Shown: in pieces, positions 1 to 64,000 of the stretch
Layout: every line of letters starts with the position of its first letter
How positions within the stretch are numbered: position 1 is the first letter of the stretch
NCBI GenBank assembly: GCA_965214035.1
Contig: OZ243932.1
Coordinates: 1,768,305-1,832,304, forward strand
Source: Gammaproteobacteria bacterium
GTDB taxonomy: Bacteria; Pseudomonadota; Gammaproteobacteria; JAJDYQ01
Length of the DNA stretch: 64,000 bases
Direction: 5' to 3'
Made by a program: the position numbers and the translations under genes
Notes under the pieces: model-generated
Told to the model about the DNA's origin: nothing
Seen by the model: only the letters and a program-made list of their open reading frames with translations
Databases searched by the model: none

Positions 1-150
1 ACAGTGGCGAAAGGCTGTCAGCGCATGCCTTGTGCCGGGACTTTTCCGCCGATTGAGTTGGCAGCGTCTTGCGTCCTATCTGGCTCAGGCGCCGGAACTG
101 GACTATCTTGTTTACGGGCTGCGCAAGTACGGATTCCATATGCAAGCCGG

Positions 151-759
151 TTATTGCCCGGACGGTTTTTCCACGTCCTGACGCCCTGTCACGCCCGCCG
201 TCAGGATCAGGCGCATAGCCTTTTCCATGCTGATGTTGACAGGATTTATCTGTTTCCGGGGAACATATATGGTAAACCCGCCAATCATATAGCTCATCGG
301 AATATAGATACCAACAAGGTCTTCGCCATGGTCCTGCAGCGGGATGTCGGGCGTTTCCTGGGTAATAAAGCCGATAACGCGTATGCCGTTTTCCAGGGTA
401 ATCTCCACCACCCGATTCATACTCTCACGATCACGGGATGAGGTGATGAACTGCATCATGTCCTGCACCGCATTAAAAATTGTATTGGCGACCGGGACAT
501 GGGTAATGAAATGATGCAGCTTTCGAATCAGGAACTGGCCGACGCGGTTGTTGACCAGGATGCCAATGAGCATGATTAAGACCAATGCGGTAACGCTGCC
601 CATGCCGGGCCAGTAATACTCATCAGAAATGAAATATTGAATCGCGGCGCCAAAAAACGCCTCGCTGCTGACGGCCAGCCAGTACAGGACATATACGGTA
701 ATAAACAGCGGCAATACCGTCGCAAGCCCTTTAAGCAGAATGCCGGCAAATCGATTCAT
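151..759 (-). CDS. DUF502 family membrane protein
   Basis: Two N-terminal TM segments; LLKGLATVLPLFIT, IGFIT and IYIPMSYMIGGFTIYVP motifs typical of DUF502. Confidence 0.85.
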   Translation of the reverse strand: MNRFAGILLKGLATVLPLFITVYVLYWLAVSSEAFFGAAIQYFISDEYYWPGMGSVTALVLIMLIGILVNNRVGQFLIRKLHHFITHVPVANTIFNAVQDMMQFITSSRDRESMNRVVEITLENGIRVIGFITQETPDIPLQDHGEDLVGIYIPMSYMIGGFTIYVPRKQINPVNISMEKAMRLILTAGVTGRQDVEKPSGQ

Positions 760-774
760 AAGGTATGCCCGTGA

Positions 775-2157
775 TTATCCATAAATTATTCCAGGCAGCC
801 ACGTAGCCAGCCACGGCCAGACTGAAAGTATGGCCAGAGCCAGCAACTGAATCACGATAAAGGGCAACACGCCTTTATAGATTTGGGTCGTCGTCACGCC
901 GGCGGGGGCGACGCCGCGCAGATAGAAAAGAGAAAAGCCGAATGGCGGCGTCAAAAATGAAGTTTGCAGGTTGATCGCTATCATCACGCCCAGCCAGACG
1001 GGGTCAACGCCCATGGCCAGCAGGGTCGGGCCGACGATGGGCACAATGACAAAGATAATTTCGATAAAATCAAGTACAAACCCCAGCAGAAACATCAACA
1101 CCATGACGGCCAGCATGGCACCAAACACGCCACCGGGCAAACTGCTGAGCAGACGATGCACCGCATCATCCCCGCCAAAACCACGAAACACCAGCGCAAA
1201 AATGGAAGCACCGATCAGGATAAGAAAAACCATGCAGGAAATCCGGGTCGTGGTGCGCACAACATCCCGCAGCATATCCATGCTGAACTGCCGCTGACCG
1301 ACAGCGAGCAGGATGGCACCGACGGCACCGACAGAAGCCGCCTCGGTCGGTGTTGCCAGGCCGGCCAGAATGGAACCGAGCACGGCGAAAATCAGCATCG
1401 TGGGCGGCACCAACACACGCAATATTTGTAACAACAACTGCCGGCGGTTCAGAGCATGTTCGGCGGCGGGTATGGGCGGCATAGCCTCAGGCCTGATAAT
1501 CGAGACCAGTACCAGCCAGACGATATACATAAAGACAAGCAGCAAACCGGGTATCAGCGCACCGGCAAAGAGATCGCCGACCGAAACCGTTTCGGGAGAA
1601 AAGATATTCAGGGAAAGCTGCGCCTGCTGATAGGCACTGGACAGCACATCACCGAGCAACACGAGCACGATGGAAGGCGGAATAATCTGCCCCAGTGTGC
1701 CGGACGCACAGATCGTGCCACAGGAGACAGCAGGTGAATAACCGCGGCGCAGCATGATCGGCAAAGACAACAGACCCATGGTGACCACGGTTGCGCCGAC
1801 GATTCCGGTGCTGGCTGCCAGCAACATGCCGACAATGGTGACGGATATACCCAATCCGCCGGGCAGGGAACCAAACAGCATCGCCATGGTATCCAGCAGA
1901 TTTTCGGCGACACGGGAACGTTCCAGCATAACCCCCATAAAGACAAACAGCGGCACGGCGGCGAGCGTCTCATTAGTCATTATCCCGAACAGTCGCCCGG
2001 ACAAAAAGCCAAAATCACCGGGATTGAACGTATTGGTAAGGATGCCGATACCACTGAACAGTATGGCGGTGCCAGCCAGACTGAATGCCACCGGGAAGCC
2101 TGCCAGCAGAACCAGACACACGGTCAGGAACAACCACAGCGCCATCCATTCATTCAT
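775..2157 (-). CDS. dctM: TRAP transporter large permease subunit
   Basis: Highly hydrophobic 460 aa; GFPVAFSL, SGTLGQIIPPS, ATPTEAA and LTPPFGFSLFYL DctM motifs. Confidence 0.95.
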   Translation of the reverse strand: MNEWMALWLFLTVCLVLLAGFPVAFSLAGTAILFSGIGILTNTFNPGDFGFLSGRLFGIMTNETLAAVPLFVFMGVMLERSRVAENLLDTMAMLFGSLPGGLGISVTIVGMLLAASTGIVGATVVTMGLLSLPIMLRRGYSPAVSCGTICASGTLGQIIPPSIVLVLLGDVLSSAYQQAQLSLNIFSPETVSVGDLFAGALIPGLLLVFMYIVWLVLVSIIRPEAMPPIPAAEHALNRRQLLLQILRVLVPPTMLIFAVLGSILAGLATPTEAASVGAVGAILLAVGQRQFSMDMLRDVVRTTTRISCMVFLILIGASIFALVFRGFGGDDAVHRLLSSLPGGVFGAMLAVMVLMFLLGFVLDFIEIIFVIVPIVGPTLLAMGVDPVWLGVMIAINLQTSFLTPPFGFSLFYLRGVAPAGVTTTQIYKGVLPFIVIQLLALAILSVWPWLATWLPGIIYG

Positions 2158-2693
2158 GTCTTACTCTCGCAGTCTGCGGGGAAATCCTCCAGCCCCATAA
2201 TGCGTGCGGCGTTATGGATAGCCATGGATATACCCTGCAACAACAACAGCAGAGCCGCTAATGGAATAATCGATTTCAGCAGAAAAATCGCCGGGATACC
2301 GCCTGTCTCTCTGGAGCCCTCCATGAGCTGCCAGGAAGTCACCACATAAGGCAGGCTGATCCACAGGATCAATGTACAAGTCGGTGCGAGCAACAGGATA
2401 ACGCCCAGCAGATTGATCCGGCTTTGGGCGCGAGGAGACAATTTACGGTGCAGCACATCGACACACACATGCCCCCCATCCTGCAAGGTCCATGCAGCAC
2501 CGAGCATAAAAACAACGGCGTGCATCCAGAGATAACTCTCCTGTATCCAGATGCGGCCAAACTGAAAGCCGTAGCGCATGACGACCACCGCAAATGTCAC
2601 CACAACAACGGCCAGAACCAGCCAGCTTACTGATTTGCCGACCCAAGCGTTCAACCGGTCGATCAATCCAGCAAGTATGAGCAGGGGTTTCAT
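2154..2693 (-). CDS. dctQ: TRAP transporter small permease subunit
   Basis: 4 TM, VVMRYGF and GGHVCVD motifs; overlaps dctM start; start re-placed at ATG 2693 (MKPLL). Confidence 0.9.
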   Translation of the reverse strand: MKPLLILAGLIDRLNAWVGKSVSWLVLAVVVVTFAVVVMRYGFQFGRIWIQESYLWMHAVVFMLGAAWTLQDGGHVCVDVLHRKLSPRAQSRINLLGVILLLAPTCTLILWISLPYVVTSWQLMEGSRETGGIPAIFLLKSIIPLAALLLLLQGISMAIHNAARIMGLEDFPADCESKT

Positions 2694-2786
2694 GATGCGG
2701 TCATTATAGAGCATGAACCTGTCCGGGGTAATGGGTTTTACGCAATGAATCCCGGAACAGACCATTATGGGCAGGCTTGCGACCCC

Positions 2787-2815
2787 TTGATTGCACTGCA
2801 AGCGAAGTGTAAATT
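2787..2815 (+). promoter_or_regulatory. Putative sigma70 promoter of the TA-RM operon (TTGATT-N17-TAAATT)
   Basis: Canonical spacing just upstream of fitA; imperfect TGATTGCA/TGCAACCA inverted half-sites overlap or flank it (possible RHH operator). Confidence 0.4.
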
Positions 2816-2839
2816 AAACTGCTGCAACCATCAGGGGAC

Positions 2840-3088
2840 ATGACCATGGCAAGCATCACGATCCGCAATCTCGACGACGATGTAAAGGCGCGTCTGCGCG
2901 TGCAGGCTGCGGAACATCATCACTCAATGGAAGAGGAAGCCCGACAGATTCTCCGTAAAGCTGTCGGTCACAAGCCGGATTGCCAGAATCTTGTGAGTAT
3001 CATCCGAGCTCGGATCGAGCCTCTCGGTGGAATGGACCTGGAGTTGCCACCACGCGGCCCGGGGCGCGAACCGCCTTCCTTCGATTAA
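2840..3088 (+). CDS. FitA-like ribbon-helix-helix antitoxin
   Basis: MASITIRNLDDDVKARLRVQAAEHHHSMEEEARQIL, classic FitA/plasmid-stability RHH; precedes a PIN toxin. Confidence 0.9.
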   Translation: MTMASITIRNLDDDVKARLRVQAAEHHHSMEEEARQILRKAVGHKPDCQNLVSIIRARIEPLGGMDLELPPRGPGREPPSFD

Positions 3089-3098
3089 GCATACAAAC

Positions 3099-3524
3099 GT
3101 GTCCTGGCTGCTTGACACCAATGTCGTATCCGAACTCCTGCGTCCGTCGCTGCATCCGGCGGTAGAGGTGTGGGTCGAGGAACGTTCAGCGATAGATTTA
3201 TATTTCTCGGCGATTGGTGAAGCGGAGTTGCGCTATGGTGTTGTGACTCTACCTATGGGCCAACGCCGGGATGCGCTTGCTCTCGTGGTCGAGGCAATTT
3301 TGCGAGAAGATTTCAATGGTCGAATCCTTCCTTTCGACTGCGCTGCAGCCCGCCAATATGCAGACATTGCCGCCATGCGCCGCGCCATCGATCGCCCCAT
3401 TGCGCCCACGGATTGCCAGATAGCTGCCATCGCACGTTCGCAGGGAATGGCAGTGGTCACCCGCAACATCCGCGACTTCGAGGGCATGAATGTAGAAGTC
3501 ATCGATCCCTGGACGGCAGCATGA
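3099..3524 (+). CDS. vapC: VapC/FitB PIN-domain toxin
   Basis: LLDTNVVSE...ELRYG...DCQIAAIA...VVTRNIRDF PIN motifs; GTG start at 3099; stop overlaps hsdR ATG. Confidence 0.9.
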   Translation: MSWLLDTNVVSELLRPSLHPAVEVWVEERSAIDLYFSAIGEAELRYGVVTLPMGQRRDALALVVEAILREDFNGRILPFDCAAARQYADIAAMRRAIDRPIAPTDCQIAAIARSQGMAVVTRNIRDFEGMNVEVIDPWTAA

Positions 3525-5656
3525 GCGGCACCAACGAAGCCTTCGCACGAGTCAAGATCGATGCCCTGCTCAAGGATGCAAGCTGGAACCTGACTGATGG
3601 CTCCAGCGTGTTATTCGAACACACCCTGCCCGATGGCACCCAGGCCGACTATGTGCTGTGCGACCGACAGGGCCGGCCCATGGCAGTGCTGGAAGCCAAG
3701 CGGGCGAGCACCGACCCCATAACAGCGCAGGACCAGGGGCGCCACTATGCCGAACAACTCAATGTGCCCTTCGTATTCCTGTCGAACGGCGAGGAAGTGC
3801 GATTTCTGGACCGGGAAACAGACGCCTACGCCCGCCTAATCTCCGGCTTCTATGCCCAGGACGATCTCGAACGGCGCATCGCGGCGCGACAGAACCACCG
3901 CGACCTCGCCACAATCGCCATCGACCGGCAAATCGTCAACCGCAACTACCAGATAGAATGTATTGAAGCACTATCTGCCGAAGTCTCCCGTGGACGACGC
4001 AAACTGCTGATCGAAATGGCGACAGGCACCGGCAAAACCCGCACAGCGGCCGCCTTTATCAAACGACTGTTCGAGGCAGGCAGGGTCACCCGCGTACTGT
4101 TTCTGGTGGACCGCATCGCCCTGGCACGGCAGGCCGAAGACACCTTTGCCGACCACCTGCGGGACTGCCCCTGCCATGTGCTGCGCCCCGGTCGTGGCTT
4201 TGACCGCGCCAAACGCATCACAATCGCCACCCTGCAAACCCTGATTGCAGACTACCACGACCTGTCTCCCGGCTACTTCGATCTGGTCATCACCGACGAA
4301 TGCCACCGCTCCATCTACGGCCAGTGGAGCGGCGTACTGCGACATTTCGATGGCGTTCAACTCGGCCTGACCGCCACCCCCTGCACTGCGGAGACCGACC
4401 ACTCCCCCGATCCGGAAGACAATCAATTCGTGCGCGACACACTGCGATTTTTCGAACTCACCGAACCGACCTATCGCTACACCCTGCGCACCGCCATCCA
4501 TGAGGGTCATCTGGTTCCCTACCGCATATACAGGGCCATGACAGTCAAAACCGCTGCCGAAGGTGGATTCCCGGTCAGCCGCAACGAACTCGACTGGAGC
4601 GCAATGGACGAGCAGACCCGTACCGAATTTGAAAAACAATTCGCCAGTTCGGACCAAGACACCATCACAGTCGATCCGCGCACCCTGGAACGCCAGTTCA
4701 CCATCCCCGAACGCAACCGCGCCCTGGCAAGGGAATTTCGTGATGCGCACGAAAAGGGCTTCATGGGCCGCGACGGCATCCGGCGCTGGCCCGCCTGGGG
4801 CAAAACCATCGTATTCGCGGTGACCAAGCGCCATGCCGAAACACTGGCAGAAATGTTCGATGCACACTTCGCCGACAAGAAACCACACCCCGCGACGCGC
4901 TACGCCGACTTCGTGGTCAGCGATGTCGGTGGAGGTCCCGCATCCGACCCCGGTGCCATCATCAAACGCTTCAAGGAAGAAGAGTTTCCGCAAATACTGG
5001 TCAGCGTCAACATGCTCGATACCGGCTTTGACTGCCCGGAAGTAGTCAATCTGGTCATGGCGCGATTCACCCGCAGCACCATCCTGTACCGGCAGATGCG
5101 CGGGCGCGGCACCCGCAAGGCACCGCATATCGACAAAACCGGATTCACGATCTTCGACTTTGTCGGCGTGACCGATTTTCACGGTGACGACGATACAGCG
5201 GTCAGCGGCAGTCATATCCACGAAACGCAACCCGGCTACACCTCCGGCGAACCCCGGCAACTGCTGACCCTGGATGTCAATGACCACATCGACCCGATGA
5301 GCCGCGACTGGCTCACCCTGGACGAAAATGGTCGGATCGTGCGTCCGCCGGAACACGAAGCACGCGCCGCCAGAATCGGCCTGAAATTCGAGGCATGGCG
5401 GGGCGAACATGAAGGATTCAACACCGAACAGATGCGCTGGGTAGGGCTGATCGGCAGCCGTGTCAAAACAGACACGATGGATGCGTTTGGTGAATGGGAC
5501 TTTGACGGCCATCCGTTCACTGCACTCGGAGGCTACGATCAGGCGCGGCGCGTGTTTGGCGGCGAGCAATCCCTGGAGCAGCTGATCACCGGACTCAACG
5601 CCGCCGTGTTCGGCGGGCCATCAACGACCGGCGACTCCCACATGGAGCAGGGATAA
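3521..5656 (+). CDS. hsdR: Type I restriction enzyme R subunit (EcoEI-like, compact)
   Basis: ADYVL..LEAKR nuclease, QxxxY, MATGTGKT Walker A, DECHRS, MLDTGFD, QMRGRGTR; start ATG 3521 (ATGA overlap with vapC). Confidence 0.9.
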   Translation: MSGTNEAFARVKIDALLKDASWNLTDGSSVLFEHTLPDGTQADYVLCDRQGRPMAVLEAKRASTDPITAQDQGRHYAEQLNVPFVFLSNGEEVRFLDRETDAYARLISGFYAQDDLERRIAARQNHRDLATIAIDRQIVNRNYQIECIEALSAEVSRGRRKLLIEMATGTGKTRTAAAFIKRLFEAGRVTRVLFLVDRIALARQAEDTFADHLRDCPCHVLRPGRGFDRAKRITIATLQTLIADYHDLSPGYFDLVITDECHRSIYGQWSGVLRHFDGVQLGLTATPCTAETDHSPDPEDNQFVRDTLRFFELTEPTYRYTLRTAIHEGHLVPYRIYRAMTVKTAAEGGFPVSRNELDWSAMDEQTRTEFEKQFASSDQDTITVDPRTLERQFTIPERNRALAREFRDAHEKGFMGRDGIRRWPAWGKTIVFAVTKRHAETLAEMFDAHFADKKPHPATRYADFVVSDVGGGPASDPGAIIKRFKEEEFPQILVSVNMLDTGFDCPEVVNLVMARFTRSTILYRQMRGRGTRKAPHIDKTGFTIFDFVGVTDFHGDDDTAVSGSHIHETQPGYTSGEPRQLLTLDVNDHIDPMSRDWLTLDENGRIVRPPEHEARAARIGLKFEAWRGEHEGFNTEQMRWVGLIGSRVKTDTMDAFGEWDFDGHPFTALGGYDQARRVFGGEQSLEQLITGLNAAVFGGPSTTGDSHMEQG

Positions 5657-5660
5657 CGAT

Positions 5661-7292
5661 ATGCCCATGACCCCCGAACTGCGGCGAGGCATCGACCGCA
5701 TCCGCGATTATCTGTTTGGCGGCGGCTACCCGAATCCGGCGCCAAACGCCGAGCAACTCAGTTTTCTGATTTACTTCTACATGTACGAGGCGGCGGACGC
5801 GGCACGGGTGCGTGCGGCAAAGCGACCGGGCACCGCACCCTACAACAGCGCCTTCAAGGACAAATGGACCCTGCGCGACCCACGCAATGCGCCGCAATCG
5901 GGCGAGACCACCGTGCCGGGAGAACGGCTGCGCTGGTCATCCTGGGCGAATGCACTGAACGGTGAGCGGCTGGTCAACTGGGTACGCGAGGAAGTCTTCG
6001 CATTCCATGCCGCAATCGCCGCCAATAGCGCGACCGACTTCATGGACGGTGCCCGGCTGATCATCGACGAACCGACCGTACTCACCCAGGTAGTCAGCCA
6101 GCTCAACGACCTGCATCTGGACCGCGTGGATGCGGACACCAAGGGCGACCTGTTCGAGCATGTCCTGCGCCAGATCCGGCAGGCCGGCGAACTCGGACAA
6201 TTCCGCACACCGCGCCATGTCATCCGCGCCCTGATCCGACTGGTCGATCCCCGTATTGGCGAAACGATATACGACCCGGCGGCCGGCACCGCCGGCTTTC
6301 TGGTCGGTGCCTGGGACCACATCCGGCTCGCCAACTCCTCGCCCGACGGCATTGAAGAAATGGAGGCGGACGGCAAGAAAATCCGGCGCGGGCTGGGCGA
6401 CACACTCAGCCGCGACGCGGTCAGACAGCTACACGAAGCCACCTTCTACGGCACCGATGTTGATCCGCAGATGGTACGCCTCGCCACCATGAACCTGACC
6501 CTGCGCGGCCTCGACCATGTCCATATACTGCGGCGTGACGCCCTGACCCGCTCACTGGACCGCACCGCCAGAGCGGAACTCGGCCTGCCGGCCAATGGAT
6601 TCGATGTCATCCTCGCCAATCCGCCATTCTCTGGCCGACTGGACAAGGACCGCATTGTCGAAGACGTGAAAATCGGCAAAACGGCACAGACCGAACTGCT
6701 GTTCCTGCAATACATGCTCAACCAGTTGCAGGAAGGCGGCCGCTGCGGAGTGGTGGGCCCGGAGGGCGTACTGTTCGGCTCCACCGGCGCACATAAGGAA
6801 CTGCGGCGCAAACTGGTGGAGAACAATACAGTAGAGGCCGTACTGTCGCTGCCAGGGGGAGTATTTAACCCCTATGCCGGAGTCAAGACTTCCGTATTGG
6901 TCTTCCGCAAGGGCGGGACAACGGAGCGGGTGATGTTCCTCCATGCCGATCAGGACGGCTTCAAGCTGGATGCCAAGCACGACCAGCCGATTGAACAGGA
7001 TGATCTGCCCGGCCTGATTGAGGCGTTCCATGACCGGGAGGCGCGATGGGACGCTTGGCACAACCGTGACCTGAAAGCGGACTGGACGGAAAAATGGTGG
7101 TTTGCCGAAGCGGACGAAATTCGTGCTGCTGACTTCAACCTGAGCGCCAACCGTCACCGACCGCAGAATCGCTCGAAGGTAGAGCACCGCGATCCATTGG
7201 AGATTCTGGGAGAGTTGCGAGAGATTGAGACGGAGATTTTGGGGGAGATTGATGAACTAACCGAGGCAGTAGGGGGAGGGTCCGCCCAATGA
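5661..7292 (+). CDS. hsdM: Type I R-M N6-adenine methyltransferase subunit
   Basis: GQFRTPR, YDPAAGTAGFL motif I, ANPPF motif IV. Confidence 0.93.
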   Translation: MPMTPELRRGIDRIRDYLFGGGYPNPAPNAEQLSFLIYFYMYEAADAARVRAAKRPGTAPYNSAFKDKWTLRDPRNAPQSGETTVPGERLRWSSWANALNGERLVNWVREEVFAFHAAIAANSATDFMDGARLIIDEPTVLTQVVSQLNDLHLDRVDADTKGDLFEHVLRQIRQAGELGQFRTPRHVIRALIRLVDPRIGETIYDPAAGTAGFLVGAWDHIRLANSSPDGIEEMEADGKKIRRGLGDTLSRDAVRQLHEATFYGTDVDPQMVRLATMNLTLRGLDHVHILRRDALTRSLDRTARAELGLPANGFDVILANPPFSGRLDKDRIVEDVKIGKTAQTELLFLQYMLNQLQEGGRCGVVGPEGVLFGSTGAHKELRRKLVENNTVEAVLSLPGGVFNPYAGVKTSVLVFRKGGTTERVMFLHADQDGFKLDAKHDQPIEQDDLPGLIEAFHDREARWDAWHNRDLKADWTEKWWFAEADEIRAADFNLSANRHRPQNRSKVEHRDPLEILGELREIETEILGEIDELTEAVGGGSAQ

Positions 7293-8443
7293 CTGCTCAA
7301 GTAGCGCTCGGCGAGATTTGTCAGTTCGTGGGCGGGGGAACACCGTCTCGCAAGATTCACCGGTATTGGGATGGCGACATTCCGTGGGCGACCGTGAAGG
7401 ATTTTGGGCCGGAACAAATTTCCGCAACGGAGGAATTTATATCACAGGAGGGCTTGGACAACTCCGCTTCGAATGTAGTGCCGGCCGGCACTGTTTTGCT
7501 CGTCACAAGGGTTGGCTTGGGCAAGGTTGCGATAGCTGGCGTAGATCTGGCGATCAATCAGGATGTCAAGGCGGTCACGCCATCCAATGATGTCTTGCCA
7601 GAATTCTTGTTCTGGTCGCTAAAGTACTTGGGCCCAGAGATAGAAAGCAGAGGTGCTGGTGCGACCGTAAAGGGAGTGACCTTGCAGGATGTCAGGGAGC
7701 TCGAAATTTTCCTCCCGCCACTCGCCGAACAACGCCGTATCGTCAACATCCTGAACCGGGCGGCGAAGATTGAACGGCTGCGGAAGCAGGCACAGGAGCG
7801 ATTACGGGAATTCATCCCGGCCCTGTTCATCAAAATGTTCGGCGACCCGGCGGAGAATCCGAAGGGGTGGGAGAAACGTAGGATAGGACAAGTTTGCGTG
7901 CAAACAGAGACTCGCAGCCCCGGAGAAACCCCCTCAACTCAATTTCGCTATGTCGATATTTCCGGTATCAACGCTGTTCAGAAGAGAATTGTCACCACCC
8001 GATTGCTGCTTGGCAAAGATGCGCCAAGTCGGGCAAGAAAGGAAATCCGGACGAATGACATTATTGTGTCATCTGTCAGGCCAAACCTGAATGCCGTCGC
8101 AATCGTGCCGGATGAATTGGATCGTGAAATCGCATCGACCGGCTTTTGTGTACTGCGAGCAAATCGGAAACTGATCGAACCGCTCTATTTGTTTTGCCAT
8201 GTCATATCCCCTTTTTTCGTCGAAACAATATCGTCACAAGTCAGAGGAGCAAACTACCCGTCGGTATCCGACAAAGACATAAAGGATATTTGGATTGCTG
8301 TACCTCCACTCAAAGAGCAGCAGCAATTTACAAAGATTGTCGAGTCAGCACACACCCATTCCAGACTGGTAATGCGTGGGTCACATGTTGCCGATAACTT
8401 GACTACTTCCCTTATGTCCCACCTGCCGGAAGCAGACGCATGA
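7289..8443 (+). CDS. hsdS: Type I R-M specificity subunit
   Basis: Two TRDs, GGTPS, PPLAEQRRIV and PPLKEQ conserved repeats; ATGA overlap with hsdM. Confidence 0.93.
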   Translation: MTAQVALGEICQFVGGGTPSRKIHRYWDGDIPWATVKDFGPEQISATEEFISQEGLDNSASNVVPAGTVLLVTRVGLGKVAIAGVDLAINQDVKAVTPSNDVLPEFLFWSLKYLGPEIESRGAGATVKGVTLQDVRELEIFLPPLAEQRRIVNILNRAAKIERLRKQAQERLREFIPALFIKMFGDPAENPKGWEKRRIGQVCVQTETRSPGETPSTQFRYVDISGINAVQKRIVTTRLLLGKDAPSRARKEIRTNDIIVSSVRPNLNAVAIVPDELDREIASTGFCVLRANRKLIEPLYLFCHVISPFFVETISSQVRGANYPSVSDKDIKDIWIAVPPLKEQQQFTKIVESAHTHSRLVMRGSHVADNLTTSLMSHLPEADA

Positions 8444-8600
8444 CCGACATCGTGGATGCCAAACGGTGAAGCAGAATGATGGCTCGGATTTGCAGTCGCG
8501 ACACGGCCCCGGAGCGGGTTGTTCGTCCGATTACCCACCAGATAAACCCATGCTTTCTATTGCCCTGCAGGGAGTTGTCCGGTAGCCTTAGCAGGGCAAG
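8440..8600 (+). pseudogene. vsr: Vsr very-short-patch-repair endonuclease remnant
   Basis: ATG 8440 reads MTDIVDAKR*SRMMARICSRDTAPERVVR..H..F.L...L.G, matching the Vsr N-terminus; in-frame TGA at 8467; similarity fades after ~50 codons. Confidence 0.75.
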
Positions 8601-8692
8601 ACCATTCGGCGAAAACACAGATAAGAAATGGCTACATACCAAGCATCCTTTAGCAATGGCATCCAATACCAGCATATGATCGCGGTACTTTC

Positions 8693-11233
8693 ATGACTAA
8701 TGAACCGAATTTCACGGCTATCGGCAATGAGACGGATAAAATTGAGGTCCGTCTCAGTTATAAAATCGTCGAGCTGTTTTCCGAAGGGCTCTATACCAGC
8801 CCGAATAAGGCCATTGAGGAACTCGTTGCCAATTCCTTTGATGCCGGAGCTCGGGTAGTTCACGTATTTCTCTCGTCGAATCTGCACGATCAGGATGCGA
8901 CGATTGTGGTCTTTGATGATGGCGAGGGCATGGATCCGGAGGGTCTGAAACGCCACTGGCTTATCGGTACCAGTAACAAGCGCAAGTTATCGGTACTCCC
9001 AAAAGGCAGGCAGCAGATCGGAAAGTTCGGGATCGGGAAGCTGGCTACGTATGTGCTCTCCAATCGTCTGACTCATATCAGCAAGTGTAGCGATAAGTAT
9101 TTCTCGACATCCATGGATTATCAAACTATTGACAGGCGGGTTGACCAGGAAATCGAACCGAAGGTGCCCATCAAGCTTGCCCTCCGGGAACTGACCGAGA
9201 ATGAGGCGGAGCAGGCTGTTGAACAATGGATAAAGACCCCGGCGTTCAAAGCTGCGAAGACCGTGCTGTTCGGTAAGGAAAGTCCGGCAACTTGGACGCT
9301 CAGCATCATGTCGTCGCTCAAGCCAAAAGTACATGAGGTCAAGCCAGGGACCCTCGGATGGATTCTGCGCACCGCTCTTCCTCTCCGACCCGACTTCCAA
9401 ATCTGGCTGAACGGCCGGAAATTGAAATCCAGCAAAGCAAGTAAAGACCTGCTCCAACGGTGGGTTCTTGGCAAAGACCTCACCGAACTTCCCAGACCAG
9501 GCCCCAAACAAATTAATGTACAGGAAGACGCGAACGCTGCCACATCCAACGAACATCGCTACGGGCTTGATGTACCAGAACTCGGGCGCATCACGGGATA
9601 TGTGGAGACTTACAAGGATCTCCTTACCGGAGGAAAATCGGATGAGATCGGCCGAAGCTACGGGTTTTTTGTCTATGTGTACGGACGACTTCTCAATGTT
9701 GATGACGGACACTTCGGTATATCTCCAGACGAATTGAGACACGGCACGTTCGGGCGCTTCCGCCTTGTTGTCCATATGGATGGTCTGGATAAAGGACTGC
9801 GGTCGAACCGAGAGGCAATCGGCGAAGGGCCATTGCTTGGCGCGGCCCAAGATGTACTGCGAGCAATCTTTAACGCGGTGCGTCCTATCATCGAGACGCA
9901 TGACAAGGAAGAGGCACCGGGAGCAAAATTGGCTCGCATGATGGCAGCCAGCCCTGCCAGCCTGTCTCGCCAACCAATCGTAACCCTGTCACGTGCGGTT
10001 GCAGACGGCACCGCCAAATCCCGCTACTTGATCGTCCCAGAGTGTGAAACAGAGGAAGAGAGGGAGACCTTCCTCGCCGATCTCGAAAGCCGGGCCGGCA
10101 ACGAGGCAGAACGCTTTATCACTGATGTCAAGACCGACTTCAAAGGATCGTCTCTTGATGGAATTGCCAAATTCGATACGCAGTCAGGCGTTTTGCACCT
10201 AAATGCGTGGCATCCCTTTATCGCTACTTTCCACGACGAATTCACGGACAAGCGGCTTGGACAGCCGTTGGAGTTACTGGCCATGGCTGAAGTTCTCATG
10301 GAGGCGCACCTCCATATCACTGGTGTCGATACCTCGAAAATTGAGAGCTTTCTCTCGTTACGCGATCTGCTATTGCGAAATCTCACCAATGAATCAGGCC
10401 GGCAGAGCGCCTTATCGGTGGCCAACACACTCTCGGAGGCGCGTAACAACCCGGGCCGTCTGGAAGAAGCCGTTTGCAACGCATTCCGCAGCCTTGGCTT
10501 CGACATAACGCCTCTTGGAAACAAAGTTAAACCGGATGGCGTAGCAGCCGCTCACTTATCTGCCGATGAGCAGGGATCTCGAAGTTATAAAGTAAGCCTA
10601 GAGGCGAAGAGTAAGGAAACATCTGGTACAGCGGTTTCTGCGAAGGACATTGGAATCTCCAGAGTCGCTCGACATCGAGATAATTACGAATGCGATCACG
10701 CGATAGTTGTAGCGCCAGCATTTCCGACATCTCAAGGTGGAGGTTCTGCCTTGGGAGAGGAAATTAAAACTAACCGGGAACAATCGGGTAAAACCATCAC
10801 TCTCATTGCTATCGATGATCTCGCCAGGCTCGTTCGACTTCGGCCTGTAAAGCAGGTCGGTCTCCTGAAACTCCGGGAATTGTTTCAGTGCAGCCTCCCC
10901 AACCAAAGCCATGAATGGGTCGAATCTATTCATAAAAAAACCGTGAAAAAGCCTCCTTACCGCCAGATCGTCGAAACGATTCAGTCGTTACAAAGAAAAC
11001 ATCAGAAAGAACCGGTTGACTACTCTGCACTTCGCATTGAACTCAGCCACCTCGATCCCCCTATTAATTACCAGACAAACGACAAACTCTTCGAGTTGTG
11101 CAGGGGAATGATGCAAATGGCCCCGGGTGCGATGTTCGCAGGCCCTAAGACGGTTGAGCTTGACCAAAGTGCAGATAATGTGGTCGCTGCCATTGAGGCG
11201 GCCATGCAGGACTATCCACCGGATGAACGCTAA
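8693..11233 (+). CDS. GHKL/MORC-type ATPase fused to C-terminal PD-(D/E)xK (Mrr-like) endonuclease
   Basis: IEELVANSFDA, DDGEGM and GKFGIGKLA GHKL motifs; C-terminal EEAVCNAFRSLGF..KPDG..LEAKSK nuclease signature. Confidence 0.8.
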   Translation: MTNEPNFTAIGNETDKIEVRLSYKIVELFSEGLYTSPNKAIEELVANSFDAGARVVHVFLSSNLHDQDATIVVFDDGEGMDPEGLKRHWLIGTSNKRKLSVLPKGRQQIGKFGIGKLATYVLSNRLTHISKCSDKYFSTSMDYQTIDRRVDQEIEPKVPIKLALRELTENEAEQAVEQWIKTPAFKAAKTVLFGKESPATWTLSIMSSLKPKVHEVKPGTLGWILRTALPLRPDFQIWLNGRKLKSSKASKDLLQRWVLGKDLTELPRPGPKQINVQEDANAATSNEHRYGLDVPELGRITGYVETYKDLLTGGKSDEIGRSYGFFVYVYGRLLNVDDGHFGISPDELRHGTFGRFRLVVHMDGLDKGLRSNREAIGEGPLLGAAQDVLRAIFNAVRPIIETHDKEEAPGAKLARMMAASPASLSRQPIVTLSRAVADGTAKSRYLIVPECETEEERETFLADLESRAGNEAERFITDVKTDFKGSSLDGIAKFDTQSGVLHLNAWHPFIATFHDEFTDKRLGQPLELLAMAEVLMEAHLHITGVDTSKIESFLSLRDLLLRNLTNESGRQSALSVANTLSEARNNPGRLEEAVCNAFRSLGFDITPLGNKVKPDGVAAAHLSADEQGSRSYKVSLEAKSKETSGTAVSAKDIGISRVARHRDNYECDHAIVVAPAFPTSQGGGSALGEEIKTNREQSGKTITLIAIDDLARLVRLRPVKQVGLLKLRELFQCSLPNQSHEWVESIHKKTVKKPPYRQIVETIQSLQRKHQKEPVDYSALRIELSHLDPPINYQTNDKLFELCRGMMQMAPGAMFAGPKTVELDQSADNVVAAIEAAMQDYPPDER

Positions 11234-11251
11234 AGAAATGAGCATAAACCG

Positions 11252-12487
11252 ATGAACACACCTCGCGAAAAAAACATCTATGAAATTCTCGGACGCAACT
11301 CGGTTCATCCGTTCCCTGCACGGATGGCACCGGGTCTTGCGCTTGAGGTCATTGCAGAATGCCGGAAACCGCTGCGTATTCTCGACCCGATGTCAGGGTC
11401 CGGTACAGTGCTCGCTGTCGCACAGGCCAAAGGGCATCAGGCGGTCGGTACTGACCTTGACCCCCTCGCCGTACTGATTTCCAGAGCATGGACAACCGCT
11501 ATTGATGTCGAATGCCTGCGGGATACGGCTGCCAATGTGTTGCTTGAGGCCCGCCAGATATTCAAATGTCTGCCGACACGGGACGCCTATCCCGTGAACT
11601 CGGACCCTGAGACCCGAAAATTTGTAAGGTACTGGTTTGATGGTTATGCACGGCGACAGCTAACTTCACTGACCAGGGCAATACAGGGAGTTCAGGACAG
11701 CTCAATCCGGGATGCACTCTGGTGCGCCTTTTCACGCCTGATCATCAGCAAGCAGTCCGGTGCATCGCTGGCGATGGACTTGTCTCACAGCCGCCCGCAT
11801 CGGAAGTTTGGACGCGCCCCCGCAAAACCCTTTCGCAAATTTTTGTTCGCCGTGGAACGTGTTGCTGCAAACAGTATCGATAAAAAGAACCAGAGGCCCG
11901 GTGGCGTGCAGGTTTATGAAGGAGATGCCCGCCGCCTTGAACTCATCGATGGTTCCATTGATCTGGCGATCACGTCTCCTCCGTATCTGAATGCGATTGA
12001 CTACCTGCGATGCAGTAAATTTTCGCTGGTATGGATGGGCTACTCCGTCGGCGAAATCCGCCGCATCAGGGCAAGGACAGTCGGCGCTGAAGTGGGAGCA
12101 GGGTCACACGATGCCCAAGCGACTCAAAGGGTGTTGTCCGAACTAAAGTTGCAACCGAAACTACCCGCTCGACAGGAAGCCATTCTCACCCGTTACATCA
12201 ACGACATGCAGCGTTCAATCAATGAGATATCCCGGGTTCTCACAAACGACGGGAAGGCCGTATATGTGGTTGGCGAGAATACGATACACGGTACATTTAT
12301 CCCCAATGCCGACATTATGGAGGCCACCGCCCGTATTGCCGGCCTGCGATGTATTGCGCGTCGTTCCAGAGAGCTGCCGGCGAACCGCCGGTACCTGCCC
12401 CCTCCATCGCAACAACGACAAGCCGCAGCACTTGACAAGCGTCTAAGGCGCGAGGTAATACTCACATTCCAGAAAGCAGCAGCTTAG
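11252..12487 (+). CDS. Site-specific DNA amino-methyltransferase (probably N4-cytosine, alpha order)
   Basis: HPFPARM, ILDPMSGSGT motif I, DLDP, ITSPPYLNAIDY motif IV. Confidence 0.85.
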   Translation: MNTPREKNIYEILGRNSVHPFPARMAPGLALEVIAECRKPLRILDPMSGSGTVLAVAQAKGHQAVGTDLDPLAVLISRAWTTAIDVECLRDTAANVLLEARQIFKCLPTRDAYPVNSDPETRKFVRYWFDGYARRQLTSLTRAIQGVQDSSIRDALWCAFSRLIISKQSGASLAMDLSHSRPHRKFGRAPAKPFRKFLFAVERVAANSIDKKNQRPGGVQVYEGDARRLELIDGSIDLAITSPPYLNAIDYLRCSKFSLVWMGYSVGEIRRIRARTVGAEVGAGSHDAQATQRVLSELKLQPKLPARQEAILTRYINDMQRSINEISRVLTNDGKAVYVVGENTIHGTFIPNADIMEATARIAGLRCIARRSRELPANRRYLPPPSQQRQAAALDKRLRREVILTFQKAAA

Positions 12488-12516
12488 TGTCATATTGATT
12501 GAGGATTACCTCTAAC

Positions 12517-12711
12517 ATGCAAAACCGAAAAGAATCAAAGCTGGACACAGAAAAAATCATCAGGAAAAACAAGAACATCGACAAGGCGGTCGTTTCTGCC
12601 CACGAACCGCTGGAGCAGGAACTGAGCAAACTGGGCGTGGAGACTAAACCCACATTTAACATTGAGCCACCCCTAGGGTGTTCCAGCATCACTGGAACAA
12701 ACTTTTTCTGA
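12517..12711 (+). CDS. Small charged hypothetical protein
   Basis: GAGGA upstream of ATG 12517; fills the gap between the MTase and convergent fkpB. Confidence 0.45.
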   Translation: MQNRKESKLDTEKIIRKNKNIDKAVVSAHEPLEQELSKLGVETKPTFNIEPPLGCSSITGTNFF

Positions 12712-12716
12712 TGCCC

Positions 12717-13157
12717 CTAAACAACCTTCAGAATCTTTACCCTGTACAGCAAATCATGGCCGGCGAGTGGATGATTAAAGTCAACCAGCACACTATTCGC
12801 TGAAATTTTCCTGATGGCTCCGGCTACTTCATCGCCCGATGGTGTGGTAAAGGCAATAATCTGGTTTTCTTCAGGTCGGGCATCGGCGGGAAAATCACTC
12901 AGGGGTACTTCATGGATGTTCTTTGGGTCGTAAAAACCAAATGTTTGATCGGGCGTCATGGTCACGGTTTGTTCGTTGCCGGCCCTGAGACCATACAGCG
13001 CCATTTCCAGACCTTCGTTCAGGCTGCCGTCGCCCATGGTAAATTCCAGTGGCTCCCCATCAAACGTGTCCTCTGCTACCGTGCCGTCTTCCAGGGCGAG
13101 TGAAAGGTGCATGGTGATGTGGCTGCCTGGTACGATTTCACTCATCATCGGTTCCAT
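12717..13157 (-). CDS. fkpB: FKBP-type peptidyl-prolyl isomerase SlpA/FkpB
   Basis: VDFNHPLAG motif; conserved position after lspA. Confidence 0.92.
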   Translation of the reverse strand: MEPMMSEIVPGSHITMHLSLALEDGTVAEDTFDGEPLEFTMGDGSLNEGLEMALYGLRAGNEQTVTMTPDQTFGFYDPKNIHEVPLSDFPADARPEENQIIAFTTPSGDEVAGAIRKISANSVLVDFNHPLAGHDLLYRVKILKVV

Positions 13158-13650
13158 GGCGCTGATTAACGAACAGGTCGTACATCAGTAAAATCACGCC
13201 GACTGTAATCGCTGAATCGGCAATGTTAAATATCGGCCAGTGGTATCGCTGATAATAGATATCAATGAAGTCGATCACGTAACCGAGCCAGACACGGTCA
13301 ATCAGGTTGCCAATGGCACCACCGAGAATCAGTGCCAGTGCGGCCGCATGTAGCCTTTCCTGGGCCCGCATGTTCCATATCCAGCGCAGTATGATGCCAC
13401 AGATAATGAGGGTGAGTACGATGAAGAACCAGCGCTGCCAGCCACCGGCATCACTGAGGAAGCTAAAGGCCGCACCGGTATTGTATGCCAGGGTTAAATT
13501 GAACATGGGCATAACCGGTATGGGCTGGTGATATTGTAGCGCAGACTGGGCCCATAACTTGGTCAGTTGATCCAGTACGACCACCAGAAAAGACAGCAGC
13601 AGCCAGTGTCTGGCATATGGCCATCGTGTTGCAGCAATTTTTGACATCAA
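13138..13650 (-). CDS. lspA: Lipoprotein signal peptidase II
   Basis: [31 protein letters not shown]. Confidence 0.96.
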
Positions 13651-16481
13651 ACATGTAAACGGCGTTCACCGTCACCATCCACATTTTCGACACAGCGCCC
13701 GCACAGGGTCTTGTGCTCAGGGTGCGAACCAACATCTTCACGATGGTGCCAGCAGCGCTCACATTTATTATGGCTGGTCGCCCTGACCGTCATCCATAAA
13801 TCATCCCTGCCTTCTGCCATCACAGCATCATCCGGTTTTTTGTTCAGAGGATGCACTCGTGCATAAGAGGTAATGAATACAAAGCGCAATTCGTCACCGA
13901 GCTGGTTTAGCATTTCCATGGTGCGGTCATCGCAGTAAATATCAACTTCTGCCTCCAGAGAGGAGCCTATTATTTTTTCCTTGCGCGCCTTTTCCAATTC
14001 ACGGGAGATCTGATCACGTATCGACATGATGCCGGCCCAGAATTGATCATTGAATATCTGTTCCTCATGCCCTGCCGTTTGTTCATACCATTGATTCAGG
14101 AAAACCGATTCATTCCGTTCTCCGGGCATGTGCTTCCAGATTTCCTCGGCCGTAAAGCTCAGGATGGGTGCCAGCCAGCGTACCAGAGCCTCGGCGATAT
14201 CAAACATGGCAGCCTGTGCAGAGCGGCGGGCAGTCGAGTCGGTGCGCATGGTATAGATTCGGTCCTTGAGAATATCGAGGTAGAATGAGCCCATATCCAC
14301 GGTACAGAAATTATGTACTTTCTGGTAGATCAGGTGAAAGTTGAAATCGTTATAAGACTGTATCAATTCTTGTTGCAGTTGGGCCGTACGCCTGATTGCC
14401 CAGCGGTCCAGTGACAGCATATCCGCCACATCAACGCGGTTGCTGGCCGGGTCAAAGCCTTCCAGATTGGCCAGCAGATAACGGACTGTGTTCCGCATAC
14501 GACGATAGGATTCGGATATCCGCTTGAGAATTTCATCTGAAACATGCATCTCATTACGGTAGTCTGTGGCCGCCACCCACAGGCGCAGAACATCAGCCCC
14601 CAACTGTCCTACTACTTTCTGTGGCTGTACCACATTGCCAAGGGACTTGGACATTTTTCTGCCATCCTTGTCAACCGTAAATCCATGTGTCAGTACATTT
14701 TTATAGGGCGGCACGCCATTCATGCCGACAGCCGTCAACAGGGAAGAATGAAACCATCCGCGATGTTGGTCTGAACCTTCCAGGTAAAGATCAGCCGGGT
14801 AGCGCAGGTCATCGTGACGCTCCAGTACACCGTGATGCGTGGAACCAGAGTCAAACCAGACATCGAGTATATCGGTCACCTTGATGTACTGACCGGCGAC
14901 ATCTCCCAGCAGTTCTTCCGGTTCAAGTTCAAGCCAGGCATCAATACCATCCTTTTCAACTCTTTTTGCAATCTGTTCAATCAGCTCAATGGTGTTCGAA
15001 TGCGGTTCTCCGGTGTCCTTGTGAATAAAAATGGGGATTGGAACCCCCCATGTGCGCTGACGGGAGATACACCAGTCCGGACGATTTTCAATCATGCCGC
15101 GAATACGTGCCTGACCCCAGTCCGGGGTCCAACTGACATGATCAATGGCCTTCAGCGCATTTTCACGCAGGCCATTTTGATCCATACTGATAAACCACTG
15201 GGGTGTCGCCCGGAAAATGGTTGGGGACTTGTGACGCCAGCAGTGCGGATAGGAATGCGACAGTTCGGCGACATGCAGTAATCGGCCATGCTCGCTGAGC
15301 ACATTCACTATCGCATCATTGGCCTTCATAACAAACTGACCTGCAAATAACCGGGTGCCTTCAATAAAGCAGCCATCGCTGCCCACCGGATTATTGATCG
15401 GCAGGTTATATTTCTGTCCAACATTAAAATCATCGGCGCCATGTCCAGGGGCTGTATGAACGGCACCGGTACCCGCATCCGTTGTAACGTGCTCACCCAG
15501 TATCACGGGCACTAGGCGTTCATAGAACGGGTGCTGCAATAGCAAACCCTCAAGTCTGTCGCCCGCCACACGGGACAGCACTTCTCTGTTTTCAGCTCCA
15601 TAACGTTTCAGGCAGGCTTCGCTCAATGTATCGGCCAGCACGATGATTTCCTCCGCGCCGTCAATGCAGACCCGACTTATGGAATATTCCAGGTCGGGAT
15701 GCAGACATACTGCCTGATTGGCCGGCAGCGTCCATGGCGTGGTAGTCCAGATCAAAATACTGGCTGGCATTCCTTCTGTGTTGACACCCGTGGCAGAGTG
15801 GAATGCAGCCATGTCTTCTACCTGAAAACGCACGTCAATCGCCGGCGATATTCTGTCCTGGTATTCTACCTCGGCCTCGGCCAGGGCGGAGCGGCAGTCG
15901 GTACACCAGTAAACCGGCTTATACCCTCTGTGTAGATGCCCATTTTCAATCAGCCTGCCAAGCGAGCGCATAATGTCTGCTTCAAAATCATAGTTCATGG
16001 TGAAGTAGGGTTTTTGCCAGTCACCTGTTATACCCAGGCGTATAAAGTCCTTCCGCTGTCTGTCGATCTGCTTATCGGCGTATTCACGGCAGGCATCGCG
16101 AAATTCACGTGTACTGATTTTCCGGCCCGGACGGCCTTTTTTCTTTTCGACCTGATGCTCAATCGGCAGGCCATGGCAGTCCCAGCCCGGAATATAAGGG
16201 GCATCAAAGCCGCTCAGTGTCTTTGATTTAATGATAATGTCTTTCAATATCTTGTTGACGGCATGACCAATATGGATATCGCCATTTGCGTAAGGCGGCC
16301 CATCATGCAAAATATATTTCGGCCTGTTCCGGCCCTGCTCTCTCATCTTCGAGTAAAGCTCGATCTCGTCCCAGAACTTCAGTATTTCCGGTTCGCGCTG
16401 TGCCAAACCAGCCTTCATCGGGAACGCTGTCTTTGGCAGATTCAAGGTTGCCTTGTAATTCATTTTTTTTTCGTTGCTCAT
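13647..16481 (-). CDS. ileS: Isoleucine--tRNA ligase
   Basis: [19 protein letters not shown]-terminal Zn finger CERCW..CGRC. Confidence 0.98.
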
Positions 16482-17407
16482 ATATCCAGTGCTTCTCTGG
16501 CAGCTTTTGCATCACGTTCAATCTGTAATGTCATTGCCTGTAAACTTTCAAATCTTTCTTCCTTGCGCAGATGTTTTATAAACTCCACATTGACTCGCCG
16601 ACCATAACAGTCACCCGACCAGTCGAATAAAAATACTTCCAGCATCCAGTCCACACCGTTCACCGTTGGTCGAGTACCAATACTGGCCACACCATTCAAA
16701 ATAACCCCATCCCCCACACCGGATACACGTGCTGCATAAACCCCGGATAACGGTGAATGTCGGCGACGCACCGGGATATTAATGGTCGGCCAGCCAATAT
16801 CACGCCCCAGTTTACGATCATGTACAATCCGGCCACACATGGTATAGGGGCGCCCCAGCAGCCGGTTCGCGGCTTCGATATCTCCACGATACAGCAATTC
16901 ACGAACGGCCGTACTGCTCACCCGACGCCTGGATGCCAGCACATCATCCATTCTTTGCAGCTCGAAATCATATCGATCTGCCGCAGCCTTTAGTACTTCA
17001 AAATCGCCGGCCCGGTCCCTGCCAAAGCGAAAGTCATCACCAACCAGCAGGTATTTCATATTTAATCGCCCGACAAGGATATGCTGAATAAAGTCCCCGG
17101 CACACATTTCCGCCAGATGGTGGTTAAAGTCCATCGCAATCACCTGATCGAGCGGCACTTCCCCCAACACTCGCAGCTTGTCCGCAAACCGATACAGACG
17201 AGCCGGTGCCTTCTCTCCAAGGAAAAATTCCAGTGGCTGCGGCTCAAAAATCATCAGCGAGGCGAGCAGATTCCGCTTTTCCGCCGCAACGACCAGTGAC
17301 CGAAGAATTTCCTGATGGCCAAGATGCAGACCATCGAAATTGCCGATTGTCAGTGCGCAGGGAACTGCCCCCTCAGCCAGATTCACCAAACCACGAACAA
17401 GTCGCAT
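16478..17407 (-). CDS. ribF: Bifunctional riboflavin kinase/FAD synthetase
   Basis: [33 protein letters not shown]; upstream of ileS. Confidence 0.96.
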
Positions 17408-17573
17408 ACAACCGGTAACCGAATTTGATAAGGCTGAACATTATAACCGGATTTGCGGAGTTTTTGCTCGCCCGTATTGCTTCAAGAGCAAATGAACAGG
17501 CATTCGATCGGATACCTGACCGGATCAATAGACGAAGCCAGGAAAGCGGGACAGCGCTGCAGGCACCTAATCC

Positions 17574-20500
17574 TTAGTTCATCACAGGTGCTTCTATTGA
17601 TGTCCGACCTGTCAGTTTCTCCGCCAGAGTTTCATACGCATTCAGCAACAACGGCACCAGAACCAAAACCAGTACCGTCGAAAATCCCAGCCCAAAAACG
17701 ATGGAGGTGGCCATCGGGATTAAAAACTGTGCCTGTACCGAAGTTTCAAATAACAGTGGTGTCAGTCCGGCAATCGTGGTCAGTGACGTGAGCAATACGG
17801 CACGCAGGCGTCGCACCGAGGCCTCCACAATGGCCTGTTGTCGCGGCATGCCTTCCTTGCGCAGGTGCCGGTAAAATGTCACCAGAATAATTGAATCGTT
17901 GACGACAATGCCGGCGAGCCCAAACAGACCGAACAATGAAAGAACCGTTAAGTTAATACCAGTCAGCCAATGCCCCAGTATGGCACCGATGATGGCGAAC
18001 GGAATAATCGCTATCACTACCAGCGGCCAGCCATAGGATGAAAATATCCAGGCCAGTATGAGGTAGATCAGCGCTAATGCGAACAGCGAACCGATCTTCA
18101 TTTCACTGAAAGTCTGCTGCTGATCGGCGGCATTGCCGACGGCGGCAAATTCAATGTTATAGCGTGCCGCAATATCGGGCAGCGCATGAGTCAATATCTC
18201 ATTGGTGATTTCATTGGCATTGCCCTGTGTCTCATCGATATCGGCCGAGACTTCGAGTGCCAGTCGGCCTTTTTCATGGCGCAGTATTTCAAAGCCGCGC
18301 TGATGATGGAAATCAACCAGTGACCCCAGGACAGCCTGCTCGCCATCCGGCAGTATGACAGGTAATGACTCCAGCATGGAAAAACCATTGCGCTGTTCGT
18401 CGTGCAATACAGTGCGCACCTCGATTTCATCAAAGCCATCCTGGAAAATTTGCACGGTGAAACCATCATATGCCGCTCGCATCTGCTGACTGATCGCCTC
18501 GGTGGTAATGCCCAGCGATTTACCCTGTGCATTGAGCTTGAAGATAAGCTGGGTCTGACCGTATGGCATATCGTCATCGATACTGAATACCGAGCGGGTA
18601 TTATTCAGAATCTCTTTCAATGCCTCAGCCGCCTTCTTCAGTTGCAGTGGTGATGAGCCGGTTAACTGGAATGTCAGATCGCGTCCACCCGGCCCGGCCT
18701 GCCGACTGGTAATCAGCAGATTTTCCAGTGCCGCCGGTTCATTGACACGTGAGCGCAACTGGCGAATAAATTCAGGGTTACGCATATCACGTTCATCGGA
18801 GGCAGTCAGTTCGATCAGGATACTGGCGTAGCGGTCACCTCTTTGCGAGCTGCGACTGTGACGGCTGAGGTTTTCACCGAGGCGGCTGGAGTACAACAGA
18901 ATAACACCGGGAAACTCCTCACTCATATCATCCAGCGCCTTTTCCACGGTCACCACGTAGTCACGGACGATATGGCGCGGCGTACCGGCAGCGAACTGGA
19001 TATTGGCTGATATCTGACCGGATTCTGTTTGTGGCATGAAGGTAAATGGAATACGCTTGCCGGCCAACAAACCAATGGTAACGATAACCATAGCCAGCAA
19101 AATCATCAGGGTATGCCATGGGTGGGCGATACAGCATTCAACCCAGCGGCGAAAGTATCGGTCACGGAAGTGGTCAAACCAGCCTTCCATCTGCCGGCGT
19201 CGATTCGAGATTTTTCCGAGCGAACGCATACGCTCAAAGGAATAGCGTAAGTGACCGGGGAGAATCAAAAAGCTCTCAACCAGCGAAGCCAGTATGGCGC
19301 AGATAATCACCAACGGTATGGCGAACAACAGCTTGCCAATAAAGCCACCGAGCATCATCAAAGGTATGAAGGCGGCAACCGTTGTCAGCGATGAAGAAAT
19401 GACAGGCGCAAGCATACGCCAGGCACCGCCTTCGGCAGCGGAGAGTGGTGACTCACCCATCTGATAGTGGGTCATGGCATCCTCTCCCACCACAATAGCA
19501 TCATCAACGATAATACCCACAGCCATGATAAGGCCAAACAGGCTGACCATGTTGATCGAACCACCAAACACATACAACACCGCCAGTGCCGCCATAAAGG
19601 AAACCGGAATTCCGACCGCAACCCAGAACGCTACTGGGCCACGCAAAAAGAAAAACAGAATGGCAATAACCAGTATCAGGCCGGTAAGTCCATTCTCCAG
19701 CAACAGGTTGATGCGCTGCATAATGTACTGCCAGCGTTCATCATAGACCCGTATGCCTATTCCAGGCGGCAATGTGGGTTTGGTCTCAGCCAGCCATTCT
19801 GCAAGGATGCGGGCCGATTTCAGGCTGTCAAAACCTTCGATACGAAGCAGACGCAGCTCAATAGCCGGATATCCCCGGTAGCTCATCGTAGTCTGGTTAT
19901 CGCGGGCACGGCGTTCAATACTGGCAACATCACCCAGACGCAGGGTCTGACCGGCAAAATTCAGTGGCACTTCGGCATATTCTTCGACCTGTTTAATTTT
20001 ATCCGGGCTGCGTAGTTGCTGGCTCAATAGATTACGGTTGATATTGCCAACCGGTGCTCCGGCACTGAGCCGGGCAATATGCCGCCCAAGCTGATCCAGC
20101 GAGATATTCATTTCCTGCATGTCTTCGATGGAAAGCTGAATGGCAATTTCCTGCTTTTCCAATCCGGTCATTTCAACGCTGGATATGCCACGCTCCAGTA
20201 GCTCTCTTTGCAGTCGTTGCGCCAGTTCTGGCAAGGCGCGCGCATCGTGTTCGCTCCAGATTAACAGCCTTGCCACACGTTCATAAATGGTCATCCGGGT
20301 AACTTCTGGTTGCTCGATATCGGCAGGCAAATCCCGGATCAGCGCGATCTTTTCCTGTACCTGATCCAGAGCGCGTGGCATATCGGTACCGGTTTCATAT
20401 TCGAGCGTGATGGAAGAAATTCCTTCGACCGAAGTTGAAGTCATGGTGCGCAGATTTTCCTGGGTGCGTAACGCCTCTTCTATTCGATTGGTCAAACCAT

Positions 20501-20705
20501 CTTCAATTTCTTCTGGACTGGCACCACGCCAGGCAACACGCACGTTAATAGTTTCAAGAGTGTAGCCAGGAAAAAACTGTGTGTTAATATAGAACAGCGC
20601 CAAAGAACCACACATGATCATAATGACCATTAACAAATTGGCTGCAACACGATGCTGCGCGAAGATGCCGATAATATTACTGCGATGCTTGAAGTCAGAC
20701 ATCAA
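17574..20705 (-). CDS. RND efflux transporter permease (AcrB/AcrD/AcrF family)
   Basis: 1043 aa; VAANLLM, GIIVDDAIVVGE, RLRAVLLTSLTTIAGLTPL. Confidence 0.93.
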   Translation of the reverse strand: MMSDFKHRSNIIGIFAQHRVAANLLMVIMIMCGSLALFYINTQFFPGYTLETINVRVAWRGASPEEIEDGLTNRIEEALRTQENLRTMTSTSVEGISSITLEYETGTDMPRALDQVQEKIALIRDLPADIEQPEVTRMTIYERVARLLIWSEHDARALPELAQRLQRELLERGISSVEMTGLEKQEIAIQLSIEDMQEMNISLDQLGRHIARLSAGAPVGNINRNLLSQQLRSPDKIKQVEEYAEVPLNFAGQTLRLGDVASIERRARDNQTTMSYRGYPAIELRLLRIEGFDSLKSARILAEWLAETKPTLPPGIGIRVYDERWQYIMQRINLLLENGLTGLILVIAILFFFLRGPVAFWVAVGIPVSFMAALAVLYVFGGSINMVSLFGLIMAVGIIVDDAIVVGEDAMTHYQMGESPLSAAEGGAWRMLAPVISSSLTTVAAFIPLMMLGGFIGKLLFAIPLVIICAILASLVESFLILPGHLRYSFERMRSLGKISNRRRQMEGWFDHFRDRYFRRWVECCIAHPWHTLMILLAMVIVTIGLLAGKRIPFTFMPQTESGQISANIQFAAGTPRHIVRDYVVTVEKALDDMSEEFPGVILLYSSRLGENLSRHSRSSQRGDRYASILIELTASDERDMRNPEFIRQLRSRVNEPAALENLLITSRQAGPGGRDLTFQLTGSSPLQLKKAAEALKEILNNTRSVFSIDDDMPYGQTQLIFKLNAQGKSLGITTEAISQQMRAAYDGFTVQIFQDGFDEIEVRTVLHDEQRNGFSMLESLPVILPDGEQAVLGSLVDFHHQRGFEILRHEKGRLALEVSADIDETQGNANEITNEILTHALPDIAARYNIEFAAVGNAADQQQTFSEMKIGSLFALALIYLILAWIFSSYGWPLVVIAIIPFAIIGAILGHWLTGINLTVLSLFGLFGLAGIVVNDSIILVTFYRHLRKEGMPRQQAIVEASVRRLRAVLLTSLTTIAGLTPLLFETSVQAQFLIPMATSIVFGLGFSTVLVLVLVPLLLNAYETLAEKLTGRTSIEAPVMN

Positions 20706-21832
20706 TACGTATTACTGATTTTTACAGGTAGATTTTCTGAAGCATCAGGAAGCTGTGTGGTCATAACAACATCACCTGCCCGCACTTCTCCACTGAGCAA
20801 CAGGAATCCGTCTGACTGCTCTTTGTCGATATAGTCACCAAGGCGACGCACCCTGACAGCCTGCAAACGACCATCGACGACACGGTAAATGGTATCGGCA
20901 CCATACAGAGCGGTATTGCTCAAAACAAAACTGTTGGCAACAACCGGGAGCTGTAGCTGAACTCTGAGGCTGCGCCCCAGAGACAGAGATTCACCACCCT
21001 GTGTAATACTGAATATGGCATTAACCCCGCCGCTGCGCTCATTGACTTCACCACCCAGACGAACAAGTCTGGCTTGAATGATGATATCCGAATCGACGGA
21101 AACAGCCGTCAATGGCTCACCATTATCCAGCGCCTGTTGCAAAGTCGCTTGATAACGATGCGGTATGGGCCCAATCAGCTCCATGGATCGGCGGTCATAG
21201 ACATCAATCAGGCGATTTCCCGGAGAGACACGGTCACCGACAGAGACATGTAACCGGGTGACCTGCCCATCGAATGGTGCGGTAATCACTGTGCGCTGCA
21301 GGTCCAGCTCGGCCAGTTCGAGAGCAACTTCGGCACGCAGCTTTTGAGACTCCAGCCCATGCAGGCGGATTTTATGTCTTTCGATAATTTGCTCACGGTT
21401 CCGTCTGGCATCTTCGCCATCGTCGTTTTGTATAACAAACATCTCATTTTTATGGTCAAGATTCTCAGCGTCAATCTGCGACTGGCTGTCCTGAATATCG
21501 GCCCGGCGTTGCCGAACCGTCAGCCTCGCCTCCCGATCATCAAGCAGCAACAGTGTTTCGCCTTTGCTTACCCTGTCCCCATCGAGCGCAACAATCTCTT
21601 TAATATCCGCTGTAACAGCGGAGCGCAGTCTGGCGTGGTTTGGCGTGGACACCCTGACAAACAGGGGCAGGGACGGCGAATGAGTATCCGGTTGAATCGT
21701 TACGGCATTAATCAGACGGACCGGTTCGGTACTGGTCACGGTATTGGCCTTGGGTTTCGAGATGACCAGCATGATCGCAACCGCTACCGCCAACAAAAAG
21801 GTGACCGGCGCTATCCAGCGCAATGATTTCAT
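20702..21832 (-). CDS. RND efflux periplasmic adaptor subunit
   Basis: N-terminal anchor, lipoyl halves (GDRVSKGETLL; ITAPFDG..VSVGDRVSPG); ATGA overlap with the pump. Confidence 0.88.
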   Translation of the reverse strand: MKSLRWIAPVTFLLAVAVAIMLVISKPKANTVTSTEPVRLINAVTIQPDTHSPSLPLFVRVSTPNHARLRSAVTADIKEIVALDGDRVSKGETLLLLDDREARLTVRQRRADIQDSQSQIDAENLDHKNEMFVIQNDDGEDARRNREQIIERHKIRLHGLESQKLRAEVALELAELDLQRTVITAPFDGQVTRLHVSVGDRVSPGNRLIDVYDRRSMELIGPIPHRYQATLQQALDNGEPLTAVSVDSDIIIQARLVRLGGEVNERSGGVNAIFSITQGGESLSLGRSLRVQLQLPVVANSFVLSNTALYGADTIYRVVDGRLQAVRVRRLGDYIDKEQSDGFLLLSGEVRAGDVVMTTQLPDASENLPVKISNTY

Positions 21833-21870
21833 GGTGGGGTGCTCATCACCGAGGGGTACTGCCCTGCCGC

Positions 21871-22812
21871 TTACTGTTCCTGAAAGTAGTAATCGTATTT
21901 ATTATGTAGCTGGCTGGTAAAACCCCAGGCTTCGCTATATGAAAGACCGCTGTCTTCCGGGAAGATGATCTTGACGTAAAGTGTTTTATCAAATTTCTCT
22001 TTGAGGGAGATCAATTCTTTGTGCATTCGGGGCTCACTGACCGTTTTGAAATCATTTTCACCGGGCAGTTTAATGGCGATCTGCTCATTGCCGTCAATTC
22101 TGGCCTTGCGAACTTCGACCACCGTCTTGCCACGCGGTGTGCGGGCCGGCCTGACCAGTTTGTCGTATTTCTCCCTCAGATCATCATATTCACCACCCAG
22201 CACGGCAAGTTTGCTGCTCACATTCTCGGCATCAAGCTGGACAGATTGTAACTGCTGCCCCTGCTGCTGATAGTTTCTTTGCAGGCTGGCATATCTGCTG
22301 CGACTATCAGCAAGCTGGGTGGACAGGGTATCACGCTGCTGCGCGGTCTGCTCGAGACGGGTATCGGTCTGCTGTAAGGTTTCACTGGTCTGTGCCAGCT
22401 CGCTGCGTGTTGCCTCGAGAGACGCCTGAGACGAAACCAGATCGGAACGCGCCTGGTGCAATTCGGCATCGCGTGTTGCCAGACTTTTGCGTGCCAGATC
22501 ACGCTGTTCCGTGATCTTCATACTTTCCATACGCAACATGGACAGCAACTGCTCAACCTCAATCAGGCGAATCGCCAGACCCTCTTTTTCCGAAGCGGTT
22601 TTACGTACCAGTTCAGCCTGCTCGCGTTCGGCCTCCATGGTAGTCCTCAGTTTCACGATCAGCTCGCTGTTGCGAATCATCACAACTACCATGGCCAACA
22701 GAAAAATCATCACGATCACGGTCATGATGTCGGTAAATGACGGCCAGAAGCTATCATCACCCTGACCGGATTGGTGATTCATACGGAGGTCGGTAAAGCC
22801 ATCAGTAAACAC
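21871..22812 (-). CDS. MotB/ExbD-like single-pass protein with long coiled coil
   Basis: FWPSFTDIMTVIVMIFL TM with conserved Asp; long Q/E/L/R heptad-like region; small C-terminal domain, no recognisable OmpA motif. Confidence 0.7.
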   Translation of the reverse strand: MFTDGFTDLRMNHQSGQGDDSFWPSFTDIMTVIVMIFLLAMVVVMIRNSELIVKLRTTMEAEREQAELVRKTASEKEGLAIRLIEVEQLLSMLRMESMKITEQRDLARKSLATRDAELHQARSDLVSSQASLEATRSELAQTSETLQQTDTRLEQTAQQRDTLSTQLADSRSRYASLQRNYQQQGQQLQSVQLDAENVSSKLAVLGGEYDDLREKYDKLVRPARTPRGKTVVEVRKARIDGNEQIAIKLPGENDFKTVSEPRMHKELISLKEKFDKTLYVKIIFPEDSGLSYSEAWGFTSQLHNKYDYYFQEQ

Positions 22813-22849
22813 TGGGTTTGCTCCTGTCTATTCCGGCACGACGCTGTAT

Positions 22850-23863
22850 TTAACTTTCATCATCTTCATGCAGCCTGAAGCCGGAGCGAAGCAGCTGCTT
22901 TATGGTGCTGATGTCGCTGGAAATGGTCTGGCCCTGCATACCATAACTACTGACAGCATCAAGAAGTTTTTGACCAGAGGCTGAATAACGCGCCTGAGAC
23001 TCTTCCAGTTTGCCAATCAGGTTCTGCATCTTGTGCGCCAGAGAGGCAATATCCTGCATAACCGTATCACTTCGCAGGCCGAACTTCGGTATCAGCAGTG
23101 CTGCAGTAACCTGTTCGATACTGTTTATGACATTGGTCTGCACATCCCGCAGCTTGAGGAAGAAATAGCCAAAATACAGGTAACATATAATCGCCGTAAT
23201 GGTGGTTGACAGCGCCGTTGACATGCCGGAGAGCACGGTTGACATGCCATCCGTGCCATCCGTGCCGGCCAGCAAGTCAGAAGCTCCCAACAGGGCAACG
23301 GACAATGAAACGATTGTGCCGAATACCCCGGCCAGAATAAGAATATTGTTGATGAATCTCGCCATGCTGGTACGGGTGCTCTCACTGGCCAGCAGCATGG
23401 AAGCCAACGCGCTGTGATTAATCAATACACGCTGCTCATACATCGCCTGCATCAGCATGTAGCGGCGCGAGATAAGCGAATTCATCGGCACACGCCTGAC
23501 CGGATCCATCGAGTCCCGGCTGATGTTGCGAATAAAACGATTCAAGGCTGCTTCCTCCCCTGAATAGCGTGTGAACATCATTACCAGTTTGAGTAACCCC
23601 GCAGCAAACAGCACCAGAATGCTGCTGTTAATCAGCGGGCCAATACCTTCAATCTGATGGCGAATGTAGATATCTTTTATCAGATCAAGTTGCCAGATCA
23701 CCAGGCCGGCAATTACCCCCGCAATAATCACCATGCGGATCAGAATGTTATTGCTGTAACCCGTGCGCAAATCCAGAGATTCCAACAGAGGGTGAGTTTC
23801 TCGCATGGAGGTTTCTCCTTCATCACGCAGTTCAACAGCTCTGATTTTTTCCTCATCATTCAT
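22850..23863 (-). CDS. MotA/TolQ/ExbB proton channel family protein
   Basis: TM pair LAGVFGTIVSL ... GMSTALSTT resembles GLLGTVxG / GIxxALxTT; partner gene downstream. Confidence 0.8.
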   Translation of the reverse strand: MNDEEKIRAVELRDEGETSMRETHPLLESLDLRTGYSNNILIRMVIIAGVIAGLVIWQLDLIKDIYIRHQIEGIGPLINSSILVLFAAGLLKLVMMFTRYSGEEAALNRFIRNISRDSMDPVRRVPMNSLISRRYMLMQAMYEQRVLINHSALASMLLASESTRTSMARFINNILILAGVFGTIVSLSVALLGASDLLAGTDGTDGMSTVLSGMSTALSTTITAIICYLYFGYFFLKLRDVQTNVINSIEQVTAALLIPKFGLRSDTVMQDIASLAHKMQNLIGKLEESQARYSASGQKLLDAVSSYGMQGQTISSDISTIKQLLRSGFRLHEDDES

Positions 23864-23905
23864 AAGAAGTATTCCATATATGTCTTTAAACCAGGGTTTT
23901 ACTCG

Positions 23906-25000
23906 CTATTGCCGCGCACCACAGGCCAGAGCACGGCTGCGGGATGCCTGTAGCTGTTCGACCGGTTCGCTCTCCAGACACCAGCCAGCGAGATTCTGCT
24001 CAATCAGTCTGATCAGGGCGTCAATATGATCCGGGCGGTCATTGAGCGCCGGAACATAAGCATACTGCCCGCCACCAGCAGAGAGGAATATATCACGATT
24101 TTCCATAGCAATCTCTTCCAGTGTTTCCAGACAATCAGCAGAAAAGCCGGGGCACACAACATCAACACCTTCGACACCGCTCTCTCCCCACTCTTTCAGG
24201 GTATGGTCACAATAAGGCTTCAACCATTCTTCCCGTCCAAAGCGGGACTGGAAAACCAGTTGCCAGTCATCATCGGCCAGTTTCAATTTTTCTGCAATCA
24301 GGCGGGCGCTGGTATGACACTGGCAATGATAAGGGTCACCATTGGTCAGGAAGCGCCTCGGCAAACCGTGGAACGACATCAAGAGCTTCTGCTTGCGACC
24401 ATGTCTCTGCCAGTGCTCGCGGATAGAGCGAGCGACCGCCTCCACCCAGGCGTCATGCCGGTGGTAATCCATAACCATGCGGAATTGCGGCACCCGGCGC
24501 CAGGTTTTCAGCGTATCAGCGACGGCATCGAAGGTAGAAGCCGATGTGCTTGCGGAGTATTGCGGGTAAAGCGGCAATACCAGCAGGCGAGTACAGTTGG
24601 CCTGACGGAGCTTTTCCAGACCATCGGCAATAGAAGGCTTGCCGTAGCGCATCGCCAGCTCGACCTTGACAGGTCCATCAATTCTGGCCTGCAGGGCTGT
24701 TTCAACAGCTATCGCCTGCTTCTCCAAAATGACCCGCAGTGGAGAACCTTCATTGGTCCATACTCTGGCATAGGCCGCAGCAGAGCGACGCGGGCGGATA
24801 TTCAAAATGATGCCATGCAGGACAAGCATCCATAATAGGCGCGGGAATTCCACCACACGGGGGTCAGATAAAAATTCGGCAAGGTAGCGACGCAACGCGC
24901 TGGCCCTGGGCTCGTCAGGGGTGCCCAGATTCGTCAGCAAAATGCCGGTAACACCTCGGGTTCCGTGTTCATAATCCGGCGTATTTACAAATCCAACCAT
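23906..25000 (-). CDS. hemH: Ferrochelatase
   Basis: GILLTNLGTP, LPLYPQYS, SFHGLP, QSRFG, FSADCLETLEEI; start probably ATG 25000. Confidence 0.96.
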   Translation of the reverse strand: MVGFVNTPDYEHGTRGVTGILLTNLGTPDEPRASALRRYLAEFLSDPRVVEFPRLLWMLVLHGIILNIRPRRSAAAYARVWTNEGSPLRVILEKQAIAVETALQARIDGPVKVELAMRYGKPSIADGLEKLRQANCTRLLVLPLYPQYSASTSASTFDAVADTLKTWRRVPQFRMVMDYHRHDAWVEAVARSIREHWQRHGRKQKLLMSFHGLPRRFLTNGDPYHCQCHTSARLIAEKLKLADDDWQLVFQSRFGREEWLKPYCDHTLKEWGESGVEGVDVVCPGFSADCLETLEEIAMENRDIFLSAGGGQYAYVPALNDRPDHIDALIRLIEQNLAGWCLESEPVEQLQASRSRALACGARQ

Positions 25001-25129
25001 CGAGCATATCCCGCCAATCCATGGATTGATCGCCATTGTACAATATGCAGAATAAATCTGGAGGTTTGTCTCATAAAAGATGGGACTGAGTAACGTATCT
25101 GTGTAGTCCGTTGATCATGCAGCCGTTTT

Positions 25130-25591
25130 TTAATCAATCGATATTTTCCCTGAGTCTGGATTGTGCAGAACATGGGTTCTGGAAAGACGGTCGTGCCATG
25201 CCAGCCTCTCGGAGTCCAGGAATATCCAGAAAAAGCCGATACCGAATACACACAGGGATAATGTGGCTCCCAGAAAACGTATCAGGGCATTATCCCAGCC
25301 AAGCGTAAAGCCATCGTCGCAGGTGACCTGCAATTTCCAGCTGCGCATCCCCAGGGTTTGCCCACCGTGGGTCCAGAACCAGCCAAAGAACAAGAAGCTG
25401 ATCACATATAAATACAATGTATAGGCCGGACTTTTAAAAAATTCGCTGTTTGCTCCGGCAATAAGCACCACCGGCAGGGCGGCCACCATCAGCAGAGCAG
25501 ACAGCAGCAGGCCATCGTACAGCATCGCGCCGAGTCTGCGTAGAAAAGTTGCGGTCGTGATATTGGACGCGGTATCTGTCATTGGCAGCAA
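25130..25591 (-). CDS. RDD family membrane protein
   Basis: RRLGAMLYD, GQTLGM, WHDRLSRTHV. Confidence 0.9.
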   Translation of the reverse strand: MLPMTDTASNITTATFLRRLGAMLYDGLLLSALLMVAALPVVLIAGANSEFFKSPAYTLYLYVISFLFFGWFWTHGGQTLGMRSWKLQVTCDDGFTLGWDNALIRFLGATLSLCVFGIGFFWIFLDSERLAWHDRLSRTHVLHNPDSGKISID

Positions 25592-25629
25592 TACTATTCA
25601 GAGTCAAGTTATAGTACTTTCATGTCCGC

Positions 25630-25941
25630 AATACGGCATCCGGCTCCAGATAATCAGGGAACGCTCAAGCAGCCAGAACAATGGGTCACTTCATCACCCG
25701 CAGCTTCGCTGCTGCTCTATACCGACCTGTCGGCACAGGTTTTTCAGCCACCCCCTTTGTCTCCGGCAATCTTGACATTGCCGTAGGGCATGGTGCGCCT
25801 GTCAATATCTTTATCACTCATAGGACCGCTGTTTTCGTCTGTGCCGATGGAACGGGCAATCAGCGCAACCACAATGGTAAATAATACCAGCAAACCTAAT
25901 ATCCAGATAAACACCCGGGTAAAATCATCTTGAGCACTCAT
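25630..25941 (-). pseudogene. Cytochrome c5 family remnant (intact 65-codon N-terminus, decayed haem domain)
   Basis: TM then IDRRTMPYGNVKIAG (cf. c5 IxERIxPVGxV); in-frame read-through past TGA/TAG gives AAGDEVTHCSGCLSVP*LSGAG, a degenerate GEEVY..CxxCH..GAP. Confidence 0.55.
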
Positions 25942-26126
25942 TTCGTTCAGACCTCTATTTCATAGTTTGTAAGCCGGGCACGGAATATAGCGAAAAGCGT
26001 GCGGGGCGTCACTGATTTGTATTCATCCGAAACCTCTGGCAAACGTATAACAGGCGATCATAACGATGATTTCAGGTCAGTACCATGCCGCCTGATCTCT
26101 TCTCGCCCGGGCCAGAATACTTGAGT

Positions 26127-26975
26127 CTAATCCAGTTCGAAAATAATGTTGTCGATAAGACGGGTGCCACCAAGACAGACAGCACCTAATATGATCAGCG
26201 ATTTATCTTCTGCTGCCGGTGGCCGCAGGTCGCCCTGACGTCTGACTTCAATGTATTGAACCTGAAAGCCCTGTTGCTCCAGATTTGCTCTTGTTTGCAG
26301 GTTTATCTCATCAAAAACGGCTTTTCGCCGCCGGATCATATCGACTGCCCGGCATAGTTCCTGATACAACCCCGGTGCAATACGGCGATGCTCCCTGCTC
26401 AGGTAAATATTGCGTGAACTCATGGCCAGCCCGTCTTCCTCTCGGCAGGTATCGCAGGCGACAATCTGCGTCGGCATTGCCAGCTCGCTCACCATCTGCC
26501 GAATCAGGACCAGCTGCTGGTAGTCCTTTCCTCCGAATATGGCAATGTCGGGCTGCACGATATTCAATAGCTTGGTCACAATAGTCGCCACACCATCGAA
26601 ATGGCCCGGGCGTGATTCGCCGCACAGTGTGGAAGACAGATAAGGCACGCTTACTGTCGTCGTGCTGTTCACATCACCGTACATGGTCTCTACTGAAGGC
26701 AGAAAAAGAACATCGGCAGCATGCGTTCCAAGCTTTTTCGCATCTTCTTCTTCGGTGCGGGGATAACCCTCATAGTCTTCGTTCGGGCCGAACTGGGTAG
26801 GGTTTACGAAGATACTGGCAATCACACGGTCTGAAAGGGAGTCGGCTTTATCAACAAGCATCAGATGGCCTGCATGCAGATTACCCATGGTTGGCACAAA
26901 CCCGACAGATTGTCCCATCTTACGATATTCCGCAATGACACGGCGCAGCCCGGCTATCGAAGATACGGTCAACAT
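26127..26975 (-). CDS. panC: Pantoate--beta-alanine ligase
   Basis: VPTMGNLHAGH, FVNPTQF, RPGHFDGV, GLAMSSRN, RLIDN. Confidence 0.97.
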   Translation of the reverse strand: MLTVSSIAGLRRVIAEYRKMGQSVGFVPTMGNLHAGHLMLVDKADSLSDRVIASIFVNPTQFGPNEDYEGYPRTEEEDAKKLGTHAADVLFLPSVETMYGDVNSTTTVSVPYLSSTLCGESRPGHFDGVATIVTKLLNIVQPDIAIFGGKDYQQLVLIRQMVSELAMPTQIVACDTCREEDGLAMSSRNIYLSREHRRIAPGLYQELCRAVDMIRRRKAVFDEINLQTRANLEQQGFQVQYIEVRRQGDLRPPAAEDKSLIILGAVCLGGTRLIDNIIFELD

Positions 26976-26996
26976 GAACCAGAAGGGAGATATTGC

Positions 26997-27812
26997 TCAG
27001 GTGAAGCAGTGTTCATCCGCAGGGAAACTACCATCCTTCACCGCTTTGATATAGGCACGTATTGCCTGGGCCGGATGTTGCTGCTGCTCTGAAAAATCCC
27101 TTGCGAATCTGGGCATGCGCCCAACAGTCAGGCCAATCGCATCCTGTAATACGAGTATCTGGCCATCACAACTGCTGCCCGCACCTATCCCGATGACAGG
27201 AATTTCGACTGCCCCGGAAATGGATTTTGCCAACTCTGCCGGCACACATTCCAGCAGCAACATATCGGCTCCGTGTTCTGCAAGCGCACGGGCATCGCGC
27301 AACATGCCAGCGGCACTGGACTCATCGCGCCCCTGCACCCGGTATCCACCGATCTTATGTACAGCCTGCGGTTGCAGACCCAGATGGGCGCAGACCGGTA
27401 TGCCATGCTGACTTAACTCAGGTACAACTGATAGCTGTGTTTCACTACCCTCCAACTTGACCATATGGGCACCGCCTTCCTGCATTAAACGAGCGGCATT
27501 CTCAATTGCCTGTTGCGGACTGGCATAGCTCATAAAAGGCATATCACCGATGATAAATGCGCAGCGGCTGACACGGCTGACAGTTTTAAGGTGATAAACA
27601 ATATCATCCACCGTCACCGGCAGTGTGCTGTCATACCCCTGCACCACCATCCCCAATGAATCTCCGACAAGAATGACATCCATTCCCGCCTCTTCTTGCA
27701 GCGCTGTAAAAGTGGCATCGTAAGCGGTCATGCAGGCAATTTTCCGGCCCTCACGCTTCATGGCGCGAAGATCAGTGACTGTCAGACGTTTGGTTTGAGT
27801 GCTCAAATTCAT
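26997..27812 (-). CDS. panB: 3-methyl-2-oxobutanoate hydroxymethyltransferase
   Basis: TAYDA, LVGDSLG, DMPFMSY, HLGLQPQ, GIGAG; start uncertain (27812 or 27833). Confidence 0.96.
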   Translation of the reverse strand: MNLSTQTKRLTVTDLRAMKREGRKIACMTAYDATFTALQEEAGMDVILVGDSLGMVVQGYDSTLPVTVDDIVYHLKTVSRVSRCAFIIGDMPFMSYASPQQAIENAARLMQEGGAHMVKLEGSETQLSVVPELSQHGIPVCAHLGLQPQAVHKIGGYRVQGRDESSAAGMLRDARALAEHGADMLLLECVPAELAKSISGAVEIPVIGIGAGSSCDGQILVLQDAIGLTVGRMPRFARDFSEQQQHPAQAIRAYIKAVKDGSFPADEHCFT

Positions 27813-27871
27813 TACATCCGGAATATAAAACATCTTCTATGCCTGGCTGCCCACAGAGATGGATGGTGCCA

Positions 27872-28390
27872 TTATAAAGCATCTGAACAGGGTCTTCCGA
27901 CAGACATTTTAATTTCTTCCATCCTCAAAGAATCACATCTGTACAGGCAGGTCCGTGCCATACCATGACCAGGAATTTCAATATCTGGATCAATATCCAT
28001 TAAGGGTCTCAATACAAAACGCCTTTCCGTCATTCGCGGATGAGGAATCATCAGCACCTCGCTTTCTACTGTACGACCACCATAGAGCAGTATATCGAGA
28101 TCAAGGGTGCGAGGCCCCCACTGCTCACCACCACGCTGACGTTTATGCCATTTTTCTATCAGCTGCAGCTTGCCCAGCAAAACTTCGGGGGAAAGTTCGG
28201 TTCTCAACGCTATCACCGCATTGATAAAGTCAGGTTGATTCGGCAGACCAACCGGCTCGGTTCGATAAAACCGTGATACATCAATCAAGCCATCCCGCGC
28301 ATAATCCCTGATCGACTCAATCGCCATCAACAGGGTATCCATCGAGGCCCCCTGATTGCTGCCGAGGCCAATATGGGTTCTGACTGACAT
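27872..28390 (-). CDS. folK: HPPK, folate biosynthesis
   Basis: IGLGSN, WGPRTLDLDIL, IPHPRMTERRFVL. Confidence 0.96.
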   Translation of the reverse strand: MSVRTHIGLGSNQGASMDTLLMAIESIRDYARDGLIDVSRFYRTEPVGLPNQPDFINAVIALRTELSPEVLLGKLQLIEKWHKRQRGGEQWGPRTLDLDILLYGGRTVESEVLMIPHPRMTERRFVLRPLMDIDPDIEIPGHGMARTCLYRCDSLRMEEIKMSVGRPCSDAL

Positions 28391-28395
28391 GCCGG

Positions 28396-29733
28396 CTACC
28401 CGGCCACCTGCCTTCGCACTCTCCGAGAGCGCCTGTGCGGTCGGCGATTTCGATTGTTGTTCTGTGCCGCCGGTACATTATCGGCCTCTTGTTCCTGAAA
28501 ATCTGTCCACCACTCACAGAGCTCCTGAAGATCCTCACCTGCCTGATTACGCAACAATAAAAAATCATAGGCCGCCCGAAAGCGCGGATGGCTTAACAAT
28601 CTCAGAGGGCGCTTGCCACGACGCTGCTCGAACCTTGACTGCAAGGTCCATATCTCACGCGCCTGAATTGAAAAACGCTTAGGCATCGCCGTCTGCTCAA
28701 CCTGCCCCCGAAATATATCCTGAGCCACTGCATTCATCACGGCAATATTATCCACATCACCCTGCGCCTCATCATACATTGCCTGTCTCAGGTTTCCCCA
28801 AAGCAGAAAAGCATATAAAAATGCCGGATTCACCGGCTTGCCGCTGTCAACCCGCTTGTCTGTATTTTCCAGACCTGCGCGTATAAAAGATTCAATATAA
28901 TGATCGGAGTCCATACCCAGAGCTTCTTCAGTCTGTAAAAACAGATAGCCGAACAACCCGTATTTCCTTAGAACCTCAAAGCTGCGCAGGGCATGGCCTT
29001 TCTGAAACAGCTTTAATACTTCATCAAACAAACGGGCAGCAGGAATATCATCCAGCATGGGGGCCAGATCGTTGATCGGCTGCGCCGCCTCAAGGGACAG
29101 ATGGAATCCCAGTTTGGCCACAAAACGCAGTGCACGCAGCATCCTGACCGGATCTTCACGGTAGCGCGTCTCAGGATCACCAATAACACGAATCTGCCGG
29201 GCATTTATATCTGCAACACCCCCCACATAATCAACAATACTGAAGTCTTTAATGTCATAAAACAGCGCATTACATGTCAGGTCACGCCGCATAACATCAC
29301 TATCGATATTGCCATAGGCATTATCGCGAAGAATACGACCATCACTCAACTGACTTGCATGACCTTTATGCGTCTCCTCATGGGCAGCCCTGAAGGTGGC
29401 CACTTCAATTATTTCCCGCCCATAGCGGATGTGAGCCAGCCGAAAGCGACGACCGATCAGGCGACAATTCCGAAACAATCGCCTGATCTCCTCCGGTGTA
29501 GCATTAGTCACCACATCAAAATCCTTGGGATGGTGCCCCAACAACAAATCCCGCACGGCACCACCCACCATATAGGCGTCATAACCGGCCTTGCTCAGCC
29601 GATACAAAACCTTCAGCGCATTTTCTGAAATATGGCTTCGGGATACACCGTGATCAGATCGCGGGATAATCTCTGACTTCAGGGAAGAAATAGCAACACC
29701 TTGGATATCATAAAATGAATAGCTTAACAGCAA
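28396..29733 (-). CDS. pcnB: Poly(A) polymerase I
   Basis: VGGAVRDLL, KDFDV, LIGRRFRLAH, EDPVRMLRA, FRAAYDFL; pcnB-folK-panBC order. Confidence 0.96.
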   Translation of the reverse strand: MLLSYSFYDIQGVAISSLKSEIIPRSDHGVSRSHISENALKVLYRLSKAGYDAYMVGGAVRDLLLGHHPKDFDVVTNATPEEIRRLFRNCRLIGRRFRLAHIRYGREIIEVATFRAAHEETHKGHASQLSDGRILRDNAYGNIDSDVMRRDLTCNALFYDIKDFSIVDYVGGVADINARQIRVIGDPETRYREDPVRMLRALRFVAKLGFHLSLEAAQPINDLAPMLDDIPAARLFDEVLKLFQKGHALRSFEVLRKYGLFGYLFLQTEEALGMDSDHYIESFIRAGLENTDKRVDSGKPVNPAFLYAFLLWGNLRQAMYDEAQGDVDNIAVMNAVAQDIFRGQVEQTAMPKRFSIQAREIWTLQSRFEQRRGKRPLRLLSHPRFRAAYDFLLLRNQAGEDLQELCEWWTDFQEQEADNVPAAQNNNRNRRPHRRSRRVRRQVAG

Positions 29734-29748
29734 TCACGCAGCGTTCCC

Positions 29749-30786
29749 TCAAGGCAAGGATAATCTTTTGAATAAATCCGGCTCAGGAATAGGCATACTG
29801 TTTTCCCCTCTCCCTATTGTTCTCCCGTTCAGCGATACAATTTTAGTCTCTGGATTAAAATATCTAACCACATTGACAAGCCCTGAACCGGTTGTATAGA
29901 TCAATCCGGCCTTTGCCAATATCAAAATATCTATCAAGGCGTCTCTCTCCTGGGCATACACGGCATCTCTCACCTGGTTATCGCAGTTCACAAATGGGAC
30001 AAAATCAAGATGAAGACACTTGTCATCGCAAGAGCGTTTTATATCTCGTGCGAATACCCGCCCTGGAAATACCGCCTTCATCTCGTCAATGAACTCTGTC
30101 TGATCCGAACACGCAAAAATGCTGCATTGACTGTCCAGCACTTCTTTTAGATAGGCAACATACGGCTTGAGGTCTATTCTGTATTTCCTTCGGTATGCCC
30201 CGTCCTTATGCTTCCTTATATCTGTACCACGATAATGGACGGCCACCCAATCTCCCTTGATATGGCTTTCAAACCATTTATTCGCAGACTTTTGGAGGTC
30301 TTCCTTAATGGACAGTCGGGTGAGTACTTCATGCCCATATTTGGAGGAAATAAAACGATGCCCAATCTGGTCTATACGACTATTCACAATAACCTGCCGG
30401 GCGGAACGGTGTTTTTGCTCTGCTCTGTTCGTTGAGTTAGCCAGAGTATTATTCTCGAAATGTCGCCACATTGCATTGGAAGGATGCTTAAACTTCAGAG
30501 TGATGCCCCATCTTTCCAGAAACCATGCGATAATAACCATGGCATTCAATGATGGGCCAACGGGGCGATAGCATGCCCAGTCCACAGTGATAATGTCGGT
30601 ATTGGCCGTATTTCGATAGAGTAATAATACCTCCTTGAAAAAAATTGCTACAGCACGCGCCTTCCTGAAAAAATTTGCTACAGCACGCGCCTTCGCCTTG
30701 TTAAGAGAAACTCCTTTGAGGCTTATTTTGACCTTGTTTTTAGACATTAACACAGAAGGACTTTTCCAGAATTGACTGTCTGACAA
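29749..30786 (-). CDS. NodZ-like / GT-B fucosyltransferase family protein
   Basis: WVAVHYRGTD (motif I), IFACSDQ (motif II), DALIDILILAK..IYTTGS (motif III); AT-richer than neighbours. Confidence 0.65.
   Translation of the reverse strand: MSDSQFWKSPSVLMSKNKVKISLKGVSLNKAKARAVANFFRKARAVAIFFKEVLLLYRNTANTDIITVDWACYRPVGPSLNAMVIIAWFLERWGITLKFKHPSNAMWRHFENNTLANSTNRAEQKHRSARQVIVNSRIDQIGHRFISSKYGHEVLTRLSIKEDLQKSANKWFESHIKGDWVAVHYRGTDIRKHKDGAYRRKYRIDLKPYVAYLKEVLDSQCSIFACSDQTEFIDEMKAVFPGRVFARDIKRSCDDKCLHLDFVPFVNCDNQVRDAVYAQERDALIDILILAKAGLIYTTGSGLVNVVRYFNPETKIVSLNGRTIGRGENSMPIPEPDLFKRLSLP
30635..30694. repeat. 30-bp in-frame tandem duplication (2 copies)
   Basis: ttgaaaaaaattgctacagcacgcgccttc / ctgaaaaaatttgctacagcacgcgccttc, encoding KARAVANFFR / KARAVAIFFK. 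Confidence 0.9.
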
Positions 30787-30962
30787 CGCCTATCAGAGAA
30801 AGGGGAAATTGCCTACCAGCAATATACTGTACTGGCTGGTTCTTTGATTTGCAACATCGTTATTCCTGAACCTGATTAGTTCAGGGGCGAATGTACATAA
30901 TACTCGTTTTATGTTAGGATAATAAGCTACCAGTGCATTATATGGCAGCATTAAGGCTTAGC

Positions 30963-31328
30963 GTGAGTATGATTCAGCCTGAAATTTACGATGCCCTGAT
31001 CAGGCGGCATGCCTGGGGAGCGGGTCCGCGCCTTAACAGAAAATCTGGCAGAGATCACAAAACCGATGCAGTAACCATGCAGGCGACTATCGATGAGCTG
31101 CGGTCAGCAGTGAGAATCGGAATGGCAGCAGTCCAACCTGGGCTGAAAATCAGAATCATTGAGATCAAAGCAAAAGTGGTCAAGTTCAGCCTTGAACTGC
31201 AGGATGGGATGACCGGACTCAAAACTGCGCTGATTAAGTGTATGATGCCATTATTGCGCCGGCAACTGTTCGGCAGCACAGCAACAGTTGCAGGCTTTAT
31301 AGTCATCCTCGTCAAGTATCTACCCTGA
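30963..31328 (+). CDS. DUF1640/CCDC90-like coiled-coil protein, probably degenerate
   Basis: MSMIQPEIYDALI N-terminus, coiled middle, ALIKCMMPLL..Q..GFIVILVKYLP C-terminal anchor; hairpin acccgg-tggg-ccgggt-tt directly after stop. Confidence 0.45.
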   Translation: MSMIQPEIYDALIRRHAWGAGPRLNRKSGRDHKTDAVTMQATIDELRSAVRIGMAAVQPGLKIRIIEIKAKVVKFSLELQDGMTGLKTALIKCMMPLLRRQLFGSTATVAGFIVILVKYLP

Positions 31329-31366
31329 CCCGGTGGGCCGGGTTTGACCGTTGGAGGTGTGCCCAG

Positions 31367-33154
31367 ATGGTCTCTGAACACAATAGTGCGGGTGTGTCCG
31401 GTACATTTTTTCACGGCAGTTCTGCTGAAATGCCTGATCATCTATCCATGCGGCCTTTCGATTATGATTTGTCCGGCGAGACCCATCAGCGCGATGTACT
31501 GCATGAGCAGATAGCCCTGCTTTACAGGTCGCTGTTTATCAGCGGCTTCAGCAATATTGTCGCCGGGTTCTTGTTTGCGACCTTTATGTGGCCATTCTCG
31601 TCGCATAATGAACTGTTAATCTGGCTTGTGATGCTGATGGTTGTGTCCTGCACCCGGTTGTTGTTCGCGTTTTTGTTCAGCAGGGAGGCTGCCCGGTTTT
31701 CCGACACGGTCTGGCAGAGACTGTTTATGTCCGGGGCGGTCGTGTCGGGTCTTATCTGGGGGTTGGGGGCCTTGTGGTTCTTTACTGATAGCTCCGCCGT
31801 ATTGCAGGTTGCCTTGGCCTTTACTGTGTTCGCCATCAGTGCCGGTGCGGTGGCAACACATGCCTTTCAGTGGCAGCCGTCGGTCGCTTTTATTGTCCTG
31901 ACCATCCTGCCGCTTGATATCCTGATGCTGCTGCAAGGCGGATACCTGAATTATGCTCTGGCGGCGGTGTTGTCCTATTCCATCCTGTTTCTCTCCCTCA
32001 CCGCTCTGAGGGTCTATAACGTCACTCTGACTAATATCAAAACCCGGCTGGAAGCCATCGAGAAAGGAAAGCATCTGGAGTACAGCAGTATTTTTCAGCG
32101 CAATCTGTTGTCGGATATGGCTGATGCCCTGATTACTCTGGACAATCAGGGCAGTGTGCTGCTTTCCAATACTGCCGCGGAGAGGCTATTCGGCTATCAG
32201 GGCGCGGAACTCCGACATTGCAAGATCAGCGAGCTGCTGACTTTGCCGGAGATTGATACCAGAGTTTCCCGGCATATCAAAACCACTGCCACTCATCACG
32301 ACGGTCATCAATTTATGGTTGAGCTGGTCACAACACCAATAAAATTGAGGGATAAAATCATTATTTCCTGTCTGTTACGCGATATGACAGAACGCCAGCA
32401 GTATGAGCAGATGCTCATTAATGCACGGGATGAGGCCGAGTCGGCAAACCGCGCCAAGTCCGAGTTTTTGTCGAGTATGAGCCATGAGTTACGCACTCCC
32501 CTGAACGCTATTCTGGGTTTTTCCCAGTTGCTCGAAATGAGCCTGCAGGATGAGGAAAATATCGCTTCAGTACGGCAGATTCTTGTGGCCGGAGAGCATC
32601 TGCTGGCACTGATCAATGATGTTCTGGATTTGTCCAAAATCGAGGCCGGGCATTTTGAGGTGGAGAGCGAGTCGGTCGATATCGAGCCGCTTGTCACGGA
32701 ATGTATCGAGCTGACCCGCCCACTTGCTGAAAAAGGGAATATCCAAATCAGCAGCCGGTTCTCGAATGACGGGGAAACCGCATTGCAGGCCGACAGACGA
32801 CGACTGAAACAGATATTGATCAATCTGTTGTCTAATGCCATCAAATATAATCGGGTCAATGGTTCGGTTACGGTCGTCTCTGAGCAGACCCGCGATAGAC
32901 GGCTGCGCATCACTATTTCAGATACCGGAGCAGGCGTGGCAAAAGAAAAGCAGTCATCCATATTTCAGCCGTTTGAGCGGGCCGGAATTGACCATATTTC
33001 AGGCATTGAAGGTACGGGTATCGGTCTGGCGGTGACGCAGAAGCTGCTGGAGATGATGAACGGTGAAATTGACATGTCGAGCGTACCCGGCGAGGGAAGT
33101 TCTTTCTGGATTACGCTACCTCTGAGCATGGCGGATGATACCGTCAGAGAGTAG
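31367..33154 (+). CDS. Membrane sensor histidine kinase (multi-TM, PAS, HisKA, HATPase)
   Basis: FLSSMSHELRTPLNAILG H-box, QILINLLSNAIKY, DTGAG, GTGIGL; GGAGG RBS before ATG 31367; no response regulator nearby. Confidence 0.92.
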   Translation: MVSEHNSAGVSGTFFHGSSAEMPDHLSMRPFDYDLSGETHQRDVLHEQIALLYRSLFISGFSNIVAGFLFATFMWPFSSHNELLIWLVMLMVVSCTRLLFAFLFSREAARFSDTVWQRLFMSGAVVSGLIWGLGALWFFTDSSAVLQVALAFTVFAISAGAVATHAFQWQPSVAFIVLTILPLDILMLLQGGYLNYALAAVLSYSILFLSLTALRVYNVTLTNIKTRLEAIEKGKHLEYSSIFQRNLLSDMADALITLDNQGSVLLSNTAAERLFGYQGAELRHCKISELLTLPEIDTRVSRHIKTTATHHDGHQFMVELVTTPIKLRDKIIISCLLRDMTERQQYEQMLINARDEAESANRAKSEFLSSMSHELRTPLNAILGFSQLLEMSLQDEENIASVRQILVAGEHLLALINDVLDLSKIEAGHFEVESESVDIEPLVTECIELTRPLAEKGNIQISSRFSNDGETALQADRRRLKQILINLLSNAIKYNRVNGSVTVVSEQTRDRRLRITISDTGAGVAKEKQSSIFQPFERAGIDHISGIEGTGIGLAVTQKLLEMMNGEIDMSSVPGEGSSFWITLPLSMADDTVRE

Positions 33155-33294
33155 CGTTGCCCGTTCAATCCGCATGATCGCCCCGCTGGTTTTCCGATAA
33201 AAACTCCAGAGAGATACAAGGCATTCCACCGCTGTATCCGGGTTTTATACTTTCATGTAGAATGCCTCCCCTTTGTATCCGGGACATTCAATAT

Positions 33295-33831
33295 ATGGAA
33301 CCATTTCAGGGCACTACTATCCTGTCGGTCCGCCGCGATGGTCGGGTCGCCGTCGGCGGAGACGGACAGGTCTCGACAGGCAGTACGGTCATGAAGGGTA
33401 ATGCGTGCAAGGTGCGCCGCCTGTATCATGAAAAAGTGCTTGCCGGATTTGCAGGTGGCACCGCCGATGCCTTTACTTTGTTTGAACGCTTTGAGGGCAA
33501 ACTGGAAACCCATGGCGGGAATCTGTTAAGGGCTGCGGTCGAGCTGGCCAAGGATTGGCGAACTGATCGTATGCTGAGACGACTGGAGGCAATGCTGGCT
33601 GTCGCTGACCTTGAGGCATCTCTGGTTATTTCCGGTAATGGTGATGTCATTCAGCCTGAAAATGATATTATGGCTATCGGTTCCGGTGGTATGTTCGCTT
33701 TGTCAGCGGCTGTCGCACTGTTTGAGAATACAGAGCTGCCGGCACGTACTATTGTGGAAAAGGGCCTGAATGTCGCCGCCGGTATTTGTGTCTATACCAA
33801 CTCCAGCCTGACGATTGAGGAATTGGGATAG
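33295..33831 (+). CDS. hslV: ATP-dependent protease subunit HslV
   Basis: [31 protein letters not shown]. Confidence 0.97.
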
Positions 33832-33862
33832 GTCTCCCCGACACCTCAAGGAATGTGTCATT

Positions 33863-35197
33863 ATGTCTGAATTAAATCCCAAACAGATTGTCGCCGAGCT
33901 CGATAAACATATTGTCGGTCAGGAGGCCGCCAAGCGTGCTGTGGCCATCGCTCTGCGTAACCGCTGGCGCCGTTTGCAGCTTGATGAAGAGCTGCGCAAT
34001 GAAATCACTCCCAAGAATATCCTGATGATCGGCCCTACCGGTGTCGGCAAAACAGAGATTTCCCGCCGTCTGGCAAAACTGGCAAATGCCCCATTTATCA
34101 AGGTAGAAGCAACCCGGTTCACCGAAGTTGGCTATGTCGGCAAAGAGGTTGATTCAATCATCCGGGATCTGGTCGATGTCGCAGTAAAACAGACACGCGA
34201 AAGCGCCATGGAAAATGTCAGGGAGCAGGCCGAGGCCAAAGCCGAAGAACGCATACTTGATGCCTTGCTGCCCACACCCCATGCACCGGGCTTTGATAAT
34301 ATCGACGACCATGGGCCGAATAATACAACCCGCGAAAAGTTTCGCTCCAAGCTGCATCGCGGCGAACTGGAAGACAGGGAGATTGAAATCGAAGTCTCCG
34401 GAACAACTATCGGCGTGGAGATCATGGCACCACCTGGCATGGAGGAGATGACCAATCAGTTACAGGGCATGTTCCAGAATCTGTCTAATACCAAGAAGTC
34501 CAACCGGCGCCTGAAAGTCTCCGATGCCCGTCAATTGTTGCGGGATGACGAGGCCGCCAAACTTGTCAATGAAGAGGAAATCAAGCTTCATGCACTGGAA
34601 AATGTAGAACAGAACGGTATTGTCTTCATCGACGAAATCGACAAGGTAACCAGGCACGGCGGACAAAATGGCCCGGATGTGTCTCGCGAAGGCGTACAGC
34701 GCGATCTGCTACCACTGGTTGAAGGTTGCTCTGTCAATACCAAATACGGCATAATAAAGACTGACCATGTGTTATTCATCGCTTCCGGCGCGTTTTTGCT
34801 TTCCAAACCCTCTGACCTTATCCCCGAATTGCAGGGCCGCCTGCCTATCCGGGTCGAGTTCGATGCACTAAAAACAGAGGATTTCGTGCGAATCCTGACT
34901 GAACCGGATGCCAGCCTGACCGAGCAGTATGTTGCTCTGATGGCCACTGAGGGGGTCAATATCGAGTTTGCCGAGGATGGGGTTCGCCGGGTCGCTGAGG
35001 TAGCCTATTCCGTTAATGAAAGAATTGAAAATATCGGGGCCCGTCGCCTGCATACTGTTATGGAGCGCCTGCTTGAAGATGTTTCGTTCAAGGCATCGGA
35101 TATGGAAGGAGCCCTGATTTGCATTGACAATGCGTTTGTTGATCATAATTTGTCCGAGTTTTCCAGGGATGAAGATCTCAGTCGTTATATTTTATAG
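33863..35197 (+). CDS. hslU: ATP-dependent protease ATPase subunit HslU
   Basis: [34 protein letters not shown]. Confidence 0.97.
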
Positions 35198-35208
35198 AGC
35201 CAGTCATT

Positions 35209-35577
35209 ATGTCCCGTAATAACCCTGTCCCCACCGAACTGAATTATGATGCTGCAACAAGGCTACTCACCGTCAGGTTTGATGAGGGCAGTGTGTTTGA
35301 TCTGTCAGCAGAATATCTGCGCACGCATTCGCCTTCGGCAGAGGTTCAGGGCCATGGGCCGGAATCTTACAAATTACAAATCGGCAAGAGGGATGTAAAA
35401 ATCGAGAAAATCGAACCCGTAGGCCACTATGCGGTCTGCATTGTGTTCGATGATGGACATGATTCCGGTATTTTTTCATGGGACTGGCTTTATAGTCTGG
35501 GCACGAATCAGAACAGTAACTGGCAGAAATATCTGGCTGCCTTAAAGGCGGCCGGGCATAAGCATCCGGAGCTTTAG
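35209..35577 (+). CDS. DUF971 family protein
   Basis: [35 protein letters not shown]; conserved hslU-ubiE position. Confidence 0.9.
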
Positions 35578-35590
35578 CAAGCTCTATTTC

Positions 35591-36364
35591 ATGCTGTATC
35601 CAATGGTTGATGCTACAGACAAAAAATGCTATGTCGATTTCGGCTACGAGGATGTGCCCTACGATGAAAAATCCCGGCGGGTAAAGCAGGTCTTTGATTC
35701 TGTCGCCGACAGGTATGATGTAATGAATGATGTCATGTCCTGTGGCCTGCATCGTCTCTGGAAGCGTTTTACTGTCAGCCTGTGCCAGCTCAGGCCGGGT
35801 AACCGGGTGCTGGATCTGGCCAGTGGTACCGGCGATCTGGCTGCCCGCATGTGGCCAACAATCGGCCACAACGGTGAACTGGTCGTTGCCGATATTAATC
35901 CTGCCATGCTCAGCCATGGTCGTGACCGTCTGATTGACAAAGGCATCGGCAGCAATGTCAGATATGTGCTGGCCGATGCCGAGTCATTACCGTTCCCGGA
36001 TCGCTTTTTTGATGTCATTACTATTGGCTTTGGCCTGCGCAATGTCACGGCAAAGCAAAATGCTCTGCGCTCCATGTATCACTGCCTGAAACCAGGAGGA
36101 CGCTTGCTGGTGCTGGAGTTTTCAAAACCCGCTGTGCCGGGATTGAGCCGGCTATATGATTTATATTCCTTTTCTGTGCTGCCCAAAATGGGCCGGACTA
36201 TCGCCGGCGATGAAGACAGTTATCGCTATCTGGCGGAGTCTATCCGACGACACCCGGATCAAGAGACACTAAAGTGCATGATGCAGGAGGCCGGCTTTGA
36301 GAGCTGTCAGTTCTACAATCTGGCAGGCGGCATCGTCGCCATACATCGAGGTTACCGGTTTTGA
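35591..36364 (+). CDS. ubiE: Ubiquinone/menaquinone C-methyltransferase
   Basis: [42 protein letters not shown]. Confidence 0.96.
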
Positions 36365-36957
36365 GATTGCCCGGAGTTATCCTCGCTGGTATTGAGACCA
36401 CCTTTAATCGTTTGCTTATGGAGCAACCCGACCTGATCTGTCCCGCTCTGGGTGGTCGGTGTATCTGCCTTAACCTGACCGGTGTCGATCTGGCATTGTT
36501 CTTCCGGTTTACTGCTGACCACGTTATTTTGCTGGATGAATTTGAGCAATGTGCCGATGCCACCATATCCGGCACTCCACTGGCCCTGGTCAGCGCAGGT
36601 TCCGGCAACAATACTCACGATCTCCGATTCGACGGCGACCTGCAGGCCGCTCGGGCATTCGGAGATTTACTGCAGGGCATTGACCCTGACTGGGAGGAAT
36701 GGTTATCCCGTTATGCTGGAGATACCATCGCTTTTCATATCGGCGAAACAATTCGTTATTGGCGACAGTGGGGGGGACAGGCCAAACAGGCTTTTGCCGA
36801 AGACCTGAGAGATTATTGGCAGATCGAGACCCGGCAATTGCCTGTCAGGGATGAGGTTGATCAGTTTGTCCGTGGTGTCGATGAGCTGCGGGCGGATGTC
36901 GAACGCTTTGCAATGCGTGTGCAGCGATTGCATCGCCGGATTGGTAGCGATGGATGA
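36361..36957 (+). CDS. ubiJ: Ubiquinone biosynthesis accessory factor (SCP2)
   Basis: [16 protein letters not shown]-terminal coiled coil; between ubiE and ubiB. Confidence 0.88.
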
Positions 36958-37065
36958 TAAACCGGTGATGGATATAGACCTGACACAGGAGCCTGATATT
37001 CAAGACCCTTCTGGAAGGGGCAGCACCATAAAATTCCCACCTGGACAGAACGAGGCTGACGCCAC

Positions 37066-38712
37066 ATGATCGGCCTGAGACAATTTTTTCGTCTGTTCCT
37101 CATTAACCGTGTTCTGGTTCGGCACGGCCTGGATGAGATTGTCCTGGAGGCACATATCCTCAGGCCGTTACGCTTTCTTGTCCATGCTGCACCCTGGAAT
37201 TGGTTCTCTCACCACAAGGAGCCTCTCGGCAAGCGAATTCGCATGGCACTCGAAGACCTTGGGCCAATCTTTATCAAGTTCGGGCAGATGCTTTCCACTC
37301 GTCGGGATCTGTTACCTTCGGGCATTGCCGAGGAACTGGCATTGTTGCAGGACAGGGTACCTCCGTTTCCAGGCAATCAGGCACGGGCCATGATCGAGAG
37401 CAGCCTGAGGCAGCCGATTGACCAGCTATTCGATGAATTCAGCGAGATACCTCTGGCTTCGGCTTCTATCGCTCAGGTACATACGGCCCGGCTGAAGGAT
37501 GGTCGCGAGGTAGTCATCAAGGTGTTACGGCCCGATGTTGAACGCTGGATCAGGCATGATCTGAGCATCCTTTATACCATTGCCAGACTGGCCAACCGTT
37601 ATTGGAGCGAGGGTAAGCGCCTGCGGCCCATCGAGGTCGTGCAAGAGTATGAAAAAACCCTGATGGATGAGCTTGATCTGATGCGAGAAGCCGCCAACGC
37701 CGCACAATTAAAGCGTAATTTTGAGGGTTCAGATTTACTTTATGTGCCGGAGGTGTATTGGGACTTCTGCCGCAGGGATGTGATGGTCATGGAGCGGATT
37801 CGTGGTGTGCCTATAGGCGACATGGATGCCCTGCGCACCGCTGGCGTCAATTTCCGTGAACTTTCTGAACGTGGTGTGGAAATTTTTTTCTCACAAGTAT
37901 TCTCTTATAACTTTTTCCATGCAGACATGCATCCAGGCAATATCTTTGTCGATGTCAGTGATCCCGAAAAGCCACGTTATATGGCCGTGGATTTCGGCAT
38001 TATGGGCAGTCTGTCACTTTCTGATAAACGTTATCTGGCTGAGAATTTTATCGCTTTCTTTGAGCGTGACTATTTCCGTGTGGCACAACTGCATGTGGAT
38101 TCACGCTGGGTGCCGGAGGATACCCGTGTCGATGAGTTTGAGGCCGCAATACGTACTGTCTGTGAGCCCATTTTTGAAAAGCCACTGAAAGATATTTCCT
38201 TCGGCCAGTTGTTACTGCGTCTGTTTCAAACCGCACGCCGCTTCAATATGGAAATACAGCCACAATTGGTGCTGTTACAGAAAACCCTGTTAAATATAGA
38301 GGGCCTGGGACGGACTTTATATGATGAGCTGGATTTGTGGGTTACCGCCAAGCCTTTTCTGGAAAGCTGGATGCGGGATCAGGTCGGATATCGCGCCCTG
38401 ATAAGGCAACTCAGACATGAGCTGCCGTTGTGGGGAGAGAAACTTCCGCAACTGCCCCTGCTGGCCCATGAGTTTCTAAAACAGGCCAATGAAGGAAAGC
38501 TGAAAACTGACCGACGCGATGAATCTCTGGAGGAAATTAAAAGCCATATCACCGCAAACGGCAACAGACGCAGCAGGGCTATTGCCGGTAGCGGCCTGTT
38601 CATTGGTGCCGCTATTCTGCCGGCAACAACATCACTGGCACCATGGATCCCGGCCCTTGTCGGTATCGCCGGAATAGGGCTGCTGGTCAGCAGCCTCTTC
38701 AGAGACAGTTGA
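37066..38712 (+). CDS. ubiB: Ubiquinone biosynthesis kinase-like protein
   Basis: [39 protein letters not shown]. Confidence 0.96.
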
Positions 38713-38768
38713 ACCACCGAGGCAAATATGCTCCAATGGTTCATCAACAATGAGCTGCTTTTAGACAC

Positions 38769-39239
38769 ATGAAAAAATTGATTCTACTTTTCATCTCACA
38801 CGGGGCCGTTTTCTCATTGGGCTTCGCTGTCGGCATCTATATGCTACCCATTCTGATCGCACCAGAAGGACCTGATCAGGCCGAGGTCAGCAGGAGTGCC
38901 CGGGGAGCGAGCTATACCACTACGTTCAGGCGGGACTTGAAAGGTAGCGATCTCGTTCATTGGGGAGATGGTTCTCTATCCATCGGTCAGGATACCATTT
39001 CATTTATGGGCAAGCTGGCACCCGGCCCGGATTATAAGTTGTATCTGACACCAGAATATGTTGAAGACGAGGAACAGTTCAAGGCAATAAAAAGTCGATC
39101 AGCACGGGTCGGTGATGTGAAAACATTTGAAAATTTTGTTGTAGAGATACCGGACAATATCGACCCGGATGACTATACCACCGCCGTAGTCTGGTGCGAG
39201 ACTTTCAGCCAGTTCATTTCAGCAGGGGCTTACCGATAG
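38769..39239 (+). CDS. DM13 domain protein
   Basis: HWGDG, APGPDYKLYL, VVWCETFSQF. Confidence 0.85.
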   Translation: MKKLILLFISHGAVFSLGFAVGIYMLPILIAPEGPDQAEVSRSARGASYTTTFRRDLKGSDLVHWGDGSLSIGQDTISFMGKLAPGPDYKLYLTPEYVEDEEQFKAIKSRSARVGDVKTFENFVVEIPDNIDPDDYTTAVVWCETFSQFISAGAYR

Positions 39240-39339
39240 CCCGCATCCGGTACCGCTGCTGCCATACCTGTGCATCGGCTGCAACGGGCTGGGACCGGCG
39301 TCCTCCTGTGTATTATCCTGTCGGACTTTCACCACAAGG

Positions 39340-41112
39340 ATGAATGTGAAAGATCAGCTTATTGAATTGTTGACTGCAGCGGTCAACCAGCTCAGGGAAC
39401 AGGGCATCCTGGACATTGACCATATCCCTCCTCTGAAAGTGGAGCGCTCCCGCGATCCATCTCATGGCGATCTGGCCAGCAATATCGCACTTGTACTGGC
39501 CCGGCCTGCCAAAATGAGTCCGCTCGATCTGGCGCACAGAATTGTCGATTCCATGCCTGATGTTGACTGGCTGGAAAAAACAGAAATTGCAGGACCGGGA
39601 TTTATTAACTTCTTTCTGGAGTCCGCTCCGGTCAGCCGTATCATCCGTCAGATCCTGGAACAGGGCGATACCTTTGGATGCAATGAATCAGGCAGAGGCA
39701 TCAGGGTTCTAATCGAGTTTGTTTCGGCCAATCCGACCGGGCCTTTGCATATTGGCCATGGCCGGGGAGCTGCCTATGGGGCTTCTTTGTCCAGCCTGCT
39801 GCAAGCCAACGGTTATTCGGTACATAATGAATATTATGTGAATGACTCCGGGCGCCAGATGGATATACTCGCGGCCAGTGTCTGGCTACGCTACCTTGAG
39901 CTGGCCGGTGTACAACTGCCCTTTCCAGCAAGCGGCTATCAGGGTGATTATGTCTGGGATATAGGCGCGACCCTGCATCGGGAAAACGGCGATGCTTTCC
40001 GTCATCCGGCTGAATCTGTTACTGCCGGCCTGCCCACTGATGGGCCGGGCGACGATGGGGAGTTATACATTGATGCACTGATCAGCCGTTGTCGGTCTCT
40101 GCTCGGCGAAGAACACTATCGACTGATACACCAACAGGGACTGACGGAGGTCACCGCCAATATCGCACGCGACCTGCGTGAGTTCGGTGTGCAGTATGAT
40201 GAGTGGTTTGCGGAGTCTTCTCTCATGGAGAACCACTCCATTCAGGGGGTGATTAACCAATTACTGGAGTCCGGCAATATTGAAGAACGCGATGGCGCAT
40301 TGTGGTTTAAGTCTTCCACCTACGGCGATGAAAAAGACCGCGTCGTGCAACGCCATAACGGGCTGCATACCTATTTCGCTTCGGATATCGCTTATCACAT
40401 CAATAAACTGGAGCGTGGCTATGATCGCCTGATCAATATCTGGGGAGCCGACCATCATGGCTATATCGCCCGTGTCAGGGCCGCCATGACGGCACTGGGT
40501 ACCAAACCGGATCAGTTAGAGGTGATGCTCGTGCAGTTCGCCTGTCTTTATGAAGGCGGTGAGCAGGTCAGAATGTCAACCCGCTCCGGTCATTTCGTCA
40601 CCTTGCGCGAGCTGCGCCAGAATGCCGGCAATGATGCAGCCCGCTTTTTCTATGTCATGCGCCGACCAGACCAGCATCTGGATTTTGATATTGATCTGGC
40701 AAAATCCCGGTCCAACAAAAATCCGGTGTATTACATCCAGTATGCTCATGCCCGTGTCAGCAGTGTGTTCCGTGAACTGAAGGAGCGTGGCCTGCATTGG
40801 AATATGGAACAGGGCCTGAATAATCTGGAATATCTTGCTGAGGAGCAGGAACAGGAGCTAATCCGGGTCATGTGCAATTATGCAGAGCTGATCGCCAACG
40901 CGGGAAGCCGGCATGAACCACATCAGATTACCTATTATCTGCGTGAACTCGCTCAGGCCCTGCATTCCTGTTATAACGCCCACCAGTTTATAGTTGATGA
41001 TGAATGCCTGCGTAATGCCCGCCTCTGTCTGATCAGGGCGGCACAGCAGATCATCCGCAACGGCCTGCGCATTATCGGCGTCAGTGCTCCGGATGCAATG
41101 CACCGCGACTGA
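39340..41112 (+). CDS. argS: Arginine--tRNA ligase
   Basis: AGPGFINF, EFVSANPTGPLHIGH, WGADHHGY, YIQYAHAR. Confidence 0.97.
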   Translation: MNVKDQLIELLTAAVNQLREQGILDIDHIPPLKVERSRDPSHGDLASNIALVLARPAKMSPLDLAHRIVDSMPDVDWLEKTEIAGPGFINFFLESAPVSRIIRQILEQGDTFGCNESGRGIRVLIEFVSANPTGPLHIGHGRGAAYGASLSSLLQANGYSVHNEYYVNDSGRQMDILAASVWLRYLELAGVQLPFPASGYQGDYVWDIGATLHRENGDAFRHPAESVTAGLPTDGPGDDGELYIDALISRCRSLLGEEHYRLIHQQGLTEVTANIARDLREFGVQYDEWFAESSLMENHSIQGVINQLLESGNIEERDGALWFKSSTYGDEKDRVVQRHNGLHTYFASDIAYHINKLERGYDRLINIWGADHHGYIARVRAAMTALGTKPDQLEVMLVQFACLYEGGEQVRMSTRSGHFVTLRELRQNAGNDAARFFYVMRRPDQHLDFDIDLAKSRSNKNPVYYIQYAHARVSSVFRELKERGLHWNMEQGLNNLEYLAEEQEQELIRVMCNYAELIANAGSRHEPHQITYYLRELAQALHSCYNAHQFIVDDECLRNARLCLIRAAQQIIRNGLRIIGVSAPDAMHRD

Positions 41113-41126
41113 CACAACCATCTCGA

Positions 41127-41693
41127 ATGCCCGCTCCAAAGAAAGTCAGGCTGCCCGAACATAACCGGCAATGCGGATTCTGCTGGAAGAGTGGGTTATC
41201 AGGAGTCGTCATGGGCACACTCGGCTGCTGGCTGGTTATGAGTGGCACAATTATCCCGGAAAATCTGACCGGCAACCCCGACAGCGATACCATCCTGCCA
41301 GAGGCGAAGGTAAATACGCCGGAAGAAGATGTCCTGGAAAATCTTCCCATTGAGTTTTACAAACTGCTGCCCAGCCGTGAGGAGCGTGTGGAACCGCATA
41401 CTATCAGCCAACAGATTCGTGAAGGTTCGACGGGCACCACAACCGACAAGGCAAAACCATACCGGCTGCAAGCCGGCTCTTTCCGCAAGCCGGAGGATGC
41501 CGAGCGGCGACGTGCCAGCATTTCAATCCTTGGCCTGGAGGCCGGAATTGAAAAGGTTACTCATGGAAACAAGACCTGGCATCGCGTCATGCTGGGGCCT
41601 TTTGAGTCACTTAGACACCTTGAGGCGACACGCCATCGCTTGAACAGCAATGATATTGAAAGTATTGTCCTGAAACTTAAATCAAGATCTTGA
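41127..41693 (+). CDS. SPOR domain cell division protein (FtsN-like)
   Basis: TM, FYKLLP, LQAGSFR...WHRVMLGPF; follows argS. Confidence 0.85.
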   Translation: MPAPKKVRLPEHNRQCGFCWKSGLSGVVMGTLGCWLVMSGTIIPENLTGNPDSDTILPEAKVNTPEEDVLENLPIEFYKLLPSREERVEPHTISQQIREGSTGTTTDKAKPYRLQAGSFRKPEDAERRRASISILGLEAGIEKVTHGNKTWHRVMLGPFESLRHLEATRHRLNSNDIESIVLKLKSRS

Positions 41694-41740
41694 TTGGGCC
41701 GGTCGCGCCCCTATAATCCAGCGCGTCCGGTATTGTAAAG

Positions 41741-42643
41741 GTGCAACCTATGCTGAGAATTGGTTTATTTCTGGCTACAAACATCGCTGTCATGTTTATC
41801 CTGAGCATCACGTTCAGCTTATTGGGGATAGGCGGCGTGTTGCAGGAAAATGGCGTCGATCTTGATCTCAATGCCCTTCTGATCTATTCCGCCGTGATTG
41901 GCTTTTCCGGCTCCCTGATCTCGCTGTTGATATCAAAGTGGTCCGTCAAGCGGAGCATGGGAGTGCAGGTCATTGCTGATCCGGCCAATGACACCGAACG
42001 CTGGCTCAAGGAAACCGTGCGCCAGCAGGCTGAACGAGCCGGTATCGGAATGCCGGAGGTCGGGATTTTTAATCACCCCTCGCCCAATGCCTTTGCCACC
42101 GGCTGGAATAAAAACAATGCCTTGGTCGCCGTCAGTACCGGCCTCATGGAACACATGAACCGTGATGAGGTCGAAGCCGTACTCGGGCACGAAGTCAGTC
42201 ACGCCGCAAACGGCGATATGGTCACGCTGGCACTGGTGCAGGGTGTGGTCAATACCTTTGTCATTTTTCTGTCACGGGTTATTGGCTTTGTTATTGACCG
42301 GGTCGTCTTCAAGGTACAGCGCGGGCATGGACCGGCCTTCTGGATCGTATCCATACTGGCACAGTTTATACTCGGCATTCTCGCCTCGACCATTGTCATG
42401 TGGTTCTCCCGCCGACGTGAATTCCGTGCCGATGAAGGCGGTGCCCGACTGGCCGGCCGGCACAAGATGATTGCTGCCCTGAAACGTTTGCAGGCCGCAC
42501 ATGATTCGCCACCTCTGCCGGACGAGATGGCCGCATTGGCCATTAATGCCGGCAAGGTTCAGGCCATGTTTTCCAGCCACCCGCCATTGCAGGACCGAAT
42601 TGCTGCCCTTGAGGCATTGACAGACAAACCAACTGTTTATTGA
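41741..42643 (+). CDS. htpX: Protease HtpX
   Basis: RIGLFLATN, PNAFATG, HEVSH, SRRREFRAD, SHPPL. Confidence 0.96.
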   Translation: MQPMLRIGLFLATNIAVMFILSITFSLLGIGGVLQENGVDLDLNALLIYSAVIGFSGSLISLLISKWSVKRSMGVQVIADPANDTERWLKETVRQQAERAGIGMPEVGIFNHPSPNAFATGWNKNNALVAVSTGLMEHMNRDEVEAVLGHEVSHAANGDMVTLALVQGVVNTFVIFLSRVIGFVIDRVVFKVQRGHGPAFWIVSILAQFILGILASTIVMWFSRRREFRADEGGARLAGRHKMIAALKRLQAAHDSPPLPDEMAALAINAGKVQAMFSSHPPLQDRIAALEALTDKPTVY

Positions 42644-42668
42644 TCTGTATATCACCATGGAGAAAGAC

Positions 42669-42905
42669 ATGTCAGAAGCTGCTATTGCCCAAAAAGAACC
42701 CTATGAAGTCGAGCTGGAACCCGGTACCTACTGGTGGTGCGCCTGCGGGCGTTCAAAGAGTCAGCCATTTTGTGATGGCTCTCATTCCGGAACCGATTTT
42801 TCACCGGTTGAAATCAAAGTAACGAAGAAAGAGACTTTCTGGTTGTGCGGCTGCAAGGCTACCGCCGATGCCCCGCATTGCGACGGTGCCCATAATAAAT
42901 TGTAG
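42669..42905 (+). CDS. CDGSH iron-sulfur domain protein (MiNT-like, two domains)
   Basis: CACGRSKSQPFCDGSH and CGCKATADAPHCDGAH. Confidence 0.92.
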   Translation: MSEAAIAQKEPYEVELEPGTYWWCACGRSKSQPFCDGSHSGTDFSPVEIKVTKKETFWLCGCKATADAPHCDGAHNKL

Positions 42906-43118
42906 GTCATCGCTGCATTAGTTGTGTCCGCACAGGTAACGGATCGGCTATTGATCAGGGAATGACATACAATAATCCCTTGACGAGGATGGAAAGCAAC
43001 CAGATTTATCAGGGCCAACAGCAAGGGTGATCTGATGACTGACAGATGCCGAAAAGGTATCATGGAGGAATTTCATGAATCAAGTCTTGACTTTAATCTG
43101 AAACTTGGAAATCAGGAA

Positions 43119-43590
43119 TTAAAACACCCAGTTTTCTTTTTGCATAAAACCCTCCAACCGGATACAGGGAATTTGAAAATACTCGCAGACATTGGGAATT
43201 TTTGCGGCATTCGGAGTGTACTTTTCTTCTGTTACCACGGAAGCATTAAGGTTTTTCGCTCTAGCAATGACGAACGGATCTGCTACAGGACTCCCTTTCA
43301 AACGATTTCTCTTATGAACCATTCCCCGAAAATGCCGCACTTGGAATATTTGTTTAACAAAACCAAATTCTTCAGCGGTTGGTTCCGTAAATAGTATATT
43401 TTTCTTTATCTTTCACCCCTTCCGCAAGCGAATCATTGTAGGAACTTACTTCATTGTACACCTCGCGAACGGAAACCAGCTTTTCTTCACTAACAAGCGC
43501 ATTGAATTTGTTCCATAAAGAAGGGAATCTTTCCGGGTAGTAATACCGAAAGAGATTGATCAGTGAATTACTGTCGAACACATACTTCAC
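43119..43590 (-). pseudogene. DUF4411 family PIN-like protein, frameshifted
   Basis: MKYVFDSNSLI..FPSLW in one frame, continuing as ILFTEPTAEEF..ADPFVIARA..KIPNVC in the +1 frame; shift in A-rich tract near 43400-43410. Confidence 0.8.
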
Positions 43591-44753
43591 ACTGTCACTT
43601 CCTGAGAAAGCATATGGTTCTCGAACTGACTAACGGATGCTTCCTTTATGCCGAGGAATTCAGCCAACTGGGGTTTTGAAATGCTCCCTCGATAAAATTT
43701 CCTGAACGCTGCTTCGATATAGACTGTGCCTAAATAGACCCCTCGATTATTATAATAATTGCCCCCCGACGTTGTCCCCTTCGATTTTTTGCCCCATTCT
43801 TCAACCTTCGATTGATAAAATGAATCCGAAGTCAATTTTAGATCATGGCACTTTCTCAACACGACTTCCCGACTGACGCTGTATTTTTTCGCCAACTTCA
43901 CCAAAAGTTCGTCCGTGAGTTCCCTGTCAACGACATGCGGCTTAATGTCTTCTGTCGGAACCAGAAATTCTCCCGCAAACCGATTGCAGAAAACTTCAAT
44001 GCCCCTGTACTCATCCGCCATGTCACGAATAAAATCATCAGGGTGCGAGTCTATGCCGCCTGTTTTGAACAGAATATGGGCAAGCTCGTGAAACAGAGTG
44101 AATATCTGATGTGTTTTGGGACGGCTGTTATTAATATAAATAACAGGGAATTCTTCGTCATATAAACAGAACCCTGAATATTCCTCATTCCTGAATGCGT
44201 CTTTGAAAACGAAAACGCCATGTCGCACCACCACATTACGCCAAAACTTTAAGGCATCATCGCTGGTTTTCAGAGTGCCCTGCTTATCGAGACCAACACC
44301 AAGATATCTCCGTACTACCTTTGCGACCGAAAAAATAGCATCGGGACCGCCAATTTCAATATCAGTAAAAACCCGTTTTGAGGCAGGGTTGGTTCCATCA
44401 AACAGCTCCTTGAGGTTTTCCTGCATGGCTCGTGCCTGCCGAACCAAATAAAGGAAACGAGGCCCCATCCGCTTGATTTCCGCCTGTGGAAGAGTGCGGA
44501 AAGATTCTCCGGCGGGCTTTTCCTCCGGTGGTTCCGGGAAAAAGAACAATGCCAGTGGACGCCTGTATATTTTATAGGCAAGCTGTTCCAACTGCGCATA
44601 AGTGGGACTCTCATCTCCTGCTTCCCACAGTCTTATGGTTTCAGCCGTTATTTTTTTCCGCTTCAGCTTTGCAACAACATCATCAATAGTGAACTCACCC
44701 GTTTTCCGGGCCCAATACAACATTTCGGGATTCACGGAAATCTGATCGCCCAT
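43587..44753 (-). CDS. XRE-HTH + ImmA/IrrE metallopeptidase
   Basis: N-terminal HTH (WEAGDESPTYAQL), FTLFHELAH zincin motif, EVFCNRFAGEFLVP. Confidence 0.92.
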   Translation of the reverse strand: MGDQISVNPEMLYWARKTGEFTIDDVVAKLKRKKITAETIRLWEAGDESPTYAQLEQLAYKIYRRPLALFFFPEPPEEKPAGESFRTLPQAEIKRMGPRFLYLVRQARAMQENLKELFDGTNPASKRVFTDIEIGGPDAIFSVAKVVRRYLGVGLDKQGTLKTSDDALKFWRNVVVRHGVFVFKDAFRNEEYSGFCLYDEEFPVIYINNSRPKTHQIFTLFHELAHILFKTGGIDSHPDDFIRDMADEYRGIEVFCNRFAGEFLVPTEDIKPHVVDRELTDELLVKLAKKYSVSREVVLRKCHDLKLTSDSFYQSKVEEWGKKSKGTTSGGNYYNNRGVYLGTVYIEAAFRKFYRGSISKPQLAEFLGIKEASVSQFENHMLSQEVTV

Positions 44754-44924
44754 GGCTTTCGGCTGCCTCTGTTGATCAATCTGATGGATTGGAATTGTGT
44801 ATTAACAGAAGCCAGTAATCAATAATTTTTGGTCAGTTTTATACTATTCTCTTTTTAAGTAACGCCGATCTTAACGAAAACAGAAAGCCTACACAGGAAG
44901 AATTGAACAAGCGGTGGCGGCTGG

Positions 44925-45236
44925 TTAAGAAGTAGTCAGACCATCCTTGCAGATTTTGCTACATAATTCCCCTAAAATATCTTCCGATTTTTTTATGTGT
45001 CTGGGATTGATTTTACTGGTATCCATAGCTGCCAAATCTGATATTTTTTTGTGAAAATAATCCAGGCTTGTCCCGTGCAATAGAGGATTGAATCGGATAT
45101 AGGCCAGCTCGGACATACAGGCCATTATCTATGCTGTTCTATCGCTGTATGCCTGCCTGTAAGAAGGCAGTTCTTTTGACAGAAGAGCTTCAATTTCTTT
45201 TTTTTAGCTTTGTGAGGCTGCAATACTGTTTGACAT
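44925..45236 (-). pseudogene. Truncated duplicate of the lipase 5' region
   Basis: Near-identical to the start of 45643..46722 but with nonsense codons (CAA>TAA, TGG>TAG); homology ends after ~85 codons. Confidence 0.85.
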
Positions 45237-45461
45237 TGGTTTTCCTCTTGCTTGTGTTATTTGGAAAGGGAACTATATAAGGGTTCCTGTTTATCGGCAG
45301 GAATTTCTGGAGTGGGTAATTGTTTGGCAACACACAGTTGCCGGCCCACTGTTCCCCCGGCCTCATTATTCGGAAATCCTCTCAGCTACCCATTGAGGAA
45401 ACCTTATCAGGCATGGTTGACCCCAACCTGTGCAAACTCACAATGGCTTGCTGGCAGAGGT
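44975..45461. repeat. Direct repeat copy B (~490 bp; partner at ~46461-46947)
   Basis: Base-by-base match at offset 1486 with scattered substitutions. Confidence 0.93.
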
Positions 45462-45622
45462 TCGCCCTCTCCTTTCAGTCCCTCAAGGTGAAATTCAATG
45501 GCTTCCTTAACCAGCCGCAAGACCTCCTCTTTGGTTTCTCCAACGGCGATACATCCCGGAAGATCGGGAGCGCAAGCCCCATAACTGGTCTCGCCCTGCT
45601 CAATAACTACGGTAAGTTTCAC
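45407..45622 (-). CDS. hicB: HicB family antitoxin (orphan)
   Basis: VKLTVVIEQGETSYGACAPDLPGCIAVGETKEEV..EAIEFHLEGL; GTG start 45622. Confidence 0.9.
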   Translation of the reverse strand: MKLTVVIEQGETSYGACAPDLPGCIAVGETKEEVLRLVKEAIEFHLEGLKGEGEPLPASHCEFAQVGVNHA

Positions 45623-45642
45623 GATCAAAGAAATTTCCAACG

Positions 45643-46722
45643 CTATATGTGATTTCTTTTTCGGGCTATTATGAATAGTTTTTTCCTGTAAATGCTGATG
45701 GAGTGATCTGATAAAAACTTTTTCCAGGGGCCGTTTTTACTGAACCATGCCTGCACCCTATAAAACCAGCTAACGGAATATAACAGCCTGACTTCTTTAT
45801 AGTCTCCCCTTGGGCAATTCGTTAGATATCGCATATTCCCACCGTGGAAATAACCACTAAAGTTTAATAGTATCCAATTCTCAACTGATTTTCCTATAGT
45901 TGGAATGAATTTGGCAGCCAATCCCATCAATTTTATTATTGATCCATTCGGAGGTAACATAGTCACGCAGTCAGCGGCATTCACTATTCTATAGACAGGT
46001 GTCTTTATATCTGAAATCCAGTTCTCATCACCTACCCTTGGGGCACCAAATGTGTAACAAGCTGCATTTCCTGCCTGATGCGTTATTTTTTTCGCTGCTA
46101 TTGTGGCTAAAGCTCCTCCCAGACCATGACCTGTTATGAATAAGGATTTTTCTTTAACAGATTCTGTTTCAAGTGCTGCCTCTATGTCGAGTCGCACTTT
46201 CTGAAACGCTTCCTCGAAAGCGCTATGAATTTTTCCGCCACCATCATCTTTCTTGATCACTGCGCTTGTATTCGCTTTTATATCTTTAATGCTGATTGCC
46301 TCTGTTCCCCTGAATGCCAAAACAGCATATTGATCGTTCATCACTAAAATAGCTTGCGTTTCATCTTTATTAAAGATTTGAACAAGCTGATAGTTTAATA
46401 GCTGTAATTCCTGTTCCAGATTTTCCTTTTCTTTTTCGTGGTCATAATTAGCAATATCTAAAATACCTTCCAATTTTTTTATGTATCGGGGATTGATTTT
46501 ACTGGTATCCATAGCTGCCAAATCTGATATTTTTTTGTGAAAATAATCCAGGCTTATCCCGCGCAATAGAGGATTGAATCGGATATAGGCCAGCTCGGAC
46601 ATACATGCCATTATCCATGCTGTTCTATCGCTGTATGCCTGCCTGTAAGAAGGCAGTTCTCTTGACAGAAGATCTGCCATTTCCTTTTTTTGGCTTTGTG
46701 AAGTTGCAATACTGTTTGACAT
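45643..46722 (-). CDS. Lipase class 3 family protein with nucleophile Ser replaced by Gly
   Basis: LAFRGTE, IHSAF, ITGHGLGGALA (canonical GHSLGG), YTFGAPRVG, RIVNAADCV, DHSISIY. Confidence 0.85.
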   Translation of the reverse strand: MSNSIATSQSQKKEMADLLSRELPSYRQAYSDRTAWIMACMSELAYIRFNPLLRGISLDYFHKKISDLAAMDTSKINPRYIKKLEGILDIANYDHEKEKENLEQELQLLNYQLVQIFNKDETQAILVMNDQYAVLAFRGTEAISIKDIKANTSAVIKKDDGGGKIHSAFEEAFQKVRLDIEAALETESVKEKSLFITGHGLGGALATIAAKKITHQAGNAACYTFGAPRVGDENWISDIKTPVYRIVNAADCVTMLPPNGSIIKLMGLAAKFIPTIGKSVENWILLNFSGYFHGGNMRYLTNCPRGDYKEVRLLYSVSWFYRVQAWFSKNGPWKKFLSDHSISIYRKKLFIIARKRNHI

Positions 46723-46947
46723 TGGTTTTTCCTCTCGCTTGTGTTATGCGGAAAGGGCATTATATAAGGATTCCTATTCATCGGCAGGAATTTCTGGAGT
46801 GGGTAATTGTTTGGCAACACACAGTTGCCGGCCCACTATTCCCCGGCCTCACTATTCGGAAATCCTCTCAGCTACCCATTGAGCAAACCTTATCGGGCAT
46901 GGTTGACCTCAACCTGTGCAAACTCACAATAGCTTGCTGGCAACGGT
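46461..46947. repeat. Direct repeat copy A (~490 bp; partner at ~44975-45461)
   Basis: Covers hicB 3' end, spacer and lipase 5' region. Confidence 0.93.
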
Positions 46948-48478
46948 AATTTTCATGATCAAACTCCTTCATTTTCTCCGGCGGTAAGGGTTTGGGGAAT
47001 ATGATCCCTTGTTGCTTCAGGTCATCGGCATAGACCGGGTGCTGCATCAGGTCAGTGCGAGTGCGACGCACGGTCAACGGTTCTATAATTTTATTACGTA
47101 TGCGGGCATACAGGTTTTCCATGCTCTGATGAGAGGCTTCATCGGGGTTCCTGTTTTGCAGGATTTCTCTGTATTCATTTGCTGCCGTGATAAAAAATCG
47201 GCTGATATTGATATCCAGTGTACTGTCGTTGGCATCCTGGAACAGAAGCAACTGGTTTCTTATGTCGTCCGGACGATTATTGAGCGGTGTGGCAGAAACG
47301 AGGATGACCCGTTTCGTATCTCCTTCCCTGCGGCATGGAAATTTACATATCCTTTGTAATTCGGAATAGCCCTGTGAGGCGTCATTCCTGAATTTATGCG
47401 CTTCATCGACGATGACCAGATCGTACTGTCTTGCCTTCGTAATTTTATGGAGGCTACCTGATGTGATGATTTTAACATTATCCAGCCCAAACTTACCAGT
47501 AGTCTCTTTCCAATTTTCCTTGACCGCCGGTGGACAAACGATCAAAGTCCAAGAACGGTATTCGGGATAGTCATTAAGATAGAAATACTTGCGGGCGGTT
47601 AACGTGGCAATGACGGTTTTGCCCAGCCCCACTACGTCAGACAGAAAAAAGCCATTGTGTTTTTCGAGCAACAGAAAACCTTGCTCCACAGCGTCCATCT
47701 GGTAATTCAGGCGCAGCCACCCTTTCGGCAGATCGGTCACGCTGTTGGGATCAAATTCGATTTCCTTGCCAAAGTATTCAATCAGCAGCTTGATGTAAAT
47801 TTCAAATGGTGTGAAGTCATCCCGCAGGTGTGTCTGGTCTTTGGCATCAGCGATTTGTTCAGGCAGTACCTCAACTGCTTCAGCCCATAGCTTTTCAAAT
47901 TCATCGCTCGCAAACTTGATGTCGTCATAGTCCCTCAGGGAAACATTAAATTCATAGTTAATGGAGTGCTCCTCTGCTCCGAGTCCCGCGCCGGTCAAGT
48001 TGGGCGAGCCAGTGATGACTTCACCACTGCTATGTTCATTGAAATCTACGGGTCGAAAAATATAGATCTTGGCGCGCAGCTTGCGCGACGGATGCGCTCT
48101 GATGAGGACTCTTCCTGACTGTATGTCTTTTACAAATTGCAGAATACTGTTTTCAACTTGTTCATCGTATTCGGCATTTGTGATTTCCTGTTTGAACTGC
48201 TCGATATAATCCTGTTTGGCTTGTGCCTTGTTGACGCCAAATGGTAATGACAGACCTCTTTGCTGTGCCATATTGGTCCATCGGTCAACATCAATACCTA
48301 CCAGTATCCGTATCTGTTCCAGTTTTTCCAAATGCGGGCGCAGGTGGAAGTAGCCGGTGGAGCGGAAGTAGGCAACCAGAGTGTCAAATTCAGCTATTTG
48401 CGGATTGTTCTCGAATACTGCCGCAAATTTTTGCAATACGGTGTTACCGTCGCTGTTCGTGAAGAATCGGGTGGTCAT
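46868..48478 (-). pseudogene. PLD-nuclease/SNF2 helicase fusion, C-terminally truncated
   Basis: PLD-like LRAKIYIF..ITGSPNLT, DVVGLGKT, IVDEAHKFRN, SATPLNN, RRTR; homology ends ~46975, no helicase C domain, tail runs into the repeat. Confidence 0.8.
46890..46956 (-). pseudogene. hicB: hicB copy with internal deletion
   Basis: AAGGAG RBS, ATG AAA ATT ACC GTT G joined directly to the hicB 3' end (PLPASYCEFAQVEVNHA). Confidence 0.7.
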
Positions 48479-48655
48479 GAATTGTGGGTATTCTTAAATA
48501 ACAGTAATAAACCATTTAACCAGCGATTCAAAACTCGTCCCTTTTTTGCAGAAGTCGCGGTTGCACACAGCCTTATGCCCCCCCCTGTAAGCTACAGGAT
48601 AAAAGACTTGCATGGCTTGTCAAGGGACTATTGTATGTCATTCTCATTGATTCAT

Positions 48656-49561
48656 TCAGGGTGGTTCGCCAGGCATGTAAAGTGCGGCCGCCCCTCTTAC
48701 GCCACTGTCATCACCGTGCAGATTGCGCACCAGACGGGTCTGCACATTGTCAGAGAATATGTATTCGCCCCAACACTCCGGCACCCGTTCATACAGGGTT
48801 TCGATATTCGATAGTCCACCGCCCAGAACAATGACCTCCGGGTCAAAGATGTTAATGACGATCGATAGTGATCTCGCGAGCCGGTCAATATAGATATCCA
48901 GTGCCTCCGCAGCCAGTGGATTGTTGCGGACCTGTGCCATAATCTCGGCGGCAGTCAGTTGCTCTCCACCTGAATCCCGGTAGTGTATGGCCATGCCCGG
49001 ACCTGACAGAAAGGTCTCGATACATCCTGAATGGCCGCAGTAGCAGGGAATTCCAGGGCGCTCATCGTCACGGGCCAAAGGCAGGGAACAGTGTCCCCAT
49101 TCGCCGGCAATCGCATTAGGACCTGTAATCAGTTGTCCGTCAAAAACCAGCCCACCCCCAACTCCTGTACCAATAATGACTCCAAACACGGAACGCGCTC
49201 CGGCGGCCGCACCATCGGTTGCTTCGGACACGGCAAAACAATCGGCATCATTACGCAAACGAAAAGGCCGCCCCAGGGCCTTTTCAATATCCCTGCCCAC
49301 CGGCTTCAGGTTCAGACAAGCCGAGTTTGAGTTGCGCATCAGCCTCGTTGTCGGAGAAATGGCACCGGGAGTACCAATACCAACCGTTGCCGAGCAACCA
49401 ACTTTAGATTCCAGCCATTCAACCATGCGTACAATTTTGTGCAGAGTCAGTCCGTAGTCCTCAGGTGCAGCGGGAATACGCTCATAAGCCTGGGCATTAC
49501 CATCGTCATCCAGGACGATACCCGCTATCTTTGTGCCGCCCAGATCAATTCCGATACGCAT
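48656..49561 (-). CDS. mak: ROK family kinase (fructokinase Mak-like)
   Basis: IGIDLGGTK, NDADCFA, GTGVGGG, GEWGH, CYCGHSGCIE, HGDDSGVRGAA. Confidence 0.88.
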   Translation of the reverse strand: MRIGIDLGGTKIAGIVLDDDGNAQAYERIPAAPEDYGLTLHKIVRMVEWLESKVGCSATVGIGTPGAISPTTRLMRNSNSACLNLKPVGRDIEKALGRPFRLRNDADCFAVSEATDGAAAGARSVFGVIIGTGVGGGLVFDGQLITGPNAIAGEWGHCSLPLARDDERPGIPCYCGHSGCIETFLSGPGMAIHYRDSGGEQLTAAEIMAQVRNNPLAAEALDIYIDRLARSLSIVINIFDPEVIVLGGGLSNIETLYERVPECWGEYIFSDNVQTRLVRNLHGDDSGVRGAAALYMPGEPP

Positions 49562-49570
49562 GGCCTGCCC

Positions 49571-50146
49571 CTAAAGCTGTATGGTTGGCGGACGCTCATT
49601 ACCGAACTTCACCGTAACCATGCCGGCCGAATCTATCTGCATCCGATATATCGCCTGCAATGGTGCCTTCAGTACATTGGCAATGATTGCCCGAATAACA
49701 CCGGAGTGGGCAATCAGCAGAATGCGCTCAATGTCATGGCATGCGCTGATTTCTTCCCAGGCCTCTGATACGCGCCAATAAAAGCTGCGCAGGCACTCTG
49801 CTCCATCAGGTTGATAATTGACCGGGTCATGGTAAAAATTTCTGAAGGCTTCGGCATCCCGCTGACGAATATCATCGCCTGTACGATTTTCCCAGCGGCC
49901 AAAACCAATCTCTTTCAGTCGGTCGTCAACATTGGCGACGATGTTAAGTCTGGTCGCCAGCTCGTCAGCAAAATCGGCACAACGGCATAGTGGCGAATGC
50001 ACAATCATGTCCCAGTCATTGCGTTCGGCAACGGCTTCGCGCATTTCCCGCCAACCCTTGTCGCTTAACGGATGATCGGTCTGCCCCCGATACATCCTTC
50101 CGCCTACTGGCTCACCGTGGCGCAGTAAATCAATCTGTTTCAACAT
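49571..50146 (-). CDS. Histidine phosphatase family protein (CobC-like)
   Basis: LLRHGE, SPLCRC, EIGFGRWE, AHSGVIR; start ATG 50146. Confidence 0.88.
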   Translation of the reverse strand: MLKQIDLLRHGEPVGGRMYRGQTDHPLSDKGWREMREAVAERNDWDMIVHSPLCRCADFADELATRLNIVANVDDRLKEIGFGRWENRTGDDIRQRDAEAFRNFYHDPVNYQPDGAECLRSFYWRVSEAWEEISACHDIERILLIAHSGVIRAIIANVLKAPLQAIYRMQIDSAGMVTVKFGNERPPTIQL

Positions 50147-50255
50147 GCTTGCCGTTATTATGGAAGCCCTGATAAAGCGCCTGCATACGCAGACTGTCGT
50201 ATATTGTACATCATGCCACACCCAGCTATCTGTCCGGCGAAAGCCGCACAGGCTG

Positions 50256-50987
50256 TCAGAATTCGGTCGGAATATCAGAAAATCCGGCGTAAACCGGTTC
50301 ATAGCGGGTCATCAGATAGACCCATTCCGTGAGATGCACAAGACCACGCTGCCTGAAGCACTGCTCCTGACCGATAATATCGGTATCGGACAAGAATTCG
50401 ATGATATGGTCAAAAGAATATTGCCAGACTACTTCTTCATAATCGACTGAATAGGGCGGACCCTCCATAAGCGACTGATCATAATCGAGCGTAATCAGCA
50501 GGGTCTTTGTACCGGTACCAAATAGCTTTCGTGTCTGGCGCATGTATGCTTTACGCCCTCTCTCTCCTTCTTTCGGCAGGGCAACCAGTGAACCTCTGTC
50601 ATAGACCATCGGGATTTTCTCCACCTGGTCAGGCGTCATATCAAAATAATCTCCCTCATACAGGGCGTAAGGACCGGCCTGCCAGAGCGTCAGTCTGCCA
50701 CTTGACTGTCTCCGGGGGCGCAGGCCGACTGCCGAGAAAAAGTCTTCAATCGCCTTATCGCTAATCTCACAGCCCACCACATTGAGTCCCTGTTCGGCCA
50801 GCCAGATCATATCCGGGGTTCTACCACACAGGGGTACAAATACAGAGTCGCCTTTGCTGCATTCAAGACGGGGGAAAAATTTAACCAGAGACGGATGAGC
50901 ATCTGATAGCTGCCAACCTGTCATGCCCTCTTCCCAGCGCCGCTTCCAGTACGCCGGCTTATCGACTACTGCCTCATCGGAAGACAA
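50256..50987 (-). CDS. Thiopurine S-methyltransferase family protein
   Basis: YWKRRW, VFVPLCG, GCEIS, YDRGSLVALP, GPPYSV. Confidence 0.9.
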   Translation of the reverse strand: MSSDEAVVDKPAYWKRRWEEGMTGWQLSDAHPSLVKFFPRLECSKGDSVFVPLCGRTPDMIWLAEQGLNVVGCEISDKAIEDFFSAVGLRPRRQSSGRLTLWQAGPYALYEGDYFDMTPDQVEKIPMVYDRGSLVALPKEGERGRKAYMRQTRKLFGTGTKTLLITLDYDQSLMEGPPYSVDYEEVVWQYSFDHIIEFLSDTDIIGQEQCFRQRGLVHLTEWVYLMTRYEPVYAGFSDIPTEF

Positions 50988-53370
50988 GGTTGATCACCTG
51001 ATGGTAATATCCGGCGAAATGGATCTGCATCTCCTGCGCAATATGTTTCGGCAGCTCGTCAACGTCACGCCGGTTATCTTCCGGCAGGATCACTTCCATA
51101 ATTTTGCTGCGACGGGCAGCAATCAGCTTTTCACGTATGCCACCCACCGGCAGAACCAGACCGGTCAGCGTCAGTTCTCCTGTCATGGCCAAAGGGCGTC
51201 TGACTCGTTGATTAAGCGCCAGAGAAATCAGGGCGGTCGTCATGGTGATGCCTGCACTGGGACCATCTTTGGGCGTCGCGCCCTCAGGAACATGAAGATG
51301 AATAAAGGCCCGGTCGAAGTACCGCCCGTCAATATCAAATGATTCTCTGTTGGCGACCACGAAGCTGTAGGCAATTTCAGCCGATTCTTTCATCACATCG
51401 CCCAGTTGCCCGGTCAGCTTGAGGCCGCGCTGCTTTTCATGTACCCGTGTCGCCTCAATACCAAGTGTTGCACCACCCATCGCTGTCCAGGCCAGGCCAG
51501 TCACAATACCGATGCCACTCATTTTGCGCTCTGCACGAAATACCGGCTTACCCAGATAGCCTTCCAACTGTTTAACGCCGATACGTATCGGGGTCTTTTT
51601 CTTTCTCACAATCTGCACGGCCGCCTTGCGTATGACCTTATTCAGAGACTTTTCCAGACCTCTGACACCGGCTTCGCGGGCATAGCCCAAAATAATTTGC
51701 CGGATGGCTGCATCAGTAATTTTTATCCGGCCGGATCCGGCTCCCGAACGATCCAGCAGCTTCGGCCACAGGTGTGATTTCGCAATGGCCTCTTTCTCTT
51801 CAGCAATGTAACCCGACAACTGGATAATTTCCATCCTGTCCAGCAGCGGGCCCGGAATAGTATCCAGTTGGTTTGCCGTACAGACGAACAACACTCTGGA
51901 TAAGTCAATTCGAACATCCAGATAGTGGTCCAGAAATTCACTGTTCTGCTCAGGGTCAAGCGCCTCAAGCAGGGCTGAAGCCGGATCACCCTGAAACGAA
52001 ACACCGATCTTGTCGATTTCATCCAGCATAATGACTGGATTGGATACCGCCGTACTCTTGATAGCCTGTACAAATTTGCCGGGCATAGCCCCTATGTAGG
52101 TTCGACGATGACCCTTAATCTCCGCTTCATCCCGCATGCCCCCGACACTGAAACGATAAAATTTTCGACCCAGTGCTGCGGCTATTGATTTGCCGACTGA
52201 AGTCTTGCCAACACCGGGCGGACCCACCAACAGAATGATGGAACCGCTGACTTCTCCTTTCAGTGCCCCGACACTGATAAATTCAATAATCCTGTCCTTG
52301 ACATCATCAAGCCCTTCATGGTCGCGGTTCAGAATTCTGCGGGCGTGATTCAGGCTGAGCTTATCAACGGAGTGCCTGCCCCAGGGAATGGAGGTCAGCC
52401 AGTCCAGATAATTGCGTGTCACGGCATATTCAGGAGAACCGGTTTCCAGCACAGAAAGTTTGTCCATTTCCTCCTCAATAACTTTCATGGCCTGAGAGGA
52501 TACTTCCAGCCCCTGCAGGCGCTCATGGAATTTATCCATATCGGCAGTGCGGTCATCCTTTGATATGCCGAGCTCTTTCTGGATTTCCTTGAGCTGCTGA
52601 CGAAGAAAAAACCGCCTTTGCTGCTCCTGTATTTTCCCCTCAACGCGATTGCGAATACGGGATTGAAGACGACCGACCTCCAGCTCCTGTTTCAGCAACG
52701 CGATCACCTTTTCCATGCGCCTGACAAGCGGAACCGTTCGCAGAATGTCCAGCAATTCATCAGCACCGGCAGAAGCCAGAATGGCACCAAAGTCTGCCAG
52801 TGAAGAAGGCTGGCTGGGGTTAAATCGCTCCAGATGTGTTTTTAATTCTTCTCCATACAGTGGATTGAGTGGCAAAAGCTCCTTAATGATGCCGATAATG
52901 GCATTACCATAGGCGCGCAACTCTTTGGCATCTTCTTCCGGTTCAGCCGGGTACTCAACCTGTGCCATAAAAGGGCGCTTTTTCGATACCCATTTGACAA
53001 TACGAAAGCGCTCAAGACCTTCCGCAATAAATTGTATCTTACCGTCTTCCTTCAGCGGATGATGCATACGAGCAATACTGCCCATCTCGATAAAATCTTC
53101 AAATGTGGCTGTGTCTATAGCATCTGTATCGACCATCACCAAACCAACCATGTGATGGGCCACCTCACCAATTTCCTTGACGGTCTCTAACCAGTATTCC
53201 TCATTCATCTGGATGGGCAGTGCCTGCACCGGTAGAAACGGCCGGTCGGCAACCGGCAAAATGTGAATTGTGGCCGGCAACACCTGACCAGGAATACTCA
53301 GATCGGAACCAGCAGCGTCGCCCTGTCCGGCAGAAATGACTTCTCCATCCTCAATAATTTCTTCAGCCAC
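50974..53370 (-). CDS. lon: Endopeptidase La (Lon)
   Basis: GPPGVGKTS, HRRTYIGAMPG, KDGPSAG, AMTGELTL, GGIREK. Confidence 0.96.
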   Translation of the reverse strand: MAEEIIEDGEVISAGQGDAAGSDLSIPGQVLPATIHILPVADRPFLPVQALPIQMNEEYWLETVKEIGEVAHHMVGLVMVDTDAIDTATFEDFIEMGSIARMHHPLKEDGKIQFIAEGLERFRIVKWVSKKRPFMAQVEYPAEPEEDAKELRAYGNAIIGIIKELLPLNPLYGEELKTHLERFNPSQPSSLADFGAILASAGADELLDILRTVPLVRRMEKVIALLKQELEVGRLQSRIRNRVEGKIQEQQRRFFLRQQLKEIQKELGISKDDRTADMDKFHERLQGLEVSSQAMKVIEEEMDKLSVLETGSPEYAVTRNYLDWLTSIPWGRHSVDKLSLNHARRILNRDHEGLDDVKDRIIEFISVGALKGEVSGSIILLVGPPGVGKTSVGKSIAAALGRKFYRFSVGGMRDEAEIKGHRRTYIGAMPGKFVQAIKSTAVSNPVIMLDEIDKIGVSFQGDPASALLEALDPEQNSEFLDHYLDVRIDLSRVLFVCTANQLDTIPGPLLDRMEIIQLSGYIAEEKEAIAKSHLWPKLLDRSGAGSGRIKITDAAIRQIILGYAREAGVRGLEKSLNKVIRKAAVQIVRKKKTPIRIGVKQLEGYLGKPVFRAERKMSGIGIVTGLAWTAMGGATLGIEATRVHEKQRGLKLTGQLGDVMKESAEIAYSFVVANRESFDIDGRYFDRAFIHLHVPEGATPKDGPSAGITMTTALISLALNQRVRRPLAMTGELTLTGLVLPVGGIREKLIAARRSKIMEVILPEDNRRDVDELPKHIAQEMQIHFAGYYHQVINLVFR

Positions 53371-53540
53371 GCTACTGCTCCTCTTTAATCTGGAAAATGT
53401 ATATCAGGGCATCGACAAGAGTATCAAGCCGGATTCAGTCCATTTCGCGAAATCCATGTGACCATTTGCCACCCGGTCATCACCCCTGTTCTGCATTTGC
53501 AATGTGGCTTGCCTTCTCTTAACAAAGGTTAGACAAATAT

Positions 53541-53593
53541 ATTAGATTTTCTGAATATAATAGATTGCGAATATAATAAAACTCTTATACTAT
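53541..53593 (+). promoter_or_regulatory. Three tandem 16-bp quasi-palindromes overlapping a TTGCGA-N17-TACTAT promoter
   Basis: ATTAGATTTTCTGAAT / ATAATAGATTGCGAAT / ATAATAAAACTCTTAT at 53541, 53557 and 53573. Confidence 0.55.
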
Positions 53594-53660
53594 GCTCTTG
53601 TCCTGTGAATATCGGTTCACAAGAATTTGTAATATTTTTTACTAATCAGGAGGTTTAACC

Positions 53661-54146
53661 ATGAAATCCATCTCTATTGTAGTTCTGGCAGCGGCTCTGA
53701 CCGCTTCTGCCGCTTCGGCTTCTTCTTTTTTCGGTGACGACGGTCAGGGCAATGCCAATTTCAACGGCAAGGGCCGCGGCACAGGTAAGGCTGCCGGCGA
53801 GGGTGCCTTCTCCATGACTTTTTCCGGCAAGGCAAAAGGCCATATGGATGCCAACTCCGATGTAAGGGGCAATACTGACAGCTATGCCTCTGATAACGGC
53901 TACAATCAGGCCGATAATAATCAGGGGCGTCTGAACTCTGATTTTAACGGTCAGGGTAAAGGCTCCGCTACAGGCGAAGGTGAGTTCAGTTTTTCCTTCA
54001 GTGGCAAGGGCAAGGGTGATATGAACATGAGATCTGACATGAACACTCACGGTGACGGCTACTCTTATAGCGGTTATAATGGCTACTCTCCCTACTACAG
54101 GGCCCCTGTTGCACCTGCTGCCGGGCAGGCACCCGCCACAAAGTAA
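53661..54146 (+). CDS. Secreted Gly-rich sulfur globule envelope (SgpA/B-like) protein
   Basis: AGGAGG RBS, Sec signal peptide, two GEGxFSxxFSGKxKG repeats, Tyr/Gly then Pro/Ala tail (GYSPYYRAPVAPAA). Confidence 0.65.
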   Translation: MKSISIVVLAAALTASAASASSFFGDDGQGNANFNGKGRGTGKAAGEGAFSMTFSGKAKGHMDANSDVRGNTDSYASDNGYNQADNNQGRLNSDFNGQGKGSATGEGEFSFSFSGKGKGDMNMRSDMNTHGDGYSYSGYNGYSPYYRAPVAPAAGQAPATK

Positions 54147-54188
54147 GCTGGCATACCACTTTATTCCTCTATAGTCTGGAGGAAGCTC

Positions 54189-54224
54189 AAAAGCCCCTTC
54201 GATGAAAATCGGAGGGGCTTTTTT
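54189..54224 (+). terminator. Rho-independent terminator
   Basis: aaaagccccttcgat-gaaa-atcggaggggctttttt. Confidence 0.9.
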
Positions 54225-54507
54225 GTGTCAGTTCTGTTAGAATGGCTGATTTTTTCCGGCCTGATGTGTGTTTCGCCGACTGCTGATTTAATTCAGGCGG
54301 CTTTTACCTTATCAGGCCTGCCGGGGGTTCCGTGATTCGGAGTTTCCTGCAGTACAAGGATGTACCACTAAAATCAATGGCCAGGGTCATTGATTTTGCG
54401 AGGAAAACAAAAGACTTATTTTTGTTTTCTGTAATCTGGCAAGCCTGAAGCGAACTCGTTTCAGGCTTCTTTAACTTTGTCCTTCAATTTCAACCAGAGC
54501 GACTAAC

Positions 54508-56595
54508 ATGACTGACTTATCCGTTTACCGAAATATCGGTATTTTCGCCCATGTGGATGCCGGCAAAACGACAACGACCGAGCGCATTCTGAAACTGACC
54601 GGAAAGATTCACCAAATCGGTGAAGTGCATGATGGTGCCGCCACTACCGACTTCATGGAACAGGAGCAGGAACGTGGCATTACCATTCAGTCCGCCGCGA
54701 CTTCCTGCATGTGGAATAAACATCGTCTGAATATTATTGACACTCCCGGCCACGTCGATTTCACCATCGAGGTTTATCGTTCATTGAAAGTGCTCGACGG
54801 TGGGGTCGGCGTATTCTGCGGTTCCGGCGGCGTGGAGCCCCAGTCTGAAACCAACTGGCGCTACGCCAATGAATCTGAAGTGGCCCGCATTATTTTTGTC
54901 AACAAACTCGACCGCGTAGGCGCAGACTTCTATCGTGTAGTGAAACAGATTGAAGATGTACTTGGCGCGAATCCTCTGGTGATGACTCTGCCTATCGGCA
55001 TCGAGGATCAGTTCACCGGCATTGTCGATCTGTTGACCCGCAAGGCATGGGTCTGGGACGATTCGGGCGACCCCATTAACTACAATGTTATTGACCCCCC
55101 GGCAGATATGGCAGACAGGATTGAACAGTATCGCGAGAAAATTATAGAAACGGCCATTGAGCAGGACGATGACATCATGGAGGCCTATCTGGATGGTCGT
55201 GAACCTGATATCGACACCGTCCGCAAATTGATTCGCAAGGGCACTATCGCTCTGGATTTTTTCCCGACCTATTGTGGTTCTGCATTCAAAAACAAAGGCG
55301 TTCAGCCGGTACTGGACGCGGTCGTTGATTATCTGCCGGCCCCAACGGAGGTCAAACCTCAACCAGAAGTTGATCCGGAGGGTAACGAAACCGGTGATCT
55401 GGCAGTCGTTGACCCTGACCGTCCACTGCGTGCCCTGGCATTCAAGATCATGGATGACCGTTTCGGCACCCTGACTTTTATCCGTATCTATTCAGGCAAA
55501 ATCTGCAAGGGTGACACTGTCCTGAATGCCTTTACCGGAAAAACCGAACGCATCGGTCGCATGGTAGAGATGCACGCTGATTCCCGTGAAGAGTTGGAAT
55601 CTGCTCAGGCTGGCGACATTATCGCGGTTGTCGGCATGAAAAATGTACAGACCGGTCACACCCTCTGTGATCCCAACAATCCGGCCACTCTGGAACCCAT
55701 GGTATTCCCGGATCCGGTTATTTCCATTGCAGTGACACCCAAAGATAAAGCGTCTGTTGAAAAAATGGGCATCGCCATCAACAAGATGATTAAAGAAGAC
55801 CCTTCGTTCTATGTCGAGACCGATGAAGAAAGCGGCGAGACCATCCTCAAAGGCATGGGCGAGCTGCACCTCGATGTCAAAGTGGATATCCTCAGACGTA
55901 CCTATGGCGTGGAAGTGGCAGTAGGCAAGCCCCAGGTAGCCTACCGTGAAACCATCACTCAGCGTATCGAAGACAGCTATACCCACAAGAAGCAAACGGG
56001 TGGTTCCGGTCAGTTTGGCAGGATCGACTATGTGGTTGAGCCCGGCGAGCCCAACAGCGGCTTCCAGTTTGAATCCACAGTCACCGGCGGTAATGTGCCC
56101 CGCGAATTCTGGCCCGCGGTCGAAAAAGGTTTCCGGCTCAGCATGGAAAAGGGCACGCTGGCCAGCTATCCGTTGCTTGACGTTAAAATCACTCTGTCTG
56201 ACGGTGCTTACCACCCGGTGGATTCCTCAGCGGTCGCTTTCGAGATCGCAGCAAAAAGCGCCTATCGCCAGACCATTCCAAAGGCCTCTCCACAGTTGAT
56301 GGAACCTGTCATGAAGGTTGATGTATTCGTACATGAAGACTATGTTGGTGATGTGATCGGCGACCTGAACCGTCGGCGCGGCATCATTCGATCCCAGGAA
56401 TCAGGGACAACCAGCATTCGCATTCAGGCTGATGTACCCTTAAGCGAAATGTTCGGCTACATCGGCGATCTGCGCACCATGACCTCTGGCCGCGGTCAGT
56501 TCTCGATGGAGTTTTCTCACTATACGGCCTGTCCGAAAAATATTGCGGATGAGGTGATCAAGGAAGTGCGGGAGCGAGAGGCCGCGAAGACATGA
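54508..56595 (+). CDS. fusA: Elongation factor G (stand-alone paralogue)
   Basis: [40 protein letters not shown]; not in an rpsL-rpsG-tuf context. Confidence 0.95.
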
Positions 56596-56673
56596 ACTAT
56601 CAAGGTGGCTTGCTAACCAACGACGGCAGACACTATCAACTCTCAGTCATTGACCAGAGTCCAGATTGGGATA

Positions 56674-56704
56674 CCCCGGCATTTTATCAATAAAAATGCC
56701 GGGG
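56674..56704. terminator. Hairpin between convergent fusA and fumarase genes
   Basis: ccccggcatttt-N7-aaaatgccgggg, 12-bp perfect stem. Confidence 0.7.
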
Positions 56705-56753
56705 CCTGTTTCAGGGCAGCACCCATCCCAAACTGTTCAAGAAGGCAAAGTGT

Positions 56754-58262
56754 TCATTGCATTTCAACTTCAACCTGCCACTGTCGAGGACCGGTTTCAT
56801 GCACGGAGCTGCCCCGGCTATCGACAGCTACGGTGACCGGCATGTCCTCAACTTCAAACTCGTAGATCGCTTCCATACCGAGGTCTTCAAACGCTATCAC
56901 TCTCGCCGACTTGACCGCTTGTGATACCAGATAGGCCGCCCCACCTACCGCCATGAGATAAACTGCCTGATGTTTTTTTATGGCTTCTATGGCCACAGGC
57001 CCCCGCTCGGCCTTGCCGATCATGCCTGCCAGACCTGTTTTGGCCAGCATCATGTCGGTGAATTTGTCCATGCGTGTCGCTGTTGTCGGTCCCGCCGGGC
57101 CAACGACCTCGCCGCGCACCGGATCAACCGGACCGACGTAGTAAATAAACCTGTCGGTAAAATCGACTCCTGCCGGCAGCCCTTCGCCTGAATCGAGCAG
57201 TTCCTTGATACGCTTGTGAGCGGCATCGCGACCGGTCAGCATCCTGCCGGTCAGCAGTATGCGCTCTCCGGGCCGCCAGTCTCTTACGTCTTCCCGGCGC
57301 AGCTCGTCGAGATTAACGCGGCGCGCATCATCTCCAGCCTCCCAGGTAACATCCGGCCAGTCCCGCAGGCTCGGCGGCGTGAATACCGCCGGGCCGGAAC
57401 CGTTCAGACTGAACTCTATATGGCGTGTGGCAGCACAGTTGGGAATCATACCGACCGGCAGTGATGCAGCGTGAGTCGGGTATTCCATAATTTTGACATC
57501 AAGCACTGTGGTCAGTCCGCCCAACCCCTGCGCACCTATGCCCAGAGCATTCACCCTCTGGTAGATTTCCAGACGCAGCTCTTCTGTATGGCTTGACGGG
57601 CCGCGCTCCATCAGCTCGTGCATGTCAATGGGTTGCATCAGCGATTCCTTGGCCATAACCATAGCCTTTTCCGCAGTGCCACCTATACCTATGCCAAGGA
57701 TACCGGGCGGACACCAGCCGGCACCCATGCCCGGCACGGTCTTTTCTACCCAGTCCGACAGGGAGTCGCTCGGATTCAAAATCGTAAACCTGGATTTATT
57801 CTCGGAACCACCACCCTTGGCAGCCACCATAAAGTCGATTTCTTCTCCGGGCACCATTTCCAGATGTATGACGGCCGGTGTATTGTCACCGGTGTTCCTG
57901 CGATGACCAACCGGCGGATCAACTACGGAAGCACGCAAGGGGTTGTCGGGGTGCAGATAGGCACGACGTACTCCCTCGTTAATCATATCGCCCAGAGACA
58001 TGGTTCCTTCAAAGCGTATATCCATACCAAGCCTGACGAATACCGTGACGATACCGGTATCCTGACACATGGGCCGCTTGCCTTCGGCACTCATCCGTGA
58101 ATTGACAAGAATCTGCGCCATCGCATCCTTTGCGGCAGGCGACTTTTCCCGCTCCCAGGCCCGCCCCAGGGCCTGTATGTAGTCAAGGGGGTGGTAACAG
58201 GATATGTATTGCAGGGCATCTGCCATGCTGTCAATCAGGTCAGCTTGTTTAATCGTAGTCAC
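56754..58262 (-). CDS. Class I (Fe-S) fumarate hydratase
   Basis: PMCQDTG, AKGGGSENK, GRDAAHKR, GPTTATRMD. Confidence 0.94.
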   Translation of the reverse strand: MTTIKQADLIDSMADALQYISCYHPLDYIQALGRAWEREKSPAAKDAMAQILVNSRMSAEGKRPMCQDTGIVTVFVRLGMDIRFEGTMSLGDMINEGVRRAYLHPDNPLRASVVDPPVGHRRNTGDNTPAVIHLEMVPGEEIDFMVAAKGGGSENKSRFTILNPSDSLSDWVEKTVPGMGAGWCPPGILGIGIGGTAEKAMVMAKESLMQPIDMHELMERGPSSHTEELRLEIYQRVNALGIGAQGLGGLTTVLDVKIMEYPTHAASLPVGMIPNCAATRHIEFSLNGSGPAVFTPPSLRDWPDVTWEAGDDARRVNLDELRREDVRDWRPGERILLTGRMLTGRDAAHKRIKELLDSGEGLPAGVDFTDRFIYYVGPVDPVRGEVVGPAGPTTATRMDKFTDMMLAKTGLAGMIGKAERGPVAIEAIKKHQAVYLMAVGGAAYLVSQAVKSARVIAFEDLGMEAIYEFEVEDMPVTVAVDSRGSSVHETGPRQWQVEVEMQ

Positions 58263-58414
58263 GATCTGTACTTGTCCAGGTCATTGGCTGTGCCGGCAGT
58301 ATTGCAGCTTGAGGTCTGATTTACAAATACCGGCACTACCGGTCTTTCCAGAGGCCATGTTGCTGGCAGGGTATGTCGGACCGCCGACAAAGCTTTTCAC
58401 ATACCCACATACCA

Positions 58415-58951
58415 TCAAACAATTTCAATGCGCGACCAGTCAAAAGCCGGGCCGGGGTCGGTTTTTCGTCCCGGCGCTATGTCGCTGTGGCCGACAATGG
58501 CCTGCGGGTGAATACCGGTGTATGTTTTCCGCAACAGGTGAATCGTCTCTGCCAATACTTCATATTGTCTTTCTTCATAGGGAATATCGTCGGCACCTTC
58601 CAGCTCAATACCGACGGAGAAGTCGTTACAGTGTTTGCAGCCCTTGTATTCCGACACACCGGCGTGCCAGGCCCGCCTATGAAAAGGTACATACTGGATA
58701 ATTCTGCCGTCTCGACGAATCAGCAAATGGGATGACACCCGTAATTCGCAAAGTTTACAGTAATCGGCAGATTCTCGCGGGTCGAGCGTGTTGGTAAAGA
58801 GTTGCGTAATCCCTTCCCCACCGAAATCATTCGGTGGCACACTGATGTTGTGAATCACAATCAGCGAAATAGCATCAGCATTCGGCCGGTCATCACAGTT
58901 GGGGGATTCAATGTATTCGGCAACATCAAGCAGACCATTGTTAATTTTCAT
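58415..58951 (-). CDS. ampD: 1,6-anhydro-N-acetylmuramyl-L-alanine amidase
   Basis: IVIHNISVPP, VSSHLLI, RAWHAG, GIELEG, GHSDIAPGRKTDPG. Confidence 0.96.
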   Translation of the reverse strand: MKINNGLLDVAEYIESPNCDDRPNADAISLIVIHNISVPPNDFGGEGITQLFTNTLDPRESADYCKLCELRVSSHLLIRRDGRIIQYVPFHRRAWHAGVSEYKGCKHCNDFSVGIELEGADDIPYEERQYEVLAETIHLLRKTYTGIHPQAIVGHSDIAPGRKTDPGPAFDWSRIEIV

Positions 58952-58959
58952 CCGGTCAG

Positions 58960-59604
58960 CTATGCGTCAAACGGTACTGTGCGCCCTGCATAGGATTCGT
59001 TTTTACGCAGCTCATCATCGGTATGTCTTTCAGGTTCTGCCATGGCCTGTATGCCCGGTTGCTCCCCGTCGGGCGTATATATAATGATCGGTTTGTGATG
59101 CGTGGCTGCGTAGGTCTCTCTGCCCAGTCCTGCCAACTGCACCTCTGTTTCACCGTAGCAGGTGCAGAAATAGGTCTCCGCTGGCCGGCTGTCCAGATAA
59201 AATGCGGCATCTTTTATACGGATAATCGCCGAGCGGGTATAAATGGTTTTGGGTTCCCCACCGAAATTCCCCAGCAGCGCCCCGGTCAGCAGATGCAAAC
59301 CGGTTCCGGTTTCCAGCTTCAATGAGGTACCACCACGCAACCGGTAAACATCCTGTCCAATACTGAAGGTCAGGCCAGAACCATGGGAAACCGTCACCTG
59401 ATCACCAAAATTAATCTGTGTTGCAAGCATGATTGGCTCACGGTTACGGAAGGCCGTACCTTGCAGTTCATGTACGTTTTGCACCTGAGCATGGCTGTCC
59501 GGCAATATCATGCCAACGCCCGCAGCCGCACCCAGCAACAGGAAGTCCCGACGGCTTGCTGACGGAATATCGCAATGACAGAGGCATGTTTGTCTTTTTT
59601 CCAT
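58960..59604 (-). CDS. Tat-exported FecR-like beta-rich protein
   Basis: SRRDFL Tat motif; GDQVTV..G.L, LLTGALL, TYFCTCYG. Confidence 0.6.
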   Translation of the reverse strand: MEKRQTCLCHCDIPSASRRDFLLLGAAAGVGMILPDSHAQVQNVHELQGTAFRNREPIMLATQINFGDQVTVSHGSGLTFSIGQDVYRLRGGTSLKLETGTGLHLLTGALLGNFGGEPKTIYTRSAIIRIKDAAFYLDSRPAETYFCTCYGETEVQLAGLGRETYAATHHKPIIIYTPDGEQPGIQAMAEPERHTDDELRKNESYAGRTVPFDA

Positions 59605-59764
59605 CTTCTCTCCTTGTACTGTGCCACGGGATTTGCCGACTTATGACCACCTGTATTGTATTCGCCATCCTGTGTATGAGTCCACCATAAACTGTACTTT
59701 TGTTGGTCATGGTTGATAACGGGAATTATAATTAGCCGGGCGGCCTCACCTTGGTTCTGATTTT

Positions 59765-60103
59765 CAGGTCCGGGCAACCGCAGATCCATATTTCATTGAC
59801 CAGATCAGACATGAGCAGCAAGCTGTCTTAAGATTTTCAGCACTTCCCGTCAAAACAACTCCAGAGTATATTGGCTCTGTCGCAATGATATCCGCTGACG
59901 TGATGATCAACGAGGCAACAGGTGAACCGTATTACGCACTGACCATCGATATCGGAGAACCCTTGGGAGATGAGTTGAAACCGCTTGAATTGACACCCGG
60001 TGTGCCAGTGGAGGTGTTTTTGCTAACCGAAGACAGATCACCGCTCAACTATCTGGCCAAGCCATTGACGGATTATCTTGCCAAAGCTTTCAGAGAAAAA
60101 TAA
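59765..60103 (+). pseudogene. C-terminal remnant of a HlyD-family type I secretion adaptor
   Basis: IDQIRHEQQAVLRFSALPVKTTPE...ISAD...GEPYY...LTPGVPVEVF..RSPLNYLAKPL; no N-terminal part or ABC partner. Confidence 0.8.
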
Positions 60104-60453
60104 GGCACACCTGAAACTCTAAAATAAAGGGCGACTATCCCTTGAAAGCAATTAAATAATCTCCCACACCTTCTCAGCCTCAATGCCCAACTGTTATTAT
60201 AAATTTCCTAATCTCACAACCAGTTGGGCGGGGCTACCTAAGCCACAAGTATTGCAGCATATCATTTGCGCTGACACAGAATTTTGAACATCCTTCTCAA
60301 ATTCCAGACCATTCTAAAAATTTGAGAATACTGATGGTCTGATGGTTGAAATAACGGGGCTTTTCCATGAAAAATCACCCTTTGAGGATATTCAGGAAAA
60401 TTCCACTTCTGGGTCCTGCTGCTTTTCGGGGAGGATCACCCACCCACCATCTT

Positions 60454-61503
60454 TCACATTTCTCCGGTATCCTGCACCTTCCAGGTTATAGTCTCTCCTG
60501 CTCTGTAAGGTAGAACGGATAATTCTCCCGAACCGATAATCTCTGGAATTGTTTGCTTTGTCCGTACCAGACTGATTTTCCGGTCATTGATCGGCAGCCC
60601 ATAGAAAGCCGGGCCGTTCAATGATGCGAAAGCCTCGAACTTGTCCAGGGCATTTTCTTCTTCAAATACCTGCGCGTAATTTTCCAGAGCATGCGGTGCG
60701 CTGAATATACCGGCACAGCCGCAGGCGCTTTCTTTCTCATCTGTGGTGTGTGGTGCGGTGTCGGTTCCCAGAAAGAATCGGTTGTTGCCTGAGGTCGCTG
60801 CTTTGCGCAGTGCCTGACGATGTGTTTCGCGCTTGGCTACCGGCAGGCAGTACAGGTGGGGCCTGATACCGCCGGTCAGCATGTCGCTGCGGTTGATTTG
60901 CAGGTGGTGTGCCGTGATCGTGGCAGCGACATTGTCGCCTGCCGCCGCCACAAAGTCGATGGCTTCTTTAGTGGTTATATGCTCGAAAACCACTTTTAGT
61001 TCCGGCATTTCAAACAACAGGGGCACCATAATGGTTTCAATAAAGAAAGCTTCGCGATCAAAGATATCTATATCCGGACTGACGGTCTCGCCATGAACCA
61101 GTAACGGCATACCGATCTGCTGCATCATGTTCAGTACCGGGTAGATTTTTTTTATATCGCTGACACCAGCGGCCGAGTTGGTTGTTGCATTGACCGGATA
61201 GAGTTTTGCCGCTGAAAAAACGCCTTCATCGTAACCGGCCCTGATCTCACCACCGTCGATGGTGTCCGTCAAATAGGCGGTCATCAGAGGTTGAAAGTCG
61301 GGGTAGTCACTCGTGGTCGCCAGAATTCTTTTTTTGTAGTCTGTCGCGGCGGCTATTGTTGTTACCGGCGGGTTGAGATTCGGCATGATGATGGCGCGCC
61401 TGAATCGACAGGCTGTATATCGGGCCACCTGCTTCAGCATGGCACCATCACGTAGATGTACGTGCCAGTCGTCAGGCTGGGTAAGCGTCAGGGAAGTTGC
61501 CAT
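60454..61503 (-). CDS. pyrC: Dihydroorotase (homodimeric type)
   Basis: PDDWHVHLRDG, IMPNL, KLYP..ATTNS, EHITT, LGTDTAPH. Confidence 0.96.
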   Translation of the reverse strand: MATSLTLTQPDDWHVHLRDGAMLKQVARYTACRFRRAIIMPNLNPPVTTIAAATDYKKRILATTSDYPDFQPLMTAYLTDTIDGGEIRAGYDEGVFSAAKLYPVNATTNSAAGVSDIKKIYPVLNMMQQIGMPLLVHGETVSPDIDIFDREAFFIETIMVPLLFEMPELKVVFEHITTKEAIDFVAAAGDNVAATITAHHLQINRSDMLTGGIRPHLYCLPVAKRETHRQALRKAATSGNNRFFLGTDTAPHTTDEKESACGCAGIFSAPHALENYAQVFEEENALDKFEAFASLNGPAFYGLPINDRKISLVRTKQTIPEIIGSGELSVLPYRAGETITWKVQDTGEM

Positions 61504-61749
61504 ACGGATCATGCTTCGATCATTACTGGAGATTATATCCGGTTTCTGCACGAAAAGTGAAATGGCTGGGCAGGGTCAGGCCTGATATACGGGATAACCC
61601 TCCACTATATGCGACAGTCCAAATATAGGTAATAAGCGATATTTTTAATGCGAATTATTGATAACTGTCTGGTTTTATCTTTGTTAATCTTCCGCTGTTG
61701 ATGACAGCGGCTGTCGAATAGGGTTTTTTCTACAAGGGGCGATTGGATA

Positions 61750-63429
61750 ATGGGTCAACTGGTTTTGTGGCTGCCGGCAGTTCCTCTGGCCTCGGCACTG
61801 CTGACGTTTCTGCTGGGTGGTGTGCTGGGCAAAGGCGCTGTAAGGATCAGTGCTGCAGGCGGTGTTTTGACTCTGGCATTATCAGCCTGGCTGCTGGGCC
61901 TGATTCTTCTGGGGGAGGACACGCACCTGCATATGCTCGGTACTTCCTGGGGGGGGTTATTATTCGATCCCTTAAGCGTATTGATGGCATTGCTGATAGC
62001 AGGTGTGAGCCTGCTGGTGCGTATTTACTCTATTCGCTATATGGCTGAAGAGGCCGGTTATATCAGGTTCTTCGTACTGCTCGACCTGATGACAGCCACC
62101 CTGTTGATCATGGTGGCGGCCGGCGACTTGATCACATTGCTGATTTCCTGGCATCTGATCGGTTTATTGCTTTATTTTCTGCTGGGCCATGATACCCGCA
62201 GCCATTCGGCATACCGCTATGGTTTCTGGACCCTGATTACCTATCGCATCGGCGATCTGCCACTGGTTATGGCAGCCATGCTGTTGTTTCACAGCTACGA
62301 TAGCTGGTGGCTGCCGGAAGTTTTTGCAGGAATCGCAGCCGATCCGGAGGCGGTAACTTTTCTGGGCTTACCGGTGGTGGAAGTCGCGGGAGGGCTGGTT
62401 GCATTTTCGGCATTTGCACGTTCAGCACAATTTCTGTTGCATACATGGCTGCCCTACAGCATGGAGGGACCAACTCCGGTATCGGCATTGATGCACGCTG
62501 GTATTGTAAACGCAGGCGGCATTCTGATTAACCGTTTTGCCCCGGTTTATGTCCATACCGATGGTGTATTGCACTGGGTGTTTATCGTCGGCCTGTTCAC
62601 CGCAATTATTGGTTCTGTGCTGATGTTGAGCCAGAATGATGTCAAGAAATCCCTCGGATATTCAACGATGGGACAGATGGGATTTATGGTTATGGAATGT
62701 GGCGTCGGGGCATTCTCACTGGCTGTCTTCCACTTGATCGCTCATGGTTTGTTCAAGGGAACGATGTTTCTCAACGCCGGAGGCGTTATCGGTGAGGCCC
62801 GCCGTGACGACGGTGTGCCGAAAGAAGACTTATATACCTTCGTTGTTGAGCGGCAGGCACCAACCTATAAACAGCCCTGGCCGATTATGGCAGCCATTAC
62901 ATTAGCGGTACCCATCTTTGTGTTGTTTCTATCGCACTGGGCGGTAGCGCCGGATCTGTTCCAGAAGCAGGGTGCTGTTATTCTGTTATTTTTCGGCTGG
63001 GTAACCGGGGCACAACTGCTGTTCTCAACCTATCATATAGGCACACAAAACCCTTGGCGTCTGGTTGGTCTGATTATTATCTCATTTGTGATCGTGGTGA
63101 TCGGCTATACGCTCATCAGCCATGCGTTTGATCTTTTCCTGTATCCCGATTCGGAGTTCGCCGCCCGGCTCTATCACGCCGCTGGCATTGATATACTGTC
63201 CTTTGACATACTGATTTCTATCGCTACTCTGATTATTGTCCTCGGTTGGGTGCGTGTTTATCATCAACATCGTCATCAAGATCATAAAAATAAATATCCC
63301 GGCAGCCTGTGGCTGGGTTTCTATGCGCTGATTTCACGTGAATTTTATATCAATGATCTATATTCCTGGATGAACCGCAATCTACTGTCGGCTTCCACTC
63401 GCCTCAATGTATTGCTGAGATGGGGGTAA
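61750..63429 (+). CDS. dabB: NuoL/ND5-like proton-translocating subunit, DabB-type inorganic carbon transporter
   Basis: ARSAQFLLHTWLPYSMEGPTPVSALMHAGIVNAGG, STMGQMGFM, HLIAHGLFKG; first gene of an operon, with no nuoA-K upstream. Confidence 0.75.
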   Translation: MGQLVLWLPAVPLASALLTFLLGGVLGKGAVRISAAGGVLTLALSAWLLGLILLGEDTHLHMLGTSWGGLLFDPLSVLMALLIAGVSLLVRIYSIRYMAEEAGYIRFFVLLDLMTATLLIMVAAGDLITLLISWHLIGLLLYFLLGHDTRSHSAYRYGFWTLITYRIGDLPLVMAAMLLFHSYDSWWLPEVFAGIAADPEAVTFLGLPVVEVAGGLVAFSAFARSAQFLLHTWLPYSMEGPTPVSALMHAGIVNAGGILINRFAPVYVHTDGVLHWVFIVGLFTAIIGSVLMLSQNDVKKSLGYSTMGQMGFMVMECGVGAFSLAVFHLIAHGLFKGTMFLNAGGVIGEARRDDGVPKEDLYTFVVERQAPTYKQPWPIMAAITLAVPIFVLFLSHWAVAPDLFQKQGAVILLFFGWVTGAQLLFSTYHIGTQNPWRLVGLIIISFVIVVIGYTLISHAFDLFLYPDSEFAARLYHAAGIDILSFDILISIATLIIVLGWVRVYHQHRHQDHKNKYPGSLWLGFYALISREFYINDLYSWMNRNLLSASTRLNVLLRWG

Positions 63430-64000
63430 TGGACACAAAGATATTTTTGCTGGCTGGTGTTTTCCTGCCGCTATTCCCGTTCAGTATCATTTTTAATGCC
63501 CTGTTTGAGCGTCTATCGCATCCGATATTGCGCGGTGTCATGTTGCTGTTCTGGCCTTTAATCGGCATTTATCTGTTGCAGACAGCACAGCGATCACCTC
63601 CTGACTGGATAATAATCTGGGCATCTGCCACCACTATTTTGTATGGATTCAGATTGATCTCCATGCGAGATATGGGGTTATGGATCGGTTTTCTGGCCAC
63701 CTCGGCCTGGGCATTATTATGGATGGGCTTCAATACGAATATCGATCACAACCGGCTCTATCTGTCTGCGCTTGGATTTTCCACCCCATTGATCATGCTA
63801 TTAATTTTAGCGACACATATCAAAGTCCGTTTTGGTGCGGCCTATACCTATTTATATGGCGGACTCGCAATAACCACACCACGGCTGTCGGGAGTTTTGG
63901 TGTTCACAGTGCTCGCTGCCACGGCCGCTCCGATATTTCCGGCATTTTTTATCATGTTGTACAATATTACACTGTCTGCACCGACAATGATAATCGCCAT
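63429..64000 (+). CDS. Membrane protein coupled to dabB (antiporter-like fragment), runs off window
   Basis: TAATG overlap with dabB stop; open to window end; hydrophobic, FLPLFPFS and YGGLAITTPRLSG motifs. Confidence 0.75.
   Translation, partial: MDTKIFLLAGVFLPLFPFSIIFNALFERLSHPILRGVMLLFWPLIGIYLLQTAQRSPPDWIIIWASATTILYGFRLISMRDMGLWIGFLATSAWALLWMGFNTNIDHNRLYLSALGFSTPLIMLLILATHIKVRFGAAYTYLYGGLAITTPRLSGVLVFTVLAATAAPIFPAFFIMLYNITLSAPTMIIA

Follow-up and report, generated by a model that had tools for sequence, protein, structure and literature searches.

The window, by which we mean the whole 64,000-nucleotide stretch of DNA analysed here, contains a gene for a GHKL ATPase fused to a nuclease and, directly behind it, a gene for a DNA methyltransferase, and raises the question of whether the two form a defence system of their own. 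A sequence-only reading had proposed such a system, a self-contained module of two genes in which a GHKL clamp takes the place of an SF2 motor, located next to a type I operon. Our analyses lead us to conclude that the pair is probably a compact restriction-modification (R-M) module, consisting of a methyltransferase and a nuclease driven by a GHKL ATPase. It matches the GHKL-nuclease restriction genes that Iyer et al. (PMC2292703) and Orlowski and Bujnicki (PMC2441816) predicted in 2008.

Features of the locus, in window coordinates, with the evidence for each
Feature	Position	Strand	Evidence
Type I hsdR-hsdM-hsdS operon, upstream of the pair	3413-8443		
Two-gene cassette, insertion/deletion unit, ~4.0 kb	8538..12565	+	comparison with congeneric genome G001
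GHKL ATPase-nuclease gene (predicted restriction component), 846 aa	8693..11233	+	ORF and translation
GHKL (Bergerat) ATP-binding domain and S5-like transducer, residues ~1-430	8693..9982	+	Foldseek, invariant residues
Middle region, helical with a small beta-sheet, residues ~431-571	9983..10405	+	model secondary structure
PD-(D/E)xK nuclease domain, FokI-cleavage-domain-like, residues 572-743	10406..10921	+	VIA-align, Foldseek, Pfam
Winged-helix-like domain (tentative), candidate DNA-binding part, residues 751-836	10943..11200	+	VIA-align
Amino-methyltransferase gene (predicted modification component), 411 aa	11252..12487	+	ORF; PADLOC/Pfam
Terminator-like hairpin and T run, 3' of the methyltransferase gene	12679..12699	+	consensus scan; weak

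The gene content was as the sequence-only reading had described it. The translation of the first gene carries each of the motifs that had been named (ELVANSFDA, DDGEGM, GKFGIGK and KPDG...LEAKSK), and the methyltransferase, with DPMSGSGT...TSPPY, follows after exactly 18 nt (11234-11251). The type I operon does lie upstream, 249 bp from the GHKL gene, and a broken remnant of a Vsr N-terminus is found inside this interval. Comparison with a congeneric genome (G001) delimits the pair as a cassette: homology to the window extends through 8537 and resumes from 12566, with 91-96% nucleotide identity in the flanks, and G001 carries other genes between the equivalents of these positions. No convincing direct or inverted repeats were found at the cassette borders. 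The cassette has only ~35 conserved bases 5' of its start, and no clear promoter. Promoter and terminator scans of the region gave counts equal to the shuffled expectation, and the hairpin 3' of the methyltransferase gene is therefore considered weak.

The 846-aa protein has more than 2000 homologues, most of them of ~850 aa, and its AlphaFold model (mean pLDDT 87.6) confidently predicts four parts: a GHKL domain with an S5-like transducer, a middle region, a PD-(D/E)xK nuclease domain and, tentatively, a winged helix. The N-terminal part belongs to the GHKL superfamily, as it combines the motifs ExxxN, DxGxG and GxxGxG (ELVANSFDA at residues 43-51, DDGEGM at 75-80 and GKFGIGK at 110-116) with an Hsp90/MORC fold and a match to the Pfam model HATPase_c_3 of 80.6 bits (cut-off 25; 1.5e-22). 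Residues E43, N47, D50, D75, G77 and G110-K116 are invariant in 58/58 aligned pairs. In Foldseek searches this part matched TRAP1/Hsp90 (4.4e-15) and MORC3 (6o1e; 7.5e-15, 428 columns, TMt 0.57), as well as SMCHD1 (6mw7) and MORC2 (9cdh and 9cdj, both MORC2-DNA structures among the top matches). The combination of GHKL domain and S5 transducer found in MORCs and paraMORCs is present, with 419-451 columns aligned to MORC3, MORC2, MORC4 and SMCHD1 at TMt 0.43-0.57. The fold is thus shared with eukaryotic MORC2/MORC3, SMCHD1 and MutL/Hsp90, which, however, have neither a fused PD-(D/E)xK nuclease nor a methyltransferase partner. At the level of sequence, conservation of the ATPase catalytic residues argues against an orthodox Type IIP enzyme, which cuts inside a palindromic site with Mg and has no nucleotide cofactor. 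A tblastn search of plasmids with the 846-aa protein returned matches to the N-terminal GHKL part only, none of them covering at least 80% of the query.

The C-terminal nuclease, a claim that the sequence-only reading had staked on the C-terminus modelling as one, is borne out by the fold of residues 572-743, which is that of a restriction endonuclease. In VIA-align the closest structure was FokI (2fok_A; Z 16.1, rmsd 2.3, 153 residues aligned), followed by N.BspD6I (Z 14.4) and HindIII (Z 14.2), and Foldseek likewise matched FokI (4.7e-6) and HindIII (7.8e-6). The Pfam model Mrr_cat matched the C-termini of 15 of 43 family members (best 1.6e-5). A profile search with the C-terminal 282 residues found no sequence relative in the PDB (best match E 1.7), so the nuclease fold was recognised through fold comparison only. 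Within it, KPDG occupies residues 613-616 and LEAKSK residues 636-641; D615 and K639 are kept in 58/58 pairs and E591 in 56/58, while residue 637 is glutamate in 56 pairs and aspartate in the other 2. The motifs are thus beyond chance, given the above-cut-off ATPase match, the retention of motif residues in 56-58 of the 58 pairs and the nuclease fold. As in the FokI cleavage domain (PDB 2fok/1fok), there is one active site per domain; FokI itself has no ATPase, carries an unrelated DNA-recognition domain at its N-terminus and is only ~16% identical in sequence. FokI cuts both strands only upon dimerisation. A two-copy homodimer prediction for residues 430-846 scored 0.10, the mark being 0.42, and counts neither for nor against dimerisation. 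In the middle region N504 and H507 are invariant among 64 sequences. Residues 751-836 matched many winged-helix domains in VIA-align, with middling Z values of 7-8.6, for which reason the winged-helix assignment is tentative.

The 411-aa methyltransferase matched the PADLOC model MTase_II (PDLC03322; 4.6e-29) over residues 17-378 and Pfam N6_N4_Mtase (3.3e-8). DPMSGSGT lies at residues 45-52 and TSPPY at 241-245, and both DPMxGSGT and SPPY are invariant in 58/58 pairs. Motif I precedes motif IV by ~190 residues, from which a putative alpha order is assigned to the enzyme. In the methyltransferase literature SPPY is a mere heuristic for m4C, and the Atlas clusters nearest to this enzyme bear N4-cytosine as well as adenine names; m4C is accordingly a putative product, suggested by the motif.

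The pairing could be assessed at 58 loci, those where the nuclease gene was of full length and was followed by 1300 bp of DNA or more. A methyltransferase homologue lay directly downstream of the nuclease gene at every one of them, on the same strand at 56 and convergent at 2, and at the 56 same-strand loci 14-113 bp separated the matched stretches of the two genes. The two proteins have also been inherited together, with correlated distance matrices (Mantel r 0.87, reached by 0/2000 permutations). What defines an R-M unit, an intact nuclease and an intact methyltransferase that are encoded together and conserved, was therefore found at all 58 loci, with motifs intact and with co-variation. 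No third conserved gene was found at the loci of the pair, and the module includes no SF2 motor, so that the self-contained, motorless two-gene arrangement proposed from the sequence holds. In neither the nuclease protein nor the methyltransferase did we find a hypervariable recognition block such as accompanies the diversification of R-M specificities. Among six more distant relatives (28-36% identity), all keep the ATPase and nuclease residues, with E in place of D615 in one, and five have an adjacent DNA methyltransferase; one (L014) has no methyltransferase within 8 kb. The partner enzymes come from three families, namely the present one, a beta-class N6_N4_Mtase and a C5 methyltransferase accompanied by Vsr. 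Such swapping of partners is as R-M logic predicts.

The pair is mobile and widespread, as can be seen from its distribution. Searches of 30 relatives and of another 400 genomes from the phylum yielded no orthologue, whereas several bacterial phyla contain copies at 72-80% identity and an archaeon has one at 53%. This sparse, horizontally mobile distribution speaks against a non-defence module for methyl-directed repair or nicking, in which a MutL-like ATPase would serve a MutH-like nuclease, and so does the behaviour of the pair as an insertion/deletion unit in a slot for cargo, among further defence genes; we regard such a module as very improbable. What speaks for such a module is the resemblance of the ATPase to MutL and MORC, the Vsr beside one relative and the Vsr remnant adjoining the present copy. 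We consider it just as improbable that hsdR, hsdM, hsdS, the GHKL-nuclease and the methyltransferase form one five-gene system, in which the pair would modulate the type I enzyme. A close hsd operon directly upstream is present in the window and, of the 23 loci where 5 kb or more of upstream sequence was available, at 6 from across phyla; yet 15 of the 23 have no upstream type I gene and 2 have only distant ones. The obligate co-occurrence with hsdRMS that marks a type I accessory is thus absent. Furthermore, the congener G001 retains hsdRMS (94/92/83% amino acid identity) and has different cargo where the pair would be, and this comparison largely refutes a five-gene system. The type I operon adjoins the pair without being part of it.

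Two other explanations bear on how the nuclease would be directed. In a Type III-like complex, the methyltransferase would recognise the sequence and would recruit or license an ATPase-nuclease with no specificity of its own. The lack of a variable recognition block in both proteins is consistent with this, as are the tight coupling of the genes across an 18-bp gap and their co-inheritance. However, three unrelated methyltransferase families partner relatives of the nuclease, which is hard to fit with a conserved protein-protein interface, and the nuclease protein appears, from its model, to have a winged helix of its own; we regard this explanation as unlikely. The pair could alternatively be a Shedu-like sensor and effector of infection that acts independently of methylation, the methyltransferase being an unrelated or regulatory passenger. 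According to PMC12137116, VcSduA, a fusion of a GHKL ATPase with a PD-(D/E)xK nuclease for which a clamp-like dimer was modelled, defends as a single gene, and phage defence was lost in its ATPase mutant and in its nuclease mutant. The one distant relative with no methyltransferase nearby would fit as well, and the Atlas gives GHKL clusters bearing SduA_C as remoter look-alikes (score 0.90). Nonetheless, the nuclease of VcSduA is of the DUF4263 type, in a protein described in PMC12137116 as ~600 aa and without a methyltransferase, whereas DUF4263 matched 0 of 43 C-termini of the present family at E up to 1, against 15 of 43 for Mrr_cat, and no PADLOC Shedu model matched at E up to 0.01. On these grounds assignment to Shedu with a GHKL N-terminus (DUF4263/SduA_C) was rejected, and with pairing at all 58 loci and co-variation of both proteins, a Shedu-like function is distinctly improbable.

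If the pair is an R-M module, the methyltransferase would mark host DNA, and its methylation would protect it. The 846-aa restriction protein would bind unmodified DNA; ATP binding would then dimerise the GHKL domains, by analogy with other GHKL enzymes, and close a clamp. Clamp closure would juxtapose two nuclease domains, each with one active site, and the paired domains would produce a double-strand break. The FokI-like character of the nuclease suggests that ATP-driven dimerisation licenses cutting. A GHKL domain need not imply ATP-gated cutting, since R.HgiDII, a confirmed GHKL-bearing enzyme, is listed in PMC2441816 among the orthodox Type II enzymes that cut palindromes. Also counting against the R-M reading are the missing recognition block, the relative L014, the standalone paraMORC3 genes and the lack of a clear promoter in the cassette. 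We also considered, with little expectation that it is correct, that the ATPase-nuclease reads no sequence at all and that a sliding or loop-capturing clamp senses missing methyl marks before dimerising its FokI-like domains. This idea draws on the uniform architecture with no variable block, the swapping of methyltransferases from three families and the ATPase being of the MutL/MORC kind. If true, restriction would have an ATP-dependent mode outside Types I-IV, and the reading of epigenetic states by MORCs would have a counterpart in prokaryotes.

The novelty that had been attributed to the pair was overstated, as fusions of GHKL ATPases with nucleases in R-M contexts were predicted in 2008 (PMC2292703, PMC2441816). 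Prokaryotic MORC-like ATPases were proposed in that year both as ancestors of eukaryotic MORCs and as parts of restriction systems. Fusions of GHKL+S5 ATPases to restriction-endonuclease-fold nucleases in R-M contexts were then described as paraMORC3 and related families, and MORCs as united by a family-specific motif absent from paraMORCs (PMC2292703). The present protein resembles paraMORC3, as portrayed there, in its N-terminal GHKL+S5 part, its C-terminal nuclease with the E-D-ExK signature, its sporadic, laterally mobile distribution and its R-M neighbourhoods with methylases and Vsr; the nuclease residues in question, E591, D615, E637 and K639, are conserved here within a restriction-endonuclease fold. 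Compared by description, the paraMORC3 nuclease was called RecB-like, whereas ours is FokI/Mrr-like, and Iyer et al. noted many standalone paraMORC3 genes (PMC2292703), whereas a methyltransferase is always adjacent at the loci assessed here. Work based on REBASE defined five subfamilies of Type II restriction enzymes with N-terminal GHKL domains, which resemble the present protein in having this domain in a restriction enzyme paired with a methyltransferase (PMC2441816). One member, the putative R.VeiORF1182P, has a PD-(D/E)XK C-terminus and thus, going by its description in PMC2441816, the same two-fold architecture; HgiDII differs from the present PD-(D/E)xK protein in having a C-terminus to which that account assigns no fold. 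The BbrUII/HgiDII family model (NCBIfam NF050001) was rejected, with a whole-protein score of 61.5 bits (cut-off 550) and a match to the GHKL part only (profile positions 8-143 of 659). Tiamat, as described in bioRxiv 10.64898/2026.09.30.754977, similarly combines a GHL ATPase with a C-terminal PD-(D/E)xK nuclease and sometimes has methyltransferases nearby, but is ~1500 aa by the PADLOC TmtA model and has a DUF3684 core, unlike the 846-aa protein. It was also rejected: TmtA (1486 positions) matched residues 31-115 only (E 0.0019), and Pfam found no DUF3684. The pair does not map cleanly to a characterised system, an outcome that the sequence-only reading had named as refuting it; its kind has been predicted but not characterised.

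The searchable literature yielded no experimental work on this family, methylome and cleavage data included, and no biochemical study of prokaryotic MORC-like ATPases paired with methyltransferases. With two genes, no helicase, intact catalytic residues and a confident model, the family offers a clean and minimal subject for work of this kind. If a GHKL clamp were shown to couple methylation status to cleavage, this would fill a gap in the classification of R-M systems and inform the mechanism of MORC and MutL. Pairs of this kind are at present annotated as an 'ATP-binding protein' and an orphan methyltransferase, and because of these labels their defensive role probably escapes current tools.

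Comparison across homologous loci supports well the proposal of the sequence-only reading that the 846-aa GHKL ATPase-nuclease gene and the amino-methyltransferase (MTase) gene, separated by 18 nt in the window, are a putative two-gene restriction-modification system; all the motifs quoted in that reading were found at their places in the translations of both ORFs. The support comes from gene pairing, conserved catalytic residues and correlated divergence. A word-indexed search gave 2034 proteins related to the 846-aa protein at E ≤1e-3 among 8000 candidates scored, and a search of 50%-identity cluster representatives yielded 3003 matches at E ≤1e-3 and 457 at E ≤1e-30, with full-length relatives mostly of 800-900 aa among the matches listed. 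For pairing, we examined 97 loci (17 from genomes and, out of 453 from metagenomes, the best 80) and kept the 58 in which the nuclease gene was full-length and followed by 1300 bp of DNA or more; the other 39 were set aside. A homologue of the window's MTase lay directly downstream of the nuclease gene in all 58; in 56 it shares the strand of that gene, the matched stretches lying 14-113 bp apart, and in two it is convergent. Invariant in all 58 pairs were ATPase residues E43, N47, D50, D75, G77 and G110-K116, nuclease residues D615 and K639, and the MTase motifs DPMxGSGT and SPPY; nuclease residue 637 was E in 56 pairs and D in two, and E591 was kept in 56. Pairwise distances of nuclease and MTase were strongly correlated (Mantel r 0.87, which none of 2000 permutations reached), a value that partly reflects relatedness alone, although the hosts span several phyla.

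Coordinates of the pair and of the type I genes upstream of it in the window
Feature	Position	Strand	Basis or context
GHKL ATPase-nuclease gene, 846 aa	8693-11233	+	ORF and translation
MTase gene, 411 aa	11252-12487	+	ORF and translation
hsdR	3413-5656 (start uncertain: TTG at 3413 or possibly ATG at 3521)		type I operon upstream of pair
hsdM	5661-7292		type I operon upstream of pair
hsdS	7289-8443		type I operon upstream of pair

No third conserved gene was found beside the pair at the homologue loci. Six loci (L018, L019, L029, L040, L062 and L088) have, on one side of the pair or the other, a gene for a P-loop protein of roughly 620-640 aa whose GxxxxGKT-type motif lies near residue 95; this is probably one more defence gene in these islands. 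TrwC-type relaxase genes occur nearby in three loci. Two decayed copies were also seen: in L013 (8001-8351) the hsd operon is followed by a GHKL gene cut down to its first 117 codons, and the MTase is missing; in L058 (3596-5923) the GHKL match ends at residue 716 and abuts an MTase reduced to its last 57 codons.

Pfam recognized only HATPase_c_3 in the 846-aa protein (residues 36-159, 1.5e-22). With 64 full-length homologues as input, AlphaFold gave a confident model (mean pLDDT 87.6); in Foldseek, its first ~430 residues aligned to GHKL and transducer modules, with matches to TRAP1 (4.4e-15), MORC3 (6o1e, 7.5e-15, 428 columns, TMt 0.57), MORC2 including its DNA complexes, MORC4 and SMCHD1. 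Residues 565-846, folded separately with 43 homologues taken from the loci, reached a pLDDT of 89.6. Within them, residues 572-743 matched the FokI cleavage domain in VIA-align (Z 16.1, rmsd 2.3 Å, 153 aligned), followed by N.BspD6I (Z 14.4), HindIII (Z 14.2) and the small BspD6I subunit (Z 14.1); Foldseek concurred (FokI 4.7e-6, HindIII 7.8e-6, next AspBHI and MspJI). Judged by the aligned ranges, D615, E637 and K639 probably correspond to the catalytic triad of FokI. In the model, the resemblance of residues 751-836 to winged helices (VIA-align Z 7-8.6) is suggestive of such a domain. Among the 43 family C-termini, Pfam Mrr_cat matched 15 (best 1.6e-5) and FokI_cleav_dom nine (best 0.019).

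Restriction-modification logic predicts that the nuclease be accompanied by some DNA methyltransferase of whatever family. Scans of viral contigs and genomes gave six more distant relatives of full length, at 28-36% identity; these retain the catalytic residues, and a DNA methyltransferase adjoins the nuclease gene in five. It is of the window's family in L117 (downstream), L114 (upstream) and L015 (convergent); in L113 it is a 295-aa beta-class N6_N4_Mtase whose ORF starts 3 bases past the nuclease ORF end, and L115 has an intact Vsr gene and a convergent C5 MTase. No DNA methyltransferase was found within 8 kb of the nuclease gene in L014.

The 411-aa MTase matches the PADLOC Type II MTase model PDLC03322 (residues 17-378, 4.6e-29) and, in its AdoMet-binding part, Pfam N6_N4_Mtase. 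It has the alpha order, with motif I ~190 residues ahead of motif IV. The Atlas clusters nearest to it carry both m4C and m6A names, and by sequence either could be the product; the m4C mark is a hypothesis. A 39.5% identical homologue on an Allorhizobium pseudoryzae plasmid (L098, NZ_CP049245.1, 1040-7179) is divergent from an operon coding for a paralogue of this MTase (24% identity), an unknown protein of 409 aa and a GHKL protein of 756 aa; the last bears the annotation sensor histidine kinase and is similar to the window's protein in the ATP-binding domain alone. MTases of this clade may also be partners of other GHKL ATPases.

Might the pair instead be part of the type I system directly upstream? 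Of the 58 loci, 23 have at least 5 kb of upstream DNA; the same hsd operon (≥70% identical) lies upstream in six of these, two have distant type I genes only and 15 have none. Furthermore, a congeneric genome with flanks 91-96% identical to the window keeps hsdR, hsdM and hsdS at the same site (94, 92 and 83% amino acid identity), and its homology ends at 8537 and restarts at 12566. Its slot after hsdS (L111, 1906-4666, minus strand) holds genes for a 285-aa ClpP-like SDH-type protease and a 423-aa Schlafen AlbA_2/HATPase_c_4 protein, with small ORFs. We therefore reject membership in the type I system and consider the pair a ~4.0-kb cargo unit in a variable slot, which looks like a site for defence cargo. 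The whole block is flanked by opposite-strand housekeeping genes (TRAP transporter genes on one side; FKBP, lspA, ileS and ribF on the other). The hsdR product best matches the EcoAI/FtnUII model (1.4e-77, below that model's cut-off). Identity across phyla is 77-87% for hsdR and hsdM but only 26-35% for hsdS, save for 61% over an 84-residue stretch in L013, so the specificity subunit is far more variable than the enzyme genes. Between hsdS and the GHKL gene, a Vsr-like N-terminal remnant (8434-8540) has an in-frame stop and ends after ~35 codons; the congeneric homology includes this stretch, and in L001, L002, L004 and L005 hsdS is likewise followed by a truncated Vsr start.

Among known systems, BbrUII/HgiDII is out (the match, confined to the GHKL part, reaches 61.5 bits where the cut-off is 550), as are the Shedu GHKL type (DUF4263 matched 0 of 43 family C-termini in Pfam, with no PADLOC Shedu match) and Tiamat (the PADLOC TmtA model matches residues 31-115 only, E 0.0019). 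Iyer, Abhiman and Aravind describe paraMORC families as GHKL+S5 proteins of restriction-modification operons, with paraMORC3, common in proteobacteria and bacteroidetes and often standalone, carrying a C-terminal RE-fold nuclease with E-D-ExK (PMC2292703); Orlowski and Bujnicki likewise list five REBASE Type II subfamilies with an N-terminal GHKL domain, R.VeiORF1182P having a PD-(D/E)XK C-terminus (PMC2441816). Compared by these descriptions, the 846-aa protein fits both paraMORC3 and R.VeiORF1182P in architecture. Searches of open-access PMC papers and bioRxiv turned up no experimental study of a GHKL-nuclease of this family that is paired with an MTase. The pair is of a kind predicted computationally in 2008 and still uncharacterised, and its interest is as an experimental target rather than a surprise.

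GHKL ATPases act as gates or clamps whose N-terminal domains dimerise on ATP binding, and the FokI cleavage domain, with its single active site, needs pairing to cut both strands. By analogy, we hypothesize that ATP gates the nuclease. In the simplest model, the GHKL gate would close on unmodified DNA, driven by ATP; closure would pair two nuclease domains and license a double-strand break, and methylation by the partner would block binding or licensing. Such ATPase-nuclease coupling exists in nature, since phage defence by VcSduA, another GHKL-nuclease fusion, was lost with mutation of either activity (PMC12137116). The mode of recognition is equally hypothetical. Several findings call for caution over mechanism: no variable recognition block was found in either protein, HgiDII is classed among the orthodox Type II enzymes despite its GHKL domain (PMC2441816), and the L014 relative stands alone.

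No orthologue was found in 30 relatives, which gave weak GHKL-domain matches only, and across 401 genomes of the phylum (at most two candidates scored per genome) the family profile had no match at E ≤1e-30 outside the genome of the window itself. Copies 72-80% identical occur in MAGs labelled Alphaproteobacteria, Gammaproteobacteria, Binatia and Thermoanaerobaculia. Several bacterial copies among the closest are from MAGs of very different phyla, and a Cenarchaeum sp. MAG (L012, 8001-11832) carries an archaeal copy with 53-54% identity to both proteins. Together, these indicate transfer across domains. The sole upstream stretch conserved among close relatives in differing contexts is the ~35 bases 5' of the GHKL start codon (about 8660-8692), where no obvious Shine-Dalgarno sequence was found; it might serve the cassette as a minimal promoter or leader of its own.
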